Origin: Escherichia coli 042
Lineage (GTDB): Bacteria; Pseudomonadota; Gammaproteobacteria; Enterobacterales; Enterobacteriaceae
NCBI RefSeq assembly: GCF_000027125.1
Contig: NC_017626.1
Direction: 5' to 3' (one strand)
Length of the DNA stretch: 64,000 nt
Part shown: positions 1 through 64,000 of the stretch, one piece after another
How positions within the stretch are numbered: position 1 is the stretch's first letter
Layout: the number at the start of each line of letters is the position of its first letter
Program-made: the position numbers and the translations under genes
The notes under the pieces: model-generated
What the model was told of the DNA's origin: nothing
Database searches by the model: none
What the model saw: the letters and a program-made list of their open reading frames with translations, nothing else

Positions 1-1
1 G

Positions 2-1042
2 AAATTTACCCAGCAACGCCCTCATGCGCCGACCGATTACATGGAAGCGTTGCAAACCGATGGGCAGTTTGATTACGCAGCAAGCCTGGTTAAATCCCTT
101 GCCTCTCTGCTGGTAGTAACCAGCGGCAGTGCAATTGGTCGCGAAGGTGCGATGATTCTTTTAGCTGCCCTTGCTGCCTCCTATTTTGCGCAACGTTTTA
201 CGCCACGCCAGGAGTGGAAATTTTGGATCGCCTGTGGAGCTGCGGCGGGAATGGCTGCGGCCTATCGTGCCCCGCTTGCTGGCAGTTTATTTATAGCCGA
301 AGTGCTGTTTGGCACTATGATGTTGGCCTCTCTCGGCCCGGTGATTATTTCCGCCGTCGTGGCGTTGCTGGTTAGCAATCTGATTAATCATAGCGACGCG
401 TTACTCTACAGCGTACAACTCTCAGTGACGGTTCAGGCTCGTGACTATGCGCTGATTATCAGTACAGGTGTGCTGGCAGGTCTGTGCGGACCACTGTTGT
501 TAACGTTGATGAACGCCTGTCATCGTGGATTTGTAAGTCTCAAGCTTGCGCCGCCCTGGCAACTGGCACTGGGCGGGTTGATCGTGGGTCTGCTTTCCCT
601 GTTCACACCTGCAGTGTGGGGCAACGGCTATAGCACCGTACAATCCTTTTTAACCGCTCCGCCACTGTTAATGATCATTGCCGGGATCTTCCTCTGTAAA
701 CTGTTTGCCGTGCTGGCGAGTAGTGGTTCTGGCGCGCCCGGTGGTGTCTTTACACCGACGCTATTTATCGGTCTTGCCATTGGCATGTTGTATGGTCGTA
801 GCCTGGGATTATGGTTCCCTGATGGCGAAGAAATGACGCTTTTACTCGGATTGACCGGGATGGCGACACTGTTGGCGGCAACCACGCACGCGCCGATTAT
901 GTCGACGTTGATGATATGTGAAATGACCGGGGAATATCAGCTACTCCCCGGTTTATTGATTGCCTGCGTAATTGCGTCGGTAATTTCGCGGACGTTACAC
1001 CGTGACTCTATCTACCGCCAGCACACTGCGCAGCATAGCTAA
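2..1042 (+). CDS. clcB: ClC-family chloride channel, 5' end cut by window edge
   Basis: ORF 41..1042 extends in frame to position 2; translation matches remembered E. coli ClcB C-terminal two-thirds; synteny with bioD2/mlc. Confidence 0.9.
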
Positions 1043-1690
1043 GCGGATGTATTGCCCCAGTTCACGCTGTTCGGCGCGCGGCAGATAAGGCAGTTCACCA
1101 ATGAGCGGTGCCGGAAGTTTTTTACCCAGCACATCAATGATTTCCGCATAATGCGCCAGTCCTGGATTGATTCGGTTAGCCACCCAGCCAATGAGCGGCA
1201 GCCCGTCGTTGGCAATCGCCTGAGCTGTTAGTAGTGCATGGTTAATGCAACCTTCCTGAATACCGACAACCATCAATACCGGCAGTTGTTCCTGCACCAC
1301 CCATTCAGAGAGTGGACGCAAATCATTCATCAGACTGCGCCAGCCGCCAGTCCCTTCTACCACGACATGATCGACTTTTTCGGTCAGGTTTGCCAGGCCG
1401 TTTGAAATGAGGGTGTAATTGATTGGGCAACTGTGCGCCACGCTACTTTCTTCTTCGCTTAACGCGATAGGATTAACTGCTTCATAAGGCAGTTCGATGG
1501 TTGAAACACTCTGCAACACCAGGGCATCTTTATTACGCAGCCCTTCGGGTGTCTCTTTGCTCCCCTTCGCTACGGGTTTATATCCCGCAACCGTTTTTCC
1601 CTGGGAGGCTAACGCTTGTAGCAATGCGCGGGAAACCACCGTTTTCCCTACAGAAGTGTCTGTACCGGTAATAAAGAAACGCTTCAGCAT
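995..1690 (-). CDS. bioD2: dethiobiotin synthetase paralog
   Basis: ORF 995..1702; P-loop GTDTSVGKT; K-12 YnfK starts MLKRFF (internal Met, so start set to 1690). Confidence 0.85.
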
Positions 1691-1814
1691 CACTAACTCC
1701 ACCGTTATGCTTCACAAATATAAACTAGGAAAATAATTAACTTTGAAAGTCTAAGTTATGCTTTCCTGGCCCAAATTGAGATAGCGCAAATTTTGGTAGA
1801 ACAGTTAAAAAATG

Positions 1815-3035
1815 TTAACCCTGCAACAGACGAATCAACAAAGAACCGTTATACATCGCGTCTTTTACCAGCGCAGCCCCTGCCATCGTACCCTGGTTAG
1901 AAAACTGAGTACTCTCAACGCTAATGTGCTGACTATACGCAGGAAGGGCCTGCTGACGGATGCTGTCCGAGATGACCGGGAAGAGGATATCTGCCGCTTT
2001 ACTTAACGGTGAGCCAATCAGTATTTTTTGTGGGTTAAATAAATTCACCATGATGGCAAGAATGCGCCCGACATGCGCGCCCACCCCGGTAATGATGTCT
2101 TTTGCCAGCAGATCGCCGCGCAATGCCGCCTGACACAATGAGTCCACGGTTAACGGCTGTCCATGTAACATCGAGCTCATGGATTGATTGAGACGCAGCT
2201 GTGCCAGCTCAAGAATACTGTCCACACTGGCGATGGTTTCGAGGCAGCCGTGATTCCCGCAATAACAACGTTTCCCATACGGGTCGACCTGTGTGTGGCC
2301 TATTTCCACGAGACTACTGCTGCCTGCGTGTAGCAGATGACCATCGGTAATGACGCCCGCCCCCACGTTGTGATCGATAACCACCTGAATCACATCGCGC
2401 GCCCCGCGTGAGGCACCAAACAAGGCCTCAGCCATCGTCCATGCGCTGATATCATGCTGAATATAAACCGGTACGCCGGTATGCTGCTCCAGCGCCTCGC
2501 CGAGCGGCATCTCTTTTACATCCTCGTAGAACGGCATGCGATGTACAATACCATTTTCCGTATCAATAATTCCCGGCAAGGTAATGGCAATCGAAGTCAG
2601 ACGCTCAAGTTTTTTCTGATGGCGGATAAAAAACTGATCGATATGGGAAATAATACGATCCAGCAATGGCAAGTCATCTTTTAACGCCAGTTCCTGCGAC
2701 TCTTCCACCACCAGTTTGCTGCTCAGATCGCGCAGAGCAAGGAAAATCTCCCCGCGACTAATGCGCAGAGAAAGATAGTGCCAGGCTTCAGTTTCAACCA
2801 CCAGCCCCACCGCCGGACGGCCACGGTTCCCCGCTTCTTTGATTTCCAGCTCTTGCACCAGGTGTGCTTCGAGCATCTCACGGACAATTTTAGTGATACT
2901 GGCAGGAGCCAGTTGCGCCAGACGGGAAAGATCGATACGCGAGACTGGACCAAGCTGATCAATCAGGCGATAAACCGCGCCCGCGTTGGTCTGCTTTATT
3001 TGATCAATGTGCCCAGGCTGGTTTTCAGCAACCAC
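1815..3035 (-). CDS. mlc: ROK-family glucose-responsive transcriptional repressor Mlc
   Basis: 406 aa ORF matching remembered Mlc sequence (MVAENQPGHIDQIK...). Confidence 0.92.
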   Translation of the reverse strand: MVAENQPGHIDQIKQTNAGAVYRLIDQLGPVSRIDLSRLAQLAPASITKIVREMLEAHLVQELEIKEAGNRGRPAVGLVVETEAWHYLSLRISRGEIFLALRDLSSKLVVEESQELALKDDLPLLDRIISHIDQFFIRHQKKLERLTSIAITLPGIIDTENGIVHRMPFYEDVKEMPLGEALEQHTGVPVYIQHDISAWTMAEALFGASRGARDVIQVVIDHNVGAGVITDGHLLHAGSSSLVEIGHTQVDPYGKRCYCGNHGCLETIASVDSILELAQLRLNQSMSSMLHGQPLTVDSLCQAALRGDLLAKDIITGVGAHVGRILAIMVNLFNPQKILIGSPLSKAADILFPVISDSIRQQALPAYSQHISVESTQFSNQGTMAGAALVKDAMYNGSLLIRLLQG

Positions 3036-3169
3036 CGCATACTCCCTATATTTTCGCGCTCCGAAATAATCTGTAGGCTATGGTGAAGCACTTCAATACG
3101 TGTCGTCAAATTTTTACTTAGGCATGTGATTAACAGCACATTTTTCGGGCTTTTTCGCTGAAATTTCCC

Positions 3170-4063
3170 TCACCTGAGAGCATTCAGCAGATGAATACGA
3201 AAGTTACGCGCAGCTGGACTTTGTTCATGATGTTTCGGCCAGACCAACCACATTTCAGAAACTGCATCCTCTTCAGCAATCGGCACCCAGCGCATTTCGT
3301 TGAGCTGAACACGTTTAAATGACGCAGGCAAAATTGAAACACCCAGACCGGCGGAAACCAGACCGATGATGGTCATTGCCTCGCCCACCTCCTGAGTGAT
3401 GACGGGCGTCAAATGGTAACGTCGCATCAGTCCGAGAATATCGTCATACAGCCCTGTCCCTACATGCGGATCAAAAAAGACAAAGGGTTCTTTCGCCAGT
3501 TCAGCCAGCGTTACATTCGGGTTATTTGCCAGGGGATGATCGTGCGGGATCATCGCCATAAGCGGTTCATGGACGATGACTGCGTGTTCAAGCGTCTCCG
3601 GTAACGCTGTGTTACGCAGCAATCCCATATCCAGCGTTCCTTCAATGAGCGGGGCGATTTGCTCGCGAGTGTTCATTTCGCGGGTTTGTAAATGGACATC
3701 AGGATAATCACGGCGAAACAGCGATAACGTATCGGACACCGCCCGAATAAAAGGAGCGGACGAAGTAAAACCAATGCGCAACTCCCCCGCTTCGCCCTGA
3801 TGCAGCCTTTCAGCGCGAGCGGCAGCGTCATCCACCATAGACAGGATTTGCCGACTATCTGCAAGAAACTGTTTTCCTGCTGCCGTCAGCAATACACTGC
3901 GATTGGTCCGTGCCAGCAGTCGGGCACCGATTTGTTGCTCCAGTGCCTGAATCTGCTGACTTAGCGGCGGTTGCGAAATATTCAGGCGGGCAGCCGCGCG
4001 CCCAAAATGCAGCTCTTCCGCAACAGCAACAAAGTAACGCAGATGACGAAGTTCAATATTCAT
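3170..4063 (-). CDS. ynfL: LysR-family transcriptional regulator
   Basis: 297 aa, N-terminal LysR HTH (MNIELRHLRYFVAVAEELHFGRAA); divergent from ynfM as in K-12. Confidence 0.85.
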   Translation of the reverse strand: MNIELRHLRYFVAVAEELHFGRAAARLNISQPPLSQQIQALEQQIGARLLARTNRSVLLTAAGKQFLADSRQILSMVDDAAARAERLHQGEAGELRIGFTSSAPFIRAVSDTLSLFRRDYPDVHLQTREMNTREQIAPLIEGTLDMGLLRNTALPETLEHAVIVHEPLMAMIPHDHPLANNPNVTLAELAKEPFVFFDPHVGTGLYDDILGLMRRYHLTPVITQEVGEAMTIIGLVSAGLGVSILPASFKRVQLNEMRWVPIAEEDAVSEMWLVWPKHHEQSPAARNFRIHLLNALR

Positions 4064-4169
4064 ATTTAAAACATCTTATTTGAGATTATTAATATATTAG
4101 ACAGAACAATTCCATTTTCCTACCCTATGTATAAACCTGATCCACAGGCATACTTAGCAAGGATTTCAA

Positions 4170-5423
4170 GTGAGCCGTACTACAACTGTTGATGGCGCTC
4201 CGGCAAGCGACACTGACAAGCAAAGCATTTCTCAGCCAAATCAATTTATTAAACGCGGTACGCCGCAATTTATGCGCGTCACCCTGGCGCTGTTCTCTGC
4301 CGGACTGGCAACCTTCGCACTTCTCTATTGTGTGCAACCTATCCTTCCGGTGCTTTCACAAGAGTTTGGCTTAACGCCTGCTAACAGTAGTATTTCACTG
4401 TCCATTTCAACGGCGATGTTGGCTATCGGTTTGCTGTTTACTGGCCCGCTATCCGATGCCATTGGTCGCAAACCAGTGATGGTCACGGCGCTACTGTTGG
4501 CCTCCATTTGTACGTTACTTTCGACAATGATGACCAGCTGGCACGGCATTTTGATTATGCGCGCCTTGATTGGGCTTTCGTTAAGTGGCGTGGCAGCTGT
4601 TGGCATGACTTATCTTAGCGAGGAAATCCACCCCAGTTTCGTGGCCTTTTCGATGGGGTTGTATATCAGCGGCAACTCAATTGGCGGTATGAGCGGACGC
4701 TTAATTAGCGGTGTCTTCACGGACTTTTTCAACTGGCGAATTGCTTTGGCGGCAATCGGTTGTTTCGCGCTGGCCTCGGCGTTGATGTTCTGGAAAATCC
4801 TCCCGGAATCACGCCATTTTCGCCCGACTTCACTGCGCCCTAAGACGTTATTCATCAACTTTCGTCTGCACTGGCGTGACCGGGGATTACCGTTATTGTT
4901 CGCAGAAGGCTTTTTGCTGATGGGGTCGTTCGTCACGCTGTTTAATTACATCGGCTATCGGTTGATGCTCTCTCCCTGGCATGTCAGCCAGGCCGTGGTT
5001 GGCTTATTATCGCTGGCCTATTTGACCGGTACATGGAGCTCCCCCAAAGCCGGAACCATGACCACCCGCTATGGGCGCGGTCCGGTGATGTTGTTTTCGA
5101 CGGGGGTTATGCTGTTTGGTTTACTGATGACCTTATTTAGCTCGCTGTGGCTGATCTTTGCCGGAATGTTACTCTTCTCAGCCGGATTCTTCGCAGCCCA
5201 CTCAGTAGCCAGCAGCTGGATCGGCCCCCGCGCAAAACGCGCTAAAGGCCAGGCCTCCTCGCTGTATCTGTTCAGTTACTATCTGGGGTCGAGTATTGCC
5301 GGGACGCTGGGTGGTGTTTTCTGGCATAACTATGGCTGGAACGGCGTCGGCGCATTTATTGCTCTGATGCTGGTCATTGCTCTGCTGGTCGGGACGAGTT
5401 TGCATCGTCGTCTGCACGCCTGA
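4170..5423 (+). CDS. ynfM: MFS transporter
   Basis: 417 aa polytopic membrane protein; K-12 synteny. Confidence 0.85.
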   Translation: MSRTTTVDGAPASDTDKQSISQPNQFIKRGTPQFMRVTLALFSAGLATFALLYCVQPILPVLSQEFGLTPANSSISLSISTAMLAIGLLFTGPLSDAIGRKPVMVTALLLASICTLLSTMMTSWHGILIMRALIGLSLSGVAAVGMTYLSEEIHPSFVAFSMGLYISGNSIGGMSGRLISGVFTDFFNWRIALAAIGCFALASALMFWKILPESRHFRPTSLRPKTLFINFRLHWRDRGLPLLFAEGFLLMGSFVTLFNYIGYRLMLSPWHVSQAVVGLLSLAYLTGTWSSPKAGTMTTRYGRGPVMLFSTGVMLFGLLMTLFSSLWLIFAGMLLFSAGFFAAHSVASSWIGPRAKRAKGQASSLYLFSYYLGSSIAGTLGGVFWHNYGWNGVGAFIALMLVIALLVGTSLHRRLHA

Positions 5424-5846
5424 AAAATAAGTCCGGACTGCGGTAAATACCCATCCGGACTTATTGCCTGCTCAAACCAACGTTAATAGCCATCCTAAAA
5501 TAGACGAAGCGCCAGCCAATTCCCGCAGCGCATCTAGCGTCATCAGGATTATAAGTACCCAAATAAACGGATTCATTTTGCTGTGTGTCATTTATTACTG
5601 ATGCGCAGTTATTCTACCGCTTTGTAAGTAGTAAAATAGTTAACCTGATCAAGACTACTATTATTGGTAGCTAAATTTCCCTTAAGTCACAATACGTTAT
5701 TATCAACGCTGTAATTTATTCAGCGTTTGTACATATCGTTACACGCTGAAACCAACCACTCACGGAAGTCTGCCATTCCCAGGGATATAGTTATTTCAAC
5801 GGCCCCGCAGTGGGGTTAAATGAAAAAACAAATTGAGGGTATGACA

Positions 5847-6155
5847 ATGAAAAAAGTATTAGCTCTGGTTGTTGCCGCTGCTATGGGTCTGTCTTCTGCT
5901 GCCTTTGCTGCAGAGACTGCGACCACACCTGCTCCGACTGCGACGACCACCAAAGCAGCGCCGGCGAAAACCACACATCATAAAAAACAGCATAAAGCAG
6001 CACCTGCCCAGAAAGCGCAGGCGGCTAAAAAGCATCATAAAAATGCCAAAGCTGAACAGAAAGCTCCTGAACAAAAAGCGCAGGCAGCGAAGAAACACGC
6101 CAAGAAACACAGCCATCAGCAACCGGCAAAACCTGCTGCACAACCCGCAGCGTAA
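5847..6155 (+). CDS. asr: acid shock protein (periplasmic, Lys/His/Ala-rich)
   Basis: ORF 5820..6155; K-12 Asr begins [21 protein letters not shown] (internal Met at 5847); signal peptide plus [12 protein letters not shown] repeats. Confidence 0.88.
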
Positions 6156-6247
6156 GTTATCAATAGTAATGCTGGCGCGCCCCCTCGCGCCTGAAAATTA
6201 CGGTGCTAAGCGGATAACGTTTAGCACCGCCTTTAGCGGAGGGTAGT

Positions 6248-6331
6248 ATGGTGGGCCGTTATCGCTTTGAGTTCATTCTTATCATCCTTATTTTATGCGC
6301 ACTGATTGCCGCCCGTTTTTATCTTTCCTGA
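6248..6331 (+). CDS. ydgU: small membrane protein YdgU (27 aa)
   Basis: Short ORF MVGRYRFEFILIILILCALIAARFYLS between asr and ydgD; matches remembered YdgU; too short for the ORF track. Confidence 0.55.
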   Translation: MVGRYRFEFILIILILCALIAARFYLS

Positions 6332-6430
6332 TCGTAGTTATCTGATTTTACTCCCACTTTCATCCCGTCCCGTCTATAGTATTTATGAGGGTTTGCTTTT
6401 AATAATCATAATTACCCACCAGAGTGTGAT

Positions 6431-7252
6431 ATGCGTACAACCATTGCTGTAGTGTTGGGTGCAATTAGTTTGACGTCTGCTTTTGTGTTTGCAGATAAAC
6501 CAGACGTTGCCAAATCGGCAAACGATGAGGTCAGCACCCTGTTTTTTGGTCATGATGATCGTGTGCCAGTGAATGACACGACCCAATCACCGTGGGATGC
6601 GGTTGGCCAACTGGAAACGGCCAGCGGCAATTTATGTACGGCGACGCTGATTGCACCCAATCTGGCATTAACGGCAGGACACTGTTTATTGACGCCGCCA
6701 AAGGGTAAAGCCGATAAAGCGGTAGCGCTGCGTTTCGTGTCAAATAAAGGTCTTTGGCGCTATGAGATCCACGACATAGAAGGCCGCGTTGATCCGACAC
6801 TGGGAAAGCGGTTAAAAGCAGATGGGGATGGCTGGATTGTACCTCCCGCAGCTGCGCCCTGGGATTTCGGTTTGATTGTGCTACGTAATCCCCCTTCTGG
6901 CATTACACCGTTGCCGTTATTTGAGGGAGATAAAGCCGCGCTTACCGCCGCATTAAAAGAGGCAGGTCGTAAAGTGACTCAGGCGGGATACCCTGAAGAT
7001 CATCTCGATACGTTGTACAGTCATCAAAACTGTGAAGTGACTGGCTGGGCGCAAACGTCGGTGATGTCGCATCAGTGCGATACCTTGCCGGGTGACAGCG
7101 GTTCGCCTCTGATGTTGCATACCGATGACGGCTGGCAATTAATTGGGGTGCAAAGTTCGGCTCCTGCCGCGAAAGATCGCTGGCGCGCCGATAACCGGGC
7201 CATTTCTGTTACCGGTTTTCGCGACAGGCTGGATCAACTGTCGCAAAAATAA
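6431..7252 (+). CDS. ydgD: secreted trypsin-like serine protease
   Basis: 273 aa, signal peptide, TAGHC and GDSGSPL catalytic motifs. Confidence 0.88.
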
Positions 7253-7257
7253 TGTTC

Positions 7258-7283
7258 AAACGCTGCCCGACAGCGCGGGCAGC
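7258..7283. terminator. hairpin between convergent ydgD and mdtI (approximate coordinates)
   Basis: cgctgcccg-acag-cgggcagcg inverted repeat. Confidence 0.5.
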
Positions 7284-7290
7284 GTGTTCA

Positions 7291-7620
7291 TCAGGCAAGT
7301 TTCACCATGATCATTCCAGCCAACAGCAAGACCAGGCCAATCCAGCCTTTACGATTTAACCGTTGACCAAACAAGATCCAACCTGCGGCTAACGTGGCGG
7401 CAATACCAAACCCGCCCCACAATGCATAAGCGACAGACAAGTCGATCCCTTTAACGGCCTGAGAAAGCGCACTAAAGGCAGCCAGCACCGCCGACAGGGA
7501 GAGCAAGCCAAATATTTTGCGACGAAAGCCGTCAGAAAATTTCAAAAAGACGTTAGCAACGATTTCCAGCACGATTGCCAATGCCAGCCAGGCGGCGTGA
7601 ACCCATTCAAACTGCGCCAT
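7291..7620 (-). CDS. mdtI: SMR-family spermidine exporter subunit
   Basis: 109 aa small multidrug resistance fold; K-12 synteny. Confidence 0.9.
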
Positions 7621-7972
7621 GGTTCACCTCCAGTTCAGGTTTACGCGCTTTACGGGTACCTGATTTGATCAATACAATCCCGGCCACCAGGGTGGTTAAC
7701 CCGGCAATTTTCATCAGCGATAAACTTTCGTCGAATAACAAAACGCTAAACAAGGTAATAAATAAAATACCGATACCTTCCCACAGCGCATAAGCCACGC
7801 CTAAGGCGATTTTTTTAACGGCGAAAGAGAGAAATATATACGACAGAGAAATCATCACCAGCATTAAAATAAAGCCGCCATTTCCCTCACTGACGCTCGC
7901 CCATTTCATGGACAGCGTACCGGTAATTTCTGTAGCAATAGCCAGGCCTAATAAAATCCAATAAATATACAT
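7607..7972 (-). CDS. mdtJ: SMR-family spermidine exporter subunit
   Basis: 121 aa; overlaps mdtI start as in K-12. Confidence 0.9.
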
Positions 7973-8383
7973 TGTCCTTCTCCTGCAAGAGAATTATTTT
8001 AATTTTCGCTTAATTCAGCGAAACCAAAGTAAAGTGGTCAAGCCCCGCGCTTAGCGCAAGCTTTGGCAGAAGAAAGGACTAAAGCGCGTTGCGCCAGTGC
8101 TGCTCACCTACGAGCAAGATAGTGGATGAGGTACGAAGATGGGTAAATGTAGAAAATAACGTCCTGAACAAATTGTCCATAATATTACAATTATCCGCAG
8201 TGTTGCTTCTCGTCATCGCGGATGATAATTGTCCTCGGTAGTTGAACACGCCTGATTTGTATCATAGCTTAAGAATTAACTCAAAATATTTTCACTTCTT
8301 TACCTGAGCGGTTTGATTTTCGTTATGATGACGGAGCGAAAAAGACATTATTATTAGCAAAGGAAGAAAAAACGGGGACAAGC

Positions 8384-8530
8384 ATGGCAAAGCCGATCAT
8401 CACGCTCAATGGCCTAAAAATCGTCATTATGTTGGGAATGCTGGTCATTATTCTCTGCGGTATCCGTTTTGCCGCCGAGATCATCGTGCCGTTTATTCTC
8501 GCATTATTTATTGCTGTTATATATAACTAA
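8384..8530 (+). pseudogene. tqsA: tqsA 5' fragment (codons 1–45) ending at the island junction
   Basis: Encodes [45 protein letters not shown] then IYN-stop from island DNA; remainder of tqsA resumes at 19546. Confidence 0.8.
8512..8520. repeat. attL core (TGCTGTTAT)
   Basis: Identical 9-mer at 19546..19554; lies at tqsA codons 44–46. Confidence 0.7.
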
Positions 8531-8591
8531 TTTCACTTAACGCATTGATTTAATTAAATGATTTGCACTACAAAAAGTGCCATAAATCGCA

Positions 8592-8650
8592 AAATGACTA
8601 CACCAGTGACTACACCGTTCGGTGCACTGTATGAAACAACGTGGAACAAA
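8592..8650. promoter_or_regulatory. arm-type repeat block (GACTACACC x2), homologous to block near attR
   Basis: atGACTACACCagtGACTACACCg plus shared flanking motifs, matching 19391..19460. Confidence 0.5.
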
Positions 8651-8929
8651 TAGACACAAGAAATATACAGGCGGGTCATCTTTCCAGGGGGAAGCGCGCT
8701 AATTCATGAGGGGCGTTAATGTTGATATGGGGATCCCCATAACGGGGCTACCGGATTTTTTTTCCGGTTAACTGTTAATCAGGCTGGTGGGCTTTACCTG
8801 TTTTGTAGGAGTGGTCATTATGACCATTCAGACAATGACCTTAATCAGAACTTTTCGCTAAAAAATGACGTTGGTCACGTCGTCCGGAAAGCACAAAATC
8901 CCGTCAATTTTTAATTAACGGTTAAACCG

Positions 8930-8990
8930 TCTTTTGTCACGGCGTGTCACTGGTTGTCACTCTCCGTCACGGTATGTCGCTACTCGTTAA
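8930..8990. repeat. helically phased TGTCAC/GTCAC array (about 5 copies)
   Basis: tgtcacggcgtgtcactggttgtcactctccgtcacggtatgtcgc, ~10–11 bp spacing; at 3' end of the leftmost island gene. Confidence 0.45.
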
Positions 8991-9268
8991 CGCCGTAACC
9001 GCTCCGGCTTCTTCCAGTGGTACGTAATTTTCTCCGTTTCCCGATACAGTGCCACGCGGCGATTGTAGGCCAGCATTTCAAGAACGCGGATCCGTATGTT
9101 GCGCATATCCACATCATTAAGCTGGATACCATCACGGCGCATCACCTCAGCAACCACACGCGCGTAATTTTCGGCGGTCACGCTGTCCGGCTGCGTGGCC
9201 TGTTCGTCATGCTGCTGGCTGATTCCGGTAACGCGGCGGATTAATCCCAGTAGTTCGGCTTCTGTCAT
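8987..9268 (-). CDS. hypothetical protein (93 aa)
   Basis: ORF 8987..9466 trimmed to Met MTEAELLG; upstream part of the track ORF is read-through of the cos repeat. Confidence 0.45.
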   Translation of the reverse strand: MTEAELLGLIRRVTGISQQHDEQATQPDSVTAENYARVVAEVMRRDGIQLNDVDMRNIRIRVLEMLAYNRRVALYRETEKITYHWKKPERLRR

Positions 9269-9301
9269 TGTGCCCCCATCGCTCTGATAGTCTGGTGTCG
9301 T

Positions 9302-9365
9302 CGGGTCCTTCCTGGAATTATGGCCCGTTACGGGGCGGCGACCTCGCGCGTTTTCACTATTTATG
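9302..9365 (+). other. lambda-type cos site, copy A (cosN GGGCGGCGACCT at 9333..9344)
   Basis: cgggtccttcc...gttacg|GGGCGGCGACCT|cgcgcgttttcactatttatgaaaattttt matches remembered lambda cosQ–cosN–left-end sequence. Confidence 0.75.
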
Positions 9366-9547
9366 AAAATTTTTCGGGATCCATGTCCGGTTTCTCTGCA
9401 AGTTAACCATATGAAAAATATAAAAACATGCTTTCCATGAACCGGACATGCGCAAAAAACAGACACTAAAACCGGACATCGAACCAGTTAACCGAAAGTG
9501 TGCACAAATCACATGCATTGCTGCGAGTGATTAACAAGTTATCGGCT

Positions 9548-9982
9548 TTACTGTTCTGTATCGGCTGATTGCTCCATGCTGGCACGGCGAACGCTTATGG
9601 CATGACGCCACCCAGCCAGAAAGCCAGCCATTTTATTTCGTGCCTTGCTCACATCTTCCGGTGAATAGCCGTAAATCTGCAAACCTTCATCAAATCGATG
9701 TTCTGTTTCTTCACTGGAGTACTCGTCACGCTCAGATGAAAGCAGCCTGGCAAACATAATTTTTTCCAGCGCACTGGTTTCTACGTGATATCTGATGGTC
9801 TCAAGACGGCTTTTACCTGAAGACCAAAGCAATGTATGCCCGATGTGATAACCGCCAGACTTTCCGCGATCCGCATTAAGATACGGCATCCCCTGTTTGG
9901 TCCATGCGCGAATAGTGGTTCTGTTAACCTTGAAATGTTCAGCTATTTCCTGCTGACTTACAAAACAAGCTTTATCAATCAT
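9548..9982 (-). CDS. Nu1-like small terminase homolog (N-terminal HTH); possible packaging-redirecting protein
   Basis: 144 aa; VSQQEIAEHFKVNRTTIRAWTKQGMP resembles lambda Nu1 VNKKQLADIFGASIRTIQNWQEQGMP; flanked by cos copies. Confidence 0.7.
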   Translation of the reverse strand: MIDKACFVSQQEIAEHFKVNRTTIRAWTKQGMPYLNADRGKSGGYHIGHTLLWSSGKSRLETIRYHVETSALEKIMFARLLSSERDEYSSEETEHRFDEGLQIYGYSPEDVSKARNKMAGFLAGWRHAISVRRASMEQSADTEQ

Positions 9983-10050
9983 AATGTTACCTTAACTGCA
10001 TGGTTAAATATTAATCAAGTGGTGGTGGTGTCACCTTCACGGAAAAACGT

Positions 10051-10114
10051 CATAAATAGCGAAAACCCGCGAGGTCGCCGCCCCGTAACGGGCCATAATT
10101 CCAGGAAGGACCCG
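10051..10114 (-). other. lambda-type cos site, copy B (cosN at 10072..10083), inverted relative to copy A
   Basis: Reverse complement is cgggtccttcctggaattatggcccgttacgGGGCGGCGACCTcgcgggttttcgctatttatg; ~90 bp upstream of the Nu1-like start. Confidence 0.75.
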
Positions 10115-10117
10115 TAA

Positions 10118-10138
10118 AAAAGCCGGATTTCTCCGGCC
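10118..10138 (-). terminator. rho-independent terminator after the 137-aa gene
   Basis: Minus strand gccggagaaatccggc followed by T-run; same hairpin recurs near 12390 and 12759. Confidence 0.6.
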
Positions 10139-10143
10139 TTGTC

Positions 10144-10557
10144 TCAGATGTTTTTCAGTATGCGATCGATGTCGCCGTCATCGCCCTGGTTTCTGCCATC
10201 GTATGCCATGCCAGCTGATACGGCTTGCGGGCTGTGCATGTCCATAAAGTTTTCAAAGGCTGCGGTAAGTTCCGGCGCAACCTTCGGACGTTCCTGCTCT
10301 ATGGTCATGCTAAGGATGCTTTTAGCCGTACCAACATCGATACAAGGCACGTTTGCCATTGCACGCAACAGCGGCTGATAGTCTTTATGCTCATGAAGCG
10401 CCATAATCGCATCAGCGCGCGGCTTGTCCTGCTCTTCCAGTTTGTTTAGTTGATGTACGGCCTCATAGGTTGATAAACCTCTGTCAGCCATTGCCCGCGC
10501 TTCGACTTTAAATTTACTCGCCAGCGGTAGCGTCATGATGCTTTCATTCGTTGCCAT
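10144..10557 (-). CDS. hypothetical protein (137 aa), last gene of capsid operon
   Basis: ORF; tightly packed after the gpD-like gene. Confidence 0.5.
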   Translation of the reverse strand: MATNESIMTLPLASKFKVEARAMADRGLSTYEAVHQLNKLEEQDKPRADAIMALHEHKDYQPLLRAMANVPCIDVGTAKSILSMTIEQERPKVAPELTAAFENFMDMHSPQAVSAGMAYDGRNQGDDGDIDRILKNI

Positions 10558-10569
10558 CGTTCCCCCTGC

Positions 10570-10905
10570 TTATCGGGCCAGCGGCTGAACGGATACGCCG
10601 GAACCCGCAAAGGCGGCGCATTTTTTCGCATCGGTGTCGACGCTCTCAGGCCAGTTAACGGCGGCAATATTGAATATCCCCGTCTTGTAACACTGTGCTG
10701 ATTTCTGCTTTGACGTGTCCACAGGGTACGAGGTCAGATAAACAGCCTTGCCAGATTCCTGACCATCCCACGGCTTAAACTCGCCATTGTCTGCCAGCAT
10801 CAGCGGGGTAAATTCCTGAATAACGCCAGCATCAGCGGCAAAATGTACCAACGTCGTGGATACCTGCTGACTGCCTGCAAATAACTCAATGTATGGAGTG
10901 TCCAT
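10570..10905 (-). CDS. head decoration protein, lambda gpD-like
   Basis: 111 aa; TPLMLADNGEFKPWDG...KTGIFNIAAVNWPESVDTDAKKCAAFAGSGVSVQ parallels lambda gpD (110 aa). Confidence 0.72.
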   Translation of the reverse strand: MDTPYIELFAGSQQVSTTLVHFAADAGVIQEFTPLMLADNGEFKPWDGQESGKAVYLTSYPVDTSKQKSAQCYKTGIFNIAAVNWPESVDTDAKKCAAFAGSGVSVQPLAR

Positions 10906-10917
10906 AGAATCCCCCCG

Positions 10918-11973
10918 TTAACCAATTTTGACGGTAACAAATTTGCGAATATCTGCCGGTACCGGCTGCGGTGCACTGTGTGTCTGCACGTACTCAATCG
11001 CCGGATCGCCGTCCTCAATCCAGTTTTTCGGGTAAAACATGTTTTGTGTTGCGCCCGTTCTTACCGCTTCCTGATCCATTATCGCACCATAGGCCACCAG
11101 CCCTTTATTGTTGGTGTTACCCAGGACCAGCAAATCAGGCTCAAGGAAATATTTTTCGGTACCATCGCTGTCAGTGTATTTGCCGGAATAGACGATAAGG
11201 GCCAGATCACCAAGATAGCCTTTAAAGCTCACCACTTCGCCCAGGTTTTTACAGGCCAGTTCGGCGGCGGATTCTGAACCACGGGAAAGATCGTACAGCT
11301 CACGGAATTTTTTAAAGCTGCGTAATGTGCGCCATACCTCAGCGCCCATAATCATGACGTTTGCGGGGCAACCAGCCTGATCAGCATAAAGCTCGATGTC
11401 ATAGATTGGGTCGTGCATGTCTTTATCCTGCTCGGACCATTTTTTACCCTTGGCCTGCTCTATGATGCAGTTTTCCGGTATTTTCCAGTCGATTTCATAG
11501 CGTTCTATGCCTTCGCCCTCAATGATGTTTTTTCCGGTCGTTACCGCATTCACCGCCAGCCATTCCACGCGTGCCTTAATGGCGTTTATCTGGCGGCGCA
11601 TGTTGCCAGTAATCAGGCGCATACGGCGATAGGTAGGGTCGTTAAGCTGTGCCGGATCTTCTCCAGCCATGCGCATGATGGTTTTCGTTGGATCGATTTC
11701 GTGCTTTGGCTTCATGTAGCCAGGTTTGATTGTGCTGGTTTCGTACCCTTTATCGCGCTGAACCTGGCTACCCACCATAGGCGAACAAAACGCCGACATG
11801 GTGACTTCTTCAATGTCCAGGGTATCCAGCATGATGTTTTGCGTGCTGAATGTCGCCACGTTCGGGAAAAACAGCGTGGTAAACAGAGGGCTGAATTTAA
11901 AATCCGCAATATCCCCGCGATTCAGGTACATGAAAAGCTGGTTAGTGTTAAGTGCCGTTGCTTTGCCTGCCAT
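10918..11973 (-). CDS. major capsid protein, lambda gpE family
   Basis: 351 aa (lambda gpE is 341 aa); adjacent to gpD-like gene. Confidence 0.75.
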   Translation of the reverse strand: MAGKATALNTNQLFMYLNRGDIADFKFSPLFTTLFFPNVATFSTQNIMLDTLDIEEVTMSAFCSPMVGSQVQRDKGYETSTIKPGYMKPKHEIDPTKTIMRMAGEDPAQLNDPTYRRMRLITGNMRRQINAIKARVEWLAVNAVTTGKNIIEGEGIERYEIDWKIPENCIIEQAKGKKWSEQDKDMHDPIYDIELYADQAGCPANVMIMGAEVWRTLRSFKKFRELYDLSRGSESAAELACKNLGEVVSFKGYLGDLALIVYSGKYTDSDGTEKYFLEPDLLVLGNTNNKGLVAYGAIMDQEAVRTGATQNMFYPKNWIEDGDPAIEYVQTHSAPQPVPADIRKFVTVKIG

Positions 11974-12212
11974 TATTCACCCCCATAATTTTTATGCATC
12001 CCAAGCGCCGCAAGTAAATAAGAGCGTACAAGTGAACCTATCGACGGCTCCGGCGTCATCAGCGGATCCAGTCCAGCCGCAACGCCAGCTTCATAGTTTT
12101 TTTTGTGGCGCTGCTTGAGCACCTCCACGATTTCGGGGCTTATGTACACCGAAACACCGCCTTTTTTCTCTTCAGCCATAGTAAGAAATTCCTCTTCGAC
12201 TAAAAAAATCAT
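11973..12212 (-). CDS. hypothetical protein (79 aa, or 68 aa from internal Met), first gene of capsid operon
   Basis: ORF; stop overlaps capsid start (ATGA). Confidence 0.45.
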   Translation of the reverse strand: MIFLVEEEFLTMAEEKKGGVSVYISPEIVEVLKQRHKKNYEAGVAAGLDPLMTPEPSIGSLVRSYLLAALGMHKNYGGE

Positions 12213-12235
12213 AACTGGATGTTTATCCAGTTATG
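12208..12235. promoter_or_regulatory. 12-bp inverted repeat (tcataactggat-gttt-atccagttatga) overlapping capsid-operon start codon
   Basis: Perfect 12-bp arms with 4-bp spacer; AT-rich region with further palindrome ttgcattttatgcaa just upstream. Confidence 0.5.
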
Positions 12236-12344
12236 ATTATAATCAGAATTGCATTTTATGCAATGATATTGAGTTATGTTGCAAATTATGAAATGATTAT
12301 CCCGATCACGAACGCCAGTGCATCCAAAAACCTCATATGCAAAA

Positions 12345-12410
12345 GCCCGATAAGAACCCTCTGACCTTATCGGGCTTTTTTTGGGCGCAAAAAAGCCGGA
12401 TTGCTCCGGC
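12345..12410. terminator. tandem hairpins (bidirectional terminator region, approximate)
   Basis: gcccgataag...cttatcgggc + T7, then aaaaaagccggattgctccggc. Confidence 0.55.
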
Positions 12411-12430
12411 TATGTGTGCTGTGTGCTGGC

Positions 12431-12655
12431 TCAGTCTCTGATCTCTTTCAGAAATTCTATCAATGCATCTATCTGTTCAGGATTTACCGCCAGCATTTCA
12501 CCGGATAGAGCACATCTCACAAAACCATGCTGATCCTTTTCAATCAGTGCGCCCGTCTCCAGGAATGCGCGGTAATCATTGATGCTCATCGTCTCCATGT
12601 TGTCAGCATGGTATTTATCACGCTGTTTTAATATCTCATCAAATTTCATCGGCAT
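12431..12655 (-). CDS. hypothetical protein (74 aa)
   Basis: ORF followed by terminator hairpin. Confidence 0.45.
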   Translation of the reverse strand: MPMKFDEILKQRDKYHADNMETMSINDYRAFLETGALIEKDQHGFVRCALSGEMLAVNPEQIDALIEFLKEIRD

Positions 12656-12758
12656 TGTTTTTTTCCTCTGTTGTGTCTGTTTGTTTCAGATAGTAACTAT
12701 GCCTGACCGTGACGAAAACCCGGTAATGCGCCATACCGTTTCAACTGGTGCAAAAAAA

Positions 12759-12774
12759 GCCGGATTTCTCCGGC
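12759..12774 (-). terminator. rho-independent terminator after PerC-like gene
   Basis: aaaaaaagccggatttctccggc. Confidence 0.6.
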
Positions 12775-12781
12775 TGTTTGA

Positions 12782-13054
12782 TTAGCTGTCCTGGTAATTG
12801 CGCCATATTTCATCACCAGCACCATCTATACCCATTTCGGCATAAGTGCGATCGACTGCCTTTTTCAGGTCTCCGAAATTATCCGGCGGCTCCGGTGCCC
12901 TCTGTGCCTTCCTTGAACATTCCAGCCGTCGCATCGTGATGTGATGCCGTTCCTTGTCTGTCTCCACCAGCTGCATGACTTCACCCCATCGCGCCGCCGC
13001 CCTCCGGTAAAAGCCTTTCGCCTCCAGTTCCTCCGCTATGCGGTCATGTACCAT
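12782..13054 (-). CDS. PerC-family transcriptional regulator-like protein
   Basis: ORF 12782..13174 trimmed to Met MVHDRIAEELEAKGFYRRAAARWGEVM, which resembles the PerC/Pch motif LExxGxWRRAAxRW. Confidence 0.55.
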   Translation of the reverse strand: MVHDRIAEELEAKGFYRRAAARWGEVMQLVETDKERHHITMRRLECSRKAQRAPEPPDNFGDLKKAVDRTYAEMGIDGAGDEIWRNYQDS

Positions 13055-13064
13055 CGTCACCCCC

Positions 13065-13475
13065 TCAGAACGAAATATCATCACCGTAAGGGTCATCGCC
13101 TCCCGCTGGTGGCTGATTACCCTGTGTGCCTGTGGTTTTGCGTCTGTTCCCGCCTGGACGTGCCGCGCGGGCACTGATTACGCTGTCTGCGATAACCTGC
13201 CAGCCCTGCCGCGTTTCTCCGTTCTGTCCGGTCCACTGGCTTACCTGCATCGTGCCGGATACGCTGGCAACATCGCCTTTTTGATGTTTAGCCAGGAAGT
13301 CGGCCTGTTTGCCAAATGCGATGACCGATAACCATAACGTCGCCTGTCCGTCCTGTGCCTGGCTGCATGGCAAAGATACCGCCATACGCGCCAGCGTCAT
13401 CGGTGTGCCCTTGCTGGTCTGTTTTACCTGCGGGTCGTCCACCAGCCGCCCGTAAGCGGCTATCTGTGCCGTCAT
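13065..13475 (-). CDS. ssb: single-stranded DNA-binding protein
   Basis: 136 aa; OB-fold segments parallel E. coli SSB; Gly/Pro-rich tail ending DDPYGDDISF (compare DFDDDIPF). Confidence 0.8.
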   Translation of the reverse strand: MTAQIAAYGRLVDDPQVKQTSKGTPMTLARMAVSLPCSQAQDGQATLWLSVIAFGKQADFLAKHQKGDVASVSGTMQVSQWTGQNGETRQGWQVIADSVISARAARPGGNRRKTTGTQGNQPPAGGDDPYGDDISF

Positions 13476-13753
13476 AATTCCACCTCTCCGGTTTTAACGT
13501 TGATGGTTGTTACCTGTTCCGCTTCGGCAATCTCCCGTTCTGTCAGCGTGGCAAAGTTTGCCGCCGCCGTGGTCATGAATGCGCTTATCAGGTCGGGATG
13601 TTCCTTCGCGTATCCTTCCCGCGTGTGGCGGTCTATCGTTCTGATTGCCACCTTTAAGGTGTGCTCAGTCATGTCTAACGCTTTATATTTTGGCTCTGTT
13701 CTGTCTCTGCGTTTTTGGGTCATTTCTCGCAACCTCTCACTTTTTCGCCTCAC
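13472..13753 (-). CDS. hypothetical protein (93 aa)
   Basis: ORF overlapping ssb start by 4 nt; 5' end overlaps iteron region. Confidence 0.4.
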   Translation of the reverse strand: MRRKSERLREMTQKRRDRTEPKYKALDMTEHTLKVAIRTIDRHTREGYAKEHPDLISAFMTTAAANFATLTEREIAEAEQVTTINVKTGEVEL

Positions 13754-13925
13754 TTTTTCAAGCGTCTCACTTCGTCGCAGTTGGGATTTTCGGTTTTTCT
13801 ATGTGTGTGTTTCATAAGTATTTTTTTACCCCTCACTTTTGAGGATGTATACAGGTCGAAAAGTGAGGGAGAGCGGGCTAATTTTGGCCCTCTTTCTATC
13901 CCCCTCGCTTTTGCTCCTCACTTTT
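13733..13925. repeat. candidate replication origin: CCTCACTTTT iterons (about 6 direct, 1 inverted) with AT-rich spacer
   Basis: Iterons at about 13733, 13748, 13764, 13829, 13859 (inverted), 13901, 13916; directly 3' of the replication ATPase gene. Confidence 0.6.
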
Positions 13926-15324
13926 ATAGCGGCGCTACATCATCCCCATCGATACGAATAACCCCATCTTTTTCCAGCTTGTACAGCCAGCGCCGGAAGT
14001 TTTTCATTTCATACCCCAGCTTTTTCATGTCATCACGTAACAGCGGGATCGTGCACTTGTCGCCGTTCTGTGTGCGTGAACGGATGCACCCCCATAGCGC
14101 GGTATGGTTTTCCGTCTTGTTCCCTGCCTCCTCGATGCGCTCCAGTTCAACAGGAGGGCGCGGATCATCCACCACCACCAGCGACGTGATTAATTCACCG
14201 TCAGCGTCGGTAAAAAGCTCCACCACGCGTAAGTCATATGCGGCTTCTTTGAGTTCCTCCGCGTCCTTCATTTTGGTGCATGAGATAACCAGCGCTTCGC
14301 TTCCTGCGTCCTCCCTGCGTATCCGGTATTCAGCATCCAGCGAAGCACGAAATGCACTGGAACCGCGCGCGCCTTTCGTCTCATCCTTGCCGGAATGGTG
14401 AACCACCAGCACCGTGGCCCCTGTGCGTCGTTTCAGTTCGTCACAACCACGGATAAACGCCCCCATATCACGGGAATCATTTTCATCATTCCCACCAAAG
14501 CAACGCGCCAGCGTATCCAGAATAATCATGCGTACAGGTTTACCCGTTTCCCGCTCCACCTGACGGGCAGCGATAACCATTTCATCAACATCAAGCGGGG
14601 CAGCCGGAAAGATGGGGCGGTTTACCAGATACAGATTTTTCACCTGCTCATCGTGCACAACCTCCCAGGCTTTTACACGACGCGGAACACCTATACCGCC
14701 TTCACCAACCACATAGAGAACCGCACCATGTGCAACCCTGCGGCCTCCCCACTGGCGACCAGTGGCAACATGGCACGCCCACGATCCAGCAAGGAATGAT
14801 TTATAGGACCCGCTAGCCCCGTATATGCTGCATAGCGATACCGCCGGAATAATCCCCTTAACCACGTAATCCAGTTGCGTGTCGTATCCGGTAGATCCAA
14901 CGCTCATCGGTAGCGTGGTTTTTCGCTGGTGTTTTTTTTCTTCCGCCGGCTCTTTCCCGCGCACCCGTTCCAGGTATTCGCGCCAGTTCTCCCGCATATG
15001 GCTGTGCATCCCTTCGGGGTAATAATTCGCATCAGTTACACCCGCCGCCGCCAGCTTGTGCGCAATGGCATTAATATTTGATGGCCTGATGTGGCCTGCC
15101 TTGTACAGCCGGACACAATAGCGCCCCTCGTCGATGATTCTCAGGTCTGCCAGTTCATCCAGTTGATCATCAGCCAGCACAACGGGAGGCACATTATCGC
15201 CAGCCAGTCGCCCGTCCTGTTCCTGCCACTGTTTCGCATGTGCCCAGGCATCACTACCCGCAAAAATAATGACTTCGGTCATCTTGTCGTAAGGCTGTTT
15301 TTTTAAGTTCGGTGCGCTTTTCAT
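13924..15324 (-). CDS. replication protein, RecA-fold ATPase / helicase-like (primase-replicase candidate)
   Basis: 466 aa; Walker A GASGSYKS, Walker B MIILDTLARCFGG, VLVVHHSGK motif typical of phage/plasmid RepA or DnaB-like ATPases. Confidence 0.75.
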   Translation of the reverse strand: MKSAPNLKKQPYDKMTEVIIFAGSDAWAHAKQWQEQDGRLAGDNVPPVVLADDQLDELADLRIIDEGRYCVRLYKAGHIRPSNINAIAHKLAAAGVTDANYYPEGMHSHMRENWREYLERVRGKEPAEEKKHQRKTTLPMSVGSTGYDTQLDYVVKGIIPAVSLCSIYGASGSYKSFLAGSWACHVATGRQWGGRRVAHGAVLYVVGEGGIGVPRRVKAWEVVHDEQVKNLYLVNRPIFPAAPLDVDEMVIAARQVERETGKPVRMIILDTLARCFGGNDENDSRDMGAFIRGCDELKRRTGATVLVVHHSGKDETKGARGSSAFRASLDAEYRIRREDAGSEALVISCTKMKDAEELKEAAYDLRVVELFTDADGELITSLVVVDDPRPPVELERIEEAGNKTENHTALWGCIRSRTQNGDKCTIPLLRDDMKKLGYEMKNFRRWLYKLEKDGVIRIDGDDVAPL

Positions 15325-15620
15325 TTCTTGCCCCTGAATCCGTTAACCATGGTTTTCAGCTTCTGGATGTTTGCCCGTGCCCTGGCGTTGCTGGTGGGCA
15401 CGTTATGCGGCGCGGTCTGTACCAGAGAAAAATCACGCCGGAACTGATAAACAGGCATCACGCAATCATATTCGTAACCTTCACGGCGGTAGGTTACGCG
15501 CCGTTCTTCCACGTCCTTAATCATTACCGTGCCGCCGTACTGGTCGCGGTAAATATCACCGCGCGTAAATTTAGGGTGAGTGTTGCCACTGGCAGTTAAG
15601 CCAGAATATTTAAGTTTCAT
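15321..15620 (-). CDS. hypothetical protein (99 aa)
   Basis: ORF overlapping rep start by 4 nt. Confidence 0.45.
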   Translation of the reverse strand: MKLKYSGLTASGNTHPKFTRGDIYRDQYGGTVMIKDVEERRVTYRREGYEYDCVMPVYQFRRDFSLVQTAPHNVPTSNARARANIQKLKTMVNGFRGKK

Positions 15621-15625
15621 TATTT

Positions 15626-15859
15626 TTATTCTCCGGTGTGCTGTTCTTTATATCTGTCGTGCAATAGATCTATTTCTTGCAGTTCCATTATTACAGGCTC
15701 AAGAAGCGTTATTAATGCTGTGGCAATTCTTGATTTTTGTTTGTCGCGTTCATTGTCGCCAAGTGTTTCAAGCCATATGCGCAATATTTCCATCATGTTT
15801 TCACTGTGAGAAAGTGCAAGAAATGCGCGGTCTATTGTTTGGTGGTAAATATCACGCAT
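15626..15859 (-). CDS. hypothetical protein (77 aa)
   Basis: ORF in operon context. Confidence 0.4.
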   Translation of the reverse strand: MRDIYHQTIDRAFLALSHSENMMEILRIWLETLGDNERDKQKSRIATALITLLEPVIMELQEIDLLHDRYKEQHTGE

Positions 15860-16319
15860 GGCTTACATCCTCAGGAAATTTTCTTCTATAACGCGCCTCT
15901 GCCACATATTCCGCATAATCGGCGGCGATATTCAGTACATCAAGCCCCGTTGATTTATATTCTCTCGTGGAAAGTAAGAAAAAAGCCGCTCTAATAAGTT
16001 CTGGCATTGACGAAAGCGCATCAGCCGCATCATCAGGAACGCCGGAAAATTCCTGTTTCAGGGAATTAAAACGATCATCACGCATAACCCCCCCCCCATT
16101 TTCACAATCAGCAATCAGGATAGCTTTGGCCTCATTCAGCGCCGTATCAGCACTAAATTGCATGACAGCCAGTGAGTGAGGAACGAAAGCACCGGCATAT
16201 TCTGTTTCGCTGGTGGCGTGCTTATGTGCCCTGTCCGCGATAACAGAAATATCAATCAGCGCGTGCATCAGCGTTTTGATGGCTTCGGCGGCTGCGTCCG
16301 GTGTGGTTTTATTGTGCAT
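15852..16319 (-). CDS. hypothetical protein (155 aa) containing a G10 homopolymer
   Basis: ORF; codons GGG-GGG-GGG at 16088..16097. Confidence 0.45.
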   Translation of the reverse strand: MHNKTTPDAAAEAIKTLMHALIDISVIADRAHKHATSETEYAGAFVPHSLAVMQFSADTALNEAKAILIADCENGGGVMRDDRFNSLKQEFSGVPDDAADALSSMPELIRAAFFLLSTREYKSTGLDVLNIAADYAEYVAEARYRRKFPEDVSHA

Positions 16320-16521
16320 AAAGCATCCCCTGAATATTCGTGTTAATCATTCCGGCACGTTTTGTGATTTCCTGTAATGATTCCCTTGTGGCGACAATTG
16401 CTTCATCTGGTAAGTGGTAATTACACACCACGCGACCTTTATCCACATTGACCAGTAGCTGCCCTGTGAATTTCTCACGAAACTGAATGCGGTTAAGGTC
16501 AGTAAGTGACAGATTAATCAT
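16309..16521 (-). CDS. hypothetical protein (about 70 aa from internal Met MINLSL)
   Basis: ORF 16309..16563 starts at GTG; ATG at 16521 is the likelier start. Confidence 0.4.
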   Translation of the reverse strand: MINLSLTDLNRIQFREKFTGQLLVNVDKGRVVCNYHLPDEAIVATRESLQEITKRAGMINTNIQGMLYAQ

Positions 16522-16711
16522 GGCGCACCTCCTGACGAATACGGGCGGCAAATACAGCAACACAACCGGACGGGCAACGGTTACGCGCTTCGCGTTCCGT
16601 CCAGGCGGTTACGTGGATGATTTGAGATTCTCCGGCACTCAGTGCCAGAAAACGCCACACAAAGGCCGTTTGTGTGTGTACAAGGTGTGGTATATGATTT
16701 ACAGCAACCAT
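16514..16711 (-). CDS. hypothetical small protein (about 65 aa), first gene leftward of regulatory region
   Basis: ORF 16514..16786 trimmed to Met MVAVNH. Confidence 0.3.
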   Translation of the reverse strand: MVAVNHIPHLVHTQTAFVWRFLALSAGESQIIHVTAWTEREARNRCPSGCVAVFAARIRQEVRHD

Positions 16712-16803
16712 AACGGCTCCTAGTTTACGTTGTTGGTTAGAAGCCCTGCGAGTGGTAACGACACTTGCGGGGCTTTGTCTTTTCATCGATTACCTTGATA
16801 AAG

Positions 16804-16884
16804 GTGTCAGCCACTATATTAGTAACGGGTGTCAGCCACGTCAATAGTGTTTTTCCGTTTTCTTGTGTGTATACTGTCAGCCAC
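16804..16884. promoter_or_regulatory. divergent regulatory region with three direct repeats GTCAGCCAC
   Basis: Repeats at 16806..16814, 16831..16839, 16876..16884; tatact box and aggaaa RBS precede the plus-strand small gene. Confidence 0.6.
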
Positions 16885-16905
16885 CTAATAACGAGGAAAT
16901 CAGAT

Positions 16906-17085
16906 ATGGCAACAAAAGCAGTTAATGCAAAATCCAAAAAGCTTGAGGCTCGAGTACCACACGCAATAGCTGATGCTGTAGAAAATTTAAAGGAAGATGG
17001 CGAAAGTACAGGGCAATTTATCGTTTCGGCACTTGAAGGCGAGATCAAACGCCGCCAGCGCCGCAAGGCCAAAGAATCAGAATAA
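16906..17085 (+). CDS. small ribbon-helix-helix-like DNA-binding protein (59 aa), candidate island regulator
   Basis: KKLEARVPHAIADAVENLKEDGESTGQFIVSALEGEI resembles Arc/CopG RHH; transcribed divergently from the leftward gene block. Confidence 0.5.
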   Translation: MATKAVNAKSKKLEARVPHAIADAVENLKEDGESTGQFIVSALEGEIKRRQRRKAKESE

Positions 17086-17127
17086 TCACTATCAGCGCCG
17101 TGGTGTGAGGTATTACGGCGCATTGCT

Positions 17128-17316
17128 ATGCAGGACAACACAATGACCGATAAAGAATTGACCAAAACATTATCACCGGCACGGAAAAGACGGCGCAGAA
17201 AGATAGAGCATGAATCAGAAAGATTCGCACCATGTGCTTTTGCCCTTGAGCAATTCCTTAAAGAGTACAGGGAAAAGCGCTCATTGCAGGTATGGCAACG
17301 AACTGAACCAGACTGA
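17128..17316 (+). CDS. hypothetical basic small protein (62 aa)
   Basis: ORF downstream of RHH gene; Arg/Lys-rich. Confidence 0.35.
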   Translation: MQDNTMTDKELTKTLSPARKRRRRKIEHESERFAPCAFALEQFLKEYREKRSLQVWQRTEPD

Positions 17317-17394
17317 TTGCATTGCCCACCAGCCTGATAGCGGCTATCATCCCCGTGCTTATGTTTGGGATCACACACACAAACGGCGCAGCGG

Positions 17395-17430
17395 GTTATC
17401 TGTTCAGAAAGGCGGCTCCATTTCGGGGCC
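17395..17430 (+). terminator. candidate terminator of the plus-strand pair (approximate)
   Basis: ggcggctccatttcggggccgc followed by tttttta. Confidence 0.45.
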
Positions 17431-17585
17431 GCTTTTTTTATACCTGAAAAACCCCAATTTTGTTGTTTTTCAGTTTCACCAGGGCGAACGAATCCCCGCC
17501 CACGTTCTGGCGTATATTCAATCTTCATGGTTATAGCTCTGTGTTCAGATGATTGATGTGTGGCGGCTGCGTGCCGCCAGCGTGA

Positions 17586-17774
17586 TTAATGAACTGCCTT
17601 GCAGCTATCCTTCCAGGCCAGAACCTCGGATAAAGACCAGCCAACGGAACGACCGCCAAGTTTACGACGTGATGGGAATTGTCCGGCCTTTTCCAGGCGG
17701 TAGCGACACGTACGGCTAAGGCCGGTTAGTTTTTCGCATTCTTTTTCACGTATAAACCGATCAGTGCTTAACAC
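17586..17774 (-). CDS. alpA: AlpA-family phage transcriptional regulator / excisionase-like
   Basis: 62 aa; LTGLSRTCRYRLEKAGQFPSRRKLGGRSVGWSLSEVLAW matches AlpA HTH pattern. Confidence 0.8.
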   Translation of the reverse strand: MLSTDRFIREKECEKLTGLSRTCRYRLEKAGQFPSRRKLGGRSVGWSLSEVLAWKDSCKAVH

Positions 17775-18140
17775 TATTGCCCCCCCTTTCGTTTCTTAAA
17801 GAGTCATCAGGTGTCTTATTGTGTCGTATTGTTCCCGCTAGAGTGATGAATGGCAAATATTGAGGATGTATGATTTACAGAAAATGAAACAGTAAGAATA
17901 AAATCTTTTAAATTCATGTTAATACAAAGGCATAAAATATTGTTTCATGCCTTTTTTCTCGCTCTTTAAAGAGTGATTCGCTAGTGTATAAAAAACCAGT
18001 GACACATTAAAAATCAGCCACTTATAAATCTGTATGCTTTTTCGCCTCTTGTTCGTGGTTGTTCCACATTGTTGCTCATTGTTGCACGTTGTATCTGTTC
18101 GCATATACAGTATGCGCATACTGAAAAAACACGAAAAAAA

Positions 18141-19370
18141 TTATTTTCTTCTGGCTACTGGTAGCGTGGTTACGTTTTCATGTGTTCCCGCCAGTATCCC
18201 TAACCGCTCCGTCCACATATCCAGCGCATTGCGTTTAGCATCCAGATAACGGGAATGATTATAAACTCGCTGCATTCCTGGCATCTGGTGGCCTGTAAGC
18301 TGCTCCACGACATGCGGATCAACGCCTAAATCGTTCAGCATGGTTGTAAAGGTGCGCCGGATGTCATGCAGTGACCAGTGAGGATGATTAAGCCTCCTGT
18401 GCGCTAATCTTCCATACTGCGATACGCTGGCCTCCTGTTTCACTTCCCCCAGCAATAAGCCCGTGTGCCTGTTCTGCTCCACCAGCTGCGTGACGAACGG
18501 CAGGATCGCTTCCGGTATGGGCCGGAATATTGCGACCTTCGTTTTGCTGTGCTCCTTCGGAACGGTCCATAGCATTTCCGTAAAATCCCACTCCCCGATC
18601 TCCGATAACCTCAGTTCTACCGTTCTGGCTCCGAAGACAATCAGGAGGCGGATTAACGCGACGTAGTAAGGGGAGAATATTTTTTTGTCCAGTGCCTGCA
18701 ATAATTCGCCAAGTTCTTTGTTACTTAAGACACGTTCGCTTATATCCGGTTTTTTCCCAACGTCCGCCACGTTCAGATCGTCCAGAACGTTGCTGATTGC
18801 ATAGCGCCGCCTACGGCAGAACTTAAGCGCCTGTTTGCACGCCTGTAGCACGAATCCGGCAGTAACAGGCGTTCGCTTTGCCACCTGGTCAAAACAGGCC
18901 AGCCAGTGCCGTAGCTCGCATTTATCCAGCGGCATAGCACCAATCTGCTGTATTACGTGATTATTAAGTCGCCTTTTCAGGGCGATATAATCCACGCGGT
19001 TTTCCTTTACGTAATACTCAAGCCAGTAGGTGAGCGCATCGCCAACCGTTACCGGCTTTAACGCTTCCTGTACGGTGTAATTAAGCTCATGACGTGGATT
19101 TTTCCCCTCTGCCAGCCATGCGCGACACTGGGCGGCTTTTTCCCTGGCTGATTTCAGGCTCAGATCAGGATAACTTCCCAGCTTAATGCGTTCGGGTCGT
19201 GTCTCCCTTCCCGTTCCGGCCCTGTATGTGAAATACCAGGTCAATTTCCCTGATGTTAAATATTTCACGCTCAGGTTTCCGCCATCACTATAAAACGTGT
19301 TTTTCTCCGCTGGCTTACCATGAAGTTTCCTTAGCAAGGTATCGCTCAGTTTGTTCATTGCTCTGCTCAC
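18141..19370 (-). CDS. int: tyrosine site-specific integrase (P4-like, N-terminal arm-binding domain)
   Basis: 409 aa; C-terminal HDIRRT...GHQ...VYNHSRY catalytic motifs; adjacent to attR. Confidence 0.9.
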   Translation of the reverse strand: MSRAMNKLSDTLLRKLHGKPAEKNTFYSDGGNLSVKYLTSGKLTWYFTYRAGTGRETRPERIKLGSYPDLSLKSAREKAAQCRAWLAEGKNPRHELNYTVQEALKPVTVGDALTYWLEYYVKENRVDYIALKRRLNNHVIQQIGAMPLDKCELRHWLACFDQVAKRTPVTAGFVLQACKQALKFCRRRRYAISNVLDDLNVADVGKKPDISERVLSNKELGELLQALDKKIFSPYYVALIRLLIVFGARTVELRLSEIGEWDFTEMLWTVPKEHSKTKVAIFRPIPEAILPFVTQLVEQNRHTGLLLGEVKQEASVSQYGRLAHRRLNHPHWSLHDIRRTFTTMLNDLGVDPHVVEQLTGHQMPGMQRVYNHSRYLDAKRNALDMWTERLGILAGTHENVTTLPVARRK

Positions 19371-19390
19371 GTTTTACCCCCTCTTTACGA

Positions 19391-19460
19391 AAAAGTGACT
19401 ACACCAGTGACTACACCGATCGTTGCACAAAGGGCTACAACGTGAAACAAGCTGGAACAA
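19391..19460. promoter_or_regulatory. arm-type repeat block (GACTACACC x2) between int start and attR
   Basis: gtGACTACACCagtGACTACACCg at 19397..19417, homologous to 8592..8650. Confidence 0.5.
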
Positions 19461-19545
19461 GGAAAATCACAAATCTGTTGATAATCAAAAACATAATGCA
19501 CAGCCTGAAACATTATGAAACAGCAAAAAACACCAAATGATAAAA

Positions 19546-19554
19546 TGCTGTTAT
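19546..19554. repeat. attR core (TGCTGTTAT)
   Basis: Identical to 8512..8520; in-frame stops TGA TAA immediately upstream. Confidence 0.7.
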
Positions 19555-20452
19555 TCTTAACCCGCTGGTGCAACACATGGTCCGCTGGCGAGTGCCGCGT
19601 GTACTGGCGGTGTCGATTTTGATGACCATCATCGTGATGGCGATGGTGTTGCTGTTAGCTTATCTGGGTTCCGCGCTCAACGAGTTGACGCGGACGTTAC
19701 CGCAATATCGCAACTCTATTATGACGCCGCTGCAAGCGATTGAACCGTTGTTGCAACGCGTAGGGATTGATGTCTCAGTTGACCAACTGGCGCATTACAT
19801 TGATCCGAACGCGGCGATGACGTTGCTCACCAACTTATTGACGCAGTTATCTAATGCCATGTCATCAATATTTTTATTGCTGCTGACGGTGCTGTTTATG
19901 CTGCTCGAAGTGCCACAATTGCCCGGAAAATTTCAGCAAATGATGGCGCGTCCGGTTGAAGGGATGGCGGCGATTCAGCGTGCGATTGACAGTGTTTCTC
20001 ATTATCTGGTGCTGAAAACAGCCATCAGCATCATCACCGGCCTGGTCGCCTGGGCGATGCTCGCCGCACTCGATGTTCGCTTCGCTTTTGTCTGGGGATT
20101 GCTGGCCTTTGCGCTTAATTACATCCCTAATATTGGTTCAGTTCTCGCAGCAATTCCCCCTATCGCTCAGGTACTGGTGTTTAATGGCTTCTACGAAGCG
20201 TTGTTGGTGCTGGCGGGATATCTGCTGATTAATCTGGTCTTCGGCAATATTCTGGAGCCGCGCATCATGGGACGTGGGCTGGGGCTTTCGACATTGGTGG
20301 TATTTTTGTCGTTGATTTTTTGGGGATGGTTGTTAGGACCGGTGGGTATGCTGCTTTCCGTGCCGTTGACAATTATTGTCAAAATTGCGCTTGAACAAAC
20401 AGCGGGAGGTCAAAGCATCGCCGTTCTGTTAAGCGATCTCAATAAAGAGTGA
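19546..20452 (+). pseudogene. tqsA: tqsA 3' portion (codons 44–344), separated from its start and promoter by the island
   Basis: In-frame continuation [14 protein letters not shown]...; track ORF 19568..20452 begins at an internal GTG. Confidence 0.8.
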
Positions 20453-20476
20453 CGGCCTCCGCAGAGGCCGTCAGGG

Positions 20477-21868
<1,392 letters not shown>

Positions 21869-21875
21869 TTACCCC

Positions 21876-23471
<1,596 letters not shown>

Positions 23472-23931
23472 TCATGTACGAGCTAAATGTTACTCCGTTA
23501 AAATAAATTAGTAACAAACGCCCTATAACGTACTGAAAATTATGCCTGTGATCTAGCGCCAAAAATCAGTATTTCGGCGTGAACTCGCAAAATATTAACG
23601 ATTCAGCCGTGATAGTGGGATAAACACCTTAGAACGCCGGATAAAGACTGATAATTGTCTTCGACGGTCGGGTAAAACGTGATATCACCCCGGCACGAAT
23701 CACTACTTAACATTAAATTAACTTATACAATTCAGTTGCTTCAGTAGTATTGATGCTGATACGGCTGTTTTTTAAGCATAGACGGTCATTTGAGCAGGAT
23801 TAAAATTGGCTTAAGGAATGTGATATGAAAAATGACGCAGACAGTTACACCGTTTAAATGCAATAATCAGCCACGTTTCTCGTTAATAACAATACCAGTA
23901 CCTGGTTTGCGCAAGGCGAAGGATTATTTTT

Positions 23932-24876
23932 ATGAAGCTTAAGAACACCCTCCTGGCGTCGGCACTGCTTTCTGCTACGGCATTCTCCGTTAACGCAGCA
24001 ACAGAACTGACACCGGAGCAAGCGGCAGCGGTTAAACCTTTTGACCGTGTAGTGGTTACCGGTCGTTTTAATGCTATTGGCGAAGCGGTGAAAGCCGTTT
24101 CTCGTCGCGCAGATAAAGAAGGTGCCGCCTCTTTTTATGTTGTCGACACTTCTGATTTTGGTAACAGCGGTAACTGGCGTGTGGTCGCTGACCTCTATAA
24201 AGCCGATGCTGAAAAAGCAGAAACTGAAAAGAATCGTGTCTTCAACGGGGTAATTGAACTGCCTAAAGACCAGGCTGTTTTGATCGAACCGTATGACACA
24301 GTTACCGTCCAGGGCTTCTTCCGCAGCCAACCGGAAGTGAACGATGCCATCACCAAAGCGGCAAAAGCGAAAGGTGCCTACTCTTACTACATCGTTCGTC
24401 AAATCGATGCCAACCAGGGCGGCAACCAGCGTATTACTGCATTCATCTATAAAAAAGATGCAAAGAAACGTATCGTCCAGAGCCCGGATGTAATCCCGGC
24501 AGATTCCGAAGCAGGACGTGCAGCTCTGGCTGCCGGTGGCGAAGCCGCGAAGAAAGTTGAGATTCCGGGTGTTGCGACTACCGCATCACCAAGCTCTGAA
24601 GTCGGTCGCTTCTTTGAAACCCAGTCATCAAAAGGCGGGCGTTACACCGTCACGCTCCCGGATGGCACTAAAGTCGAAGAACTGAACAAAGCGACCGCAG
24701 CGATGATGGTCCCGTTCGACAGCATCAAATTCTCTGGCAACTACGGCAACATGACTGAAGTCTCCTATCAGGTTGCGAAACGTGCCGCGAAGAAAGGTGC
24801 TAAGTATTACCACATCACCCGCCAGTGGCAGGAACGTGGTAATAACCTGACCGTCAGCGCAGATCTGTATAAATAA
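23932..24876 (+). CDS. ydgH: periplasmic DUF1471-repeat protein
   Basis: 314 aa with signal peptide; K-12 synteny. Confidence 0.88.
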   Translation: MKLKNTLLASALLSATAFSVNAATELTPEQAAAVKPFDRVVVTGRFNAIGEAVKAVSRRADKEGAASFYVVDTSDFGNSGNWRVVADLYKADAEKAETEKNRVFNGVIELPKDQAVLIEPYDTVTVQGFFRSQPEVNDAITKAAKAKGAYSYYIVRQIDANQGGNQRITAFIYKKDAKKRIVQSPDVIPADSEAGRAALAAGGEAAKKVEIPGVATTASPSSEVGRFFETQSSKGGRYTVTLPDGTKVEELNKATAAMMVPFDSIKFSGNYGNMTEVSYQVAKRAAKKGAKYYHITRQWQERGNNLTVSADLYK

Positions 24877-25061
24877 CTATTCAGTTACTCCTATAAGGCG
24901 GCTTGATGCCGCCTTTCGCATTTTTAGTCACAAATTTCCCCGCGACCATTGCATGCAGACACATCTCTTCGTAAAATCCCGCGCTTCAGTGGCAAACTCC
25001 ATTTTTATGCGTTTTGCCCTAATATTTATTCTTCTTATCACGTTTTAATCACTGGATATCG

Positions 25062-26444
25062 ATGGAAAAGAAACTGGGACTGAGCGCACTCACCGCGCTG
25101 GTATTAAGCTCAATGCTGGGCGCGGGTGTTTTCAGTCTGCCGCAAAATATGGCGGCAGTTGCCAGCCCGGCAGCACTGCTCATCGGCTGGGGCATTACTG
25201 GCGCTGGCATTTTATTGCTGGCCTTTGCCATGCTGATCCTCACGCGCATTCGTCCCGAACTTGACGGCGGTATCTTTACCTATGCCCGCGAAGGGTTTGG
25301 CGAGCTAATCGGCTTTTGTTCCGCATGGGGATACTGGCTGTGCGCAGTCATCGCCAACGTCTCCTATCTGGTGATCGTTTTTTCCGCGTTAAGCTTTTTT
25401 ACGGACACGCCGGAATTGCGCCTGTTTGGCGATGGTAATACCTGGCAATCGATCCTCGGTGCATCGGCTTTATTGTGGATTGTTCACTTTTTGATCCTGC
25501 GCGGAGTGCAAACCGCTGCCAGCATTAACCTGGTGGCGACACTGGCAAAATTGTTGCCGCTGGGTCTGTTTGTTGTGCTGGCGATGATGATGTTCAAACT
25601 GGATACCTTCAAGCTCGACTTCACCGGACTTGCACTTGGCGTACCCGTTTGGGAACAGGTGAAAAACACCATGCTGATCACCCTGTGGGTTTTCATTGGT
25701 GTGGAAGGTGCCGTGGTTGTTTCTGCGCGTGCGCGTAATAAACGTGATGTTGGCAAAGCGACACTGCTGGCGGTTCTCTCCGCTCTGGGCGTTTACTTGC
25801 TGGTAACGCTGCTTTCGCTGGGCGTGGTGGCACGTCCTGAACTGGCTGAAATTCGTAACCCGTCAATGGCCGGTCTGATGGTGGAAATGATGGGACCGTG
25901 GGGCGAAATCATCATCGCTGCCGGTTTGATCGTTTCCGTTTGCGGCGCGTACTTAAGCTGGACCATCATGGCGGCAGAAGTTCCGTTCCTGGCTGCCACT
26001 CATAAAGCATTCCCACGCATTTTTGCGCGCCAGAACGCACAAGCTGCGCCATCCGCCTCACTGTGGTTGACCAACATCTGCGTGCAAATTTGTCTGGTAC
26101 TCATCTGGCTGACCGGTTCCGATTACAACACGTTGCTGACCATCGCCTCAGAAATGATTCTGGTGCCCTATTTCCTGGTCGGCGCGTTCTTGCTGAAAAT
26201 CGCAACCCGTCCACTGCATAAAGCGGTAGGTGTCGGTGCCTGCATTTATGGCTTATGGTTATTGTACGCCTCTGGTCCAATGCACTTGCTGTTATCCGTT
26301 GTTCTGTATGCGCCGGGGCTGCTGGTTTTCCTGTATGCGCGTAAAACGCATATACATGATAACGTACTGAACCGTCAGGAAATGGTGCTAATTGGCATGC
26401 TGTTAATTGCCTCAGTTCCGGCGACCTGGATGCTGGTGGGATAA
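25062..26444 (+). CDS. ydgI: APC-family amino acid antiporter (arginine/ornithine-type)
   Basis: 460 aa polytopic transporter; K-12 synteny. Confidence 0.88.
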   Translation: MEKKLGLSALTALVLSSMLGAGVFSLPQNMAAVASPAALLIGWGITGAGILLLAFAMLILTRIRPELDGGIFTYAREGFGELIGFCSAWGYWLCAVIANVSYLVIVFSALSFFTDTPELRLFGDGNTWQSILGASALLWIVHFLILRGVQTAASINLVATLAKLLPLGLFVVLAMMMFKLDTFKLDFTGLALGVPVWEQVKNTMLITLWVFIGVEGAVVVSARARNKRDVGKATLLAVLSALGVYLLVTLLSLGVVARPELAEIRNPSMAGLMVEMMGPWGEIIIAAGLIVSVCGAYLSWTIMAAEVPFLAATHKAFPRIFARQNAQAAPSASLWLTNICVQICLVLIWLTGSDYNTLLTIASEMILVPYFLVGAFLLKIATRPLHKAVGVGACIYGLWLLYASGPMHLLLSVVLYAPGLLVFLYARKTHIHDNVLNRQEMVLIGMLLIASVPATWMLVG

Positions 26445-26480
26445 CGTTCATCCCATCGTTGGATAGCAAAGGAGATAACG

Positions 26481-27203
26481 ATGGGTAAAGCCCAGCCCTT
26501 GCCAATATTAATTACTGGCGGAGGTCGTCGCATCGGCCTCGCACTCGCCTGGCATTTCATTAATCAAAAGCAACCGGTGATTGTCAGCTATCGGACGCAC
26601 TATCCAGCCATTGATGGACTGATTAAGGCAGGTGCGCAGTGTATTCAAGCTGATTTTTCGACCAACGACGGTGTGATGGCGTTTGCCGATGAAGTACTAA
26701 AAAGTACCCATGGTCTGCGTGCTATTTTGCATAACGCCAGCGCGTGGATGGCGGAAAAACCGGGTGCGCCACTGTCCGACGTGCTGGCTTGCATGATGCA
26801 GATCCACGTTAATACCCCATACCTGCTCAACCATGCGCTAGAAAGATTACTGCGTGGGCACGGACACGCCGCCAGCGATATCATTCACTTTACCGATTAT
26901 GTGGTGGAGCGCGGTAGCGACAAACATATTGCCTATGCTGCAAGCAAAGCGGCACTGGATAATATGACCCGCTCGTTTGCCCGCAAGCTGGCACCGGAAG
27001 TGAAAGTGAATTCTATTGCGCCATCGCTGATCCTGTTTAATGAACATGATGATGCCGAATATCGACAACAGGCGCTGAATAAATCACTGATGAAAACCGC
27101 GCCTGGCGAGAAAGAAGTGATCGACCTGGTCGATTACTTACTTACCAGCTGCTTTGTCACCGGACGCAGTTTCCCTCTTGATGGCGGTCGTCATCTGCGT
27201 TAA
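26481..27203 (+). CDS. folM: dihydromonapterin / dihydrofolate reductase (SDR family)
   Basis: 240 aa; TGGGRRIG NAD(P) motif. Confidence 0.9.
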   Translation: MGKAQPLPILITGGGRRIGLALAWHFINQKQPVIVSYRTHYPAIDGLIKAGAQCIQADFSTNDGVMAFADEVLKSTHGLRAILHNASAWMAEKPGAPLSDVLACMMQIHVNTPYLLNHALERLLRGHGHAASDIIHFTDYVVERGSDKHIAYAASKAALDNMTRSFARKLAPEVKVNSIAPSLILFNEHDDAEYRQQALNKSLMKTAPGEKEVIDLVDYLLTSCFVTGRSFPLDGGRHLR

Positions 27204-27535
27204 TGCAGCTTAATCCAGCATATAATCAACACCCATACGCTTATCCCCCAGCATGCAACAGAACCAACAAAAGCGGCGGGCAAGCGCATCATTCCGGTGA
27301 AATACCACAGCGACGCCAGGTAAACAAAATAGGGAATAATCGACCACATGCTAAAAATGATGGTTGCGCGTAAGGCTTCAATGCCGCGTTCGCTGGCAAC
27401 AATATAATGCGCGATGAGCGCAAAGGTCGGGAAAAGTGGGATCAGCCCGGCGATATAATAATTTTTCGTTTTTGCTAAAACACCAATCAACAGCACTACC
27501 AGCGCACCGAGCGCGGCTTTGATTACCAGCCCCAT
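27200..27535 (-). CDS. ydgC: GlpM-family inner membrane protein
   Basis: 111 aa; K-12 synteny. Confidence 0.85.
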   Translation of the reverse strand: MGLVIKAALGALVVLLIGVLAKTKNYYIAGLIPLFPTFALIAHYIVASERGIEALRATIIFSMWSIIPYFVYLASLWYFTGMMRLPAAFVGSVACWGISVWVLIICWIKLH

Positions 27536-27663
27536 CTTTTTACCTTAACACTTCCATAACAAGTCATCAGTAGAATACCTGATGAAACCTTGTTTAGAAA
27601 CGATTGATAGTAAGTAAAAACAGCGCGGTGTATTGTGACGTTTTTATATCTACCGTGAATAAT

Positions 27664-28383
27664 ATGAACACTATCGTATTTGTGGAAGATGATGCGGAAG
27701 TCGGTTCACTGATTGCTGCGTACCTGGCAAAACATGATATGCAGGTTAACGTAGAGCCGCGCGGCGACCAGGCCGAAGAAACTATTCTGCGAGAAAATCC
27801 GGATTTGGTGTTACTCGACATCATGCTACCAGGCAAGGATGGCATGACCATTTGTCGTGATTTACGCGCAAAGTGGTCCGGACCGATTGTTCTTCTAACC
27901 TCTCTCGATAGCGATATGAACCACATCCTGGCACTGGAAATGGGTGCCTGCGACTATATTCTCAAAACGACACCCCCTGCTGTATTGTTAGCGCGCTTAC
28001 GTTTGCATTTGCGTCAAAATGAGCAAGCCACACTGAGCAAAGGTCTTCAGGAAACGTCTCTGACGCCCTACAAAGCCCTGCATTTCGGCACGTTGACCAT
28101 CGATCCCATCAACCGCGTAGTCACCCTCGCTAACACTGAAATCTCGCTCTCGACAGCTGATTTCGAATTATTGTGGGAATTAGCTACCCATGCTGGGCAA
28201 ATTATGGACCGCGATGCATTGCTGAAAAATTTACGCGGCGTCAGTTATGACGGACTGGATCGTAGCGTGGACGTGGCTATTTCGCGGTTAAGAAAAAAAC
28301 TGCTCGATAACGCCGCAGAACCTTATCGCATTAAAACTGTGCGTAACAAAGGCTATCTTTTTGCGCCTCATGCATGGGAATAA
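27664..28383 (+). CDS. rstA: two-component response regulator (OmpR family)
   Basis: ORF 27604..28383; K-12 RstA starts MNTIVFVEDD. Confidence 0.92.
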   Translation: MNTIVFVEDDAEVGSLIAAYLAKHDMQVNVEPRGDQAEETILRENPDLVLLDIMLPGKDGMTICRDLRAKWSGPIVLLTSLDSDMNHILALEMGACDYILKTTPPAVLLARLRLHLRQNEQATLSKGLQETSLTPYKALHFGTLTIDPINRVVTLANTEISLSTADFELLWELATHAGQIMDRDALLKNLRGVSYDGLDRSVDVAISRLRKKLLDNAAEPYRIKTVRNKGYLFAPHAWE

Positions 28384-28386
28384 GCG

Positions 28387-29688
28387 ATGAAAAAACTGTT
28401 TATCCAGTTTTACCTGTTATTGTTTGTCTGCTTCCTTGTGATGTCTCTGCTGGTTGGGCTGGTGTACAAATTTACCGCCGAACGCGCGGGCAAACAGTCG
28501 CTGGATGATTTGATGAACAGTTCGCTGTATCTGATGCGCAGCGAATTGCGTGAGATCCCCCCACACGACTGGGGTAAGACGCTGAAAGAGATGGATTTAA
28601 ATCTCTCTTTCGATCTGCGTGTCGAGCCACTGAGTAAATATCATCTTGATGATATTTCCATGCACCGGCTGCGTGGCGGCGAAATTGTCGCCCTGGACGA
28701 TCAGTACACGTTTTTGCAACGTATCCCGCGCAGCCACTACGTGCTGGCAGTTGGTCCTGTTCCTTATCTTTATTACCTCCATCAGATGCGATTACTGGAT
28801 ATCGCCCTGATCGCTTTTATTGCCATTTCCCTCGCCTTTCCGGTGTTTATCTGGATGCGTCCGCACTGGCAGGATATGTTAAAACTGGAAGCAGCGGCGC
28901 AACGATTTGGCGATGGGCATCTCAATGAGCGTATCCACTTTGATGAGGGTTCGAGCTTTGAACGACTTGGCGTCGCATTTAACCAGATGGCGGACAATAT
29001 CAACGCCTTGATTGCCAGCAAAAAACAGCTTATTGACGGTATCGCTCATGAACTGCGAACACCGTTAGTGCGCCTGCGTTATCGACTGGAGATGAGCGAT
29101 AACCTGAGCGCCGCCGAATCCCAGGCGTTGAATCGCGATATCAGTCAACTTGAAGCTTTAATTGAAGAGCTGCTGACTTATGCCCGACTCGATCGCCCAC
29201 AAAACGAGCTTCATCTTAGCGAACCAGACCTGCCGTTGTGGCTGTCAACGCATCTGGCAGACATTCAGGCAGTAACGCCCGATAAAACGGTACGGATTAA
29301 AACGCTCGCGCAAGGCCATTATGCGGCGTTGGATATGCGCTTAATGGAGCGCGTGCTGGATAATTTGCTCAATAACGCCCTGCGCTACTGTCACTCAACG
29401 GTTGAAACCAGCCTGCTACTGTCGGGGAATAGAGCGACATTAATTGTTGAGGATGATGGCCCAGGGATTGCCCCAGAAAACCGCGAACATATCTTTGAAC
29501 CTTTTGTTCGCCTCGATCCCAGCCGGGATCGCTCAACCGGCGGCTGCGGGCTGGGGCTGGCAATTGTCCACTCTATAGCACTGGCAATGGGCGGTACGGT
29601 TAATTGTGACACCAGCGAACTGGGTGGTGCTCGCTTCTCGTTTAGCTGGCCGTTATGGCATAACATCCCGCAATTTACCTCTGCCTGA
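28387..29688 (+). CDS. rstB: two-component sensor histidine kinase
   Basis: 433 aa; H-box IAHELRTPL; ATP-binding domain. Confidence 0.92.
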   Translation: MKKLFIQFYLLLFVCFLVMSLLVGLVYKFTAERAGKQSLDDLMNSSLYLMRSELREIPPHDWGKTLKEMDLNLSFDLRVEPLSKYHLDDISMHRLRGGEIVALDDQYTFLQRIPRSHYVLAVGPVPYLYYLHQMRLLDIALIAFIAISLAFPVFIWMRPHWQDMLKLEAAAQRFGDGHLNERIHFDEGSSFERLGVAFNQMADNINALIASKKQLIDGIAHELRTPLVRLRYRLEMSDNLSAAESQALNRDISQLEALIEELLTYARLDRPQNELHLSEPDLPLWLSTHLADIQAVTPDKTVRIKTLAQGHYAALDMRLMERVLDNLLNNALRYCHSTVETSLLLSGNRATLIVEDDGPGIAPENREHIFEPFVRLDPSRDRSTGGCGLGLAIVHSIALAMGGTVNCDTSELGGARFSFSWPLWHNIPQFTSA

Positions 29689-29730
29689 CACTACGCGCAC
29701 GATGGTCAAGTCACCACCATTGTGCTATAA

Positions 29731-32093
<2,363 letters not shown>

Positions 32094-32206
32094 GGCCTGC
32101 TCCTCACCTGATTAATTTTTTCTTTCTGTTTTGCTTTCGTTAAGCAACTTTTAGCTCACTCATTATTTACTATTTGATAACAAATGTTTGGTCTTTCGTG
32201 CCATGT

Positions 32207-32230
32207 AAAAAAACCGCCCCGAAGGGCGGC
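32207..32230 (-). terminator. rho-independent terminator after fumA
   Basis: Minus strand gccgcccttcggggcgg followed by T7. Confidence 0.7.
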
Positions 32231-32235
32231 TCTGT

Positions 32236-33882
32236 TTATTTCACACAGCGGGTGCACTGTGTGAGTTGTATCTGCTGGAAGAAGTCATTTCCTTTATCAT
32301 CCACAAGGATAAACGCCGGGAAATCTTCCACTTCAATTTTCCAGATGGCTTCCATTCCCAGTTCCGGATATTCAACACATTCCAGGCTCTTAATGCTTCC
32401 CTGCGCCAATACAGCTGCCGGACCACCGATACTACCGAGGTAGAAACCGCCGTGTTTTTTACAGGCATCCGTCACCTGCTGGCTGCGGTTGCCTTTCGCC
32501 AGCATGATCATACTTCCGCCCTGCGCTTGCAGTTGATCGACATAAGAATCCATCCGGCCGGCGGTCGTTGGGCCAAGAGAACCGGAGGCATAACCTTCCG
32601 GCGTTTTGGCCGGACCCGCGTAGTAAATCGGATGATCTTTAATATACTGCGGCAGCCCTTCGCCGTTATCCATCCGCTCTTTCAGTTTGGCGTGAGCAAT
32701 ATCACGACCAACGATAATCGTGCCATTCAGCGACAAGCGCGTAGAAACGGGATACTGCGACAACTGTGCGAGGATCTCTTTCATCGGACGGTTAAGGTCA
32801 ACGCGCACCGCTTCGCCTTCTCCCGCTTTACGCAGCTCTTCAGGGATATATTTACCTGGATTATGTTCCAGTTTTTCGATCCAGATCCCCTGACGGTTGA
32901 TCTTCGCTTTGATATTACGGTCAGCAGAGCAGGAGACGCCCATACCGACCGGGCAGGATGCGCCGTGACGTGGCAGGCGAATCACGCGGATGTCGTGAGC
33001 GAAGTATTTACCACCAAACTGCGCACCCAGACCAAGATTTTGCGCTTCGATCAGCAATTCTTTTTCCAGTTCCACATCGCGGAACGCCTGACCGTGCTCA
33101 TTCCCTTCCGTTGGCAGTTCATCATAGTATTTAGCGGAAGCCAGTTTCACCGTTTTAAGGTTCGTTTCCGCAGAAGTTCCACCAATCACAAATGCAATAT
33201 GATAGGGAGGACAGGCTGCCGTACCCAGCGTGCGCATTTTCTCAACCAGGTAATTTTTCAGTTTTCCCGGCGTCAGTAACGCTTTGGTTTCCTGATACAG
33301 ATACGTCTTGTTTGCCGAACCGCCACCTTTGGCGATACAGAGGAATTTGTACTCGTCGCCATCAACGGCATAAAGATCGATCTGCGCCGGCAAGTTGGTG
33401 CCGGTATTCACCTCTTTATACATATCCAGCGGCGCGTTTTGCGAGTAGCGCAGATTATCTTCGATATAAGTGTTATAGACACCGCGCGCCAGCGCCGCTT
33501 CATCACCACCACCGGTCCATACACGCTGCCCTTTTTTACCAACAATAATCGCGGTGCCGGTATCCTGACAGGTTGGCAGAACGCCTTTCGCCGCGATGTC
33601 GGAGTTGCGCAGGAATTGCAGCGCCACATATTTATCATTTTCGCTGGCTTCCGGGTCACGCAGAATGTCGGCCACCTGTTGTTGGTGAGCCGGACGCAGC
33701 ATAAATGACGCATCATGAAACGCCTGACGCGCCAACAAAGTTAACGCTTCGGGTGCGACTTTCAAAATCTCCTGCCCTTCAAATTCAGATACGCTAACGT
33801 GTTCGCTGGTTAGCAGGTAATACTCAGTATCATCTTTTTTGAGTGGAAAAGGAGCCTGATAATGAAAGGGTTTGTTTGACAT
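32236..33882 (-). CDS. fumA: class I fumarate hydratase (Fe-S)
   Basis: 548 aa; K-12 synteny. Confidence 0.95.
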
Positions 33883-34080
33883 TGTTCTCTCACTTACTGC
33901 CTGGTTTGGTTATGCTCTGGGCGGGTGTTCCGTTGCCCTGTTAAAAGCGAGTAACAATATCCTACACACTTTTTTAACAAAAACTGAGACTAGTACGACT
34001 TTTTGCGGCTCCAGGTTACTTCCCGTAGGATTCTTGCTTTAATAGCGGGATTAATTTCCACATATAAACAGGGATTGATC

Positions 34081-35256
34081 ATGCAAAAACTCATTAACTC
34101 AGTGCAAAACTATGCCTGGGGCAGCAAAACGGCGTTGACTGAACTTTATGGTATGGAAAATCCGTCCAGCCAGCCGATGGCCGAGCTGTGGATGGGCGCA
34201 CATCCAAAAAGCAGTTCACGAGTGCAGAATGCCGCCGGAGATATCGTTTCACTGCGTGATGTGATTGAGAGTAATAAATCGACTCTGCTCGGAGAGGCCG
34301 TTGCCAAACGCTTTGGCGAACTGCCTTTCCTGTTCAAAGTATTATGCGCAGCACAGCCGCTCTCCATTCAGGTTCATCCAAACAAACGCAATTCTGAAAT
34401 CGGTTTTGCCAAAGAAAATGCCGCAGGTATTCCGATGGATGCCGCCGAGCGTAACTATAAAGATCCTAACCACAAGCCGGAGCTGGTTTTTGCGCTGACG
34501 CCTTTCCTTGCGATGAACGCGTTTCGTGAATTTTCCGAGATTGTCTCCCTACTCCAGCCAGTCGCAGGTGCACATCCGGCGATTGCTCACTTTTTACAAC
34601 AGCCTGATGCCGAACGTTTAAGCGAACTGTTCGCCAGCCTGCTGAATATGCAGGGGGAAGAAAAATCCCGCGCGCTGGCGATTTTAAAATCGGCCCTTGA
34701 CAGTCAGCAGGGTGAACCGTGGCAAACGATTCGTTTAATTTCTGAATTTTACCCGGATGACAGCGGTCTGTTCTCCCCGCTGTTGCTGAATGTGGTGAAA
34801 TTGAATCCTGGCGAAGCGATGTTCCTGTTCGCTGAAACACCGCACGCTTACCTGCAAGGCGTGGCGCTGGAAGTGATGGCGAACTCCGATAACGTGCTGC
34901 GTGCGGGTCTGACGCCTAAATACATTGATATTCCGGAACTGGTTGCCAATGTGAAGTTCGAAGCCAAACCGGCTAACCAGTTGTTGACCCAGCCGGTGAA
35001 ACAAGGTGCAGAACTGGACTTCCCGATTCCTGTGGATGATTTTGCCTTCTCGCTGCATGACCTTAGTGATAAAGAAACCACCATCAGCCAGCAGAGTGCC
35101 GCCATTTTGTTCTGCGTCGAAGGCGATGCAACGCTGTGGAAAGGTTCTCAGCAGTTACAGCTTAAACCGGGTGAATCAGCGTTTATTGCCGCCAACGAAT
35201 CACCGGTGAGTGTCAAAGGCCACGGCCGTTTAGCGCGTGTTTACAACAAGCTGTAA
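34081..35256 (+). CDS. manA: mannose-6-phosphate isomerase
   Basis: ORF 34003..35256; ManA starts MQKLINSVQNYAWGS (391 aa). Confidence 0.93.
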   Translation: MQKLINSVQNYAWGSKTALTELYGMENPSSQPMAELWMGAHPKSSSRVQNAAGDIVSLRDVIESNKSTLLGEAVAKRFGELPFLFKVLCAAQPLSIQVHPNKRNSEIGFAKENAAGIPMDAAERNYKDPNHKPELVFALTPFLAMNAFREFSEIVSLLQPVAGAHPAIAHFLQQPDAERLSELFASLLNMQGEEKSRALAILKSALDSQQGEPWQTIRLISEFYPDDSGLFSPLLLNVVKLNPGEAMFLFAETPHAYLQGVALEVMANSDNVLRAGLTPKYIDIPELVANVKFEAKPANQLLTQPVKQGAELDFPIPVDDFAFSLHDLSDKETTISQQSAAILFCVEGDATLWKGSQQLQLKPGESAFIAANESPVSVKGHGRLARVYNKL

Positions 35257-35356
35257 GAGCTTACTGAAAAAATTAACATCTCTTGCTAAGCTTATTAAAG
35301 GCTTATAACACCTTCAGGCGGCCAGTCCGCCTGATTTCATTTTATGGATAATCATT

Positions 35357-36865
35357 ATGAATAAATCGCTGGTAGCGGTAGGCGTCATTGTTGCGCTAGG
35401 CGTAGTCTGGACAGGCGGCGCATGGTATACAGGCAAGAAGATTGAAACCCATCTCGAAGACATGGTCGCGCAGGCGAACGCGCAACTCAAACTGACCGCT
35501 CCTGAATCCAACCTGGAAGTGAGTTATCAAAACTATCATCGCGGCGTATTCAGCAGTCAGCTGCAACTGTTGGTGAAACCCATTGCCGGGAAAGAAAATC
35601 CGTGGATTAAAAGTGGTCAGAGCGTCATCTTCAACGAATCGGTTGATCATGGTCCCTTCCCCCTTGCCCAGCTAAAAAAACTGAACCTGATCCCGTCGAT
35701 GGCATCAATTCAAACCACGCTGGTTAATAACGAAGTTAGCAAGCCACTGTTTGATATGGCAAAAGGTGAAACGCCTTTTGAGATTAACTCCCGCATTGGT
35801 TACAGCGGAGATTCCAGTTCCGATATTTCGCTCAAGCCACTGAATTACGAGCAAAAGGATGAAAAAGTCGCCTTTAGCGGCGGCGAGTTCCAGTTAAATG
35901 CAGACAGAGACGGCAAAGCTATCTCCCTTTCCGGGGAGGCGCAAAGTGGTCGGATAGACGCGGTTAACGAATATAACCAGAAAGTACAGTTGACCTTTAA
36001 TAATCTGAAAACCGACGGTTCCAGCACGCTGGCAAGTTTTGGTGAGCGCGTAGGAAATCAAAAACTGTCACTGGAAAAAATGACCATTTCAGTGGAAGGC
36101 AAAGAACTGGCACTGCTGGAAGGCATGGAGATCAGCGGTAAATCGGATCTGGTCAATGACGGTAAAACGATCAATAGCCAACTGGATTACTCGCTAAACA
36201 GCCTGAAGGTACAGAATCAGGATCTGGGCAGCGGCAAGCTGACTTTAAAAGTCGGCCAGATTGATGGTGAAGCCTGGCATCAGTTTAGCCAGCAATATAA
36301 CGCGCAAACTCAGGCGCTGCTGGCACAGCCAGAAATTGCCAACAATCCCGAACTCTATCAGGAGAAAGTGACGGAAGCCTTCTTTAGCGCCCTGCCACTG
36401 ATGTTGAAAGGCGATCCGGTGATTACTATCGCGCCACTAAGCTGGAAGAACAGTCAGGGTGAAAGTGCGCTGAATCTGTCGCTGTTCCTGAAAGATCCGG
36501 CAACGACTAAAGAAGCGCCGCAAACGCTGGCGCAGGAAGTAGACCGCTCGGTTAAATCTCTGGATGCGAAACTGACCATTCCGGTGGATATGGCAACTGA
36601 GTTGATGACTCAGGTAGCGAAGCTGGAAGGTTATCAGGAAGATCAAGCGAAAAAACTGGCGAAACAGCAAGTTGAAGGTGCGTCAGCAATGGGGCAGATG
36701 TTCCGTCTGACCACCTTGCAGGACAATACCATCACCACCAGCCTGCAATATGCTAACGGTCAGATCACGTTAAACGGGCAGAAAATGCCACTGGAAGATT
36801 TTGTTGGGATGTTTGCGATGCCGGCATTAAATGTTCCGGCTGTACCCGCTATTCCGCAGCAGTAA
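35357..36865 (+). CDS. ydgA: DUF945-family protein
   Basis: 502 aa with N-terminal membrane anchor; K-12 synteny. Confidence 0.88.
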   Translation: MNKSLVAVGVIVALGVVWTGGAWYTGKKIETHLEDMVAQANAQLKLTAPESNLEVSYQNYHRGVFSSQLQLLVKPIAGKENPWIKSGQSVIFNESVDHGPFPLAQLKKLNLIPSMASIQTTLVNNEVSKPLFDMAKGETPFEINSRIGYSGDSSSDISLKPLNYEQKDEKVAFSGGEFQLNADRDGKAISLSGEAQSGRIDAVNEYNQKVQLTFNNLKTDGSSTLASFGERVGNQKLSLEKMTISVEGKELALLEGMEISGKSDLVNDGKTINSQLDYSLNSLKVQNQDLGSGKLTLKVGQIDGEAWHQFSQQYNAQTQALLAQPEIANNPELYQEKVTEAFFSALPLMLKGDPVITIAPLSWKNSQGESALNLSLFLKDPATTKEAPQTLAQEVDRSVKSLDAKLTIPVDMATELMTQVAKLEGYQEDQAKKLAKQQVEGASAMGQMFRLTTLQDNTITTSLQYANGQITLNGQKMPLEDFVGMFAMPALNVPAVPAIPQQ

Positions 36866-36909
36866 TTCACAGCCAAAATGCCGGAGATTTTTCTCTCCGG
36901 CGTTTTTTC

Positions 36910-38175
36910 TTACTTCAGCATAAAGTCATACTGAATACTCATTTTCACATCCCAGTAATTCAGGCGATCGCCCAGCGCACTGCCATCGCGCTTTTCCCGC
37001 CCTTTATCGGCAGCAAGAAAGAAATTCATCCCTTGTAACGGCCCTTCGCTGACCCGATAGTTCATACCACCTAAGATACCCGCGCCTTCAATCCGCACAT
37101 CTCGTTTACTGGATTCATAGCCGCGAGTCACAATCGGTGCAAATATCAGCGTAAATTGAGGAGTTAAACGATAGTTAACGCCCAATTGCCAGGACTGCAT
37201 TCCTTCACGGTTACGATCAAGACTTAATGAAAAGGGATAGCCAATGTCGGTGTCCACCACGGCACCATTCATTGCATGGCGCAAATAACCACCACTGCCA
37301 AATACGCTTCCCCACGGCGCATTCCAGGTCAATTGTCCACTAACCAACGCCGTTTCATTGGGCTGGCTGGTATTACGACTTAAACCTTCGAGTTGCGCGT
37401 AAAAGCCGAGCAACTCCCCTTTCAACGTATAATTCGGGTCAAGCGGTATGCTTTTCTCGAGAATACTTTGTATCTGATTGGAAACATCTTTCTGTACCGA
37501 TGCTCCCAGAGAATAGCGACTGGTATCATCATGCCAACTGGCGGCTAAAAAAGAACGTGCGCGATGTTTATCGTATTTTCCCGTCTGGCTGTTATAAACC
37601 CCTTCATCACGAATACCGGTTGTTGAATCGGTCCATAAAAATACTCGTGAACGCCACATTCCCCACAGATCAATATTTGGCGTTAAAGCCCAGTAACCTA
37701 ATGCTCCTTCAGAAACTGTCGGTAATGTACGTTGCGAACTGCCAGCCATTAACGGAATACGATAAGGTAAGCTACCATAACTATAATCCGTCCCGAAGCG
37801 ACCTAATTTAAGCAGGCTATTTTCACTGGGTTTTATTTTTACTGCCCCCAGGGCAAAGCCAAAACTTTTATCACCATCAAGATACCACCGGGTACTCATA
37901 TCAGCACGAGCACCTAATTTATAAACATAATACGCTCCGCCTTCAACGCCAATAATATTGGAATAATAACCACTATTGAAATCGAGCAATCCTCCCTGTA
38001 CCCATGCGTAAATATCTCTTCCCGCGCCAGCACTGGGCTTATCAGCCCTGCGCAATTCGTTTTTCAGTCTGATGCGTAGTCCCGCTTCATCGTCAGCCAG
38101 TTGCGCCGCGTAAGCAGAGGTAAGGCCAGAGGCAGCCGTCAGGCAAATAACGGCCATGGCCACTATTTTTCTCAT
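36910..38175 (-). CDS. uidC: outer-membrane glucuronide porin
   Basis: 421 aa with signal peptide; uid operon. Confidence 0.9.
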   Translation of the reverse strand: MRKIVAMAVICLTAASGLTSAYAAQLADDEAGLRIRLKNELRRADKPSAGAGRDIYAWVQGGLLDFNSGYYSNIIGVEGGAYYVYKLGARADMSTRWYLDGDKSFGFALGAVKIKPSENSLLKLGRFGTDYSYGSLPYRIPLMAGSSQRTLPTVSEGALGYWALTPNIDLWGMWRSRVFLWTDSTTGIRDEGVYNSQTGKYDKHRARSFLAASWHDDTSRYSLGASVQKDVSNQIQSILEKSIPLDPNYTLKGELLGFYAQLEGLSRNTSQPNETALVSGQLTWNAPWGSVFGSGGYLRHAMNGAVVDTDIGYPFSLSLDRNREGMQSWQLGVNYRLTPQFTLIFAPIVTRGYESSKRDVRIEGAGILGGMNYRVSEGPLQGMNFFLAADKGREKRDGSALGDRLNYWDVKMSIQYDFMLK

Positions 38176-38213
38176 AGTTGCACCTTTGATGTTCTGATTA
38201 TTTTTATTGAATA

Positions 38214-41446
<3,233 letters not shown>

Positions 41447-41785
41447 TTAACCAATTCTGTGTTGCACACAGTTATCTGTGAGAAACCCATGGAAGAGAAA
41501 TGGAAATAAAAAGAACTGACACCGCGATCAAAAAACCAAAAACTGCAATACCCACAGCGTGATATAGATCGCATTAATCTTTAAAACGGCGTTGACAGAA
41601 GCCATAAAATAAGCAACCGAACGTTCGTTCGAGCATAATGGGAACGATAAACTCTCATGACATATGGCTACAGTGAATATTTTGGGGGGAATTCTCCGAA
41701 CCCGGGAAGGATAATTTTTGCACAGAGAAATTACGATATGAAACGCGGGCTCAGTTGTCACCAGCCCGCGGAAAGAGAGAGAGGA

Positions 41786-42376
41786 TCAGGATGCGGTTAA
41801 GATACCGCCAATCATCGCGCGTAATCCCTGAGCAAACGACGCTTCACGCGCCAGATCTTCCGCTTCGATATCGGCCAGTACACCGTAGGTCAGATCCAGC
41901 AGTAAACGTGAAGTCATTGCCGTGTTGATGTCTGGGCTTATCTCGCCTTTTTGCTGGGCATCACGCATCCGCTGGGCAACAAATTCCGTGATCGTCATAT
42001 GCTTATTTTTAAGCATGGCGGCGACCTGTGGGTTACGCATCCCTTCCGCCATAATTTCGACCACCAGCGCCCGTTGTCCAAAGGCTTCATGGGTGAGAGA
42101 GACAATAGACTTGACCATATAGTCAACGAAATGAATCCCTTCAATCGGTTCCCGGAAACGGGCCAGCGCCCTCTCCTGGTCCTGTAAGATAATCGCCTGA
42201 ATCAGGGCTTCTTTGGAGATGAAATGGTGATAGAGCGTCCCGGGACTAATGGCGCAAGATTTACAGATGGCTTTCATCGAGGCACTGTGAAATCCATTTT
42301 CTGAAAAAATCTCTCTGGCAGCATTGAGGATCCGGGTCCGTGTCGGTTGTGCTTCAGTCTGCATGTTATCCATCAT
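41786..42376 (-). CDS. uidR: TetR-family repressor of the uid operon
   Basis: 196 aa; TetR HTH. Confidence 0.92.
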   Translation of the reverse strand: MMDNMQTEAQPTRTRILNAAREIFSENGFHSASMKAICKSCAISPGTLYHHFISKEALIQAIILQDQERALARFREPIEGIHFVDYMVKSIVSLTHEAFGQRALVVEIMAEGMRNPQVAAMLKNKHMTITEFVAQRMRDAQQKGEISPDINTAMTSRLLLDLTYGVLADIEAEDLAREASFAQGLRAMIGGILTAS

Positions 42377-42596
42377 TAAACCATTATAGTTAGCGTGAAT
42401 AACTAGTTTACCGCGTTGTCAGGTGAGCGCCTATCATTGCTGTTGAATAGTGCGAAGGCACACTCTATTCGTATACTTTTCACTCGGAAATTGGTTAACC
42501 AATAGCCGTGATTTGGCTGCCAGTTATTTAGCTGAGACGTTGATGAGTTTATCCCGATAAACAACACGCACGGTTGTTTACCGGTCCGTTAGTGTA

Positions 42597-43364
42597 TTAA
42601 TTGAGCTCCTGTACCCCACCACCGGAGACGGTGAGAATTTGTCCGCTTACCCAGCTGGCTGCAGGCGAGCAAAGGAACAGCGCCGCGTTAGCAATATCTT
42701 GCGGTTGGCCCAGACGTCTAATCGGTGTGTGCTGTAACATTTTTTGTTCAATTTCAGGTGTAATAACGGATTTCAGGGCATCGGTTAATATTGCCCCCGG
42801 CGCAATGCCATTCACCCGAATATTTTTTTCACCCAGGTCAAACGCCATGTTTCTGACCAGATGACTGGCCGCAGCTTTAGATGATGCATAGGAGGTCATG
42901 TTTATATTTTTATTTTCTGCCGCCATAGAAGTAATGGTCAGAATAACGCCACCGCCATTTTTTTCCATTTCTGGCGCAACAAGTTGTGACAGATGGAAAA
43001 AAGAAAATACATTCAGTTCATAAGCGCGGCGAAAATCTGCCATTGGCATATCAAACGGTTTAGGCCCACCGCCACCGGCGTTGTTAACCAGGATATCAAC
43101 TTTACCCAGCTTACTGACGGCAAAGTCTGCCAGTGCAGAGAGTTCCTGTTCGGAAGTAATATCGCAGCGCCAGGCAAATGCCTGACCACCCAGTTGTTGA
43201 ATTTCATCTACAACATGATTAGCTGCATCGGCGTTAATATCACTGACCACCACAGATGCGCCAGCTGTCGCGAATGTAATGGCAATTTCTTTACCAATAC
43301 CTGCACCGGCACCTGTGATGATGGCACATTTTCCGTCGAGTCTCAGGTTGTCAGAATTAAACAC
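42597..43364 (-). CDS. hdhA: 7-alpha-hydroxysteroid dehydrogenase
   Basis: 255 aa SDR; TGAGAGIG motif. Confidence 0.92.
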   Translation of the reverse strand: MFNSDNLRLDGKCAIITGAGAGIGKEIAITFATAGASVVVSDINADAANHVVDEIQQLGGQAFAWRCDITSEQELSALADFAVSKLGKVDILVNNAGGGGPKPFDMPMADFRRAYELNVFSFFHLSQLVAPEMEKNGGGVILTITSMAAENKNINMTSYASSKAAASHLVRNMAFDLGEKNIRVNGIAPGAILTDALKSVITPEIEQKMLQHTPIRRLGQPQDIANAALFLCSPAASWVSGQILTVSGGGVQELN

Positions 43365-43475
43365 ATAAACCTCCTGTGAACTTCAGTAAAAATAAAAGGC
43401 ACCGCCTGTGTGCCACATTTTTTATCATTAACCTTGAGGAAAGGACACTACCAGGTATAGCAGATAAAGAGAGGG

Positions 43476-44573
<1,098 letters not shown>

Positions 44574-44574
44574 A

Positions 44575-44606
<32 letters not shown>

Positions 44607-44607
44607 T

Positions 44608-46271
<1,664 letters not shown>

Positions 46272-46280
46272 GGATAAGAT

Positions 46281-47453
46281 ATGTTCGATTTTTCAAAGGT
46301 CGTGGATCGTCATGGCACATGGTGTACGCAGTGGGATTATGTCGCTGACCGTTTCGGCACTGCTGACCTGTTACCGTTCACGATTTCAGACATGGATTTT
46401 GCCACTGCCCCCTGCATTATCGAGGCGCTGAATCAGCGCCTGATGCACGGCGTGTTTGGCTACAGCCGCTGGAAAAACGATGAGTTTCTCGCGGCTATTG
46501 CCCACTGGTTTTCCACCCAGCATTACACCGCAATTGATACGCAGTCGGTGGTGTATGGCCCTTCTGTTATCTACATGGTCTCGGAACTGATTCGTCAGTG
46601 GTCTGAAAAAGGTGAAGGCGTGGTGATCCACACACCCGCCTATGACGCATTTTACAAGGCCATTGAAGGTAACCAGCGCACAGTAATGCCCGTCGCTTTA
46701 GAGAAGCGGGCTGACGGCTGGTTTTGCGATATGGGCAAGCTGGAAGCCGTGTTGGCGAAACCAGAATGTAAAATTATGCTCCTGTGTAGCCCACAGAATC
46801 CTACCGGGAAAGTGTGGACGTGCGATGAACTGGAGATCATGGCTGACCTGTGCGAGCGTCATGGTGTGCGGGTTATTTCCGATGAAATCCATATGGATAT
46901 GGTTTGGGGCGAGCAGCCGCATATTCCCTGGAGTAATGTGGCGCGCGGAGACTGGGCATTGCTAACGTCGGGATCGAAAAGTTTCAATATTCCCGCCCTG
47001 ACCGGTGCTTACGGGATTATAGAAAATTGCAGCAGCCGTGATGCCTATTTATCGGCACTGAAAGGACGTGATGGCCTTTCTTCCCCTTCAGTACTGGCGT
47101 TAACTGCCCATATCGCCGCCTATCAGCAAGGCGCGCCGTGGCTGGATGCCTTACGCGTCTATCTGAAAGATAACCTGACGTATATCGCAGATAAAATGAA
47201 CTCCGCGTTCCCTGAACTCAACTGGCAGATCCCGCAATCCACTTATCTGGCCTGGATTGATCTACGTCCGTTGAATATTGACGACAACGCGTTGCAAAAA
47301 GCGCTTATCGAGCAAGAGAAGGTCGCGATCATGCCGGGGTATACCTACGGTGAAGAAGGTCGTGGTTTTGTCCGTCTCAATGCCGGGTGCCCGCGTTCGA
47401 AACTGGAAAAAGGTGTTGCTGGATTAATTAACGCCATCCGCGCTGTTCGCTAA
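46281..47453 (+). CDS. malY: PLP-dependent cystathionine beta-lyase / MalT-interacting protein
   Basis: 390 aa; K-12 synteny. Confidence 0.93.
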   Translation: MFDFSKVVDRHGTWCTQWDYVADRFGTADLLPFTISDMDFATAPCIIEALNQRLMHGVFGYSRWKNDEFLAAIAHWFSTQHYTAIDTQSVVYGPSVIYMVSELIRQWSEKGEGVVIHTPAYDAFYKAIEGNQRTVMPVALEKRADGWFCDMGKLEAVLAKPECKIMLLCSPQNPTGKVWTCDELEIMADLCERHGVRVISDEIHMDMVWGEQPHIPWSNVARGDWALLTSGSKSFNIPALTGAYGIIENCSSRDAYLSALKGRDGLSSPSVLALTAHIAAYQQGAPWLDALRVYLKDNLTYIADKMNSAFPELNWQIPQSTYLAWIDLRPLNIDDNALQKALIEQEKVAIMPGYTYGEEGRGFVRLNAGCPRSKLEKGVAGLINAIRAVR

Positions 47454-47556
47454 CCCCAATTGCGCAACGTAAAAAATCGTTGCGCAATCGTGGATTTTTA
47501 CCCTGCTTTGTTTTTATAATGGTGCGCACTTTTATATCCAGAAAAAGAGTGCGACC

Positions 47557-48558
47557 ATGATTGATACCACCCTGCCATTAACTGATATCCATCGCCACCT
47601 TGATGGCAACATTCGTCCCCAGACCATTCTTGAACTTGGCCGCCAGTATAATATCTCGCTTCCTGCACAATCCCTGGAAACACTGATTCCCCACGTTCAG
47701 GTCATTGCCAACGAACCCGATCTGGTGAGCTTTCTGACCAAACTTGACTGGGGTGTTAAAGTTCTCGCCTCTCTTGATGCCTGTCGCCGCGTGGCATTTG
47801 AAAACATTGAAGATGCATCCCGTAACGGCCTGCACTATGTCGAGCTGCGTTTTTCACCGGGCTACATGGCAATGGCTCATCAGCTGCCTGTAGCGGGTGT
47901 TGTCGAAGCGGTGATCGATGGCGTATGTGAAGGTTGCCGCACCTTTGGTGTGCAGGCGAAGCTTATCGGCATTATGAGCCGGACCTTCGGTGAAGCCGCC
48001 TGTCAGCAAGAGCTGGAGGCCTTTTTAGCCCATCGTGACCAGATTACCGCACTTGATTTAGCCGGTGATGAACTTGGTTTCCCGGGAAGTCTGTTCCTTT
48101 CTCACTTCAACCGCGCGCGTGATGCGGGCTGGCATATTACCGTCCATGCAGGCGAAGCTGCCGGGCCGGAAAGCATCTGGCAGGCGATTCGTGAACTGGG
48201 GGCGGAACGTATTGGACATGGCGTAAAAGCCATTGAAGATCGGGCGCTGATGGATTTTCTCGCCGAGCAGCAAATTGGTATTGAATCCTGTCTGACCTCC
48301 AATATTCAGACCAGCACCGTGGCAGAGCTGGCGGCACATCCGCTGAAAACGTTCCTTGAGCATGGCATTCGTGCCAGCATTAACACTGACGATCCCGGCG
48401 TACAGGGAGTGGATATCATTCACGAATATACCGTTGCCGCGCCGGCTGCTGGGTTATCCCGCGAGCAAATCCGCCAGGCGCAGATTAATGGTCTGGAAAT
48501 GGCTTTCCTCAGCGCAGAGGAAAAACGCGCACTGCGAGAAAAAGTCGCTGCGAAGTAA
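47557..48558 (+). CDS. add: adenosine deaminase
   Basis: 333 aa; HRHLDG motif. Confidence 0.95.
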
Positions 48559-48593
48559 CAAAAATGGATGGTGCTAATTGCACCATCCTCTTT

Positions 48594-49634
48594 TCACGCA
48601 AGGCACAGCGTCGCGCGATGTTTGGCGGATTCGATGCCCAGCTCAATCAACTCCATTACCTGGATTGCCTGACTTGCCGGAACAGGATTTTCACCATCGC
48701 CATTTAACGCATCACGAATAGCCGCATAGTAAGCCGGATAATTCCCTGGTACTGTCAACAGCGTTTCTTCGACACGTTCCTCACCTTCCACGCGGGTAAG
48801 TACGCCATCACGCATATCGTAGCCCCAGTCTTCCTGCGGCAGACGCTCGCCATTTTTCAGACGTTCTTCCTGTGGATCGAGGCCATATTTCACATAACTG
48901 CCTCGGGATCCATGCACGATATAACGTGCTGACTCAGCGGCTGCCAGCATGGTGCCGTGTAAAATGACTCGCCGCTGCGGATAGGACAAGATGGCGTGGA
49001 AATAATCAGTCGACTGCGCTCCGGGCCGTAACTGTGCCAAATCTACCGTCATGCTAACCGGTAAACCAAATAGCGTAATGGCCTGATCAAGAAGATGCGG
49101 TGCTAAATCGTACCAGATACCGCTGCCAGGGCCGCCCTGTTCACGCCAACGATCGCGCACCTGCGGACGGAAGCGGTCAAAATGAGACTCAAAGTAAGCA
49201 ACTTCACCCAGTACGCCTTCCGCGAGCAAACCTTTTAGCGTCAGGAAATCGCTATCCCAGCGACGGTTATGGAATACAGACAGCACAAGCCCCAGGCTTT
49301 TTGCCAGCGCTTCCAGCTCTCGCGCTTGCGACAGTGTCACGGTAAAGGGTTTATCAACGACCACATGTTTACCCGCCTCAAGCGCCGCTTTGGCTAACGG
49401 GAAATGGGTATCGTTGGGTGTAGGGATGACAATCAGGTCTATGTTGGGATCGTTAAACAGATGCTTCGGCTCAGAGACAACCGTAACCGTTGGCCAGTCG
49501 GCTTTTACTTTTGTTTCATCGCTGCTGGAGATTACCGCCAGTTCCAGCCCGGGCGTGCCCGCAATCAGGGGCGCATGGAAGGTTTTGCTCGCATAACCAT
49601 ACCCAATCAACCCAACACGGATGTTGTCGCTCAT
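48594..49634 (-). CDS. ydgJ: Gfo/Idh/MocA-family oxidoreductase
   Basis: ORF 48594..49673; K-12 YdgJ starts MSDNIRVGLIGYG (346 aa). Confidence 0.9.
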   Translation of the reverse strand: MSDNIRVGLIGYGYASKTFHAPLIAGTPGLELAVISSSDETKVKADWPTVTVVSEPKHLFNDPNIDLIVIPTPNDTHFPLAKAALEAGKHVVVDKPFTVTLSQARELEALAKSLGLVLSVFHNRRWDSDFLTLKGLLAEGVLGEVAYFESHFDRFRPQVRDRWREQGGPGSGIWYDLAPHLLDQAITLFGLPVSMTVDLAQLRPGAQSTDYFHAILSYPQRRVILHGTMLAAAESARYIVHGSRGSYVKYGLDPQEERLKNGERLPQEDWGYDMRDGVLTRVEGEERVEETLLTVPGNYPAYYAAIRDALNGDGENPVPASQAIQVMELIELGIESAKHRATLCLA

Positions 49635-49876
49635 GTCATTGCCTCTCATTGAAGTATGATGGCTATTTGACACTATCCTTTACCCTCGCTCAACAGTTTA
49701 ATAACCTGCCAGCAATAAGGGATGTTGTTTAACTTAAGTCAAAAAAATAGCGAATTTTCCAACGACAAAAGCTAAATATCGCAAAAACCTCAGTAAAAAT
49801 CTTGCTGGAGCTATTATTGCTAAGTAACATTTACCCCCTGAAGTTAATGGATCAATCAACAGAGATGTGGGCTGTA

Positions 49877-50002
49877 ATGAATCGTCTTATTGAATTAACA
49901 GGTTGGATCGTTCTTGTCGTTTCAGTCATTCTTCTTGGCGTGGCGAGTCACATTGACAACTATCAGCCACCTGAACAGAGTACTACGGTACAACACAAGT
50001 AA
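49877..50002 (+). CDS. blr: beta-lactam resistance small membrane protein (41 aa)
   Basis: MNRLIELTGWIVLVVSVILLGVASHIDNYQPPEQ... within ORF 49802..50002. Confidence 0.75.
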   Translation: MNRLIELTGWIVLVVSVILLGVASHIDNYQPPEQSTTVQHK

Positions 50003-50274
50003 GCTCTACGCTTGTAGAGCGACATGCTGGCCGACCGGGTGCATGTTTTAACTTGTCGGATATTAAACCAGGAATTTATTATCTTGTTCGATGTTGTTGG
50101 TGATTGTCAGGGATAGTAAAGCGCGTTACTCTTTTCAGAGCAGTTTTTCATCCCTGAATATTTGCCATCAGCGCATTCTTATTATTGTAATAATACAAAC
50201 GTTCACTTTTGGTGAAATTTTATCATCACTAATAATACCTACCCCTTTGGTATTAATTATTTTATGGATCTTTT

Positions 50275-50490
50275 ATGACTGTTCAGGACTACTTATTAAA
50301 ATTTCGCAAAATCAGTTCACTCGAAAGTCTGGAAAAACTCTACGACCATCTTAATTACACCCTGACGGACGATCAGGAACTGATCAATATGTATCGTGCT
50401 GCCGATCACCGTCGCGCAGAGCTGGTTTCTGGCGGCCGTTTGTTTGACCTCGGCCAGGTACCGAAGTCCGTCTGGCACTATGTCCAATAA
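50275..50490 (+). CDS. cnu: Hha-family nucleoid-associated protein Cnu
   Basis: 71 aa matching remembered YdgT/Cnu. Confidence 0.9.
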
Positions 50491-50575
50491 AGAAAGTAGC
50501 GATCGGTTATAAAAGCCTTATAATAACGCCCCTAAAATTAGATTTGCCTGTTTGCGCCGCTATTCTGGAGAACCT

Positions 50576-51016
50576 ATGACCACCACAACGCCACAACGTA
50601 TTGGAGGCTGGTTGCTTGGCCCATTGGCCTGGCTTTTAGTCGCTCTGTTAAGTACGACGCTGGCGTTGTTGCTGTATACCGCTGCGTTATCTTCTCCGCA
50701 AACATTTCAAACGCTCGGCGAACAAGCACTGACGACACAAATCTTATGGGGCGTTTCTTTTATTACCGCTATCGCCATGTGGTATTACACACTGTGGTTG
50801 ACCATCGCTTTCTTTAAACGTCGGCGTTGTGTTCCTAAACACTATATTATCTGGCTGCTTATTTCCGTATTGCTGGCAGTAAAAGCGTTCGCTTTTTCAC
50901 CCGTGGAAGATGGCATAGCCGTTCGCCAGTTACTGTTTACTTTGTTGGCAACCGCATTGATCGTCCCCTATTTTAAACGCTCGTCGCGGGTGAAAGCGAC
51001 GTTTGTGAATCCGTAA
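50576..51016 (+). CDS. ydgK: DUF2569 inner membrane protein
   Basis: ORF 50552..51016; YdgK starts MTTTTPQRIG (146 aa). Confidence 0.88.
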   Translation: MTTTTPQRIGGWLLGPLAWLLVALLSTTLALLLYTAALSSPQTFQTLGEQALTTQILWGVSFITAIAMWYYTLWLTIAFFKRRRCVPKHYIIWLLISVLLAVKAFAFSPVEDGIAVRQLLFTLLATALIVPYFKRSSRVKATFVNP

Positions 51017-51092
51017 TAACCTTACAGTTAACCTGTTGTCGCCTGCTCTGGATTAACGGATAATAGGCGGCTTTTTTATTTCAGGCCGAAAA

Positions 51093-51673
51093 ATGACTGA
51101 CTACCTGTTACTGTTTGTCGGAACTGTACTGGTCAATAACTTTGTACTGGTCAAGTTTCTCGGTCTCTGTCCGTTTATGGGGGTTTCCAAAAAGCTGGAA
51201 ACCGCGATGGGCATGGGGCTGGCTACAACGTTTGTGATGACGCTGGCGTCTATTTGCGCCTGGCTTATCGATACGTGGATTTTGATCCCGCTTAATCTGA
51301 TTTACCTGCGCACCCTGGCGTTTATTCTGGTGATTGCTGTGGTTGTGCAGTTCACCGAGATGGTGGTGCGCAAAACCAGCCCGGTGCTTTACCGTCTGCT
51401 GGGGATTTTTTTGCCGCTTATCACCACCAACTGTGCAGTGCTCGGCGTGGCGTTGCTGAATATCAATCTCGGGCACAATTTCTTGCAGTCGGCGCTGTAC
51501 GGTTTTTCCGCCGCTGTCGGTTTCTCGCTGGTGATGGTGCTCTTCGCCGCCATCCGCGAACGCCTTGCTGTGGCTGATGTCCCGGCACCTTTTCGCGGTA
51601 ATGCCATTGCGTTAATTACCGCAGGTCTTATGTCTCTGGCCTTTATGGGCTTTAGTGGTTTGGTGAAGTTGTA

Positions 51674-51674
<1 letters not shown>
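51093..51674 (+). CDS. rsxA: Rnf/Rsx electron transport complex subunit A
   Basis: 193 aa; rsxABCDGE operon. Confidence 0.93.
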
Positions 51675-54470
<2,796 letters not shown>

Positions 54471-55529
54471 ATGGTATTCAGAATAGCTAGCTCCCCTTAT
54501 ACCCATAACCAGCGCCAGACATCGCGCATTATGCTGTTGGTGTTGCTCGCAGCCGTGCCAGGAATCGCAGCGCAACTGTGGTTTTTTGGTTGGGGTACTC
54601 TCGTTCAGATCCTGTTGGCGTCGGTCAGTGCTCTGTTAGCCGAAGCTCTCGTACTCAAACTACGCAAGCAGTCGGTAGCCGCAACGTTGAAAGATAACTC
54701 AGCATTGCTGACAGGCTTATTGCTGGCGGTAAGTATTCCCCCCCTCGCGCCATGGTGGATGGTCGTACTGGGTACGGTGTTTGCGGTGATCATCGCTAAA
54801 CAGTTGTATGGCGGTCTGGGGCAAAACCCGTTTAATCCGGCAATGATTGGTTATGTGGTCTTACTGATCTCCTTCCCGGTGCAGATGACCAGCTGGTTAC
54901 CGCCACATGAAATTGCGGTCAACATCCCTGGTTTTATCGACGCCATACAGGTTATTTTCAGCGGTCATACCGCCAGTGGTGGTGATATGAACACGCTACG
55001 CTTAGGTATTGATGGCATTAGTCAGGCGACACCGCTGGATACATTCAAAACCTCTGTCCGCGCAGGTCATTCGGTTGAACAGATTATGCAATATCCGATC
55101 TACAGCGGTATGCTGGCGGGCGCTGGTTGGCAATGGGTAAATCTCGCCTGGCTGGCTGGCGGCGTATGGTTGCTGTGGCAGAAAGCGATTCGCTGGCATA
55201 TTCCCCTCAGCTTCTTAGTAACGCTGGCGTTATGCGCAACGTTGGGCTGGTTGTTCTCACCAGAAACACTGGCATCACCGCAAATTCATCTGCTGTCTGG
55301 TGCGACTATGCTCGGCGCATTCTTTATTTTGACTGACCCGGTTACCGCTTCTACGACCAATCGTGGTCGTCTTATTTTCGGCGCGCTGGCGGGCTTATTA
55401 GTCTGGTTGATCCGCAGTTTCGGCGGCTATCCTGACGGCGTGGCTTTTGCCGTCCTGCTGGCGAACATCACGGTTCCTCTGATCGATTACTACACGCGTC
55501 CGCGCGTCTACGGCCATCGCAAAGGGTAA
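54471..55529 (+). CDS. rsxD: Rsx complex subunit D
   Basis: 352 aa membrane protein. Confidence 0.93.
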
Positions 55530-55532
55530 ACC

Positions 55533-56153
55533 ATGCTGAAAACTATCCGAAAACACGGCATTACACTGGCACTATTTGCAGCGGGTTCTACAGGGTTAAC
55601 TGCGGCCATCAACCAGATGACCAAAACGACAATTGCTGAACAAGCCAGTCTGCAACAAAAGGCGTTATTTGATCAGGTGCTGCCAGCCGAACGCTATAAC
55701 AATGCGCTGGCACAGAGTTGCTATCTGGTCACTGCGCCAGAGTTAGGTAAAGGTGAGCATCGGGTTTACATCGCCAAACAGGATGACAAACCGGTAGCCG
55801 CCGTTCTGGAAACAACCGCGCCAGATGGCTATTCCGGTGCGATTCAGCTGCTGGTGGGAGCCGATTTTAACGGCACGGTACTTGGCACGCGCGTGACAGA
55901 GCACCACGAAACGCCAGGGCTTGGCGATAAAATCGAACTGCGCCTTTCTGACTGGATCACCCATTTTGCGGGTAAAAAAATCAGTGGTGCGGATGATGCG
56001 CACTGGGCGGTGAAGAAAGATGGTGGTGATTTCGACCAGTTCACCGGCGCGACGATTACTCCCCGCGCGGTGGTTAATGCGGTAAAACGCGCCGGATTGT
56101 ACGCTCAGACGTTACCGTCACAACTTTCTCAACTTCCTGCCTGTGGAGAATAA
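55533..56153 (+). CDS. rsxG: Rsx complex subunit G
   Basis: 206 aa. Confidence 0.93.
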
Positions 56154-56156
56154 AGC

Positions 56157-56852
56157 GTGAGCGAAATTAAAGACGTTATTGTTCAGGGGTTGTGGAAAAA
56201 CAACTCTGCGCTAGTCCAGCTGCTCGGCCTCTGTCCGCTATTGGCGGTCACGTCAACTGCCACTAACGCTCTGGGTTTAGGACTTGCGACTACGCTGGTA
56301 CTGACGCTGACCAACTTGACCATTTCGACGCTGCGTCACTGGACGCCAGCCGAGATCCGCATTCCCATTTACGTGATGATCATCGCCTCGGTGGTCAGCG
56401 CTGTACAGATGCTGATCAACGCCTACGCCTTTGGCCTGTATCAATCATTAGGGATTTTTATTCCGCTGATTGTCACTAACTGTATCGTTGTGGGCCGCGC
56501 TGAAGCCTTCGCCGCCAAAAAAGGTCCGGCGCTTTCGGCACTGGACGGCTTTTCAATTGGTATGGGCGCAACCTGCGCTATGTTCGTGCTGGGTTCACTA
56601 CGCGAAATAATCGGCAATGGCACGTTGTTTGACGGTGCAGATGCGCTGTTAGGTAGCTGGGCAAAAGTATTACGCGTGGAGATTTTCCACACCGACTCCC
56701 CTTTCCTGCTGGCGATGCTGCCACCTGGTGCATTTATTGGCCTGGGACTGATGCTGGCAGGGAAATACCTGATTGATGAAAGAATGAAAAAGCGCCGTAC
56801 TGAAGCAGCTGCCGAACGTGCATTGCCAAACGGTGAAACAGGGAATGTCTGA
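56157..56852 (+). CDS. rsxE: Rsx complex subunit E
   Basis: 231 aa. Confidence 0.93.
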
Positions 56853-57487
56853 TGAACAAAGCAAAACGCCTGGAGATCCTCACTCGCCTGCGTGAGAACA
56901 ATCCTCATCCCACCACTGAGCTTAATTTCAGTTCGCCTTTTGAATTGCTGATTGCCGTACTGCTTTCCGCTCAGGCGACCGATGTCAGTGTTAATAAGGC
57001 GACGGCGAAACTCTACCCGGTGGCTAATACACCTGCAGCGATGCTTGAACTGGGCGTCGAAGGGGTGAAAACCTATATCAAAACCATTGGGCTTTATAAC
57101 AGCAAAGCAGAAAATATCATCAAAACCTGCCGTATCTTACTGGAACAGCATAATGGCGAGGTTCCGGAAGATCGTGCTGCGCTTGAAGCCCTGCCTGGTG
57201 TAGGTCGTAAAACAGCCAACGTCGTATTAAACACTGCATTCGGCTGGCCGACTATTGCTGTCGACACGCACATTTTCCGCGTTTGTAATCGTACTCAATT
57301 TGCGCCGGGGAAAAACGTCGAACAAGTAGAAGAAAAGCTACTGAAAGTGGTTCCGGCAGAGTTTAAAGTCGACTGCCACCATTGGTTGATCCTGCACGGG
57401 CGTTATACCTGTATTGCCCGCAAGCCTCGCTGTGGCTCTTGTATTATTGAAGATCTTTGTGAATACAAAGAGAAAGTTGACATCTGA
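56852..57487 (+). CDS. nth: endonuclease III
   Basis: 211 aa; HhH and C-terminal 4Fe-4S Cys cluster. Confidence 0.95.
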   Translation: MNKAKRLEILTRLRENNPHPTTELNFSSPFELLIAVLLSAQATDVSVNKATAKLYPVANTPAAMLELGVEGVKTYIKTIGLYNSKAENIIKTCRILLEQHNGEVPEDRAALEALPGVGRKTANVVLNTAFGWPTIAVDTHIFRVCNRTQFAPGKNVEQVEEKLLKVVPAEFKVDCHHWLILHGRYTCIARKPRCGSCIIEDLCEYKEKVDI

Positions 57488-58097
57488 AGAAAAGGGGTAA
57501 CACCGATTACCCCATTGATAACCTTTCTTTATCCTCTTTTAAAACATCTTTTTAACGTCAATGATGCCATTGCTTAGCGTTATCATCAGGTAATCCGTTT
57601 GCGGATAACCAAAAATGCAGGTTAATTGTTTTTTTAATAGCGAAATTTTCTATTCATTCGTGATCAAGATCACGATGCTGTGGCAATGTAAAAACATTGC
57701 AAGAACTAGGTTAAAATCATTTAAATTTACACACGCAACAAATATTGACCTACAAAACATTACACTGGCTATTTTTCAGAAACTGGACTATCTCACTAGG
57801 AAAAACGCTAAATAGCAGAACATATCGCCGTTAAGCCATCATCCCCCTCTCAGGGTAGTGAAAAAATCTGCCGTTACGTTTTTTGAAAAATTTAACGCTG
57901 GATAACATTTCCCGGAATGGTTGAATTCCCCGCCTCAGTTATATGTAACAGATTATTACAAAGGACTTGTCTGAAAGTGCAAGATAGTGAACATTACCTG
58001 CCGTTTCCCCTCCCACTATAACAATTGCGCGTATGTTTTTTAGGCATAACGCGAGAAAGCACCCCCGTTAATATGGGATGTAAAAAAAGAGGTAAAA

Positions 58098-59600
58098 GTG
58101 TCCACTGCAAACCAAAAACCAACTGAAAGCGTCAGTTTGAACGCTTTCAAACAACCGAAGGCGTTCTATCTCATCTTCTCGATTGAGTTATGGGAACGTT
58201 TTGGTTATTACGGCCTACAAGGAATTATGGCTGTTTACCTGGTTAAACAACTGGGTATGTCTGAAGCGGATTCAATCACCCTTTTCTCTTCCTTTAGTGC
58301 CCTGGTTTATGGTCTGGTCGCTATCGGCGGCTGGTTAGGTGACAAGGTACTGGGTACTAAACGCGTAATTATGCTTGGCGCTATTGTGCTGGCGATTGGT
58401 TATGCTCTGGTTGCCTGGTCTGGTCACGACGCCGGTATCGTTTATATGGGTATGGCGGCTATTGCGGTCGGTAACGGCCTGTTTAAAGCTAACCCGTCTT
58501 CTCTGCTTTCTACATGCTATGAGAAAAACGACCCGCGTCTGGACGGTGCATTCACCATGTACTACATGTCCGTCAACATCGGCTCTTTCTTCTCTATGAT
58601 CGCCACCCCGTGGCTGGCCGCGAAATACGGCTGGAGTGTTGCGTTTGCGTTGAGCGTTGTAGGCCTGCTGATCACTATCGTTAACTTCGCCTTCTGCCAA
58701 CGCTGGGTTAAACAGTACGGTTCAAAACCAGACTTCGAGCCTATCAACTACCGTAACCTGCTGCTGACCATTATTGGTGTTGTGGCACTGATCGCTATCG
58801 CCACCTGGCTGCTGCACAATCAGGAAGTTGCGCGTATGGCGCTGGGCGTTGTTGCCTTCGGTATTGTGGTTATCTTCGGTAAAGAAGCCTTCGCGATGAA
58901 AGGTGCTGCGCGTCGTAAAATGATCGTTGCCTTCATCCTGATGCTCGAAGCCATTATCTTCTTCGTGCTGTACAGCCAGATGCCAACGTCACTGAACTTC
59001 TTTGCGATTCGTAACGTTGAGCACTCCATTCTGGGTCTGGCCGTAGAACCTGAGCAGTATCAGGCACTGAACCCGTTCTGGATCATCATCGGTAGTCCGA
59101 TTCTGGCCGCTATCTATAACAAGATGGGCGATACCCTGCCGATGCCAACCAAGTTTGCAATCGGCATGGTGATGTGTTCTGGTGCGTTCCTGATTCTGCC
59201 GCTGGGTGCGAAATTCGCGTCTGACGCTGGTATCGTGTCTGTAAGCTGGCTGGTCGCGAGCTATGGCCTGCAGAGTATCGGGGAACTGATGATCTCTGGT
59301 CTGGGTCTGGCAATGGTCGCACAACTCGTTCCGCAGCGTCTGATGGGCTTCATTATGGGTAGCTGGTTCCTGACCACTGCCGGTGCAAACCTGATTGGTG
59401 GTTATGTTGCGGGTATGATGGCTGTGCCGGATAACGTTACCGATCCGCTGATGTCACTGGAAGTCTATGGTCGCGTATTCTTGCAGATTGGTGTCGCTAC
59501 TGCCGTTATTGCAGTACTGATGCTGCTGACCGCGCCGAAACTGCACCGCATGACGCAGGATGACGCTGCAGACAAAGCGGCGAAAGCTGCTGTAGCGTAA
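58098..59600 (+). CDS. dtpA: proton-dependent di/tripeptide permease
   Basis: 500 aa POT-family transporter. Confidence 0.93.
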
Positions 59601-59622
59601 AATTCAGGGAAACTCTTTTACA

Positions 59623-59656
59623 AGCCGCTAACTTTTCGTTAGCGGCTTTTTTTTTG
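59623..59656 (+). terminator. rho-independent terminator after dtpA
   Basis: agccgctaac-tttt-cgttagcggct followed by T9. Confidence 0.8.
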
Positions 59657-59705
59657 TTCAGCAACGCACTACCATACTTTAAACCACAGACAAAAGGAGT
59701 TACCG

Positions 59706-60311
59706 ATGAAATTGTTCTACAAACCGGGTGCCTGCTCTCTCGCTTCCCATATCACCCTGCGTGAGAGCGGAAAGGATTTTACGCTCGTCAGTGTGGATTT
59801 AATGAAAAAACGTCTCGAAAACGGTGACGATTACTTTGCCGTTAACCCTAAGGGACAGGTGCCTGCATTGCTGCTGGACGATGGTACTTTGCTGACGGAA
59901 GGCGTAGCAATTATGCAGTATCTTGCCGACAGCGTCCCCGACCGCCAGTTGCTGGCACCGGTAAACAGTATTTCCCGCTATAAAACCATCGAATGGCTGA
60001 ATTACATCGCCACCGAGCTGCATAAAGGCTTCACACCTCTGTTTCGCCCTGATACACCGGAAGAGTACAAACCAACAGTTCGCGCACAGCTGGAGAAGAA
60101 GCTGCAATATGTGAACGATGCTCTGAAGGATGAGCACTGGATCTGCGGGCAACGATTTACAATTGCTGATGCCTATCTGTTTACGGTTCTGCGCTGGGCA
60201 TACGCGGTGAAACTGAATCTGGAAGGGTTAGAGCACATTGCGGCATTTATGCAACGTATGGCTGAACGTCCGGAAGTACAAGACGCGCTGTCAGCGGAAG
60301 GCTTAAAGTAA
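59706..60311 (+). CDS. gstA: glutathione S-transferase
   Basis: 201 aa; [16 protein letters not shown]. Confidence 0.95.
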
Positions 60312-60354
60312 TAGCCATCGGCCCACAGGTCGTTGTGGGCCGAAATGAGATATT

Positions 60355-61218
60355 TCAGAGCTTTGTTGCGCTGAAATAATGTTCTGGTTTGGCAATACGA
60401 TCCTGAGCAGCAACCACTTGCAGCTCATATTCCTGCATTGCTTTGGTGGTCACCATGATTTCGTATACTGCAGCGGTCACATGTTCCAGGGCCTCCTGCA
60501 GCGTTGCCCCCTGAAGCAGTTTCACCAGCAGTAAACCGCTCGTCACATCACCAACACCTACCGGCTGGCGCATACCAAAATCCACCAGCGGACGGCTGAT
60601 ATGCCAAGCTTCATCGGCGGTAACCAGCAGCATTTCAAAACGGTCACGGCTGTAGCCAGCCCGCGCCAGGTGTTTAACCAACACAATTTGTGGCCCTTGC
60701 GCAATGAGTTCACGCGCTGCCAGAACCGCTTCTTCGACGTTATTTACCGGATGCTCACAGAGTATCTCCAGCTCAACCAGATTCGGCGCAATGATATCGC
60801 TGGCAGGCAAACCGTGACGCACATGAAACTCTGCGACACCCGGTGCAACGATACAGCCTTTTTCCGGATGACCCATTACCGGATCGCAAAAATATTTCGC
60901 CTGCGGATTTGCTGCTTTCACCTGACGAACGATACCGAGAATATGTTCACCCTGCTCCGCCGAACCCAGATAGCCACTTAATACGGCATCACAGGTGTGT
61001 AATTTATCAATGGCGGCAATGCCTTGCACAATTTCGGTTAAATGGCTGGGCGGCATCACGCAGCCAGTCCATTTGCCGTATTGGGTGTGATTAGAAAATT
61101 GAACGGTGTTCAGCGGCCAGACGTTCGCGCCCAGGCGGCGCATCGGAAACTCTGCCGCACTGTTACCCGCATGACCATAAACAACGTGAGACTGGATAGC
61201 GAGAATATTTTTCATCAT
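60355..61218 (-). CDS. pdxY: pyridoxal kinase 2
   Basis: 287 aa. Confidence 0.93.
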
Positions 61219-61237
61219 GTTCCCTGTATAAAAACCA

Positions 61238-61262
61238 GGGGGAGTGATTTCTCACTCCCCCT
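61238..61262 (-). terminator. terminator after tyrS (approximate)
   Basis: gggggagtga-tttc-tcactccccc hairpin followed by T-run on minus strand. Confidence 0.6.
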
Positions 61263-61276
61263 TTCCACTTAATGCA

Positions 61277-62551
61277 TTATTTCCAGCAAATCAGACAGTA
61301 ATTCTTTTTGCCGCGACGCAGTAAGGTAAAACGACCAAACAGACGATCTTCTTCTTTAAAGAAGTATTCAGGATCGGACTGTTTTTCACCGTTAATGGTG
61401 ATGGCATTGGAAGCGATAGTTTTACGCGCCTGACCACGAGAAGGTTGCAGTTCAGAATCGACCAGCGCCTGCATCAGGTCTGCGCCCTTTTCCATCTCAA
61501 CCATCGGTACGCCGTCCTGCGCCAGCTGTTCGAAGTCCGCTTCACTCAGCGCACTCAAGGAACCGCTGAACAGGCATTCGGTAATACGTTTTGCCGCCTG
61601 CAAACCTTCTTCACCATGCACCAGACGTGTCACCTGTTCCGCCAGTACATACTGGGCGCGCGGTGCTTTACCACTGTTTTTATCTTCTTCTTCCAGGGCG
61701 TTGATCTCTTCAATGCTCATAAAGGTGAAGAACTTCAGGAAGCGGTAAACGTCGGCATCCGCAGTGTTGATCCAGAACTGGTAGAATTTGTACGGGCTGG
61801 TTTTCTTCGGATCCAACCAGACTGCGCCGCCTTCAGTTTTACCAAATTTGGTGCCGTCTGCTTTAGTGATCAGCGGAACGGTCAGGCCAAACACCTGATT
61901 CTGATGCAGACGACGGGTCAGGTCGATACCAGAAGTGATGTTACCCCACTGGTCAGAACCACCAATTTGCAGCACCACACCGTACTGTTTGTTCAGACAG
62001 GCGAAGTCATAACCCTGCAACAGGTTGTAGGAAAACTCAGTGAACGAAATCCCCTGATCTTCACGGTTGAGACGCTGCTTAACCGCTTCTTTGTTGATCA
62101 TCTGGTTAACGGAGAAGTGTTTGCCAATATCGCGCAGGAAGGTCAGCACATTCATATTGCCGAACCAGTCATAGTTGTTCGCCGCGATAGCAGAGTTTTC
62201 TCCACAGTCGAAATCGAGGAACGGGGCAACCTGCTTGCGGATTTTGTCCACCCACTCCTGAACAGTTTCTTCGGTGTTCAGCTTACGCTCAGCAGCTTTG
62301 AAGCTCGGGTCGCCAATCAGACCCGTCGCGCCGCCTACCAGCGCAACCGGCTTGTGGCCCGCCTGCTGGAAGCGTTTCAGGCATAACAATGGAACAAGAT
62401 GCCCCAAATGCAAGCTGTCAGCGGTAGGATCGAAGCCGCAATAGAGCGCGATCGGGCCTTGCGCCAGTCGCTCTGCTAACGCTTCCTCGTCCGTCACCTG
62501 GGCTACCAGCCCCCGCTCTTGCAATTGTTTAATCAAGTTACTGCTTGCCAT
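61277..62551 (-). CDS. tyrS: tyrosyl-tRNA synthetase
   Basis: ORF 61277..62563; TyrS starts [10 protein letters not shown]; HLGH and KFGKT motifs. Confidence 0.95.
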
Positions 62552-62679
62552 CAAAATCTCCATGTATATAACGACTGCACCTTTGCCGGTACACGACTTT
62601 TCGCCAGATGCGAAAGAGACATAGAATAAAGTGCCAGAATCAGGAGTACCAGCGATTAAAGCAAGATTTTTGCATCTTT

Positions 62680-63336
62680 TCAGGGGGCAAGACGATCAAT
62701 CTTCCACGCATCATTTTCACGCTGGTACAAAAAGCGGTCATGCAGGCGATGCTCACCGCCCTGCCAGAACTCAATCTGTTCAAGGCTGACGCGAAAACCG
62801 CCCCAAAAACTCGGCAATGGCACTTCGCCCTGTTGAAACTTCTGCTTCAGCTCCAGGAATTTACTTTCAAGGATACCGCGGGCAGAAATGCGACTGGACT
62901 GCTTCGAAACCCATGCACCAATCTGGCTATCACGGGGGCGACTATGAAAATATTTCATCACTTCGAGAGTCGAAAGTCGTTCCGCTTTACCGATCACCAT
63001 CACTTGGCGCTCAAGGGTATGCCACGGGAACAGCAGGCTAACGCGCGGATTATTTTCGATTTGATGTGCTTTACGGCTGCCGAGGTTGGTGTAAAACACC
63101 ATGCCTTTTTCGTCGTAATGTTTGAGTAAAACGATGCGCTGATAAGGCTGACCATGTTCATCCACGGTAGCGACCACCATCGCGGTAGGGTCCGCCAGTT
63201 TGGCTTCACACGCCTGAGAGAGCCAGCGTTCAAAAAGGGTTAATGGATCGGCGGGAAGATCGCGGCGGCGTAATCCGCCTTTGGTGTATTCACGGCGCAG
63301 ATGCGCGATTTGCTGCAATTCGTCGTTATCAGACAT
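62680..63336 (-). CDS. pdxH: pyridoxine/pyridoxamine 5'-phosphate oxidase
   Basis: 218 aa. Confidence 0.95.
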
Positions 63337-63394
63337 GGTTTTCTTTACGGATTGTCAGTGGGTGACGCTATTGTGCGCCGCCCCTGGAAAAATC

Positions 63395-63724
63395 TCAACG
63401 CTGTGGATTTTGTAACTGACAGTTATTCAAGACGATGCGGTCGCGTTTATAGACAGTCGCTTCCTCGCCTTTCGACCAGAAAACATAGATCCCGTCGGTG
63501 TAACGTGCACCAGACGCAGAAATGCCCTGTTTGAGATGCAGTAGTTGATTATCGTAAACAAAACTGACTTCCTGGCGCGGATTATTCAGTTTGACCGTCA
63601 ACGGTTTTTCATCACACTGGTATTCCAGCGTATCGGTTTGCATGCGCTCAACCAGTTGATTGAACGCGCTACAGCCGGTGAGAAGGACCGGCAAACAGAT
63701 CAGTAACAGTTTTTTCATAGACAT
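63395..63724 (-). CDS. mliC: membrane-bound lysozyme inhibitor of C-type lysozyme
   Basis: 109 aa lipoprotein (LTGCSAF lipobox). Confidence 0.9.
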
Positions 63725-63828
63725 ATCCCGAAGACTTTCCTGGTCTGGAGGGCAATACGCCCTCCCTAACGTTCCAAGTGTAACGGCAGACGCGGTAAGA
63801 AAAATTCAGTTAACTCTGATATCACGGG

Positions 63829-64000
63829 TTAGCGGGGAAAATAGCCCCGAGTACCGTCTCCTGGCTTGCGCCAGTGACGGAAGGCAGATTTCCTGGTAAT
63901 CCCGCCAGCGTCCGCCAGGCAAGCCAGGCGAAAGCCAATGCTTCCATGTCATCGCCACTAATGCCAACGGCATCGGTGGTGGTGACTTCTGTGCCTGGCA
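63829..64000 (-). CDS. anmK: anhydro-N-acetylmuramic acid kinase, 3' end only (window edge)
   Basis: Minus-strand reading frame ending ...GYFPR-stop at 63829; position matches K-12 anmK after mliC. Confidence 0.6.

Follow-up and report, generated by a model that had tools for sequence, protein, structure and literature searches.

The window analysed here is a stretch of 64,000 nucleotides (64 kb) from Escherichia coli 042, and it carries an island of 11 kb (approximately 8.5-19.6 kb) that is integrated in tqsA. The gene content of this island comprises int, alpA, rep, ssb, perC, a gpE-like capsid gene, a gpD-like decoration gene and rpp, together with a lambda-type cos. A cos PICI of the EcCICFT073 type is recognized by co-oriented int, alpA, and replication genes over about 10-15 kb, without lysis or tail genes, and an integrase, a Phage_AlpA protein, an AAA_25 RepA-type helicase, and an SSB are all present in the 11 kb. 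A further mark of the group is a lambda-type cos combined with an Rpp protein; the island has two inverted cos copies (I1) and an Rpp homologue. It is a phage satellite of the EcCICFT073 type, with the same set of int, alpA, rep, perC, capsid and decoration homologues, two cos sites, and rpp as EcCICFT073. The cos sites of EcCICFT073 have been described in the literature, helper-phage induction and transfer are known for that element itself, and cf-PICIs have been reported to share int, alpA, and rep with it. The island in the window differs from EcCICFT073 in its integration site, which is tqsA and not near phoQ, and in an extra cassette with a 74-aa gene, which brings a third copy of the hairpin described below. 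The genes and the cos site that surround the hairpins are as follows.

9548-9982, minus strand, rpp (redirecting phage packaging) gene, lying after T1 and cos (E=4.5e-31 to RppC, PDB 6HLK)
10037-10114, minus strand, lambda-type cos site, homologous to lambda cos and directly downstream of T1
10144-10557, minus strand, 137-aa gene, last in the capsid operon, likely a Nu3-like scaffold
10570-10905, minus strand, lambda gpD-like head decoration gene (Pfam PF02924, E=5e-18)
10918-11973, minus strand, lambda gpE-like major capsid gene (Pfam PF03864, E=5.5e-50)
11973-12212, minus strand, 79-aa gene, first in the capsid operon (PHROG 3255)
12782-13054, minus strand, PerC-family gene (Pfam PF06069, E=1e-42)
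13065-13475, minus strand, satellite SSB gene of the replication module (Pfam PF00436)

The open frame of perC reaches 13174, and RefSeq relatives (L003) annotate 273 nt. The cos site contains a cosQ-like AGGACCC at 10107-10113 and the cohesive-end sequence AGGTCGCCGCCC at 10072-10083. A scan of genome contigs with the 137-aa protein gave no confirmed relative, and a protein database search found its family only in E. coli, at 62-94% identity.

The pattern AAAAAA-GCCGGA-TT(T/G)C-TCCGGC occurs three times in the window, at 10122-10137, 12395-12410, and 12759-12774, all within 2.7 kb. The first and third copies read GCCGGATTTCTCCGGC and the second reads GCCGGATTGCTCCGGC. The initial annotation had reported this hairpin after the 137-aa, 74-aa, and PerC-like genes, which is borne out. 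It had written the motif as GCCGGA-(T/A)TTCT-CCGGC; the hairpin itself stands, but the variable position is the third loop base (TTTC vs TTGC on the plus strand), not the first. At up to two mismatches, the 64-kb window holds four matches compared to 0.14 expected, and none of 100 shuffles gave four. The fourth (position 31485, two mismatches) has a broken stem and is noise. A repeat search of the window grouped the three hairpins in one 30-nt direct-repeat family (D2). These copies and the elements associated with them are listed here.

10116-10138, minus strand, T1, predicted terminator after the 137-aa gene (hairpin 10137 to 10122, GAAA loop, U6 10121 to 10116)
12236-12264, minus strand, candidate capsid-operon promoter, read from the sequence (-10 TATAAT 12241 to 12236; -35 TTGCAT 12263 to 12258)
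12341-12382, no strand assigned, T2', an additional, unrelated hairpin adjoining T2 in tandem (-21.7 kcal/mol)
12389-12411, minus strand, T2, predicted terminator after the 74-aa gene (hairpin 12410 to 12395, GCAA loop, U6 12394 to 12389)
12389-12775, minus strand, 74-aa cassette (promoter-like region, gene at 12431-12655, and T2), with hairpin copies 2 and 3 exactly at its two ends
12690-12718, minus strand, weak candidate promoter of the 74-aa gene, read from the sequence (TTTTCG, 17-nt spacer, TACTAT)
12752-12775, minus strand, T3, predicted terminator after the PerC-like gene (hairpin 12774 to 12759, GAAA loop, U7 12758 to 12752)

The A6-A7 run ahead of each hairpin on the plus strand corresponds to U6-U7 after the hairpin on the minus strand, the strand of all three upstream genes. 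The RNA stem GCCGGA/UCCGGC has 6-7 bp with five G-C pairs and is closed by a GAAA or GCAA tetraloop. Folding energies range from -12.5 to -13.6 kcal/mol, and the z-scores of the hairpins folded in a 46-nt context range from -3.3 to -4.5. The distance from stop codon to hairpin is 6 nt for the 137-aa gene, 19 nt for the 74-aa gene, and 6 nt for the PerC-like gene. In intrinsic terminators, the GC-rich stem has about 5-14 bp and the loop 3-8 nt, a U run follows directly on the 3' side, and a co-oriented gene lies upstream; T1-T3 each show all of these features. A consensus terminator scan called T2 and T3 and passed over T1, presumably because the A-tract was counted as paired with the U-tract and left too few free T for the scan rule; the T1 hairpin and its U6 are evident on reading the sequence. 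The earlier reading of these structures as minus-strand rho-independent terminators was correct as to their form, and by their sequence the three copies are well-formed, co-oriented intrinsic terminators.

In most respects, they resemble canonical E. coli and phage intrinsic terminators, with a 6-7 bp GC stem, a tetraloop, 3' U6-U7, an upstream A-tract, and a post-stop position. The difference is that one exact sequence is used here at several junctions and throughout a family, whereas the terminators of neighbouring genes normally differ. The element is tidy but ordinary genome punctuation and not a new kind of molecular system. The hairpins lie outside all curated RNA families, such as the P4 CI RNA and seqA-seqC immunity elements: an Rfam search (E<=1, both strands) of the whole island (8300-19800) gave zero matches, and P4-type CI/seqA elements were not detected. 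An integron attC or other site-specific cassette site was also considered. Sites of the attC kind span about 57-141 bp, and their inverted repeats are imperfect, with extrahelical bases and conserved core sites. This candidate was rejected, as the hairpin here is perfect, 16 nt long, and the symmetry extends no further.

If active, these minus-strand hairpins with their U6-U7 tracts would release RNA polymerase at three points. The first is the end of the replication/regulation module, where T3 lies after perC; the second is the end of the single-gene 74-aa cassette; and the third is the end of the capsid operon (79-aa, gpE-like, gpD-like, and 137-aa genes), where T1 ends 3 nt before cosQ. Termination at T1-T3 in vivo is what their structure predicts. 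The division of the island into three separate transcription units, as first proposed, is plausible in view of promoter-like elements and a tandem terminator, but four units are likelier than three given the rpp unit beyond cos. T2' points towards separate units, as this stronger hairpin and T2 form a tandem ahead of the capsid genes. Its 10-bp stem is formed by GCCCGATAAG/CTTATCGGGC and lies between A4 and T7. T2' is part of the capsid module, and in 26 distinct relatives the stem is invariant and the loop variable. The candidate capsid-operon promoter is nearly invariant overall in 26 distinct relatives: its TATAAT does not vary, and a 17-bp palindrome (12248-12264), inside which the -35 falls, is conserved. 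Another palindrome, at 12207-12238, was rejected as a leader terminator, since the predicted start site lies inside it and its arms are without compensatory changes in most relatives; it is more likely an operator.

The BLAST homology of the cassette starts at query 2491 and ends at 2877, which are the cassette edges. The cassette is present in 34 of 76 loci anchored on the SSB gene and absent from CFT073 and L013, both of which equal the window minus the cassette. CFT073 likewise has hairpins after perC and before cos1, two copies in all, and cf-PICI relatives, which are capsid-forming PICIs like EcCIEDL933, carry the hairpin on both sides of the 74-aa gene. The 74-aa protein matches PHROG 1957, a group of unknown function. 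Between T3 and the gene, the TTTTCG-17-TACTAT motif is invariant in 10 distinct relatives, and it may represent a weak promoter. Morons of lambdoid phages are extra genes with their own promoter and terminator, inserted between two genes. The 74-aa gene is similar to a moron in that it is a single gene, inserted in some genomes and lacking in otherwise similar ones, and comes with a terminator of its own and a promoter-like region, but it is flanked on both sides by the same terminator, its predicted promoter is weak, and it has no phage match. An origin as a phage moron was rejected because the gene gave no tblastn match among 50,697 phage records.

Beyond the window, the 22-26 nt element was found in 933 of 5426 complete E. 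coli genomes, a count that includes many near-identical isolates and not independent events, and in more than 120 viral contigs. When site 1 was located by its flanks and not by the hairpin, all 88 copies had the identical 16-mer, and the adjacent 6-7 nt occurred in four forms. Since database matches to the 137-aa family were confined to E. coli, this site could not be compared across genera. All 76 SSB-anchored loci, which were found via their SSB protein (85-100% identical), have a GCCGGA/TCCGGC stem where the replication module ends. Variation in these loci is almost all in the loop (GAAA, GCAA, GUAA, and a pentaloop GAAAA), and 6 of the 102 hairpins matched there deviate within a 20-nt pattern (the 16-mer plus TTTT). 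A census of all copies gave GAAA 100, GCAA 89, GUAA 3, GGAA 1, and GAAG 3, so that the loops on the minus-strand RNA are GNRA throughout except for the three GAAG. Possible compensatory change in the stem was limited to a single variant (GCCGGGA...TCCCGGC in L122). The invariance of the stem could be due to purifying selection alone, without a role in recombination.

Within the satellite family, the hairpin element is always situated at module borders. About 10 classes of left (downstream) flank and 8 classes of right (upstream) flank combine freely around it, and the combinations are reticulate: left classes 3 and 0 are each paired with right classes 2, 0, and 1. Junctions that differ on one side have only A4-7, or 1-3 nt, in common beyond the 16-mer. 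For hairpin 2, identity between the window and a cf-PICI (L002) is 46% on the left and 94% on the right, and for hairpin 3 the comparison with L001 gives 90% on the left and 55% on the right; the homology breakpoint with cf-PICIs is located at T2. The loop variant tracks the left flank in some cases and the right flank in others, an association that recurrent mutation and non-independent genomes can mimic. The loop base is probably neutral, and recurrent mutation can thus imitate recombination in loop-flank combinations.

Short conserved boundary sequences have been proposed as sites of homologous recombination between lambdoid phage modules in the modular theory. The hairpin shares with them its shortness, its conservation between otherwise unrelated modules, its position exactly at mosaic junctions, and flanks that assort freely in reticulate combinations. 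It differs from them in that the putative linker is a predicted terminator, resides in phage satellites (PICIs), and has a copy at nearly every junction. The original papers on this theory are reportedly those of Susskind and Botstein. At most phage mosaic boundaries, boundary sequences have not been found.

On this basis, the 22-26 nt element (A-run, 16-mer, and 1-3 nt) would be the sequence conserved at junctions throughout the satellite family, and the three copies in the window would be identical because of this. Reuse of the hairpin does not by itself imply a transcription layout, as had been suggested; it seems best explained by common descent and recombination in the family and not by the design of one island. 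As the element is the only sequence common to the alternative modules that meet there, it would be the place of module exchange, most likely by homologous recombination within the hairpin itself. In this way, a cos/Rpp/lambda-like capsid module could be swapped for an HK97-type capsid-forming module, alternative perC alleles could be exchanged, and the 74-aa cassette could be gained or lost between two direct copies. From the breakpoint positions, we infer that the crossover falls inside the hairpin. The reading as a whole, in which one terminator punctuates an EcCICFT073-type satellite and doubles as the family junction where modules exchange, is in our judgement probable.

An unlikely alternative is that descent alone accounts for the pattern. 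Each gene would keep its ancestral terminator, modules would be joined illegitimately just past the U-tract, and the hairpin would be a passenger and not the crossover site. At every junction, the hairpin does remain with the 3' end of the gene that precedes it, and illegitimate recombination is the commonly favoured source to which phage mosaicism is ascribed in the literature. However, many independent illegitimate events would be needed, all within a few nucleotides of the same element. Moreover, in several combinations the loop variant goes with the downstream (left) flank: cf-PICI flank class 0 has GCAA with three different upstream genes, while the same perC end has GAAA when joined to class 1. 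The two direct copies that bound the 74-aa cassette are also what homologous gain and loss would be expected to leave. Crossover in the hairpin is not cleanly separable from illegitimate joining of gene-plus-terminator units at the U-tract.

We give similarly low credence to the idea that the terminators are conditional, i.e., that the hairpins block leaky transcription in the uninduced state and that a processive antiterminator, either the AlpA of the island or a Q/N-type factor of the helper, reads through all three after induction to give one long operon. Gram-negative PICIs have been published as unidirectionally transcribed, with AlpA as the activator required for induction, and the island encodes a protein of the Phage_AlpA family (PF05930, E=5e-17). 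In addition, the P. aeruginosa protein named AlpA is described as a processive antiterminator that overrides intrinsic terminators, even heterologous ones. A PDB search (E<=1) with the island AlpA, however, gave 8C3T, another AlpA-family protein, as its sole match and no AlpA chain from P. aeruginosa, and antitermination by the satellite AlpA is speculative. The tandem terminators directly before the capsid promoter-like region, with its perfect -10 and own palindromes, suggest independent control instead. The array recalls lambda tR' with Q and P. aeruginosa AlpA with tB in that intrinsic terminators of a phage-type array would answer to one activator, but the satellite hairpins lie after genes and not in a promoter-proximal leader.

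It is very unlikely that the hairpin is a packaging signal, namely an extension of cosQ that aids terminase recognition or cutting, and not an RNA-level terminator. The 3-nt distance between the end of the U-tract and cosQ, which is kept in CFT073, would fit such a role, as would the cos-like left flank of 83 of 180 family junctions, which falls in six sequence classes at always equal spacing. Against this, 71 copies lie at junctions without cos-like sequence (flank classes 3, 0, and 5), the second, inverted cos of the island has no hairpin, and in lambda, HK629/630, Stx phages, and Gifsy-1 the cos-region homology stops one base before the hairpin. In addition, the loops on the transcribed strand vary within the GNRA rule. 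Next to hairpin 3, the left flank is roughly collinear with cos (27 nt, 70% identical; D5), and a multiple alignment gave no clear support for a decayed cos. Finally, look-alike terminators of independent origin, whether through coincidence or through convergence towards a good GC stem and a stable tetraloop, can be rejected as highly improbable. Convergence does happen, since A5 plus the 16-mer turns up in IMG/VR in approximately 20 phage contexts that are unrelated, often in the form of bidirectional terminators, but the window has three copies in 2.7 kb vs 0.14 expected, and hundreds of related islands have the element at homologous junctions, with the A-run and first flanking base also in common.

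Terminators go unmentioned in the published PICI descriptions examined (EcCICFT073 and cf-PICIs). If confirmed, T1-T3 would provide a transcription map for an island that has hitherto been drawn as one unidirectional block: an early/replication unit, an optional cassette, a capsid operon, and then cos and rpp. The element is useful as a landmark for annotating the module borders of satellites, flags spurious small CDS calls that run across the hairpin, and represents a natural splice point for engineering synthetic PICIs. Exchange at the hairpin is also a candidate mechanism for a published puzzle, namely that cf-PICIs and cos PICIs have identical int/alpA/rep and unrelated packaging modules; the swap point between these packaging modules would be a single 22-26 nt terminator. 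Why the element has been kept identical in sequence, and not just in structure, can be answered tentatively, and with considerable doubt: it may be a universal adaptor for E. coli phage satellites, or it may be recognized by a factor that disables termination after induction. If it is such an adaptor, homologous recombination inside the terminator may allow packaging modules, perC alleles, and accessory cassettes to pass between PICIs of the cos and capsid-forming types. If true, this would explain how the same int-alpA-rep core acquires entirely different ways of exploiting a helper phage.

All three hairpins belong to an 11-kb island that splits tqsA, the start of that gene being at 8384-8530 and its remainder following from 19568; every island gene is on the minus strand. 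It encodes an integrase, an AlpA-family regulator, a RepA-type helicase, SSB, a PerC-family protein, a lambda gpE-like capsid protein, a gpD-like decoration protein, and a homologue of the redirecting-phage-packaging protein Rpp (E=4.5e-31 to PDB 6HLK). Two inverted lambda-type cos copies flank rpp (pair I1; 9302-9379 and 10037-10114, 78 nt, 91% complementary). The same gene set has been published for the cos PICI EcCICFT073, in which c1499 and c1500 are the capsid and decoration homologues and Rpp accompanies two cos sites; the cos pair matches its cos1/cos2, and published accounts have yet to settle what that pair is for. In CFT073 the hairpin occurs twice, once after the perC-like gene and once after the 137-aa gene; at the latter, 3 nt separate the end of the U-tract from cosQ of the cos nearer to rpp. 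The island thus belongs to an established class of element. Near both island ends, inside the split tqsA, lies a direct repeat of 76 nt (76% identical, 8591-8666 and 19392-19467) that is probably the attL/attR region, and three copies of TTTTnCnCCTCACTTTT at 13741-13925, 83-85 bp apart and directly 3' of the replication gene, are likely the iterons that PICIs are reported to have at their origin. The 137-aa protein (10144-10557, minus strand), whose family was found in E. coli only, aligns with the C-terminal end of PHROG 53 'head maturation protease', covering positions 496-567 of the 583 in the profile, a part that in lambda is the Nu3 scaffold region; its RefSeq name 'phage head-tail connector protein' is thus doubtful.

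A sequence search confirmed the threefold occurrence of the hairpin reported in the initial annotation:

10122-10137, minus-strand hairpin T1, core GCCGGATTTCTCCGGC, after the 137-aa gene
12395-12410, minus-strand hairpin T2, core GCCGGATTGCTCCGGC, after the 74-aa gene
12759-12774, minus-strand hairpin T3, core GCCGGATTTCTCCGGC, after the PerC-like gene

The variable position in the first description needs a small correction, being the third loop base on the plus strand (T or G). Allowing up to two mismatches, the window holds four matches, where dinucleotide-preserving shuffles predict 0.14; one of them, at 31485, has a broken stem and was discarded as noise. A repeat search grouped T1-T3 as one 30-nt direct-repeat family (D2). 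The proposed minus-strand terminator form also held: every copy has the GC stem GCCGGA/UCCGGC, a GAAA or GCAA tetraloop, and then U6-U7 (six or seven A residues before each copy on the plus strand), and lies 6 nt (137-aa), 19 nt (74-aa), or 6 nt (PerC-like) past the stop codon of a minus-strand gene. Folding energies are -12.5 to -13.6 kcal/mol, in context 3.3-4.5 standard deviations more stable than shuffles. A simple terminator scan reports T2 and T3 and omits T1, presumably by counting its upstream A-tract as pairing with the U-tract. No plus-strand gene converges on T1, T2, or T3 and no T-run follows them on the plus strand, so they are one-directional signals. RefSeq places a tiny CDS across hairpin 3 and the perC end, calling it 'hypothetical protein' (129 nt) or, for part of the genomes, 'trigger factor' (114 nt); the annotation is probably spurious:

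12697-12825, minus strand, window
6307-6420, related locus L001
6299-6427, related locus L002
10655-10783, related locus L003

To avoid selecting on the hairpin itself, conservation was assessed in two anchored sets, one found via the flanks of the T1 site and the other via SSB. At the T1 site the 16-mer is identical in 88 of 88 loci, with the adjoining 6-7 nt in four forms. The same stem ends the replication module in all 76 SSB-anchored loci (85-100% protein identity), with GAAA, GCAA, or GUAA loops and a GAAAA pentaloop in eight loci; 6 of 102 matched hairpins deviate within the 20-nt pattern. Over all copies the loops are GAAA, GCAA, GUAA, GGAA, and three GAAG, so that nearly all variation falls at the N of a GNRA loop in the minus-strand RNA, a pattern that fits selection acting on the hairpin in the transcript. 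At the ssb end of one divergent island the stem reads GCCGGGA...TCCCGGC, possibly a paired insertion; the stems compared showed no other covariation, and none is expected because divergence is low.

From their sequence, we predict with high confidence that T1-T3 are ordinary intrinsic terminators, which would end the early/replication unit (T3), the cassette carrying the 74-aa gene (T2), and the capsid operon (T1). Indirect evidence suggests separate transcription units. After T2 comes another hairpin, T2' (12341-12382, -21.7 kcal/mol), which is unrelated to it and has an invariant stem and a variable loop in 26 distinct relatives. Past T2', the capsid-operon control region (12207-12264) has an invariant TATAAT and a -35-like TTGCAT inside a 17-bp perfect palindrome, ATTGCATAAAATGCAAT. 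A second palindrome with 13-bp arms (12207-12238) covers the predicted start site; in relatives its left arm varies without compensation except in locus L009. Both palindromes are probably operator sites for a regulator. Between T3 and the 74-aa gene the promoter-like motif is weak, though invariant, and nothing stronger occurs in that stretch. T2' itself has a better terminator form on the plus strand (T7 tail) than on the minus strand, and some 85 nt upstream of it the plus strand has a weak promoter-like site, TTGAGT and AATGAT with a 17-nt spacer; this region (12300-12385, plus strand) may encode a small divergent RNA, for which Rfam gave no match, as for the island as a whole.

Conditional read-through of T1-T3 must be kept as a rival, because the AlpA of P. 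aeruginosa acts as a processive antiterminator; the island AlpA, however, has no detectable sequence match to P. aeruginosa AlpA in PDB. EcCICFT073-type PICIs are published as transcribed unidirectionally with genes activated by AlpA, and the EcCICFT073 and capsid-forming PICI (cf-PICI) descriptions make no mention of terminators.

Beside termination, the element would serve the satellite family as a junction. Its 21-mer including the A-run occurs in over 120 contigs of IMG/VR, most of them satellites about 10 kb long, and a related query was positive in 933 of 5426 complete E. coli genomes, a single genome having as many as six sites; in the records inspected the setting was satellite islands, not core genes. 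When 199 copies were sorted by flanks, the roughly 180 from satellites fell into about 10 downstream flank classes (cos variants, the lambda-like capsid operon control region, the 74-aa gene upstream region, and an HK97-type capsid-forming module among them) and 8 upstream gene-end classes (including the 137-aa gene, the 74-aa gene, two perC alleles, and ssb), in many combinations. The lambda-like capsid flank, for instance, occurs next to either perC end and next to the end of the 74-aa gene, and so does the cf-PICI flank. Junctions differing on one side share, beyond the 16-mer, only the A-run (4-7 nt) or 1-3 nt. Identity steps sharply at the hairpin:

Window T2 against cf-PICI L002: left 46%, right 94%
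Window T3 against L001: left 90%, right 55%
Single junction of L013 against the window: left 86% (T2 left flank), right 92% (T3 right flank)

BLAST alignments to E. coli genomes end at query positions 2491 (A-run of copy 2) and 2877 (end of copy 3). Since identity steps and alignment ends fall there, the 74-aa gene is a cassette bounded exactly by two direct hairpin copies; of the 76 SSB-anchored loci, 34 have it, and CFT073 lacks it. Homology breakpoints sit on the hairpin, and we infer crossovers inside it. The stretch common to junctions is 22-26 nt, close to the shortest identity reported to support efficient homologous recombination in E. coli. With moderate confidence, the element is the family's conserved junction and a likely crossover site for module exchange and cassette gain or loss, which would explain why T1-T3 are identical. 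The initial reading of three separate units from one reused hairpin is partly supported, and copy identity is ascribed to the junction. The closest E. coli islands match the window at 99.8% identity up to about 10044, the cosN/cosB border, where the homology stops; they carry a 180-aa 'terminase small subunit' where the window has the 144-aa Rpp; the conserved cosN is therefore also a module junction.

That the hairpin is part of cos was rejected, as cos-region homology to lambda, HK629/630, Stx phages, and Gifsy-1 stops one base before it, it adjoins only the copy at 10037-10114 and is lacking at the second, inverted cos, and 71 copies are without any cos-like flank. Adjacency to cosQ-like sequence at fixed spacing (83 of 180 copies, six cos sequence classes) is most simply read as cos lying in the untranscribed gap past an operon end and being inherited together with that end. 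Islands without perC and cassette have the hairpin after ssb and then a divergent cos-like sequence (such as CCGCGCCTCCCGCCCCGT...AGGAGGCCCCGT) at the spacing of true cos; it may represent a further, third variant of cos or else a remnant:

10585-10660, L004
about 3420-3500, L226
flank classes 4, 8, and 16

Among established concepts, those nearest to this element are the moron architecture and the short boundary sequences, conserved between modules, that have been proposed to underlie mosaicism in lambdoid phages. The EcCICFT073 and cf-PICI papers describe int, alpA, and rep as common to both element types and do not identify a junction between their modules. The feature is a clearly delimited fresh example of an intrinsic terminator combined with a mosaic boundary sequence in a known satellite type. 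It is unsurprising to a specialist, and is useful for annotation and for thinking about packaging-module swaps among satellites.

Follow-up and report, generated by a model that had tools for sequence, protein, structure and literature searches.

Positions 10144–12212 of the window, a 64,000-nt stretch of Escherichia coli 042 DNA, almost certainly hold the c1498–c1501-type capsid cassette of a classical Gram-negative PICI of the EcCICFT073 type. This identification is based on protein identities and gene order in common with EcCICFT073, on the pair of cosN sites that flank an rppA-type gene, and on a backbone of integrase, alpA and replication genes. That E. coli PICIs carry gpE-like and gpD-like genes is itself known, having been in print since 2018. 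Beyond what is known, this analysis adds a Nu3-like scaffold homologue (c1501) as a member of the cassette, as well as its apparent swapping or faster divergence. It also brings a puzzle into view, in that the cassette is retained under strong purifying selection in ~11 % of complete E. coli genomes despite the lack of a laboratory deletion phenotype. The answer would tell whether capsid-stealing and capsid-building satellites form a continuum.

The island and its packaging region

The island (Table 1) is delimited by a 9-bp direct repeat, the att core TGCTGTTAT, with one copy at each junction (8512–8520 and 19546–19554), and the tqsA reading frame (...LFIAVI|) is regained when both flanks are joined. 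Strain JNE120442 also has a PICI at this tqsA position, and the annotation there marks the 5' fragment of the gene as incomplete. All of the named island genes lie on the minus strand, and the longest ORFs are those for the RepA-type helicase, the integrase and the coat protein; an SSB gene is also present. The replication protein is 99.8 % identical to its O55:H7 orthologue, which bears the RefSeq name 'helicase RepA family protein', and the 93-aa ORF at the island end is 91 % identical to its CFT073 orthologue. Based on PHROG scans and ORF lengths, the island encodes no portal, protease or large terminase, as the preliminary description of this DNA had stated. PHROG profiles detected no tail or lysis genes among the 20 principal ORFs of the island and, outside the capsid cassette, no head genes either; a tRNA scan found no tRNA. 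Within the 20–64 kb portion of the window, the ORF list contains no prophage-like long run of co-oriented ORFs, and the helper is not nameable from the window. The island thus has what characterizes a classical Gram-negative PICI, namely an integrase with att sites, AlpA with replication functions, and cos with an Rpp protein, together with the absence of tail, portal and terminase genes, and its earlier portrayal as a phage satellite dependent on helper parts stands. For EcCICFT073, helper-driven induction, replication and high-frequency transfer have been shown experimentally (PMC6092414), and the window island may be mobilized by a helper in like manner.

Directly downstream of the capsid cassette come cos1, the rppA-type gene and cos2, the two cos regions forming the arms of a 78-nt inverted repeat (91 % complementary) around the rppA-type gene. 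The N-terminal HTH of the rppA-type protein resembles lambda Nu1 (E 2e-6) and TerS PHROG 57, and the length of 113 aa listed for c1503 would fit a start at Met32 of the 144-aa ORF. In EcCICFT073, which has two functional cos sites (PMC6092414), RppA (c1503) redirects the helper terminase to the island cos site (PMC6739421).

Table 1. Features of the island, in window coordinates
Feature	Position	Strand	Remarks
Whole island	8521..19554	-	11,034 bp; EcCICFT073-type Gram-negative PICI in tqsA
Conserved ORF at island end, 93 aa	8987..9268	-	PHROG 1561, function not assigned
cos2 region	9302..9379	+	cosN, exact match, at 9333-9344; opposite orientation to cos1
rppA-type gene, 144 aa	9548..9982	-	98.6 % identical to CFT073 ORF at c1503 position
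cos1 region	10037..10114	-	lambda-type cosN GGGCGGCGACCT at 10072-10083, exact match
Intrinsic-terminator hairpin	10121..10138	-	GCCGGAGAAATCCGGC + T-run; read directly; operon end
Free-standing Nu3-like scaffold homologue, 137 aa (c1501 orthologue)	10144..10557	-	
Head decoration protein, 111 aa (c1500 orthologue)	10570..10905	-	gpD/SHP family
Major capsid protein, 351 aa (c1499 orthologue)	10918..11973	-	lambda gpE family, HK97 fold
Small ORF, 68 aa (c1498 orthologue)	11973..12179	-	PHROG 3255 (function not assigned), E 1.6e-54
Inverted repeat, 14-bp stem, then T-run	12207..12238	-	between -10 and small-ORF start
Predicted promoter/operator region	12236..12292	-	perfect -10 TATAAT (12241-12236), poor -35
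Replication protein, RepA-type helicase/primase-like	13924..15324	-	PHROG 2850 + 906; 466 aa
AlpA-like HTH regulator/excisionase	17586..17774	-	PHROG 2790 (E 2.5e-17), PHROG 66
Tyrosine integrase	18141..19370	-	PHROG 1, E 1.4e-71; NCBIfam integrase domains; 409 aa

The capsid cassette and its gene products

All four of the minus-strand ORFs described for 10144–12212 are present, and the compact operon that they were said to form is upheld by its layout. The stop of the small ORF overlaps the coat start, gaps of 12 nt separate the genes that follow, a G-rich ribosome-binding site precedes every gene, and the operon ends in a terminator hairpin, of which the island has three near-identical copies. 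Upstream of the operon, the block at 12236–12292 contains two palindromes (ATTGCA-N5-TGCAAT and TGATTATAATCA) and is nearly invariant across seven elements, including a diverged helper-embedded PICI (L006); its TATAAT and palindromes are kept even in a relative with a coding dS of ~0.8–1.0. The promoter activity predicted for this block is argued from that conservation and from published co-regulation (PMC12890032), not from a generic sigma-70 scan, the best nearby match of which (9/12) was not above chance. In CFT073, c1498–c1501 are reported to be co-induced at 37 °C, and their expression at that temperature needs no phage induction (PMC12890032), which hints at a role beyond the packaging cycle. 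The inverted repeat at 12207–12238, which is conserved in close relatives and not in L006, might serve as a leader hairpin or as an operator.

The first gene of the operon probably starts at 12179 and encodes 68 aa, so that the 79-aa version given in the preliminary description, with its start at 12212, is probably too long; the latter start falls inside the hairpin, and RefSeq orthologues are annotated as 68 aa. The small ORF is present in 80/80 IMG/VR relatives and is 68 % identical to its CFT073 orthologue, with dN/dS values of 0.18–0.43 in most pairs and up to 0.76 in two nearly identical pairs. AF2 modelled the protein with two helices (pLDDT 74), Foldseek matched this model to no PDB structure at better than E 1.7, and searches of Pfam, NCBIfam and PDB sequences returned nothing significant. 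Its designation as a ribbon-helix-helix regulator, for which there is a sequence pattern and a weak BrnA match (E 0.05), is not claimed.

The coat protein belongs to the lambda gpE family, based on matches to PF03864 Phage_cap_E over residues 28–349 (E 6.8e-50), to PHROG 29 'major head protein' (E 1.5e-107), to lambda gpE itself (43 % identity, E 5e-92) and to the lambda gpE structures (7VI9 and relatives, E 1.6e-80). It is 96.6 % identical to CFT073 c1499, the sequence of which is identical to that of PDB 3BQW (E 9e-232 with the window protein). No phage record in the collection searched is more than 47 % identical to it, which argues for an old satellite lineage and not a recent capture. Its dN/dS is 0.06–0.16, and it may assemble into an icosahedral shell. 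The neighbouring decoration protein is likewise what it had been taken for, as it matches PF02924 HDPD over residues 8–103 (E 6e-18) and is 36 % identical to gpD (E 3e-13); among structures, the SHP of phage 21 (1TD0) is nearest (E 1.7e-13), with gpD at E 4e-9. The HMM comparisons with gpE and gpD therefore support both family assignments, the HK97 fold included. The decoration protein is 98.2 % identical to c1500, and its dN/dS is 0.03–0.30. In lambda, gpD attaches at three-fold sites, and only once the coat lattice has expanded (structures 7VIK and relatives). Taken with the constraint on a cognate decoration protein, this mode of binding suggests that there are mature shells composed for the most part of island coat.

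The fourth gene, which had been listed as a 137-aa unknown in an island devoid of a scaffold, encodes a Nu3-like protein, and both of those statements must be given up. When family was aligned with family by hhalign, the 137-aa protein and Nu3 matched over 117 columns with a probability of 96.4 % (E 1.4e-9). The protein contains two copies of the Nu3 repeat, versus three in the helper's, plus the motif FENFMDMHSPQAV; its match within PHROG 53 'head maturation protease' is to the C-terminal end of the profile (E 5.8e-9), and in tblastn it matched only the last ~85 codons of lambdoid gpC/Nu3 genes. Its identity to residues 416–493 of the gpC of the CFT073 helper prophage is 37 % (BLASTP E 5e-11). 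Lambda Nu3 and FI were not matched in a direct BLASTP comparison, and the link to Nu3 runs via phage-4/PhiR12-type gpC, P0041 and profile methods. There was also no Pfam, NCBIfam or PDB sequence match, and an AF2 single-sequence model, all-helical with a pLDDT of 44, was not usable. An exhaustive HMMER search of 1.8 billion representatives returned only eight clusters and a word-indexed search only close E. coli relatives, indicating a narrow family. Judging by these resemblances, the protein may act as a scaffold that is removed upon maturation. The window protein is 95.6 % identical to c1501; yet between two elements having coats that are 96 % identical, the Nu3-like proteins are 45 % identical, and between elements the Nu3-like identity is 40–45 % versus 85–98 % for neighbouring genes. 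On sequence grounds, then, the c1501-type gene is either swapped or diverging at a far higher rate than the genes for coat and decoration protein. The FENFMDMHSP motif, common to CFT073-type helper gpC/Nu3, is found only in the window/CFT073 allele.

The block occurs at full length in 594 of the 5,426 complete E. coli genomes, and all of its ORFs are intact in seven elements. In the count of cassette order, for which 80 IMG/VR loci had enough flanking DNA, the decoration gene was found in 71/71 and the Nu3-like gene in 69/71, with order and spacing fixed. The backbones that carry the cassette differ in their replication genes and have unrelated integrases (21–25 % identity); some bear rppA and others a TerS-like gene. 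Given the intact ORFs, the low dN/dS, the number of genomes, the fixed order and the varied backbones, the cassette is under purifying selection and is functional, not decaying.

Possible roles of the cassette

With a resident helper, deletion of c1499 and deletion of c1500 yielded 3.8e3 and 8.7e3 transductants/ml, respectively, versus 8e3 (PMC6092414 Table 1), and an island in which cat replaces c1499 was still transferred by lambda and phi80 (PMC6092414). The unchanged transfer of the deletion mutants indicates that any contribution of the cassette is dispensable in those assays. Deletion of c1499 or c1500 also did not relieve interference with lambda (PMC6092414), and of the post-ori genes that were cloned, c1503 (rppA) alone inhibits lambda, the deletion of c1503 restoring titres almost fully (PMC6739421). 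The suggestion that the island shell proteins poison helper assembly fails, then, for lambda. With lambda, all of the packaged DNA is phage-sized, and in the native strain there is no PICI monomer band (PMC6092414), such that the small capsids that had been proposed are not supported; transfer of EcCICFT073 depends on island size, as expected for cos packaging of multimers (PMC6092414). A suspicion that the scaffold gene is disrupted in the published c1501::tetA 'wild-type', which would have weakened the knock-out results, was refuted, as the recombineering primer ends with the last codons of c1501 and its stop. With the tetA marker located after that stop, the cassette is intact in those EcCICFT073 islands. 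A search of the literature for island coat protein in particles found no proteomic or EM report.

It is most plausible that the island shell proteins would join particles otherwise made of helper parts. The form of this that is tentatively preferred, while falling somewhat short of being probable, is that coat, scaffold and decoration protein make up a kit which builds full-size shells on helper portals and which, under laboratory conditions, duplicates what the helper coat does. Once the helper is induced, the Nu3-like protein would aid polymerization of the island coat on a helper portal, and the helper gpC protease, carrying the same kind of C-terminal Nu3 domain, would co-incorporate and remove the scaffold. 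RppA would steer the helper terminase to the island cos site, and into a full-size, T=7-like head the terminase would pack some four 11-kb genomes as one concatemer, which at ~44 kb fits the lambda head. Head expansion would expose the three-fold sites, the island decoration trimer would bind there, and helper connectors and tails would finish the particle. Because the helper coat could substitute, the cassette would be redundant in standard laboratory transfer assays, and its benefit would be conditional, e.g. upon particular helpers or particle stability. The fast evolution of the Nu3-like protein versus the slow evolution of the coat is not predicted by a pure own-coat scaffold role. A possible, albeit doubtful, proposal is that the complete kit makes satellite-specific shells on helper portals ('half capsid-forming') with the Nu3-like protein as a helper-matching adaptor. 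Single-gene knock-outs would have missed such a lifestyle because of substitution by the helper coat, and, if it is real, a helper without E, D or Nu3 would still mobilize the island.

The transcription of c1498–c1501 in uninduced CFT073 at 37 °C (PMC12890032) would also suit a role in exclusion, whereby the cassette proteins, produced from a promoter of their own, co-assemble with, or titrate, the head proteins of particular lambdoid phages other than lambda and phi80, so that the heads are spoiled and both host and island are protected. So would the hypervariability of the Nu3-like gene relative to its neighbours, since arms-race or partner-switching genes are often similar, as well as the FENFMDMHSP motif held in common with helper gpC/Nu3 and the precedent of SaPIbov5 Ccm, a coat homologue that blocks phage (PMC6893505). 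Exclusion is nonetheless unlikely: it is ruled out for lambda by the c1499 and c1500 deletions, the single-gene expression and the c1503 deletion, the coat and decoration genes are under purifying and not diversifying selection, and a poison subunit has no obvious use for a cognate decoration protein. The same two genes, as the most constrained of the cassette and so unlike passengers, make it distinctly unlikely that the Nu3-like protein alone is active, as an adaptor to the portal, protease or coat of the helper, with coat and decoration protein being secondary; pBAD expression of the post-ori genes except c1503 also left lambda unaffected. What speaks for an adaptor is the resemblance of the Nu3-like protein to the domain found both in the scaffold and at the C-terminus of lambda-type proteases, the swapping or divergence of its alleles between otherwise near-identical cassettes, and a literature in which no c1501 knock-out was found, c1501 serving only as an adjacent marker-insertion site.

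The phage-sized DNA obtained with lambda, the lack of a monomer band in CFT073, where the cassette is intact, and a size-dependent transfer that matches multimers in full-size heads together render it highly improbable that the cassette redirects capsid size with another natural helper, giving T=3 or T=4 capsids for one 11-kb genome. That idea has in its favour that PmCI172 has both a coat homologue and small heads (PMC6092414), that Ccm redirects size, and that the island scaffold has two Nu3 repeats versus three in the helper's. The fact that no phenotype was found for c1499 or c1500 (PMC6092414) might alternatively mark the cassette as a functionless, decaying remnant of the head module of an ancestral phage or capsid-forming PICI. 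This is scarcely credible, being contradicted by intact ORFs in every element examined, a dN/dS of ~0.1, fixed order and spacing in the 80 IMG/VR loci, occurrence in 594 genomes and on unrelated backbones, and the conserved upstream block.

Comparison with known systems

All three island head proteins are homologous to those of the lambda-type C/Nu3-D-E module, as found in lambda, the CFT073 icd prophage ('phage 4'), PhiR12 and Gifsy-1, with identities of 43–47 % for the coat, 36–44 % for the decoration protein and 37 % for the Nu3 domain. The gene order, however, is E-D-Nu3 in the island, and its scaffold, in contrast to the lambda-type gpC/Nu3, is free-standing, shortened to two repeats and without the S49 protease domain. 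The island also differs from the lambda-type module in being without portal, terminase, W, FI and FII, and its coat lineage falls outside of the lambda/phage-4 pair, the coats of which are 62 % identical to each other.

Among satellites, P4 has capsid-modifying and decoration functions in Sid and Psu; the likeness is by analogy only, since these are not homologous, with Sid being an external scaffold on the helper coat and P4 having no coat gene (general knowledge and PMC6092414). SaPIbov5 is closer, in that its Ccm is a satellite HK97-fold coat homologue existing beside a helper with its own coat. Ccm leads to small capsids, and phage titres are 1e6–1e7 higher with a ccm mutant than with wild type (PMC6893505), whereas the EcCICFT073 orthologues have neither effect with lambda. 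Ccm is not reported to be accompanied by a decoration or scaffold gene (PMC6893505). PmCI172 of Pasteurella is, like the window island, a Gram-negative PICI with a coat gene; it has a Mu-like helper and, by EM, small heads of ~38 nm, the role of the coat gene in these being putative (PMC6092414).

The capsid-forming PICIs (cf-PICIs), e.g. EcCIEDL933, combine the PICI integrase/alpA/replication backbone with a satellite-encoded coat, as does the window island, and make their own small capsids (bioRxiv 10.1101/2022.09.08.507074). But they encode protease, portal, head-tail connectors, HNH, TerS and TerL, none of which is in the island, and by the defining list (bioRxiv 10.1101/2022.09.08.507074 and PMC10085698) the island, having no large terminase, portal, prohead protease or connectors of its own, is not a cf-PICI. 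The helper-embedded PICIs (11capE type) have the same cassette; in L006 this consists of the small ORF, a coat and a decoration protein that are each 86 % identical, and a 115-aa Nu3-like variant. These elements differ from the window island in lying inside a helper late gene and in having an integrase of a different clade (21 % identity).

The closest relative is EcCICFT073, which resembles the window island in gene order, in the two inverted lambda-type cosN sites, in a size of ~11 kb, and in the integrase/alpA/replication backbone; the proteins compared between the two are those from the small ORF to the 93-aa ORF. The two differ in location, EcCICFT073 being integrated next to phoQ and the window island inside tqsA. 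With coat, decoration and Nu3-like proteins that are 95.6–98.2 % identical to those of EcCICFT073, the prototype of the classical Gram-negative PICIs, the island does not sit between classical PICIs and cf-PICIs or embody a distinct strategy, as had been suggested earlier. A capsid gene is reported for 21 of the 29 reference Gram-negative PICIs (PMC10111431), and SatelliteFinder counts 'capsid morphogenesis' among its five core PICI components (PMC10085698).

Cassette genes and the scaffold homologue

The four co-oriented minus-strand ORFs of the cassette lie exactly where the preliminary description had placed them, and profile comparison agrees with its naming of a gpE-like coat and a gpD-like decoration protein. 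Residues 28-349 of the 351-aa product are matched by Pfam PF03864 (E 6.8e-50), PHROG 29 ('major head protein') matches it at E 1.5e-107, and lambda gpE aligns with 43 % identity over 327 residues (E 5e-92), which together assign it by homology to the gpE family of major capsid proteins. The 111-aa product, whose matches to PF02924 (E 6e-18) and gpD (36 % identity, E 3e-13) likewise assign it to the gpD/SHP family of decoration proteins, has phage 21 SHP as its closest solved relative. Gene packing is operon-like: the stop codon of the small ORF overlaps the coat start, the coat/decoration and decoration/Nu3-like gaps are 12 nt each, a G-rich ribosome-binding site stands at every gene start, and the last stop codon is followed by a GCCGGAGAAATCCGGC hairpin and a T-run. 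For the small ORF, 12179 is the most likely start, which yields a 68-aa product as in its RefSeq relatives; a 79-aa version would begin within a hairpin. One terminator hairpin (AAAAAAGCCGGATTTCTCCGGC as read on the plus strand), present in three near-identical copies, ends three successive island transcription units.

Features of the island and its insertion site, with pairwise dN/dS and identity to EcCICFT073, the prototype classical Gram-negative PICI (a phage satellite)
Feature	Coordinates	Strand	Basis	dN/dS	Identity
Small ORF	11973-12212 as first called	minus	ORF list	0.18-0.43, excluding pairs with <5 synonymous differences	
Coat gene, 351 aa	10918-11973	minus	lambda gpE family	0.06-0.16	96.6 %
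Decoration gene, 111 aa	10570-10905	minus	gpD/SHP family	0.03-0.30	98.2 %
Nu3-like gene, 137 aa	10144-10557	minus	Nu3 homology	0.21-0.41, excluding pairs with <5 synonymous differences	95.6 %
Rpp-position ORF					98.6 %
93-aa ORF					91 %
Terminator hairpin copies	10113-10142, 12386-12415, 12750-12779				
Promoter-like region	12207-12292				
9-bp direct repeat	8512-8520, 19546-19554				
tqsA parts	8384-8520, 19546-20452				
cos regions	9302-9379, 10037-10114				
23-bp direct repeat	8595-8617, 19396-19418				
GTGAC(A) repeats	8945-9000	minus			
263-aa ORF (probably spurious)	16737-17528	minus			
106-aa ORF	16765-17085	plus	PHROG 949		

Lambda uses its Nu3 domain as the scaffold, and its gpC protease ends in the same domain. 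For the 137-aa product, the profile hit is to the very C-terminal end of PHROG 53 ('head maturation protease', E 5.8e-9). Its tblastn matches among 50,697 phage records fall only in the last ~85 codons of lambdoid gpC/Nu3 genes, and the phages concerned are also those with the closest coats. The icd prophage of CFT073 is the published helper 'phage 4', and residues 416-493 (of 501) of its gpC align with the 137-aa product at 37 % identity (E 5e-11), with a second, weaker match on the preceding repeat; P0041, a 195-aa stand-alone Nu3-type protein 52 % identical to the gpC C-terminal region, links the two, and family-against-family hhalign gives a probability of 96.4 % (E 1.4e-9, 117 columns). 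Because these lines of homology converge, the protein is read as a pair of Nu3 repeat units with, in addition, the motif FENFMDMHSPQAV, whose helper counterpart is FEHFMANHSPAAV. Judged by homology, the island codes for a coat, a decoration protein and a scaffold-like protein without a protease domain, contrary to the preliminary description, which had called the fourth gene unknown and the scaffold absent. Some family members are named 'phage head-tail connector protein' by NCBI, and no paper linking Nu3 with PICIs was found in the library searched.

The island and its insertion site

The cassette is held in an island of 11,034 bp, bounded by the 9-bp direct repeat TGCTGTTAT, that splits tqsA between mdtJ/ydgV and the remainder of that gene. 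Insertion falls at about codon 46 of tqsA, an autoinducer-2 exporter gene; since a 5' stub remains and the island supplies no in-frame start for the 3' part, tqsA is probably inactivated or N-terminally truncated. In strain JNE120442 a PICI occupies the same tqsA site, and the stub is annotated as an incomplete gene. Just within both island ends is the 23-bp direct repeat TGACTACACCAGTGACTACACCG, a tandem of TGACTACACC, which may represent integrase arm-type sites; a similar tandem, GGTGTAGTTAAT, is visible in the CFT073 int-deletion primer.

Island genes include those for a tyrosine integrase, an AlpA-like regulator, a RepA-type replication protein, SSB and a PerC-like protein. Immediately past the cassette terminator comes a lambda-type cosN, then a gene of 144 aa whose product has a Nu1-like HTH, then a second cosN in inverted orientation. 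A 78-nt inverted repeat (91 % complementary) surrounds rppA, with the two cos regions as its arms; an exact lambda cosN lies in each, so that the cos sites face opposite ways. The ORF list and PHROG scans uphold the earlier observation that portal, prohead protease and large terminase are absent from the island ORFs, and the ORF list shows no sign of a prophage elsewhere in the window. Four close GTGAC(A) repeats, in ccgtgacggagagtgacaaccagtgacacgccgtgacaaaag, lie just downstream of the 93-aa ORF. The 263-aa ORF, which has no PHROG match and is overlapped by the 106-aa ORF, is probably spurious, because relatives annotate an Icd-like pseudogene and an opposite-strand YlcI/YnfO-family gene at this stretch.

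Conservation, constraint and expression

Among 5,426 complete E. coli genomes, 594 carry the full 2,069-bp block collinearly, with ~92-100 % nucleotide identity. The small ORF accompanies it in all 80 IMG/VR loci, and among those with sufficient flanking DNA the decoration gene is found in 71/71 and the Nu3-like gene in 69/71, with no violation of gene order. The backbones carrying it have unrelated integrases (21-25 % identity), differing replication genes (RepA helicase or P4-type primase) and either rppA or a 180-aa TerS-like gene. One diverged whole-PICI copy, L006 (NZ_CM143727.1 4640660-4660207), lies within a prophage, flanked by head-completion genes (FI, head-tail joining) on one side and P2-like contractile-tail genes on the other. 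This PICI is helper-embedded, and its prophage looks like a hybrid.

No disrupted cassette ORF occurred in any element compared for dN/dS; the excluded low-difference pairs reached 0.72 for the Nu3-like gene and 0.76 for the small ORF. That the cassette is a functionless remnant is contradicted by these selection data and is highly improbable. No coat among deposited phages is more than 47 % identical to that of the island, and the lambda and CFT073 helper coats are 62 % identical to each other, a comparison that marks the satellite coat, on sequence grounds, as an old, separate lineage. Across the cassettes of the window, L006 and L089 (another locus compared), coat and decoration proteins are 85-98 % identical and Nu3-like proteins (137, 115 and 134 aa; L006:8727-9074, L089:1873-2277) 40-45 %. 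Two elements with coat, decoration and Rpp 96-98 % identical have Nu3-like proteins 45 % identical (134 versus 115 aa). This variability suggests allele swapping. The motif FENFMDMHSP is confined to the window/CFT073 allele, and the N-terminal repeat residues and C-terminal IDRILKxI are invariant among alleles.

Upstream of the cassette are a perfect TATAAT and a poor -35, both within palindromes, in a block of ~90 bp that is nearly unchanged in seven elements and kept even in one whose coding dS is ~0.8-1.0; a generic promoter scan of this upstream region was alone not above chance. Its palindromes are ATTGCA-N5-TGCAAT and TGATTATAATCA, the first gene is preceded by a hairpin (14-bp stem) with a T-run, and the region looks like a promoter under activator or repressor control. 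In the CFT073 transcriptome the four orthologues, c1498-c1501, rise jointly at 37 °C (PMC12890032).

Proposed working and relation to known satellites

The element's identity, homologies, operon layout, conservation and constraint being established, the working of the cassette is proposed more tentatively. The reading given most weight, at somewhat below even confidence, is that coat, decoration and Nu3-like proteins form a matched kit that builds island shells with helper parts, redundantly with the helper coat. Decoration proteins of the gpD type bind the coat lattice only once it has expanded, at three-fold positions, and strong constraint on a cognate decoration protein suggests that mature shells consisting mostly of island coat do form. 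For such shells the helper would have to provide the portal as nucleation site and also the protease, which bears the same type of Nu3 domain; RppA would retarget the helper terminase to the island cos site, and the terminase would fill them. Four genome copies in each full-size head would agree with phage-sized packaged DNA and genomes of ~11 kb. Redundancy with the helper coat would account for the lack of a knock-out phenotype: deletion of c1499 or c1500 left transfer by the resident prophage unchanged (3.8e3 and 8.7e3 vs 8e3 transductants per ml; PMC6092414).

The matched kit accords least well with the uninduced expression at 37 °C and with the hypervariability of the Nu3-like gene. A cassette that poisons other lambdoid phages, or mimics their scaffold, and so excludes them is unlikely; deletion of c1499 or c1500 did not restore lambda plaques (PMC6092414), c1503 (rppA) was the sole lambda inhibitor among cloned post-ori genes, and its deletion restored lambda almost fully (PMC6739421). 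The variable Nu3-like protein could itself be the real effector or adaptor, a reading that we consider rather improbable, and there is a thinner chance still that small capsids are made with a further helper, DNA packaged by lambda being all phage-sized (PMC6092414). That the tetA-marked 'wild type' of those published experiments lacked c1501 can be dismissed: the recombineering primer ends in the last codons and stop of c1501, so the cassette was intact.

What the cassette does, as asked in the preliminary description, is a genuine question already recognised in the field. The knock-outs proposed there, with transfer and titre as readouts, have been published for the coat and decoration orthologues with negative results, and the evidence gives no support to a reading as either a new intermediate class or a new strategy of size redirection. 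EcCICFT073 has the same order and spacing of the cassette and its downstream neighbours; Fillol-Salom et al. (2018, supplementary table) list c1499 (351 aa, 'capsid'), c1500 (111 aa), c1501 (137 aa, no function) and c1503, and the CFT073 coat is identical in sequence to PDB 3BQW, 'putative capsid protein of prophage'. A capsid gene occurs in 21 of 29 reference Gram-negative PICIs (PMC10111431), and SatelliteFinder counts 'capsid morphogenesis' among five PICI core components (PMC10085698). The additions made here are modest: the scaffold assignment of c1501, its variability, and the selection and co-occurrence figures. Classical E. coli PICIs carry this cassette as standard; it was described in 2018, has since served as a detection marker, and runs E-D-Nu3, whereas lambda-type phages have the order C/Nu3-D-E.

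Follow-up and report, generated by a model that had tools for sequence, protein, structure and literature searches.

The region described here forms part of an island of approximately 11 kb that lies on the minus strand within an E. coli chromosome, and the window referred to below is the whole stretch of DNA that was analysed, 64 kb in length. The island is flanked by genes that we take, from their translations, to be mdtJ/mdtI and neighbouring host genes. In the direction of transcription, the order of the island genes down to and through the capsid operon is as follows:

19370-18141, minus strand: integrase
17774-17586, minus strand: AlpA-type HTH gene
15324-13924, minus strand: primase
13475-13065, minus strand: ssb
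between ssb and the 74-aa gene, minus strand: PerC-family gene
12655-12431, minus strand: 74-aa gene, downstream of the PerC-family gene and upstream of the capsid operon
12341-12411, minus strand: two terminator hairpins (12411-12394 and 12379-12341; -12.5 and -21.7 kcal/mol)
11973-12179, minus strand: first gene of the operon, 68 aa, PHROG 3255, its stop overlapping the capsid ATG (TAATG)
10918-11973, minus strand: second gene of the operon, a major capsid protein E homologue of 351 aa (PF03864)
10905-10570, minus strand: decoration protein, from a protein-family search
after the decoration protein, minus strand: 137-aa gene, the last before a gap of 160 bp
9982-9548, minus strand: small-terminase-like HTH protein (Rpp-like gene), after the 160-bp gap, from a protein-family search

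The island has an integrase, a regulator and a primase-replicase and lacks a full set of virion genes, which is the composition of a PICI satellite. It also contains two lambda-type cosN sequences, at 9333-9344 and 10072-10083. When the stretch from 11900 to 12700 was compared with 5,426 complete E. coli genomes it was matched in 763, among them that of CFT073, where the promoter and the first part of the operon are 86% identical in DNA sequence and the match sits in EcCICFT073, between phoQ and roxA. EcCICFT073 has been described as having two cos sites, in agreement with the two cosN sequences found here. From the gene order, the 86% identity to EcCICFT073 and the two lambda-type cosN sequences it follows that the island is a classical Gram-negative PICI of the EcCICFT073 type. 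A search of Rfam gave no match anywhere in the island at E <= 1.

The capsid operon is predicted to comprise the 68-aa gene, the capsid E gene, the decoration protein gene and the 137-aa gene, with the Rpp-like gene as a candidate member only. Capsid and packaging content (capsid E, the decoration protein and the small-terminase-like HTH protein) is combined here with insulation from upstream transcription, the two terminator hairpins parting the operon from the 74-aa gene that precedes it. The promoter region lies downstream of these hairpins and is AT-rich (33% GC). Its features, in the direction of transcription, are:

12279-12297, unstranded: distal copy of a 19-nt motif, TTGCAWWTTATGMAATGAT, a direct repeat 30 bp from the proximal copy at 12249-12267
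12248-12264, unstranded: palindrome 2, ATTGCAT-N3-ATGCAAT (7+3+7), with the conserved form TTGCA-N5-TGCAA at 12249-12263, over the -35 and spacer
12258-12263, minus strand: TTGCAT as putative -35 hexamer, separated from the -10 by 16 nt and conserved only in TTGC
12236-12241, minus strand: -10 hexamer TATAAT, a perfect match, ending 3 nt before the LexA box (CAT between)
12207-12238, unstranded: inverted repeat 1, with perfect 14-nt arms (AATCATAACTGGAT, 12207-12220, and ATCCAGTTATGATT, 12225-12238) and a 4-nt spacer
12213-12232, minus strand: predicted LexA (SOS) box AACTGGATAAACATCCAGTT, the core of repeat 1, heterology index 6.27
12210-12212, minus strand: upstream in-frame ATG in the right arm of repeat 1, judged not to be a start codon from variant comparison and the 68-aa annotation
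12202-12208, minus strand: 7 consecutive T directly following repeat 1 (transcribed strand), giving it the look of an intrinsic terminator
12191-12196, minus strand: Shine-Dalgarno-like AAGAGG, read directly and invariant across variants

Apart from inverted repeat 1, no perfect inverted repeat in the whole 64-kb window has arms of 12 nt or longer around a loop that does not exceed 10 nt. In sequences simulated with a first-order Markov model, repeats of this kind numbered on average 0.075 per window and 0.0008 in the local AT-rich stretch. The initial annotation had described a 12-bp inverted repeat with a 4-bp spacer at this position; the repeat is real and is in fact larger than was claimed. 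Its half-site has no second occurrence in the window. The hairpin that repeat 1 can form has a predicted energy of -17.7 kcal/mol (z = -6.0), and 12238-12207 appears in a consensus scan as a terminator-like site, whose stem of 14 pairs includes no more than 4 G-C pairs and precedes the T run. A cos or packaging site was considered as the identity of the repeat and was ruled out, the two cosN sequences lying at the positions given above.

It had also been proposed that repeat 1 overlaps the first start codon of the capsid operon, and this is not borne out. The ATG at 12212-12210 is simply the first in-frame ATG of a mechanically defined 79-aa ORF and is not conserved: most relatives continue from it with ATT TTT TAA, and thus into an in-frame stop, or have ATA, CTG or GTG in its place. 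The RefSeq annotation of CFT073 has the 68-aa form of the gene, which equals a start here at the ATG of 12179-12177, with AAGAGG ahead of it at 12196-12191. The real start of the first gene is thus at 12179, downstream of the repeat.

The LexA box of E. coli has the consensus TACTG(TA)5CAGTA, in which CTG-N10-CAG is invariant. The central 20 nt of repeat 1, AACTGGATAAACATCCAGTT, conform to CTG-N10-CAG with an AT-rich centre, and the symmetry of the repeat reaches 6 bp past this 20-mer on either side. It is this extra symmetry, together with the T7 run, that makes repeat 1 resemble an intrinsic terminator as well. The site was scored with an additive position matrix obtained by a least-squares fit to the published table of potential SOS boxes of K-12 (supplement to PMC12527982). 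The fit used 141 site-and-index rows representing 140 distinct sequences and was exact (maximum residual 4e-5), and the resulting matrix is symmetric. In the table the low-index (binding) cluster takes in every site up to an index of 13.6, and the mean-shift clustering was reported to be 100% accurate on 24 experimentally tested boxes (PMC12527982). At 6.27 the island box falls far under the 13.6 boundary and so within the LexA-binding range. Rows of the table that we take to be the lexA, uvrA and ruvAB boxes have indices of 6.4, 7.0 and 9.2 respectively (the ruvAB row alone was checked against the genome), and the index of the island box is better (lower) than that of any of these presumed rows.

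A match of this quality is rare by chance. For a random 20-mer of the same composition the exact probability of scoring 6.27 or lower is 2.2e-8 per position, which corresponds to 0.0014 expected sites in 64 kb and 0.1 in an E. coli genome. AACTGGATAAACATCCAGTT is the best site in the window and the next two score 10.1 and 10.2. Sites of index around 10 are found in the window where they seem to serve no function, as within tyrS, and weaker scores are therefore not specific. As a positive control the K-12 ruvA box was scored; this box, CGCTGGATATCTATCCAGCA, lies 50 bp upstream of ruvA, has an index of 9.19 and has 13-14 of 16 core positions in common with the island box.

The LexA box begins 4 nt past an invariant TATAAT, the promoter itself being predicted. 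The combination TTGCAT-16-TATAAT was missed by the consensus scan because TTGCAT matches TTGACA at only 3 of 6 positions. Where the island reads TTGCAT at the -35, most relatives have TTGCAC, TTGCTC or TTGCGC, the left arm of palindrome 2 varying beyond TTGC. The promoter assignment, which is putative, is based on the invariant -10 and the conserved TTGC.

Conservation was followed first among close relatives. Viral contigs were scanned with the capsid protein, which gave 80 loci in which the capsid is 92-100% identical, and when these are taken together with the window and CFT073 a LexA box stands equally far from the capsid ATG in 81 of the 82 loci, with indices of 5.4-9.6 (6.81 in CFT073). 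Only L044 departs from this, by a 1-bp insertion that falls within its box. The 80 loci amount to 479 kb and contain 79 sites of index below 11, all of which are at the capsid-operon promoter, showing that the box is conserved above background at orthologous promoters. Matches to the promoter region occur in approximately 600 of the 5,426 complete E. coli genomes. The phage collection gave no such match, and no relatives of the capsid were found in a scan of one genome per species.

There are 54 unique variants of the promoter among these sequences. Invariant in all of them are GATTATAATCA, which is the -10 context, CTGGAT and CAGT; the variable positions are those just outside CTG/CAG and those at the centre. 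The CTG/CAG pairs are invariant in 30 of 30 unique variants and the outer arms vary without compensation, pair 6, which is just outside the 20-mer, being mismatched in 14 of the 30. Three variants have ATACAG (a C-to-A change), which brings the box nearer to the LexA consensus (index 5.41) and breaks the stem. A double compensatory change is seen in a single E. coli variant (L021). The variation among the pairs is distributed as the information content of a LexA site would predict, and not as in a stem under selection.

More distant relatives were reached by exact-protein look-ups. In Salmonella (L082, capsid 68% identical) the box GACTGGATGAAAATCCAGTA, with an index of 7.98, comes directly after TATAAT; the outer arms persist in this locus and a similar extended hairpin of -16.5 kcal/mol can form. 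In Lelliottia (L087, capsid 58%) a differing box, CACTGTTTTTTCATACAGTT (CTGT...ACAG), is found at the equivalent place with an index of 7.57, and a third locus (L094, capsid 67%) has TGCTGGATGTTTATCCAGTT, of index 6.34, shifted to 17 nt downstream of TATAAT and set in unrelated flanks. The Lelliottia hairpin is not significant (-6.1 kcal/mol, z = -1.7) and L094 is without the outer arms, with the LexA box present in both. In E. coli, in L094 and in Salmonella the box is followed by a run of T. No LexA box was found at the equivalent promoter of Edwardsiella (L083 and L084), four E. coli loci (L085, L086, L088 and L089), Serratia (L090), a further Salmonella locus (L091) or L095-L097. In L086 the aligned segment resembles a decayed box and the -10 is TAAAAT. 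As several distant relatives are without the box, LexA control would be the trait of one subclade and not a family-wide requirement. Published ciprofloxacin RNA and protein data for CP-933C of EDL933 were considered as a test of SOS induction and set aside: CP-933C belongs to the capsid-forming PICIs, its capsid operon is of the HK97 type, and the promoter there has no LexA box.

The reading that we consider probable is that a LexA-repressed sigma-70 promoter drives the PICI capsid/packaging operon. LexA boxes frequently overlap the transcription start. In an undamaged cell a LexA dimer would be bound to CTG-N10-CAG, 4 nt past the -10, and would block RNA polymerase; if transcription starts 6-8 nt after the -10, LexA would cover the start region from approximately -3 to +17. 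Upon DNA damage RecA would become active, LexA would cleave itself and the operon would be derepressed, the SOS inducibility of the operon, like its transcription start and the binding of LexA, being predicted from the nucleotide sequence. The lambdoid helper prophages of EcCICFT073 are induced by mitomycin C. Since the helper prophages answer the same SOS signal, the operon would be switched on together with the induction of a resident helper.

Two proposals of the initial annotation bear on this. One was of a late promoter under the control of a dimeric regulator, and here the separate (predicted) promoter of the capsid operon and an operator of repressor type both agree with what was found, the sequence pointing to host LexA as the regulator. 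The other was of a switch that times capsid-gene expression to helper induction; a tie to the SOS signal that induces the helper survives from this, but the regulator that was named is probably wrong.

Induction of EcCICFT073 has been shown to proceed via AlpA and a helper phage, alpA expression being independent of SOS, and EcCICFT073 also blocks lambda on infection. No SOS response would be expected on infection and so, if the interference gene is in this operon, another route of expression would be needed. A second input to the promoter is probable, by way of the conserved dyad TTGCA-N5-TGCAA over the -35 and the related copy 30 bp upstream. The initial annotation had noted a 15-bp palindrome upstream of the large repeat. 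The element is present at 12249-12263, in the AT-rich region, but it is not a perfect 15-mer (ttgcattttatgcaa is built as 6+3+6, TTGCAT-TTT-ATGCAA) and only its 5-bp half-sites are conserved. When the local sequence is simulated, a repeat as large as palindrome 2 turns up in 13% of cases, and palindrome 2 alone is therefore not significant. Its conservation can be followed in the relatives: 62 of the 80 viral-collection loci have the exact form TTGCA-N5-TGCAA at this place, and it also occurs in Salmonella L082, in E. coli L085 and L086 and, twice and 32 bp apart, in the Edwardsiella island (L083-L084). The dyad is thus present even at promoters that have no LexA box, being exact in L083-L086. 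The distal 19-nt stretch is near-invariant and is the most conserved part of the promoter. In the window no further copies of the 19-nt motif or of the dyad were found beyond chance. The dyads, which would be centred at approximately -27 and -57, look like a second operator system for a dimeric factor. To our knowledge TTGCA-N5-TGCAA fits no consensus of IHF, Fis, FNR, CRP, ArgR, MarA or sigma-54.

A candidate for such a factor may be encoded by the operon itself. The 68-aa product of the first gene has no Pfam match and no sequence-level match to solved structures. A structure model gives an extended N-terminus followed by two helices, with weak fold matches to ribbon-helix-helix proteins, and the N-terminal VSVYIS stretch is conserved. 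Together these give a hint only, in that the product recalls the ribbon-helix-helix repressors and might be the dyad-binding factor.

Counting against the predicted LexA reading are the extra 6 bp of symmetry per side, the T7 run, the outer arms kept in Salmonella, the double change in L021, the distant relatives without the box and the published induction through AlpA and a helper, with alpA expressed independently of SOS. It could be supposed that repeat 1 is instead the operator of a dedicated dimeric regulator of the island or of its helper (a late activator, a PerC-like protein, AlpA or a phage repressor) and that its likeness to a LexA box is incidental, which we regard as improbable. 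The perfect symmetry over 32 bp goes beyond what LexA needs, CTGGAT/ATCCAG is nearly invariant among close relatives, conserved dyads lie just upstream and the PerC-family gene is close upstream with the 74-aa gene between, all of which count in favour of such a regulator. On the other hand the half-site is found nowhere else in the window, so that no island-specific regulator with several operators is suggested; the Lelliottia locus has a LexA-type box with other half-sites, and the 20-mer of L094 has other flanks and another position. With its centre just past the -10, the site is placed as would be expected for a repressor and not for an activator, and a chance LexA match of index 6.27 within 150 bp has a probability of about 3e-6. 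The dyad TGT-N12-ACA of P2/P4-type activators is absent between 12150 and 12420, by which a helper-activated late promoter of the P2/P4 type was ruled out. The initial annotation's suggestion that a helper late activator, PerC or AlpA acts on the large repeat is unsupported, the sequence pointing to host LexA.

A role for the repeat mainly as RNA would make it, with the U7 tract, an intrinsic terminator or attenuator for read-through from the AlpA operon or for transcripts that start upstream of 12238, perhaps under antitermination control. Pseudomonas AlpA is a processive antiterminator, and this has been counted in favour of such a role along with the terminator-like listing of the repeat in the consensus scan (14 pairs and a T run), the stability of the hairpin in the island (-17.7 kcal/mol, z = -6.0) and in Salmonella (-16.5 kcal/mol), the T run that follows the box in E. 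coli, L094 and Salmonella, and the double compensatory change in L021. We nevertheless think it improbable that the repeat acts chiefly in this way. The predicted promoter would start transcription inside the left arm and leave only a 6-bp stem in the transcript, the stem contains only 4 G-C pairs, and two stronger terminators (-12.5 and -21.7 kcal/mol) already lie directly upstream. Pairing in the outer stem is lost in approximately half of the unique variants, 14 of 30 having a mismatch at pair 6, and the ATACAG variants disrupt the inner stem; in Lelliottia, where the hairpin is not significant, and in L094, where the outer arms are absent, the LexA box is kept. Judged from these alignments, it is the LexA pattern, not pairing, that conservation preserves. 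Secondarily, the repeat may serve as one more terminator, stopping transcripts that read through from the operon upstream.

That the repeat has no regulatory role at all, being a quasi-palindrome perfected by template-switch repair beside a constitutive promoter, is very improbable: quasi-palindrome correction can yield perfect repeats and apparent compensatory changes without selection, and relatives without the box exist, but CTG/CAG is invariant in 30 unique variants in which the neighbouring positions vary, and the box recurs in diverged forms against a chance expectation of 0.0014 per 64 kb.

LexA repression remains the reading that we prefer, and it can be extended to a two-level arrangement which we put forward as speculative and on balance unlikely in its full form. 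The 32-bp palindrome would serve as a LexA operator at the level of DNA and, with the U7 tract, as a third terminator for AlpA-operon read-through at the level of RNA, so that the capsid/packaging operon would answer to SOS and not to induction of the island. The dyads, at approximately -27 and -57, would in this scheme bind a protein of the island, for which the 68-aa product, as an autorepressor of the ribbon-helix-helix type, is a possibility. The promoter would thus integrate two signals, and Gram-negative PICIs would have arrived independently at the split in control seen in SaPIs, where a master switch senses the helper and a packaging operon senses SOS.

The operator of ruvAB offers a host counterpart to the predicted LexA box. 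The two have CTGGAT...ATCCAG half-sites and a location in the promoter region in common, and the index of the island site is within the range of proven operators, being lower than that of ruvAB (6.27 against 9.19) because of its better flanks. They differ in that the island site is on a mobile element and precedes virion-type genes where ruvAB encodes repair functions, and in that its symmetry is 6 bp longer per side. Among satellites, the Psid and PLL promoters of P4 are activated by P2 Ogr or P4 Delta and have a TGT-N12-ACA dyad near -55 and poor -35 elements. They resemble the promoter described here in that capsid-related genes of a satellite are given a dedicated promoter timed to the helper cycle. 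Here, in contrast, there is no such dyad (12150-12420), the -10 is perfect and the symmetric element is at the predicted start site, in a repressor position.

EcCICFT073, which serves as the model for Gram-negative PICIs, is an island of the same type and has the same order of int, alpA, primase, ssb, perC and capsid operon (with homologues c1499 and c1500), two cos sites and the same box. The published work, as far as it was available to us, describes AlpA- and helper-dependent induction and in those parts makes no mention of a LexA box at this operon (Fillol-Salom et al., 2018, 2019). The EcCICFT073 capsid homologue gave no phenotype in published tests. In the portion of the literature accessible to our search nothing links islands of the EcCICFT073 type to LexA. 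LexA control of a packaging operon is a known kind of control that is apparently unreported for Gram-negative PICIs. If the reading is correct, part of a Gram-negative PICI would sense the host DNA-damage response directly, beside the SOS-independent AlpA route, and antibiotics that induce SOS would derepress island genes including the capsid homologue even in cells that lack a helper phage. The presence of the box in CFT073 means that this would concern a well-studied model island too. Nissle 1917 and ATCC 25922 likewise have the box.

The known case of such control is in Staphylococcus aureus, where operon I of the SaPIs, a packaging and morphogenesis operon, is reportedly LexA-controlled. 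In both cases a satellite of the PICI class has a late packaging operon with its own promoter and a host LexA box (predicted here), so that the operon would be turned on by SOS in step with the helper, with excision and replication controlled separately. The Gram-positive LexA motif of SaPI operon I differs from the CTG-N10-CAG found here, TerS, Cpm and Ppi are encoded there and capsid E, a decoration protein and an Rpp-like gene here, and the master switch is the repressor Stl in the SaPIs and the activator AlpA in this island; LexA control is here a prediction only and limited to one subclade. The gene content of the two operons is unrelated, which argues that the resemblance is functional and not one of descent. 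Given that SaPI operon I works alike, the LexA box at the capsid operon of the EcCICFT073-type islands would represent convergent regulatory logic in unrelated satellites.

The promoter of the capsid operon carries a second symmetrical element beside its predicted LexA box, a dyad that overlaps the -35 element.

12249-12267, TTGCA-N5-TGCAA dyad overlapping the -35 element
12279-12297, related copy of the dyad

In both the window and the related Edwardsiella locus (L083, 3673-3719) the related second copy lies 30-32 bp upstream, and the dyad is retained throughout the family, also in the absence of a LexA box. Natural variants of the predicted LexA operator were also seen. In one related locus (L044) a 1-bp insertion, approximately 290 nt before the capsid ATG, converts it to CTG-N11-CAG. 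In two E. coli loci (L085 and L086, 3715-3760) the segment that aligns with the LexA box resembles a decayed box, and their -10 element reads TAAAAT rather than TATAAT; this change may give a weaker promoter where repression has been lost.

Matches to the LexA consensus were also found elsewhere in the window, scored by heterology index (lower being better).

18093-18112, minus strand, second LexA-like site, TACTGTATATGCGAACAGAT, index 10.18
61983-62002, CTG-N10-CAG site within the tyrS coding sequence, index 10.13

Chance is the most likely source of the site within tyrS, whose index indicates that values of around 10 are not specific. The site at 18093-18112 lies 29 nt past the integrase stop codon and approximately 320 nt upstream of alpA, the expression of which is independent of SOS according to published work. 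The equivalent place in the capsid-forming phage-inducible chromosomal island (PICI) of EDL933 (L092, 31588) holds TACTGGATATGCGAACAGAT with an index of 11.58, and CFT073 lacks such a LexA-like site.

The first gene of the capsid operon may itself contribute to regulation.

11973-12179, 68-aa gene (PHROG 3255), first of the capsid operon

The protein has no match in Pfam. Two helices come after a VSVYIS stretch that is conserved. Comparison of its fold with ribbon-helix-helix repressors gave weak matches, on the basis of which the protein may act as an autoregulator. The gene ends in a stop codon that overlaps the start of the capsid gene (TAATG). A second RNA hairpin is predicted at 12170-12204, in which the 68-aa gene's Shine-Dalgarno region and start codon pair with each other.

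Directly upstream of the operon is a 74-aa gene (12431-12655) with a counterpart in the O157:H7 EDL933 capsid-forming PICI (L092, 37608-37832; approximately 95% DNA identity). The two islands have this gene in common but their capsid modules are entirely different and, because similarity ends at the terminators and promoter of the capsid operon, modules appear to have been exchanged at the junction between gene and operon. In Edwardsiella L083 (5908-9047) the genes immediately after the satellite-type pair of capsid and decoration genes are portal, S49 protease, another decoration gene and another capsid E gene. This island may be inserted in or beside a prophage head module, an arrangement like that of helper-embedded PICIs. 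Two cos sites have been reported for EcCICFT073, and the window island likewise has two.

9333-9344, plus strand, lambda-type cosN, exact GGGCGGCGACCT
10072-10083, minus strand, lambda-type cosN, exact GGGCGGCGACCT

These copies, in opposite orientation, lie one on either side of the Rpp-like gene, which resembles a small terminase.

Follow-up and report, generated by a model that had tools for sequence, protein, structure and literature searches.

[quoted passage not shown]

Results and Discussion

A minus-strand gene of 90 codons in the window (the whole stretch of 64,000 nt that was analysed) encodes a PerC homologue of the PchE type. By sequence comparison, it is an allele of group-3 Pch, and it closes the predicted replication operon of a phage-inducible chromosomal island (PICI) of E. 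coli. It is not a new regulator, and this part of the finding was already known. PchE of OI-51/Sp7 was reportedly named in 2004-2005. Functional studies of PchE date from 2018-2020 (PMC6265319, PMC7369912). That PICIs of Gram-negative bacteria carry PerC homologues was pointed out in 2018 (PMC6092414), and a study of them followed in 2025 (PMC11773190). The practical value of the assignment is the correct label, PchE-type PerC homologue. The additions of the present analysis are descriptive: the operon-end position, the conserved hairpin behind the gene, the recurrence across replicase types, and a rough 60/40 split between islands with and without the gene. We favour, with a probability of about 0.6, the explanation that perC is accessory cargo that acts in trans on nucleoid-silenced host promoters, the island's own cycle being independent of it.

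Table 1. Features of the perC region and its host island, with positions in the window
Feature	Coordinates	Strand	Basis
perC/pchE-type gene, 90 aa	12782..13054, stop codon included	-	ORF and translation, PF06069, allele identity, dN/dS
Candidate perC ribosome-binding site GAGGGGG, overlaps ssb stop TGA	13058..13067	-	sequence upstream of ATG
Predicted intrinsic terminator AGCCGGA-GAAA-TCCGGCT + T7, starts 6 nt past perC stop	12751..12775	-	terminator scan; fold -13.3 kcal/mol, z=-3.3
Optional orf74 cassette (phrog_1957, unknown function), second terminator copy at 12394-12411	12394..12655	-	scan, PHROG, repeats
AT-rich capsid-operon leader, 35-37% GC	12207..12330	-	composition, sequence, fold
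Host island, ~10.9 kb, in 5' end of tqsA	8591..19467	.	direct repeats, flanking tqsA annotation, PHROGs, Pfam
ssb, immediately upstream of perC, predicted same operon	13065..13475	-	phrog_44 E=1e-39, PGAP, conserved order

The gene

The coding region (Table 1) runs from the ATG at 13054 to the TAA at 12782-12784. The product begins MVHDRIAEELEAKGFYRRAAARWGEVM, and its residues 10-27 form the motif LEAKGFYRRAAARWGEVM, quoted in the first-pass annotation when it pointed to a resemblance to PerC/Pch-family activators. Mechanical extension of the open reading frame reaches an upstream GTG at 13174 (130 aa), but the added part lies over ssb. In identical genomes, PGAP begins the gene at the ATG at 13054, and this start also yields the full-length Pfam match described below.

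The candidate ribosome-binding site is strong and lies directly behind ssb, and the arrangement predicts co-transcription of the two genes. The overlap of this site with the ssb stop codon implies that perC is probably also translationally coupled to ssb.

The median pairwise dN/dS of 42 distinct 273-nt alleles from related islands is 0.25, in both halves of the protein, and perC is under purifying selection. This value, the Pfam match and a match to the PHROG 994 profile (E=3e-47) argue that perC is a real gene. The 601 bp around perC are present in 882 of 5,426 complete E. coli genomes, in 361 of them with at least 99% identity. A hypothetical protein of 42 aa, annotated by PGAP in identical genomes (WP_001301569.1; 12697-12825, minus strand), overlaps both the 3' end of perC and the terminator. 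This call is probably spurious.

Family membership

A profile search of the kind proposed in the first-pass annotation gave a significant full-length match to the Pfam family PerC (PF06069; E=4.3e-43, 146 bits), in which residues 1-89 of the protein align with positions 1-89 of the 90-position model. The invariant and near-invariant positions of the family, defined from a 57-sequence alignment of representatives, are all retained in the window protein (13/13: A7, L10, E11, G14, R17, R18, A19, R22, W23, C46, A66, M74, G75). The family is small: a search of 1.84 billion representatives yielded just 105 clusters (50% identity) that pass E=1e-3.

The prototype PerC of EPEC E2348/69, picked out by its position after perB on pMAR2, is 40% identical to the window protein over 89 residues (E=6e-25). 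The two proteins (89 and 90 aa) align over the full length and share the core LE.KGFYRRAA.RW.E.M. However, the EPEC gene is plasmid-borne, behind perB in the perABC operon, whereas the window gene belongs to a satellite.

The identity to PchE (ECs_1588) from Sp7 of O157:H7 Sakai, which corresponds to OI-51/CP-933C of EDL933, is 90% (81/90 residues, no gaps), and this bears out the family resemblance. None of the nine substitutions (Q28L, H38Q, I39V, R52K, A53P, K64R, A78V, G79S, Q88P) falls on the 13 conserved positions. The Sakai gene also encodes 90 aa, occupies the slot after ssb and is followed by the same terminator. However, the Sakai island sits between roxA and phoQ and combines an HK97-type cf-PICI module with a primase, whereas the window island sits in tqsA and combines a gpE/gpD-type capsid module with a RepA-type helicase. 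The allele of O157:H7 PV15-279, at the roxA-phoQ locus as in Sakai, is 100% identical to the window gene in both protein and DNA. At this site, PV15-279 has packaging genes of the gpE type and Sakai those of the HK97 type.

Group-1 Pch (PchA/B/C of EHEC lambdoid prophages) belong to the same Pfam family, but have 104 aa with a C-terminal extension. A 104-aa family member encoded downstream of phage lysis genes, whose length and position fit group 1, is 42% identical to the window protein over 90 residues. The close identity to ECs_1588, the length of 90 rather than 104 aa, and the location after ssb in an int-alpA-rgdR-replicase island, as in Sakai Sp7 and O157:H7 PV15-279, all point to group 3. 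Group-1 genes are induced by SOS together with the prophage and activate ler, whereas the expression of pchE falls under SOS induction (PMC5931665).

An AlphaFold model of the window protein (pLDDT 83) has helices at residues 5-13, 16-29, 33-50 and 61-73 and a disordered tail. A Foldseek comparison of the model with the PDB gave no significant fold match (best E=1.1, MIT/TPR-like helical bundles). A phmmer search of the PDB returned only chance coiled-coil matches to PACSIN F-BAR domains and no solved sequence relative. The model depicts a small all-helical protein with no recognisable DNA-binding fold, in agreement with the published statement that Pch have no homology to DNA-binding proteins (PMC4764244).

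The host island

Imperfect 76-nt direct repeats (8591-8666 and 19392-19467) flank the island. The gene tqsA (AI-2 transporter) is split into a 48-codon N-terminal fragment and a 294-codon remainder (8384-8530 and 19568-20452, plus strand). The order of genes on the minus strand is int, alpA, several small ORFs, rgdR (DUF4222), RepA-type helicase, orf93, ssb, perC, orf74, orf79, gpE-like capsid, gpD-like decoration, scaffold-like orf137, and a TerS-like protein. The int product (409 aa) is a tyrosine recombinase according to PGAP. AlpA matches Pfam Phage_AlpA (E=6e-17), and the replicase matches AAA_25 (E=5e-43). An integrase, AlpA, a replicase and flanking att repeats are all present, the size falls in the range of 10-15 kb expected of such elements, and the ORFs scanned include genes for head and packaging but none for lysis or tail. 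By its gene content, the element is classified as an E. coli PICI, and the satellite location given in the first-pass annotation holds. Two related islands, EcCIEDL933 and EcCICFT073, are reported to be induced, replicated and transferred at high frequency by a helper phage (10.1101/2022.09.08.507074, PMC6092414).

The DUF4222 protein (99 aa; 15321-15620, minus strand) contains an RGD motif (FTRGDIY), is 99% identical to its O157:H7 homologue and occupies the slot of ECs_1581. The latter is RgdR, an activator of LEE1 and repressor of motility (PMC3378721). With an RgdR homologue and perC on one island, two small host-directed regulators appear to be carried together.

The head module (10144-11973, minus strand) is lambda-like, with a gpE-type capsid (phrog_29), a gpD-type decoration protein (phrog_49) and orf137. 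The latter has weak similarity to the C-terminal part of the head-maturation-protease family phrog_53 and is read as scaffold-like. No portal, protease or TerL genes were found. The 144-aa TerS-like protein (9548-9982, minus strand) matches phrog_57 (terminase small subunit) only by its N-terminal residues 7-46. This HTH protein also has a weak PADLOC match to mad1 at residues 8-33, and only a minority of the sibling islands encode it. Instead of a true TerS, it may represent a packaging redirector of the Rpp type. The PADLOC scan for anti-phage defence systems found nothing for PerC, orf74, orf79, orf93 or RgdR, and a defence role for PerC was rejected. No known RNA elements were found in the island at E up to 0.1.

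Terminators and leader regions

The replication operon is predicted to end at the terminator behind perC. This hairpin is kept in all related loci that extend far enough downstream, regardless of the module that comes next. Three near-identical copies of one hairpin (AAAAAAGCCGGA-TTnC-TCCGGC; repeat family D2) occur in the island at 10113-10142, 12386-12415 and 12750-12779. They mark module borders, behind orf137, orf74 and perC, respectively, with three matches observed and none expected by chance. As the sequence is conserved, beyond structure alone, this suggests that the D2 hairpins double as recombination joints for the exchange of modules or cassettes. Two of the copies bracket orf74, which is variably present in perC islands of both packaging types.

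The second terminator lies between orf74 and the capsid operon and is followed by the AT-rich leader, one of three AT-rich troughs in the island. The leader contains a perfect 14-bp hairpin with a T7 run (12207-12238; -19.9 kcal/mol, z=-6.8) just before orf79 and the capsid gene. No cis target on the island other than this leader is plausible. In the HK97-type island L025, a hairpin with a T7 run is found at 7264-7300, just before the first late gene (-14.1 kcal/mol). A strong hairpin with a T7 run immediately ahead of the first late gene is seen in packaging operons of both types. This layout resembles a promoter-proximal terminator whose passage would call for antitermination or an activator.

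Comparison of related islands

A search with the PerC alignment recovered 80 IMG/VR loci. The order orf93-ssb-perC is observed wherever these genes were detected, and the hairpin is always behind perC. In all 80 islands perC is the last gene of the replication operon, whichever packaging module comes next. The downstream modules vary and include the gpE/gpD capsid type, the HK97-type capsid-protease-portal-adaptor-HNH-TerS-TerL module of cf-PICIs (L025, Sakai Sp7), and other content. Identity breaks at the borders of perC, as in L005 (ssb 85%, perC 100%, capsid 93% identical), which demonstrates modular exchange.

Islands were also sampled by RgdR, that is, independently of PerC. Among those with enough downstream sequence, a PerC-family gene follows ssb in 41/68 and is absent from 27/68, although such percentages are rough, since the IMG/VR sampling contained redundancy and followed a ranking by similarity. 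Near-identical islands exist with and without perC. In four that lack it (L094, L121, L101, L103) ssb leads straight into the same orf68-capsid operon.

Function of perC

Over-expression of PchE lowers csgD more than 7-fold and raises the expression of flagellar genes (PMC6265319, PMC7369912). PchE strongly represses csgD, curli, biofilm formation and adhesion to HEp-2 cells (PMC6265319), and it induces flagella (PMC7369912). These data were obtained mostly by over-expressing the allele of the Sakai/EDL933/PA20 type, in which 9/90 residues are not those of the window allele. For group-1 PchA, activation is observed only where H-NS, StpA and Hha silence, and PchA lowers the occupancy of LEE1 by H-NS (PMC4764244); this mechanism is established for PchA, not for PchE.

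In the favoured explanation, perC is an optional passenger that closes the early/replication operon under AlpA control. By analogy with PchE and PchA, the targets of its product in trans would be promoters of the host and not those of the island, and the protein would work through changes in H-NS-type nucleoprotein complexes or in their partner regulators. As predicted from the 90%-identical PchE, csgD, curli and adhesion would on balance be repressed and flagellar expression raised, while LEE1 would remain essentially without activation. The regulation of host promoters proposed in the first-pass annotation is thus made credible by the transcriptional effects of over-expressed PchE. Another PICI-borne family member, EcCIMP1_025 of EcCIMP1 (Pick et al. 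2025), likewise acts in trans on a host or pathogen promoter. However, the effect tested is a strong repression of LEE1 in C. rodentium, and capsid genes are lacking from the island that carries it (PMC11773190). It is about 40% identical to the PerC-like genes of EcCIEDL933 and EcCICFT073 (PMC11773190). Since PchE-type proteins alter biofilm formation, motility and adhesion of E. coli, a satellite carrying one can shift these traits in a new host.

The first-pass annotation also suggested control of island late genes. In such a case PerC, produced from the last gene of the early operon, would make the AT-rich promoter or leader ahead of the capsid genes accessible, for instance by H-NS counter-silencing or by helping RNA polymerase past the leader hairpin. 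Several observations fit. In every island with the gene, perC is immediately upstream of the packaging module, and distant homologues keep the same position. One to three terminators insulate the early operon from the late one, so that the late operon needs its own activation, and the GC content of the leader is in the range of the low-GC DNA bound by PchA (PMC4764244). However, 27 of the 68 sibling islands have no perC, and in several of them the capsid operon is 95-98% identical and its leader is the same. Moreover, perC alleles that are 97-100% identical precede both gpE-type and HK97-type (cf-PICI) operons, and alignment of the regions upstream of the two types revealed no shared operator, the leaders being unrelated beyond the terminator. 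Packaging mutants of cf-PICIs still replicated, and no perC mutant is described in the accessible part of that report (10.1101/2022.09.08.507074). A late-gene switch is therefore weakened as an explanation and seems unlikely, and the absence of perC from 27 siblings together with the unrelated leaders favours accessory cargo. Replication and packaging of the satellite are probably independent of PerC. On the other hand, the strict position at the end of the early operon, which extends to three unrelated replicase types, may argue for a role in the element itself. The 27 islands could be less fit or degraded, and presence or absence alone is no proof of dispensability. A modest question is why perC so consistently ends the early operon of PICIs and yet is dispensable in many.

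The mode of action might also be that of the ANR (AraC-negative-regulator, Aar-like) repressors, in which an N-terminal helical domain would inactivate AraC-family activators and H-NS by protein contact. ANR proteins (Aar and relatives) are likewise small, helical, encoded on mobile DNA and modulate virulence regulators. The sole NCBIfam match of the window protein is to ANR_neg_reg (NF033650; residues 7-52, 20.4 bits, E=3e-4), and 8 of 10 short PerC-like relatives (57-75 aa) match the same model at 19-31.6 bits, the other two having no match. The lack of a DNA-binding fold in the structural model and the repression among the PchE phenotypes (PMC6265319) agree with this mode, and an ANR-like action was proposed by the authors who observed silencing of LEE1 by EcCIMP1_025 (PMC11773190). 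However, none of these scores reaches the curated threshold of 32 bits, so that the link to ANR is a matter of sub-threshold similarity. The ANR model has 54 positions, whereas the window protein has about 38 conserved C-terminal residues beyond it, including A66, M74 and G75. Two tblastn searches of plasmids (one with a short PerC-like query, the other with the first 55 residues and an E-value limit of 10) found no ANR-annotated gene among the matches listed; these were annotated as PerC family or hypothetical protein, or had no annotation. Finally, PchA is reported to bind DNA both in vivo and in vitro (PMC4764244). We consider an ANR-like repressor rather improbable.

Activation of the LEE, as by EPEC PerC or EHEC PchA/B/C, was the analogy drawn in the first-pass annotation. 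It is suggested by common family membership, by the 40-42% identity to PerC and the group-1-like Pch, and by the similar length of EPEC PerC. However, EPEC PerC activates LEE1, whereas PchE-type proteins barely do so (PMC5931665, PMC11773190). The change in ler::lacZ is less than 2-fold with PchE, compared to 5- to 8-fold with PchA-C (PMC5931665), and LEE1 fusions did not respond to PchE (Porter 2005, as cited in PMC11773190 and PMC6265319). No LEE genes were noted in the examined part of the window. The analogy thus fails at the level of function, and a LEE activator is an extremely improbable reading of this gene.

Satellites commonly carry helper-directed regulators, such as delta of P4. 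PerC could similarly modulate promoters of the helper phage, and so interfere with the helper or synchronise with it, as the gene belongs to a putative helper-induced early operon. However, perC is absent from roughly 40% of the sibling islands. Sequenced phages encode hardly any close homologues (7 weak matches in 50,697 genome records), so that no conserved phage partner is apparent. An action on the helper is very unlikely.

Distant homologues

Satellites that have a DUF4222 gene and a primase of the DUF927 or D5_N type encode distant homologues of the window protein (37-53% identity), again in the final position behind SSB or the replicase. The contigs of P0066 and P0058 were too short and were left out of this comparison. 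Of the two places of P0104, one was likewise on too short a contig, and the other is outside any satellite. Three unrelated replicases are found within the same arrangement, DUF4222/RgdR - replicase - SSB - PerC. Tentatively, and with the odds clearly against it, the last early-operon position in enterobacterial satellites may be the home of the PerC family, where it would serve the interplay of satellite, helper and host, the LEE activators PerC and PchABC being later exaptations. If this is true, satellite PerC might reprogram nucleoid-silenced promoters of the host or the island at induction.

In a more distant satellite (L084 and L085, 6565-9390), the genes for SSB, a ProQ/FinO-like protein and PerC (53% identical) are followed further on by a Phage_antitermQ gene. 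A satellite-encoded Q-like antiterminator could bear on the switching of late operons behind leader terminators. In L090, a ProQ-like gene also adjoins those of SSB and PerC.

Follow-up and report, generated by a model that had tools for sequence, protein, structure and literature searches.

The closest described relatives of the locus considered here are the EcCICFT073-type phage-inducible chromosomal islands (PICIs) of Escherichia coli. In E. coli PICIs, the origin of replication lies 3′ of pri-rep and always consists of two iteron sets around an AT-rich region, and EcCICFT073's pri-rep-ori has been found to drive plasmid replication (Fillol-Salom et al. 2018, ISME J, PMC6092414). EcCICFT073 itself carries pri-rep followed by the origin, homologs of a capsid protein (c1499) and a decoration protein (c1500), and two cos sites; a 136-aa ssb gene (c1497) is tabulated for this prototype, as it is for many other E. 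coli PICIs and cfPICIs (PMC6092414, Table S1). PICIs and cfPICIs have their left parts in common, and their replicase trees are intermingled (De Sousa and Rocha, PMC10085698), which agrees with the module swaps described below.

Three further systems serve as points of comparison for the replication proteins. In RSF1010, helicase and initiator are separate proteins: RepA is a bare 279-aa helicase that relies on a separate RepC initiator and on the RepB′ primase. The P4 alpha protein combines a primase, a helicase and a C-terminal origin-binding domain in one polypeptide; its primase is active and its helicase belongs to a class different from that of the island protein. The SaPIs, for their part, differ from our island in possessing a separate primase gene and a Gram-positive host, and we know of no SSB that forms part of the SaPI module.

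The present analysis concerns a 64-kb stretch of DNA, hereafter termed the window, in which an island of ~11 kb (~8.5-19.6 kb) is inserted in tqsA, beside pntBA, such that tqsA is cut into a 5′ fragment and a remainder. No tRNA gene was detected by a tRNA scan; the attachment site of the island is therefore not a tRNA. Every assigned island gene lies on the minus strand. From the tyrosine integrase at one island end (18141-19370), the order runs through a small HTH regulator, an icd-like gene, several small ORFs, DUF4222 and the 466-aa Rep to a gap filled with repeats, and then continues with an 83-aa ORF, the SSB, a PerC-family regulator, a lambda-E-like major capsid protein, a head decoration protein and a TerS-like protein. 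The PHROG matches in the island are confined to integrase, replication, regulators, capsid, decoration and TerS-like functions, with no tail or lysis genes among them; no recombinase gene was seen in the island, and Rfam gave no match in the whole 64-kb window. Two exact lambda-type cosN sites, GGGCGGCGACCT (query sequence taken from Fig. S5 of PMC6092414), are located at 9333 (+) and 10072 (-).

The size of the island fits the ~10-15 kb of PICIs, and we regard it as very probable that the island belongs to the EcCICFT073 family, i.e. that it is a phage satellite using lambdoid cos helper phages, and that the region at 13.7-15.3 kb is its replicon (Table 1). An initial annotation made from the window's sequence had read this region as a phage-satellite replication module, a reading borne out by the PICI gene plan, the integrase, the cosN sites and the origin layout described in PMC6092414. 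In common with EcCICFT073-type PICIs, the island has int, an alpA-type regulator, a replicase and a 3′ origin whose AT-rich stretch lies between two iteron sets, as well as the 136-aa ssb, perC, lambda-like capsid and decoration genes, a TerS-like gene and two cos sites; its insertion in tqsA sets it apart from EcCICFT073. PICIs of this sort are often annotated as defective prophages. For annotation, the region would be named a PICI rather than a defective prophage, the 466-aa ‘RepA helicase’ an initiator-helicase, and the gap 3′ of rep an origin.

Table 1. Features of the island replicon and its immediate neighbours (positions in the window)
Feature	Position	Strand or orientation	Remarks
ssb, 136 aa	13065..13475	minus	TIGR00621; phrog_44, E 1e-39; acidic tip DDPYGDDISF
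83-aa ORF between ori and ssb	13472..13723	minus	phrog_1231; stop overlaps ssb start
ori	13724..13926	.	direct iterons at 13735, 13748 and 13765; AT-rich 13784-13830; inverted pair 13831+/13859-; degenerate copy ~13888; direct iterons at 13903 and 13916
iteron TCTCACTTTT	13735	+
iteron CCTCACTTTT	13748	+
iteron TCTCACTTCG	13765	+
iteron CCTCACTTTT	13831	+
iteron CCTCACTTTT	13859	minus
iteron CCTCGCTTTT	13903	+
iteron CCTCACTTTT	13916	+	2-nt overlap with the rep stop codon (13924-13926)
rep, 466-aa initiator-helicase	13924..15324	minus	ATG start; NCBI name ‘helicase RepA family protein’; phrog_2850
Rep C-terminal winged-helix domain, aa 396-466	13927..14139	minus	third helix aa 443-452
Rep N442 codon	13999-14001	minus	residue tracking the iteron sequence
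Rep RecA-like helicase core, aa 148-385	14170..14883	minus
Rep N-terminal domain, aa 1-123	14956..15324	minus	four-stranded alpha/beta; weak Toprim-like fold similarity, lacking the catalytic motif
DUF4222 gene, 99 aa	15321..15620	minus	phrog_285; stop overlaps rep start by 4 nt

The replicon is not new in itself. PICIs in O157:H7, O55:H7 and O145:H28 strains carry the 2.7-kb rep-ori-ssb stretch at 99.9-100% identity, and it was matched in 1,790 of 5,426 complete E. coli genomes. One carrier is the island of O145:H28 RM13514 (1462244-1473465). These PICIs were catalogued in 2018 (PMC6092414), with the O145:H28 and O55:H7 islands, that of RM13514 included, in Table S1. The module is thus the standard replication unit of an already catalogued satellite family, and its recovery here changes little. 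For the window island as a whole, the best match to a complete E. coli genome reached no more than 89% coverage at 92.7% identity. A DNA search of a phage collection with positions 13000-15700 gave no match, which indicates that the module is no fragment of a sequenced phage.

Residues 148-315 of Rep match Pfam AAA_25 with an E value of 5.2e-43, and a profile built from 65 Rep relatives had a sole match in the PDB, RSF1010 RepA (1g8y; E 4.7e-11), whose fold is found in the Rep core. The Walker A, Walker B and His motifs are conserved: at G169, K175, D270, H309, H310 and R320, conservation among the 65 relatives is 90% or higher. These results support assignment of the core as a RecA-fold replicative helicase of the RSF1010 RepA/AAA_25 family, and the initial annotation was right in calling the protein a RecA-fold replication ATPase. 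In contrast to RSF1010 RepA, Rep possesses two further domains, an alpha/beta domain at the N-terminus and, at the C-terminus, a winged helix, in which N442 sits just before the third helix as assigned by DSSP. With P4 alpha, an origin-recognition protein of another enterobacterial phage satellite (named in PMC6092414), Rep has in common the placement of a helicase and a C-terminal origin-recognition domain on one polypeptide, but it lacks the zinc ribbon and the Toprim catalytic residues.

A primase fold had been suggested as something to look for in the N-terminus of the ATPase. In the predicted structure, residues 17-123 adopt a four-stranded alpha/beta fold. Pfam detected no Toprim family in the Rep N-terminus at E values up to 10, and hhalign comparison of the domain with the Zn-ribbon/Toprim N-termini of longer relatives returned a probability of 0.2%; a structure search revealed only weak Toprim-like similarity. 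The family consensus of the domain reads IIFAGSDAW and RLYKAG, with Ala and Tyr/Lys at the presumed places of the Toprim Glu and DxD (equivalence judged by eye), and residues 1-135 contain a single Cys, so a zinc ribbon is absent. With the Pfam and profile-profile comparisons negative and the fold similarity weak, we reject the primase reading, seeing no evidence for such an activity, and consider the domain to be at best a degenerate Toprim-like fold devoid of catalytic residues. A match of Rep to phrog_864 (‘DNA primase’) was also seen; it most likely reflects an N-domain common to proteins that are called primases for their other domains. The island encodes no other primase gene, and its description as ‘self-contained’ accordingly holds only in part.

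Two other PICI replicases begin with the same N-terminal domain: the EcCICFT073-type Pri-Rep of 584 aa, where 122 residues align at 62% identity, and a 711-aa DUF927 protein (82% identity). For the tested EcCICFT073 replicase, c1495, these 122 N-terminal residues are all that it has in common with Rep, and the tested replicon has another helicase engine and GGTAGAYA iterons, unlike the RepA-type replicon of the window. A 710-aa replicase, of the size class of the DUF927 protein as judged by length alone, is present in the O157:H7 Sakai cfPICI ‘Sp7’. The Sakai island at phoQ-roxA was considered as a carrier of the present Rep and rejected, being this cfPICI with its 710-aa replicase; the published replication of the Sakai island is consequently no test of the RepA-type replicon.

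The island SSB is a genuine member of its family, scoring 57.3 bits against NCBIfam TIGR00621 (cut-off 53.95) and matching solved SSBs in the PDB down to an E value of 6e-11. Its identity to the E. coli host SSB is only 26%, and to any phage SSB of the collection, where it has no close homolog, at most 35%; it is abundant in Escherichia and Shigella. Its C-terminal tip, DDPYGDDISF in the window and DDPYGDNIPF in relatives, is conserved as D[DN]I[SP]F. The host SSB ends in DDDIPF, which the island tip resembles in being acidic and in ending with a hydrophobic residue and Phe. The initial annotation had the origin followed by an island-encoded SSB and considered it unusual for a small satellite. 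The protein is indeed an SSB, its gene lying outside the 13733-15324 interval given for the module, with the 83-aa ORF between it and the origin. That it is unusual is not supported: an SSB goes with each of the three replicase types in the EcCICFT073 family, and c1497 of EcCICFT073 and its counterparts in many PICIs and cfPICIs are on record (PMC6092414, Table S1).

Among the readings that compete with ours, the one that survives best holds that this SSB is not mainly an island replication factor and instead acts on or against the helper phage, or in recombination, as the initial annotation had suggested. Its separate lineage would be in keeping with such a role, as would its dispensability: ssb is absent from two relatives (L006 and L008) and a pseudogene in a third (L004). 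Additionally, no ssb was found within 3 kb of the Rep homologs at any of 73 loci in other genera, a result on which we also reject the notion of SSB as a general companion of the Rep helicase family. Against this, ssb always comes directly after the origin and is co-oriented with it, whichever type of replicase the island has, and no recombinase gene accompanies it in the island. We judge a function chiefly outside island replication to be improbable.

The origin assignment starts from the 200-bp gap between the rep stop and the start of the next gene (13723), in which the initial annotation had noted seven iterons, one inverted, and an AT-rich spacer directly 3′ of the 466-aa gene. All seven 10-mer copies were recovered. 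The exact 10-mer occurs four times in the 64-kb window, counting both strands, and all four copies fall within 13748-13925, against ~0.1 expected per window. The degenerate form YCTCRCTTYK picks out the seven sites of the gap and none elsewhere in the 64-kb window on either strand; as this pattern was defined post hoc from the sites themselves, the exact count is the cleaner statistic. A degenerate eighth copy, at ~13888, is replaced by a good copy at the same place in relatives. The spacer is 70% AT, with a peak of 77%, vs 50% for the window. The arrangement is that of PICIs, with a replicase gene followed by an origin in which two iteron sets surround an AT-rich region, and it also resembles that of SaPIs in Staphylococcus aureus (in part after PMC6092414), where an initiator with helicase activity is likewise combined with a 3′ origin of two iteron sets around an AT-rich region. 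SaPI Rep-ori pairs are specific, and so, to judge from the covariation described below, would be the pair in the window island. Single-strand folding of the origin was no more stable than that of shuffled sequences (z -0.87), which points to no special hairpin origin. DnaA boxes beside the iterons are typical of many plasmid iteron origins, and are not required for PICIs; no box of the form TTATNCACA was present within 13724-13926 at up to one mismatch.

Evidence that the repeats belong to Rep comes from their variation. Eight E. coli variants keep the same layout of direct copies, AT-rich stretch, an inverted pair around GTATACAGGT, and direct copies abutting the stop codon, and within each variant all iteron copies change in concert. 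Four variants combine a CTCAC core with Asn at Rep residue 442; in the other four, the core is CCCAC and the residue is His. A scan of one genome per species extended the comparison to 73 loci in Xenorhabdus, Serratia, Pectobacterium, Erwinia, Kosakonia, Morganella and others. An 8-mer present at least three times within 315 bp past the rep stop was found in 51 of 64 usable loci, and CAC[TC]T sites averaged 5.8 per 340 bp 3′ of rep vs 1.2 elsewhere; the xCAC[TC]T pattern was chosen after inspection of the data, and is in agreement with the de novo counts of 8-mers. Loci with three or more copies, including the eight sequences from E. coli, of which the window is one, were scored for the base 5′ of CAC, while 16 of 71 loci with fewer than three copies were left unscored. 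At all 55 scorable loci the base matched the residue at the position of N442, the pairs being Asn with T (22/22), His with C (8/8), Lys with C (19/19), Ser with G (5/5) and Gly with G (1/1), figures that count loci and not independent events.

A further line of evidence is a comparison of the window with the island of locus L002. The two are 100% identical in DNA from 14061 to 15620 and 98-100% identical at 13523-13702, whereas identity drops to 55-92% at 13703-14060, a divergent block that coincides exactly with the winged helix plus the origin. This pattern implies that Rep's DNA-binding end moves together with the repeats as one unit, a ~360-bp ‘winged helix + ori’ cassette that, to judge from these alignments, is swapped between otherwise identical islands. 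The covariation at residue 442 and the cassette swap together support the view that the repeats are cognate iterons of Rep, paired with its winged helix, as the initial annotation had supposed in assigning them to the adjacent ATPase. Residue 442 may set the base 5′ of the iteron CAC, with Asn specifying T, His or Lys specifying C, and Ser or Gly specifying G; in the modelled structure it would be placed to contact DNA.

The gap could instead be read as regulatory DNA, its repeats acting mainly as operator or promoter elements for the ssb-perC-capsid genes and serving as binding sites for an autoregulatory Rep or for some other regulator of the island. The repeats do sit between genes, immediately upstream of the 83-aa ORF and ssb, and the iterons of many plasmids also serve regulation. 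Yet the minus strand within 13724-13923 showed no sigma-70-like promoter (a combined promoter and terminator scan gave counts at chance level), the layout equals that of the tested PICI origin design, with two iteron sets, an AT-rich stretch and a position 3′ of rep, and covariation with the repeats is limited to the Rep C-terminus while the flanking genes do not covary. A mainly regulatory role is, on these grounds, highly unlikely.

Equally hard to sustain is a division of labour after the manner of RSF1010, in which Rep would be a helicase only and DUF4222 or the 83-aa ORF would supply the iteron-binding initiator, like RepC. Both are constant neighbours of the replicase, which lends the idea some appeal, but both genes remain 98-100% identical in two islands whose iterons differ (the window and L002), while the winged helix of Rep diverges with the iterons. 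Moreover, the same DUF4222 and small ORF stand beside replicases with the quite different GGTAGAYA iterons, and Rep has a winged helix of its own. We have thus rejected either gene as the reader of the iterons and give a separate initiator very little credence. That the module might be a decaying, non-functional remnant, as the frequent labelling of such islands as defective prophages and the ssb pseudogene of one relative could suggest, is scarcely credible given that all ORFs are intact and the catalytic motifs conserved, that many O157:H7 and O145:H28 genomes match the 500 bp surrounding the origin at 100% identity, and that the iterons co-evolve with Rep.

With the components identified and the winged helix and repeats matched to one another, a course of events for replication can be proposed. 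Induction of the island by a helper would lead to expression of the leftward operon, yielding DUF4222, Rep and, downstream, SSB. The C-terminal winged helix of Rep would then read the CTCACTTTT iterons that flank the AT-rich stretch; the pairing is taken from covariation, and physical binding is presumed. By analogy of fold with RSF1010 RepA, and with the tested PICI and SaPI replicons in mind, the RecA core would form a ring, melt the AT-rich stretch and unwind the DNA. As the island has no primase, priming and synthesis would be left to host DnaG and Pol III. The island SSB would coat the unwound strands, and its host-like acidic tip would probably recruit host SSB-interacting proteins.

The exchangeable DNA-binding cassette is set in surroundings that change little. 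The order DUF4222, replicase, origin, small ORF, ssb and perC is kept with all three replicase types, and all E. coli loci inspected have an annotated DUF4222 gene upstream of the replicase, again with any of the three. DUF4222, the Rep N-domain and the SSB stand out as constant parts of the module; DUF4222, an N-domain that may be a catalytically dead Toprim-like fold and a satellite-specific SSB with a host-like tip may form a frame that recruits host priming and replisome machinery. Tentatively, we suggest that the recognition rule and the cassette swap, and the constant frame of DUF4222, N-domain and SSB around three unrelated helicase engines, could be features not described so far. If cassette exchange does occur, it would provide co-resident PICIs and cfPICIs with replicons that do not cross-react, and the pairing results might be of use in studying how several satellites coexist in one cell. 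A handle of one residue and one base for orthogonal replicons might likewise be applied in the engineering of PICI delivery vehicles. The Rep family comprises 32,545 cluster representatives at E <= 0.001, among which the unit of helicase and C-terminus is joined to varied N-termini, including Zn-ribbon plus Toprim primases.

The island is, on comparison of its segments with those of related islands, a mosaic. It splits the AI-2 transporter gene tqsA (pieces at 8384-8530 and 19568-20452), such that the 5' fragment lies on one side and the rest of the gene on the other, and in other E. coli strains this site holds sister islands with a different replicase. The rep-ori-ssb segment is 99.9% identical to that of islands of O145:H28 and O55:H7, which occupy the phoQ-roxA site. 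Among 5,426 complete E. coli genomes, the whole island (queried as window 7000-21000) was recovered in none (0/5,426), and the best match reached 89% coverage at 92.7% identity.

Some features of the replication module (Table) extend beyond this Rep type. The N-terminal domain of Rep, of about 123 residues, also begins the 584-aa Pri-Rep of the EcCICFT073 type at another E. coli locus (L082, 7666-9420) and heads the 711-aa DUF927 replicase P0049, a database protein. The helicase engines of these two replicases are unrelated to that of Rep and their iterons are different, and the occurrence of a common N-terminal domain on such otherwise dissimilar proteins suggests that the domain may serve a constant partner-binding role. 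The 710-aa replicase of the O157:H7 Sakai cfPICI (L084, 4601-6733), which occupies the same gene frame, is grouped with P0049 by size class. Each of the three PICI replicase types (RepA-type, 584-aa Pri-Rep and 710-aa DUF927 type) is preceded by a DUF4222 gene; a homologue of this gene was detectable in only 2 of the 73 Rep-homologue loci of other genera.

Downstream of rep, an 83-aa ORF begins some 11 nt away from the first iteron and ends in a stop that overlaps the start of ssb. This ORF is kept across the E. coli islands and was not found near Rep homologues in other genera. At two E. coli loci with the same Rep (L006 and L008), the adjoining ssb is lacking or has other small genes in its place, and at a third (L004) it is a pseudogene, so SSB is not essential to every copy of the Rep replicon.

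Features of the window in and around the replication module
Feature	Position	Strand	Remarks
cosN, lambda-type, exact	9333-9344	+	GGGCGGCGACCT
TerS-like gene	9548-9982		
cosN, lambda-type, exact	10072-10083	-	GGGCGGCGACCT
PerC-family regulator gene	12782-13054	-	directly after ssb
83-aa ORF, phrog_1231	13472-13723	-	ori/ssb interval
Rep N-terminal domain, ~123 residues	14956-15324	-	
DUF4222 gene	15321-15620	-	4-nt overlap with rep start
263-aa ORF	16737-17528	-	no PHROG match
106-aa ORF	16765-17085	+	overlaps 263-aa minus-strand ORF

Elsewhere in the island, the TerS-like gene is bracketed by the two cosN sites, which are mutually inverted, a pair resembling cos1 and cos2 of EcCICFT073. PICI-encoded PerC homologues have been reported to affect LEE expression, and the O157:H7 Sakai counterpart of the island's PerC-family gene is annotated as PchE. 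In sister islands, the position of the overlapping 263-aa and 106-aa ORFs is taken by genes of the YlcI/YnfO family or by an icd-like pseudogene.

Follow-up and report, generated by a model that had tools for sequence, protein, structure and literature searches.

What is the role of the five small open reading frames (ORFs) that lie between the regulatory region and the replication gene of a genomic island in Escherichia coli 042 (GCF_000027125.1, NC_017626.1), and do they constitute, as a first-pass annotation of the sequence had proposed, the best place to look for an undescribed function in helper interaction or phage defence? The window denotes here the whole analysed stretch of 64,000 nucleotides, to which all positions refer. 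The block is real yet largely ordinary, being the standard early region of a known type of E. coli phage satellite, a phage-inducible chromosomal island (PICI). The argument draws on the following features:

18141-19370, minus strand: int, the gene at the island end
17586-17774, minus strand: alpA, PICI activator gene, 62 aa (phrog_2790, phrog_66)
16906-17085, plus strand: gene of a YlcI/YnfO-family protein, 59 aa (NF041551)
16805-16884, no strand: divergent control region with promoters and repeats
16740-16786, plus strand: terminator-like hairpin with T-run (conservation and folding energy)
16514-16711, minus strand: ORF A, Icd-like, 65 aa, pI 9.0 (NF033153)
16309-16521, minus strand: ORF B, 70 aa, pI 7.9 (phrog_340)
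15852-16319, minus strand: ORF C, 155 aa, C1-C2 fusion (phrog_2512 over the full length)
16089-16319, minus strand: C1 part of ORF C (phrog_5146 and phrog_24341 cover the two halves)
15852-16085, minus strand: C2 part of ORF C (covered by the same pair)
16088-16097, minus strand: poly-G tract, G10 on the coding strand (tract-length comparison)
15626-15859, minus strand: ORF D, 77 aa, acidic (phrog_2196)
15321-15620, minus strand: ORF E, RgdR-family DUF4222 protein, 99 aa, pI 10.05 (PF13973)
13924-15324, minus strand: rep, RepA-family helicase, 466 aa, coupled to the block via an ATGA overlap
12782-13174, strand not given: PerC-family gene of the island

The island spans positions 8595-19418 (10.8 kb) and is inserted in tqsA, which is split by a 23-bp att repeat (TGACTACACCAGTGACTACACCG) at 8595 and 19396 and is annotated as partial in RefSeq beside the same island. 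The genes int, alpA and the RepA-family rep are co-oriented on the minus strand with int and alpA at one end, which, together with a short late region behind rep, is the layout of PICIs of about 10-15 kb, and the gene order (int, alpA, YlcI/YnfO, Icd-like, small ORFs, DUF4222, rep, SSB, PerC, capsid, decoration) equals that of EcCICFT073. Judged by this organization and by sequence similarity, the island is a Gram-negative PICI and a close relative of the prototype EcCICFT073. The two share Int (91%), AlpA (92%), SSB (98%), capsid (97%) and decoration protein (98%), the late genes being 96-99% identical, whereas the early proteins range from 92% (E), 90% (C2) and 87% (D) down to 51% (C1) and 46% (A). 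There are also clear differences. The rep product is a RepA-family helicase in this island but a primase-type Pri-Rep in EcCICFT073, with only the N-terminal approximately 125 aa in common (62% identity), the slot of ORF B is occupied by an unrelated 76-aa ORF in EcCICFT073, and the CFT073 copy is integrated between roxA and phoQ instead of in tqsA. Next to EcCICFT073, the cf-PICI EcCIEDL933 (O-island 51) is a second close relative with regard to the early region. Helper-phage induction, replication and high-frequency transfer have been demonstrated for both EcCICFT073 and EcCIEDL933, and in the former helper-induced AlpA turns on the genes downstream of alpA (PMC6092414).

All five ORFs (65–155 aa) are present on the minus strand within 15321-16711 at the limits given by the first-pass annotation, and their position between regulatory region and replication gene agrees with it as well. 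Their tight packing is reflected by overlaps at four of the five gene junctions (ATGATTAA, ATGCACAATAA, ATGCGTGA and ATGA), and overlapping stop and start codons link the block into the replication gene. In 162 of 163 loci, the gene that follows E starts with an ATG overlapping the stop codon of E; this following gene is rep wherever the DNA reaches that far, and some contigs were retrieved twice for the count. All five ORFs are under purifying selection (pN/pS 0.27-0.48 at pS 0.18-0.40 for each, up to 145 related loci), and since this holds for every ORF and the junctions overlap, the ORFs are beyond chance. The RefSeq annotation of near-identical islands contains the same genes. Among 5426 complete E. 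coli genomes, 1811 (about a third) have some part of the block and 280 have at least 80% of it; in O157:H7 genomes, the block from A to E is present at 99.5% nucleotide identity.

The block consists of six small genes, which are seen as five ORFs because the G10 tract fuses two of them. By comparison of related sequences, ORF C is made of two genes of approximately 77 aa joined across this tract. C1 and C2 are separate genes and proteins in EcCICFT073 and most relatives, and the tract elsewhere comprises G7 (14 loci), G8 (19), G9 (12), G10 (three) or G11 (one). Lengths of G7 and G10 give the fused protein, whereas G8, G9 and G11 give split genes. Among finished genomes, O157:H7 has G7, CFT073 and 14EC001 have G8 and the window has G10, so that C1 and C2 are fused here and split in CFT073. 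Both halves keep an open frame in every tract state, and C2 retains its own ATG. In a set of 1.84 billion proteins, the C families comprise only 51 cluster representatives, most of which correspond to just one of the halves, and the fused form of 154/155 aa is a large family by itself.

The ORFs had been described as uncharacterised and devoid of recognizable motifs, which is correct for B, C and D but not for A and E. ORF A matches the Icd-like family NF033153 with 64.8 bits (cut-off 25) and is 37% identical to Icd, the cell-division inhibitor of phage P1, over 52 aa (BLASTP, E 2e-7), with the common motif WRF...A.TE.EAR..P.G; by these matches, it is an Icd-family protein. Its own pN/pS is 0.29-0.44. 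It opens the leftward early operon and is preceded by an AGGAG Shine-Dalgarno sequence at 16717-16721. There is neither a c4-type RNA in front of it (Rfam, positions 8000-20000) nor an ant gene behind it, where B, C, D, RgdR and rep follow.

ORF E matches DUF4222 (PF13973) over model positions 1-53 of 53 (E 1.8e-22) and corresponds to the description of RgdR, a basic protein of 99 aa with RGD at residues 20-22, K35 and a conserved core from 20 to 68. On the basis of this profile and residue agreement, ORF E is an RgdR-family protein. RgdR is ECs1581 of E. coli O157:H7 Sakai and C1493 of CFT073 (Flockhart et al. 2012), encoded on a P4-like/PICI island directly upstream of rep. ORF E differs at one residue from the O157:H7 protein WP_000770178.1, and its D36 corresponds to G36 in the O157:H7 copy; relative to ECs1581, it has A10 and R45 instead of D10 and H45 according to the published residue list. 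The DUF4222 protein of EcCICFT073 is presumably C1493. RgdR and C1493, small basic proteins with a non-specific affinity for DNA, have been shown to activate LEE1/T3SS and to repress motility (PMC3378721), and RgdR is 'encoded by all the analysed E. coli PICIs' (PMC6092414). The RGD motif itself varies in the wider family (NGD, PGD, CGD, HGD, NSD). The structural model of ORF E consists of an SH3/Tudor-like barrel and a C-terminal helix. We also considered, and rejected, the idea that RgdR co-evolves with the N-terminus of Rep: E at 98% identity occurs together with an identical RepA as well as with the 62% identical primase-type Rep, and these near-identical E proteins beside both Rep types thus lend no support to a specific RgdR-Rep interaction. 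A contig scan with E by exact-peptide seeding, which was too strict, gave a single locus (E. albertii).

Neither Pfam, NCBIfam, PADLOC nor PDB had a match for the remaining proteins B, C1, C2 and D. With pI values of 4.8-5.3, C1, C2 and D are acidic, and B is near-neutral. AlphaFold2 (AF2) models C1, C2 and D as helical with low confidence (pLDDT 56-81 for the C helices, a helical hairpin for D), and the stretch of B has a pLDDT below 30. The model of A, B, C and D joined by linkers was poor (pLDDT 52.5) and retrieved only generic four-helix bundles with Foldseek, all at E>0.1. Pfam on the five concatenated proteins detected DUF4222 alone and no Bro-N domain, and PDB sequence searches with the same concatenation and with an RgdR profile had no significant match. 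The PHROGs to which the five ORFs belong lack an assigned function; only two Icd-like families bear the label 'transcriptional repressor', for which no evidence could be traced. A tblastn search against 50,697 phage records returned one weak match only, to a 16.5-kb 'induced prophage', so that these ORFs are not common to bona fide phages at the BLAST level.

Co-occurrence across related islands, which had been suggested as a check, holds for part of the block: among 74 loci of the island lineage, C (71 loci) and D (73) are near-universal, D lies directly upstream of an RgdR-like gene in 73, and B is accessory (21).

Upstream of the block, a sigma-70-like leftward promoter (TTGACG-17-TAATAT, 16844-16816) is bracketed by three direct 10-bp repeats (TGTCAGCCAC) at 16805, 16830 and 16875, and a candidate rightward -10 element (TATACT) is located at 16870-16875. 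The divergent gene encodes a protein matching NF041551 with 58.5 bits (cut-off 30), and its CFT073 counterpart is annotated likewise. Across 52 loci, the repeat motif co-varies with the YlcI-like allele, about a dozen types having each their own motif, and these types and motifs are independent of the alpA and icd alleles. In comparison with EcCICFT073, the YlcI-like protein is 66% identical and the operators are GTGGCTGACA here and GTGGGCCACA there. Types that share the N-terminal stretch NNKSQQLNARFPH also share an ATTCAC operator core, and NNKSQQLNARFPH would by inference be the DNA-reading strand of a ribbon-helix-helix (RHH) fold. The YlcI-like protein, read as ribbon-helix-helix-like, is thereby a candidate repressor of the early operon.

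A conserved hairpin with a T-run lies between the promoter and the icd-like Shine-Dalgarno sequence and has the orientation of an intrinsic terminator antisense to the operon. For 25 of 26 variants, the plus-strand fold is the more stable one (mean -24.0 versus -17.4 kcal/mol), and compensatory changes are seen in 8 of 13 pairs, with many G-U pairs. For the predicted antisense RNA, no promoter reached the scan threshold, the best site being TTGTGT-17-TATGAT (8/12). Two other candidates were rejected: sites like the promoter-like one upstream of E (15715-15687) are no more numerous than chance would give, and a minus-strand ORF of 263 aa (16737-17528), present in some RefSeq records, is intact in few loci and runs opposite to two conserved genes.

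In the immI region of P22, the sar RNA provides cis-antisense control of early toxic genes. The P1 record likewise lists a P53as feature as a cis-antisense RNA. The predicted transcript of the island resembles both in being short, antisense to the start of the first early-operon gene and ended by an intrinsic terminator; unlike them, it is predicted only from terminator orientation and conservation. There is also a likeness to immI of P1 (c4 RNA - icd - ant1/2), where an Icd-family small ORF is equally the first to be translated. According to the P1 record, Icd is 'apparently required for expression of ant' and an RNA controls the icd ribosome-binding site. This site is the target of the antisense RNA in P1, and here the antisense-oriented terminator covers the same region; furthermore, translation of P1 icd is needed for the downstream genes. 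However, the island has small ORFs, RgdR and rep in place of a downstream antirepressor, the RNA proposed here is cis-antisense, whereas that of P1 is a processed sense-strand RNA, and control would be exerted also by the YlcI-like protein with its operators, where P1 uses the C1 repressor.

The left operon of the satellite P4 (kil/eta, CI RNA, cII, epsilon, orf151, alpha) offers a further parallel, since small early genes precede the replication gene in an integrase/AlpA-type satellite in both cases. P4 has a toxic first ORF whose translation is tied to transcription read-through, and epsilon and orf151 are located upstream of alpha. In the tblastn search of the 50,697 phage records, P4 had no sequence similarity to the ORFs, and PICIs and P4 are held as separate lineages (PMC6092414). 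The ORFs lie in what Williams and co-workers (PMC10111431) described as the dynamic 'Bro' zone of Gram-negative PICIs. For an immunity module of the P4 or Bro-zone kind between alpA and rep, neither a Bro-N domain (Pfam, five proteins) nor a CI or seqA RNA (Rfam) was found; the Rfam scan of 8000-20000 at E<=1 had no match at all, including C4-, isrK- and CI-type RNAs.

We therefore regard it as probable, with some reserve, that the early (replication) operon of an EcCICFT073-type PICI begins with this block as its promoter-proximal part, and that the mechanism is as follows. The six small genes would be read leftward as one translationally coupled unit straight into the RepA-family rep. In the integrated state, the YlcI-like protein might repress the operon, and a short antisense RNA ending at the plus-strand terminator may cover the icd-like ribosome-binding site. 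Helper-triggered AlpA would lead to expression of the operon, upon which the Icd-like protein might stop cell division, and translation of the icd-like gene may license the genes behind it by analogy to immI of P1. RgdR, with its predicted barrel and basic helix, could act as a general transcription or DNA cofactor, and its leaky expression might account for the LEE and motility phenotypes described for it. The small proteins B, C1, C2 and D would bind other proteins as accessory factors in replication or in taking over the host, and would not be an anti-phage system. One observation fits less smoothly. Deletion of rgdR has a phenotype in uninduced EHEC (PMC3378721), which implies that the gene is expressed without deliberate helper induction; expression of rgdR without a helper, calling for leakiness or an internal promoter, fits less neatly than tight repression would.

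The same observations on the control region can be read in a more far-reaching way, which we consider possible though doubtful. Allele-specific, RHH-like YlcI/YnfO repressors, their matching triple operators and a cis-antisense RNA over the icd-like start might form an undescribed immunity-like switch, with C1, C2 and D as satellite-specific binders of helper or host proteins, and the poly-G tract would frequently alter the stoichiometry or fusion state of these binders. If this is true, Gram-negative PICIs would have their missing 'repressor', and a phage satellite would have a phase-variable element. How these PICIs are silenced and triggered by their helpers is stated to be unsolved in the literature, and the co-variation of operators with the RHH-like protein as well as the antisense terminator provide testable candidates.

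It is rather unlikely that one or more of the small proteins bind a protein of the helper or of a competing phage in order to sense, derepress or block it. The position of the block is equivalent to that of epsilon and orf151 in P4 and to the dynamic zone of Gram-negative PICIs, the small, acidic and helical models of C1, C2 and D would suit protein binders, and the families are tiny and satellite-restricted, as seen from their few cluster representatives and the single weak phage match. Moreover, only post-ori genes were cloned individually in the interference screen with EcCICFT073, so the early genes were never assayed alone there. However, nothing in the block points to an anti-phage system: PADLOC-DB at E<=0.1 had no family for any of the five ORFs, nor for five of their neighbours, and ORFs below 170 aa are the sole occupants of the slot between regulatory region and rep in 74 loci. 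C and D are core genes instead of swappable cargo, and no homolog of the small proteins has a demonstrated phage target. In EcCICFT073, loss of rppA (c1503) alone is enough for lambda to form plaques almost as well as in the absence of the island (PMC6739421). RppA is encoded elsewhere in the island, outside the early block, and since EcCICFT073 possesses homologs of C1, C2, D and E, these four are not needed to explain the interference with lambda. Taken as a whole, the interpretation of the first-pass annotation is thus partly supported. The block belongs to a known early region, as this PICI family was described in 2018 and rgdR has been studied since 2012; B, C1, C2 and D form narrow families restricted to satellites, and simple expression tests of these proteins are apparently unpublished.

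Even less probable is a lysogenic-conversion ('moron') module that is expressed mainly from the integrated island, retunes host transcription (LEE, motility, curli) together with the PerC homolog, and serves the partnership of host and island instead of a lytic-type cycle of the island. Deletion of rgdR or OI-51 without deliberate helper induction lowers type III secretion (T3S), adherence and sheep colonisation, and the CFT073 ortholog C1493 has the same activity (PMC3378721); the island carries a PerC-family gene, and ORF E of the window retains RGD 20-22 and K35, residues that were shown to matter. However, RgdR-family genes are also found in commensal and LEE-negative strains (PMC3378721), RGD is not conserved across the family, and a moron would account for E only and not for A to D. 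The overlap of the E stop with the rep start argues that E primarily serves the cycle of the island itself. In the early-operon reading that we prefer, the virulence regulator gene rgdR is placed in its native setting as the last gene before rep, and the overlap suggests that its effects on LEE and motility are by-products of a role in the satellite cycle.

That some ORFs are non-functional relics, or that the 155-aa fusion is a sequencing or assembly artefact, is very improbable, because error-prone homopolymer lengths in some sequencing chemistries and the frequent frameshifted or fused gene calls among database matches are set against purifying selection on all ORFs, C halves that stay open in every tract state with an own ATG for C2, a large family of the 154/155-aa form, and three tract lengths across four finished genomes.

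The five ORFs which the first-pass annotation had placed at 15321-16711, as a tightly packed block between a regulatory region and a replication gene, were found at exactly those limits (A to E, all on the minus strand). They belong to a 10.8-kb island that is inserted in tqsA and bounded by 23-bp direct repeats, within E. coli chromosomal DNA carrying pntAB, mdtIJ and tqsA. The gene order on the minus strand is integrase, alpA, a stretch of about 800 bp with two plus-strand genes, A to E, the replication gene rep, a 93-aa ORF, SSB, a PerC-family gene and the late region.

Features of the island (percentages: identity to EcCICFT073, the prototype E. coli PICI of strain CFT073)
8595-8617 and 19396-19418: 23-bp direct repeat TGACTACACCAGTGACTACACCG, island ends
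18141-19370, minus: integrase (Int, 91%)
17586-17774, minus: alpA (AlpA, 92%)
17128-17316, plus: 57-62-aa basic protein, phrog_21027
16906-17085, plus: 59-aa YlcI/YnfO-family protein (NF041551, 58.5 bits; same annotation in CFT073)
16805, 16830 and 16875 (region 16805-16884): three exact TGTCAGCCAC repeats
16844-16816, minus: leftward promoter TTGACG-17-TAATAT
16740-16776, plus: conserved hairpin, with T-run to 16786, between promoter and Shine-Dalgarno of A
16514-16711, minus: A, Icd-like (46%)
16309-16521, minus: B
15852-16319, minus: C (N-terminal half C1, 51%; C-terminal half C2, 90%)
16088-16097, minus: poly-G tract, G10 on the coding strand
15626-15859, minus: D (87%)
15321-15620, minus: E, DUF4222 (92%)
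13924-15324, minus: rep, RepA-family helicase
SSB gene (98%)
8987-11973, minus: late region with lambda-E-type capsid (351 aa, 97%), decoration protein (111 aa, 98%), 137-aa and 144-aa ORFs; last late ORFs, 91-99%

The island splits the AI-2 exporter gene tqsA, with the N-terminal approximately 50 codons left of 8595 and the remainder right of 19418. A 263-aa Cys-rich ORF at 16737-17528 (minus), a RefSeq 'hypothetical protein' in some genomes, is probably spurious; two conserved genes, those of the YlcI/YnfO-like protein and of the phrog_21027 protein, lie on the opposite strand, and the ORF is intact in few related loci.

The window's island corresponds gene by gene to EcCICFT073. This makes the block the early region of a PICI family already described (PMC6092414; cf-PICI preprint 10.1101/2022.09.08.507074), and hence a case of a known element. 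The annotated gene order of EcCICFT073 begins with integrase and HTH (AlpA); next come, on the opposite strand, a small ORF and a YlcI/YnfO-family gene, and then Icd-like, four small hypotheticals, DUF4222, a primase-type Pri-Rep, SSB, PerC, capsid, decoration protein and another three small ORFs. EcCICFT073 lacks a counterpart of B and has an unrelated 76-aa ORF at this position, and its primase-type Rep shares with the RepA-helicase type found here only the first 125 residues or so (62% identity). The DUF927-type Rep of an E. albertii island also starts with the N-terminal sequence of the window's Rep (13924-15324, minus). The PICI zone holding the block is the dynamic 'Bro' zone of Williams and co-workers (PMC10111431). 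The late region 8987-11973, whose capsid, decoration, 137-aa and 144-aa proteins are 96-99% identical to those of EcCICFT073, contains neither portal nor terminase, and one of its small ORFs is presumably the counterpart of the TerS-redirecting RppA (c1503).

The five ORFs are real genes. RefSeq also annotates them in near-identical islands, and all of them are under purifying selection (pN/pS 0.27-0.48 at a synonymous divergence of 0.18-0.40, measured over as many as 145 related loci taken from IMG/VR and E. coli genomes). Their compactness was borne out as well, as successive genes overlap (ATGATTAA, ATGCACAATAA, ATGCGTGA) and the order runs into rep, where ATGA is both the end of E and the start of rep, an overlap kept in 162 of 163 loci (some contigs fetched twice). 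By sequence, A-B-C1/C2-D-E-rep form one translationally coupled operon behind an operator-flanked promoter. Of 5426 complete E. coli genomes, 1811 contain at least part of the block and 280 at least 80% of it.

The earlier interpretation is supported in part: the block's position and compactness hold, but the description of all five ORFs as uncharacterised does not hold for A and E. Judged by homology, ORF A is an Icd-family protein (NCBIfam NF033153, 64.8 bits with a cut-off of 25), with 37% identity over 52 residues to Icd, the division inhibitor of phage P1 (E 2e-7). The P1 context is absent: there is no antirepressor gene downstream, and Rfam detects no c4/isrK RNA in 8000-20000. A sense-strand terminator-like hairpin, CACACAAACGGCCTTTGTGTG followed by GCGTTTTCTG (16656-16676, minus), lies 35-55 nt inside the icd-like ORF, and a GC-rich hairpin, CCCGCAAGGGCGGG, occupies this position in the other main icd allele; the feature might be a translation-dependent attenuator or else chance.

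ORF E is assigned by its Pfam match (DUF4222, E 1.8e-22) to the RgdR family, whose members are pleiotropic transcription modulators (PMC3378721). RgdR itself (ECs1581; 99 aa, pI ~10, RGD at residues 20-22) comes from O-island 51 of E. coli O157:H7. It is an activator of LEE1 and type III secretion and a repressor of motility, and its DNA binding is not sequence-specific; C1493, its orthologue in CFT073, acts in the same way (PMC3378721). The window's E (99 aa, pI 10.05, R20-G21-D22, K35) is one residue away from the same-position protein of an O157:H7 genome. Among its relatives the RGD tripeptide varies (NGD, PGD, CGD, HGD, NSD), whereas the core GDI[YF][RK]D.YG...YRR[ED]GY[ED]YDCVMPVYQF.RDF.LV is nearly invariant. 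Since rgdR deletion has a phenotype in uninduced EHEC (PMC3378721), rgdR expression must be at least leaky. A specific partnership between RgdR and Rep is not supported, because near-identical E occurs with both Rep types. A 79-aa DUF4222 protein is also encoded beside excisionase remnants in a CFT073 lambdoid prophage integrated at icd (L165, 15192-15431), which places the family outside satellites as well.

What keeps the block of interest is its four unassigned small proteins, along with the control elements next to it. No match to B, C1, C2 or D was obtained in Pfam, NCBIfam, PADLOC or PDB sequences, and all four fall into PHROG families without assigned function; C1, C2 and D have acidic pI values (4.8-5.3), that of B being near neutral. 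When the proteins were modelled together in one concatenated AlphaFold run, C1, C2 and D came out as helical hairpins or bundles of low confidence and A as a weak beta-beta-alpha-beta unit, while B gave no structure; a fold search with this model returned nothing informative.

ORF C is two genes fused: the G10 run joins the ~77-aa C1 to the ~77-aa C2, which retains its own ATG. The nearest complete genome has a 2-bp deletion in the G run and two ORFs. Among 49 loci the run is G7 in 14, G8 in 19, G9 in 12, G10 in three and G11 in one. A fused protein of 154/155 aa results from G7 or G10, the G8 product ends ...GGGYA-stop with the stop overlapping the ATG (ATGCGTGA), and the G9 reading continues for ten further codons. 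Four finished genomes alone have three lengths (O157:H7 G7, CFT073 and 14EC001 G8, the window G10). The tract is hypervariable (G7-G11), and its length switches the two genes between fused and separate forms; no description of it was found in the literature searched. Among 1.84 billion cluster representatives, searched exhaustively, only 51 relatives of ORF C turned up, mostly one half alone.

Between A and the plus-strand YlcI/YnfO-family gene lies a divergent control region. The first two TGTCAGCCAC copies flank the leftward promoter, and the third adjoins a TATACT hexamer that precedes the rightward gene, whose product looks ribbon-helix-helix-like on inspection. In 52 loci this protein occurs in 24 distinct versions of about a dozen types, and each type, whatever alpA or icd-like allele accompanies it, has its own triple-repeat motif. 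The operator core ATTCAC is common to two types that also share the N-terminal stretch NNKSQQLNARFPH. Such co-variation is the signature expected of a repressor/operator immunity pair. Since the motif changes with the YlcI/YnfO allele and not with alpA or icd, this protein is a candidate for the missing repressor or immunity determinant of E. coli PICIs.

The hairpin at 16740-16776 is more stable on the plus strand, antisense to the operon, in 25 of 26 variants (mean -24.0 versus -17.4 kcal/mol), because its G-U pairs there correspond to C-A mismatches on the opposite strand. A T-run comes after it on the plus strand, and RNAalifold on 20 variants supports 13 pairs, eight with compensatory double changes. 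We read it as an intrinsic terminator for a transcript antisense to the start codon and ribosome-binding site of A, which implies an antisense RNA of about 80 nt. A candidate antisense -10 (TATGAT or TATAAT) is conserved ~80 nt upstream (here TATGAT near 16693-16698), with an upstream TG in one allele group. As this element is weak and overlaps coding sequence, the RNA, which matches no Rfam family, is a prediction.

Induction of EcCICFT073 depends on AlpA: once induced by the helper, it switches on the genes that lie downstream of alpA (PMC6092414). In the integrated state, the YlcI-like protein, perhaps together with the antisense RNA, would hold the operon low. On induction, the Icd-like protein would arrest division, and its translation may license the downstream genes, by analogy with P1, where Icd is 'apparently required for expression of ant' (P1 record). 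RgdR, made in step with Rep, might be a general DNA- or RNAP-associated cofactor, and B, C1, C2 and D could be accessory protein binders.

For the helper-interaction or anti-phage function previously proposed for the block we found no positive evidence. No defence model matches it, the slot between the Icd-like gene and E never holds large cargo (74 loci), and EcCICFT073 carries homologues of C1, C2, D and E, yet when only the late gene rppA (c1503) is deleted, lambda plaques almost as well as on the island-free host (PMC6739421). However, only the genes after ori were cloned individually in the EcCICFT073 interference screen (PMC6739421), and the small proteins may therefore act against other phages or in helper sensing.

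Where a locus holds an Icd-like gene as well as E (74 loci), 0.23-1.6 kb separates the two, with ORFs all below 170 aa. Of these loci, 71 have C, 73 have D and 21 have B. In some islands the Icd-like gene occurs as two or three tandem copies, and the E. albertii island represents a minimal form, in which the Icd-like gene is followed by a single 61-aa ORF, an RgdR-like gene and Rep. A junction ...CATGCGTGA (reading ...HA-stop and MRD...) recurs at the gene boundaries 15855-15862 and 16080-16087 and at gene ends of related loci. These conserved junctions look like recombination linkers for shuffling small-gene cassettes between islands; the gene ends of many alleles read ..HA, ..YA or ..HTGE.

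Follow-up and report, generated by a model that had tools for sequence, protein, structure and literature searches.

A run of ten G residues inside an open reading frame (ORF) raises the question of whether the run switches a single gene on and off, as the initial annotation had proposed, or reflects another kind of gene organization. The run was found in a stretch of 64,000 nucleotides from Escherichia coli 042, all of which was analysed and is called the window here. Direct reading of the window shows ten consecutive C on the plus strand at 16088-16097. On the minus strand this segment reads AAT GGG GGG GGG GTT ATG (...CENGGGVMRDD...) and lies inside an ORF of 155 aa (15852..16319, minus strand), in which the run (16088..16097) codes for Gly75-77 and the first base of Val78 and also forms a Shine-Dalgarno (SD)-like run 5' of an internal ATG. 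The presence of a ten-base tract within the 155-aa ORF, as originally described, is confirmed by this reading and by an identical copy in the independent assembly L105 (GCA_015160475.1). The tract is the longest homopolymer of the 64-kb window, and no other G/C run there exceeds 7. Base composition predicts 0.04-0.1 G/C runs of at least 10 per 64 kb, which makes the tract unusual but does not by itself overwhelmingly exclude chance. Being an SSR within an ORF and longer than expected by chance, it shares this feature with phase-variable genes. Window positions 5852-26319 match L105 over 20,468 nt with zero differences, G10 included, and the exact 155-aa product was found on 41 contigs, among them the E. 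coli 042 protein CBG34591.1. Because of this identity and recurrence, the G10 of the window is no private miscall.

The 155-aa ORF belongs to the early operon of a phage satellite. All genes of the island discussed here lie on the minus strand, in the order tyrosine integrase (18141..19370), AlpA (17586..17774; Phage_AlpA, the PICI activator gene), Icd-like host cell division inhibitor (16514..16711; 65 aa), 70-aa gene (16309..16521; PHROG 340), 155-aa ORF, 77-aa gene (15626..15859; PHROG 2196), DUF4222 gene (15321-15620), RepA/AAA_25 helicase (13924-15324), SSB, PerC-like regulator, and major capsid (Phage_cap_E) and head-decoration (HDPD) genes (10570..11973). The last two were assigned by Pfam on L105, which is identical to the window. 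The operon genes around the 155-aa ORF overlap their neighbours by 8-11 nt, the 70-aa gene overlapping the start of the 155-aa ORF by 11 nt, and the replication module (13924..15620) is located in the same operon, 3' of the 155-aa ORF. The island thus combines int and alpA at one end, a replication module (RepA/AAA_25, SSB), and its own Phage_cap_E and HDPD genes, the gene content of the EcCIEDL933 family. The Phage_cap_E and HDPD genes identify it as a capsid-forming PICI. The prototype of these elements, EcCIEDL933 (bioRxiv 10.1101/2022.09.08.507074), shows the same order of int, alpA, Icd-like gene, small ORFs, DUF4222, RepA helicase, SSB, PerC, and capsid/decoration genes, whereas the window island occupies a different place in the chromosome, between the pntB/tqsA side and mdtJI/ydgD, and has a G10 tract. 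EcCIEDL933 has been shown to be induced by a helper phage through AlpA and to be packaged in small capsids of its own making that carry helper tails (10.1101/2022.09.08.507074). That paper makes no mention of the gene of the 155-aa ORF or of its tract.

Several other features of the island were recorded. Its sole other long G/C run is the SD of alpA, at window positions 17780-17786 (C7 on the plus strand, G7 on the minus strand), 5 nt 5' of the alpA GTG at 17774. The length of this run also varies among 42 related loci with the same flanks (28 with G5, 4 with G6, 8 with G7, and 2 with G8), and such variation could modulate alpA translation. Homopolymers of at least 7 bases are concentrated in the island, since 15 of the window's 31 lie in the ~11-kb island region 7810-18686, which makes up 17% of the window. 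Between alpA and the Icd-like gene is a 263-aa ORF (16737-17528, minus strand) that RefSeq relatives list only as an Icd-like pseudogene lacking its C-terminus; gene callers disagree on this region, giving 263 aa, 241 aa, 494 aa, or nothing. The PerC-family regulator gene (12782-13174, minus strand) is weakly ANR-like, and a related E. coli PICI has been reported as a repressor of the LEE pathogenicity island (PMC11773190). Comparison of window positions 5852-26319 with loci L103-L124 revealed that the early-gene block with an identical N-half protein is joined to two packaging modules, either Phage_cap_E/HDPD, as in the window, or HK97-type capsid/protease/portal/TerL. The chromosomal sites of the block in these loci also differ, comprising the pntB-tqsA/mdtJI site, the roxA site, and a site inside a prophage. 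The same early block with different packaging modules and sites points to modular exchange among these satellites.

The tract marks the junction of two modules that the G10 allele joins in frame. The N-module comprises codons 1-74 (16098..16319, minus strand), belongs to PHROG 5146, and is predicted to be a helical hairpin. The C-module comprises 77 aa from Met79 (15852..16085, minus strand), with its ATG at 16083-16085, and belongs to PHROG 24341. The whole protein belongs to a third family, PHROG 2512, so that three PHROG families describe one locus. The ATG of the C-module is located two bases 3' of the G-run, and its 77-aa ORF is unbroken in split copies. The C-module is annotated as a CDS of its own in G8, G9, G11, and G12 strains, and RefSeq lists in G8 and G9 strains the 77-aa CDS together with an N-terminal CDS of 79 or 86 aa.

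Tract length determines which of three arrangements the junction takes. Lengths of 3k+1 (4, 7, 10, 13) give read-through and one fused protein with a linker of two to four Gly. Lengths of 3k+2 (5, 8, 11) give two genes with an 8-nt start/stop overlap, ATGCGTGA (16078..16085, minus strand), in which the TGA stop of the N-module overlaps the start of the C-module. Lengths of 3k (6, 9, 12) give an N-protein with a 12-residue tail and a separate C-gene. A second ATGCGTGA at 15852..15859 (minus strand) is the true start/stop overlap of the 155-aa ORF with the next gene. The two copies lie within 226 bp of the minus strand, each at a gene junction, and both downstream ORFs begin with MRD; the octamer occurs five times in the whole window, with 2.7 copies expected. 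Paralogy of the C-half and the downstream 77-aa gene was rejected, as the two show no similarity, and an internal duplication linking the N-half and the C-half was rejected on the same ground.

The G-run also resembles a ribosome-binding site for the C-module. Its duplex with the 16S anti-SD has a predicted energy of -11.1 kcal/mol, equal to that of the best SD of the operon and stronger than in more than 99% of random 20-mers. The run ends 2 nt before the ATG, so that good SD spacing exists for its upstream part only. G5, G8, and G11 alleles have both the start/stop overlap and the SD of a coupled overlapping gene pair, while the G10 of the window bypasses the stop. Met79 is retained in 134 of 135 fused proteins, and we infer that translation can start at this codon. 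Fusion can also arise by a second path. Four fused variants of 154 aa (P0002, P0031, P0040, and P0042) have GGG-M without Val, having regained the frame via the TT spacer and not via the G-run.

Tract length differs among close relatives. In near-identical islands with invariant flanks, the tract is G10 in the window, G9 in JB2, G8 in O55:H7, and G7 in O157:H7. O157:H7-type islands share 99.6-99.8% identity with the window over 1 kb around the tract, with 99.6% for the O157:H7 copies, which have G7. A variable-gap scan gathered 90 copies from IMG/VR, containing G7 (23 copies), G8 (34), G9 (18), G10 (4), and G11 (2), along with interrupted tracts. For public assemblies, the product predicted for each tract length on the window's own N-half backbone was looked up exactly; it was present on 24 contigs for G5, 70 for G6, at least 1000 for G7, 912 for G8, 140 for G9, 41 for G10, 19 for G11, 4 for G12, and 2 for G13, numbers that, like the other database counts, are skewed by clonal oversampling (O157:H7 for G7). 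BLAST searches of 5,426 complete E. coli genomes, at E-value thresholds passing perfect full-length matches alone, found perfect 80-nt flanks around G6 in 4 cases, G7 in 231, G8 in 17, and G9 in 2; neither G10 nor G11 was found between such flanks in these genomes. The variants of 9, 10, and 11 bases that the initial annotation had advised looking for in related islands are thus present, within a series of G5-G13 on one backbone and of G7-G11 in IMG/VR. An invariant length among homologous islands, named there as the contrary outcome, is contradicted by this series.

The tempo of these changes was assessed at several levels of divergence. Of 10 groups that share an identical 441-nt gene backbone, 6 contain different tract lengths. 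In a gap-free comparison aligned at the tract, ~0.75 of pairs differ in length whatever their level of divergence, indicating that the tract is saturated relative to point substitutions. Three isolates that align over 20.2 kb without mismatch carry G11, G12 (L120), and G13 (L123). Differences in length between identical gene backbones and within identical 20-kb surroundings support the original suggestion that the tract is prone to slippage. Indel rates in E. coli climb exponentially with run length (PMC8510543), and length-dependent instability is therefore expected. The shorter alleles are stable within clones: G7 was found in all listed O157:H7 and most O145:H28 genomes, and G8 in all O55:H7 genomes and in 13 of 13 sampled members of an ST73 group of 59 genomes, including several independent Nissle 1917 assemblies and ATCC 25922. 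CFT073 (98.3% identity) also has the G8 length.

Frame usage was examined among 80 distinct backbone/tract combinations. The fused frame accounts for 21 of them (26%; p=0.19 vs 1/3), and the ATGCGTGA-overlap frame is the commonest, with 38 (p=0.009). The surplus of the overlap frame may stem from weak selection or simply from a length distribution centred on G8. With 41 contigs, G10 does not exceed the geometric mean of its neighbours G9 and G11 (~52). No excess of in-frame lengths was found in the 80 combinations or in the contig counts. Among split copies, the C-ORF of 77 or 73 aa is intact in ~55 of 57 interpretable cases, and both ORFs are nearly always intact. Tracts that an interruption has locked out of frame persist across backbones that have diverged by 3-10%, again with both ORFs intact. 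The N-half has a dN/dS ratio of 0.26 and the C-half one of 0.47. Split-split pairs give 0.44 for the C-half, compared with 0.62 for fused-fused pairs, indicating that splitting does not relax selection on this half, with the reservation that the pairs are phylogenetically non-independent and that split-split pairs may include fused time if the state flips fast.

More distant relatives contain the modules as separate genes. An exhaustive HMMER search retrieved a small family of 51 clusters at 50% identity, which consists of fused proteins, stand-alone N-halves, and stand-alone C-halves. The stand-alone C-genes (75-76 aa, 37-41% identity) begin at the equivalent of Met79, have GGAGG-type SDs, and sit behind unrelated genes in AlpA...DUF4222-primase islands. 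The stand-alone N-genes, of 77-84 aa, terminate at the position of the Gly run. Other genes, with short G-run SDs, come next, and the junctions are cagggggcgcaccATG and aagggggttgatcATG. In a further distant lineage, L126 contains ...CCCCGGGGGATAATGAGTATGAATAA (G5), which gives two genes with a ATGAATAA overlap, and in L125 the run at this position is G4, so that the pair becomes one fused ORF of 144 aa. The G4/G5 pair of L125 and L126 is an independent replicate of the fused/split toggle. Together with the stand-alone modules, it indicates that the gene pair has been joined and separated repeatedly by slippage in the SD G-run of its second gene.

Searches for a function returned little. The 155-aa protein and its neighbours had no match in Pfam, NCBIfam, PADLOC, or PDB sequences, and all of their PHROG matches are to function-unassigned families. 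A first AF2 model of the 155-aa protein was unusable (pLDDT 50). A second, built on a more diverse alignment, reached a pLDDT of 65 and predicted helical modules at residues 9-73 and 96-147 (pLDDT ~70-80), joined by a low-confidence linker at 76-92 containing the Gly run. Foldseek searches of this second model against the PDB returned generic helical-hairpin matches only (E>1). In a literature search, no paper was found that ties PICIs to homopolymer variation or that names the gene of the 155-aa ORF.

We consider it probable that the tract is hypermutable, derives from an SD, and lies at the junction of two early PICI genes whose translation is coupled, and that its three frame states (fused, 8-nt overlap, and long tail) are tolerated. 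The N-module and the C-module would originally have been two small, separate genes in the early, alpA-side operon of an EcCIEDL933-like PICI. The G-run would derive from the SD of the C-module and probably still acts as one. Replication slippage would alter its length and thereby fuse or separate the gene pair, and would mostly not turn one gene on or off. As all three states appear to be tolerated, tract length may drift in a near-neutral manner, slowly at G7-G8 and faster at G9 and above, and the fused and split forms would be functionally equivalent; "tolerated" cannot be separated here from "functionally different, both useful". The copy in the window would then represent the fused state of such a tract in an EcCIEDL933-like capsid-forming PICI.

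Other explanations of the same data were weighed. In a classical contingency locus, the 155-aa protein would be the functional unit, and slippage of the G-run would turn it reversibly on and off at high frequency, giving phenotypic heterogeneity of the island or its host. A homopolymer within an ORF that is polymorphic even among identical backbones would agree with this, as would the longer runs, which look less stable, as expected (PMC8510543). However, the C-half has its own conserved ATG and SD-like run and is a stand-alone gene elsewhere, in-frame lengths are not enriched, selection on the C-half is not relaxed when it is split, locked out-of-frame alleles persist, and neither G7 nor G8 changes among hundreds of clone members or in repeat sequencing of one strain. 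A contingency locus is therefore unlikely, and the phase-variable on/off gene of the initial annotation appears a poor fit to an ORF that is a fusion of modules separate elsewhere, with both parts intact out of frame. Gene decay, in which the fused gene is ancestral and functional and the out-of-frame alleles are pseudogenes arising where an accessory gene is dispensable, could account for the high frequency of out-of-frame alleles of a gene that has no known function and that the EcCIEDL933 studies did not mark as essential. Yet secondary decay is almost absent in the split copies, where nearly all interpretable C-ORFs are intact, both halves have a dN/dS below 1 that does not rise when they are split, and the distant stand-alone modules indicate that the two-gene state is old and not derived. 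We regard decay as quite improbable.

Homopolymer miscalls as the source of both the window's tract length and the apparent polymorphism are extremely improbable. Long G/C runs are error-prone on most platforms, and the G13 of L123 differs from the G12 of L120 by a single further change in 20 kb, which is itself in a homopolymer (an A8/A7 run; its counterpart in the window is T7 at 13821-13827, 5' of the RepA helicase gene). The G6 alleles of complete genomes come mostly from one PacBio O145 series. The G11, G12, and G13 alleles on identical 20-kb backgrounds may thus reflect either true instability or miscalling, and errors of sequencing or assembly may account for part of the variation among tracts of G11 or longer, and possibly for the G6 of PacBio-only O145 genomes. 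On the other hand, the same length recurs across independent projects, O55:H7 being always G8, G7 occurring in 231 complete genomes, and all sampled ST73-type genomes sharing G8; the G10 of the window recurs both in an identical 20.5-kb locus and on dozens of contigs, and the split CDSs are consistently annotated. Cross-project reproducibility excludes pure artefact for G7-G10, although artefact may inflate G11-13. The early warning that sequencing errors concentrate at this tract holds for the longest runs. Programmed recoding, by RNA polymerase slippage or ribosomal -1/+1 frameshifting on the G-run, would yield fused and unfused products from any allele, with DNA length tuning their ratio. 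A G-run of at least 7 is formally slippery, fusion would be regained by a -1 shift in G9-type or a +1 shift in G8-type alleles, and recoding would account for the indifference to DNA frame. Efficient transcriptional slippage in bacteria is known at A/T runs, however, and efficient -1 frameshift sites are A/U-rich, which leaves recoding rather unlikely, possibly as an addition to the coupled-gene reading. It is likewise doubtful that the tract is an evolved satellite switch between a fused protein and two subunits (or of their ratio, via SD strength), which would diversify PICI-helper interplay (induction specificity, interference, host-cell control) in an E. coli population. If true, such a switch would be a mobile-element contingency locus in a species with few SSR switches.

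The coupled-gene junction shares features with several known systems. Like the poly-G/C contingency loci of Neisseria, Haemophilus, Campylobacter, and Helicobacter, it has a coding G/C homopolymer in which slipped-strand length change shifts the frame. The PICI locus departs from them in several ways. A frame change would not silence its downstream region, which has a start codon and SD to itself, frame usage is unbiased, and short alleles remain constant within clones. Its host, E. coli, is MMR-proficient, and the gene belongs to the early genes of a phage satellite and not to the surface or R-M genes. Homopolymeric tracts in Bordetella are longer than expected by chance and polymorphic between strains, some being fixed in lineages and some varying within a culture (Gogol et al., 2007; PMC1891110). 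In that study, cultures were genotyped directly and one tract was linked to expression (PMC1891110). The distinction between slow microevolution and true phase variation drawn from those tracts arises for the PICI tract too, which differs in being known from assemblies alone and in sitting at a gene-gene junction. Coupled overlapping genes (ATGnnTGA or ATGA) are found in phage and satellite operons, and the G8-frame junction, an 8-nt ATGCGTGA identical to the operon's next junction, resembles them, except that the SD of the downstream gene has apparently grown into a long, unstable homopolymer able to abolish the stop and fuse the pair. At fusion/fission and slippage sites such as dnaX, IS-element transposases, and the phage tail-chaperone G/GT, two overlapping frames likewise give separate or joined products at a slippery run. 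There, the ribosome or RNA polymerase joins the products at a fixed ratio, whereas the PICI locus has heritable DNA-length alleles.

Homopolymer slippage, lineage-level microevolution as in Bordetella (PMC1891110), and overlapping coupled genes are already known, and the locus alone shows no new mechanism; its modest novelty is that of a well-populated example from an E. coli phage satellite. For strain typing, the tract is a fast-evolving marker that separates otherwise identical islands, and it is unreliable above ~G10 in short-read assemblies. For annotation, a single locus in different slippage states underlies the "155-aa hypothetical protein" of thousands of E. coli genomes as well as the paired "hypothetical proteins" of 79/86 aa and 77 aa, and it should be annotated as a pair of gene modules instead of one gene with pseudogene fragments. 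For PICI biology, the locus provides a conserved, unstudied early gene pair next to alpA and icd, together with a natural fused/split allelic series.
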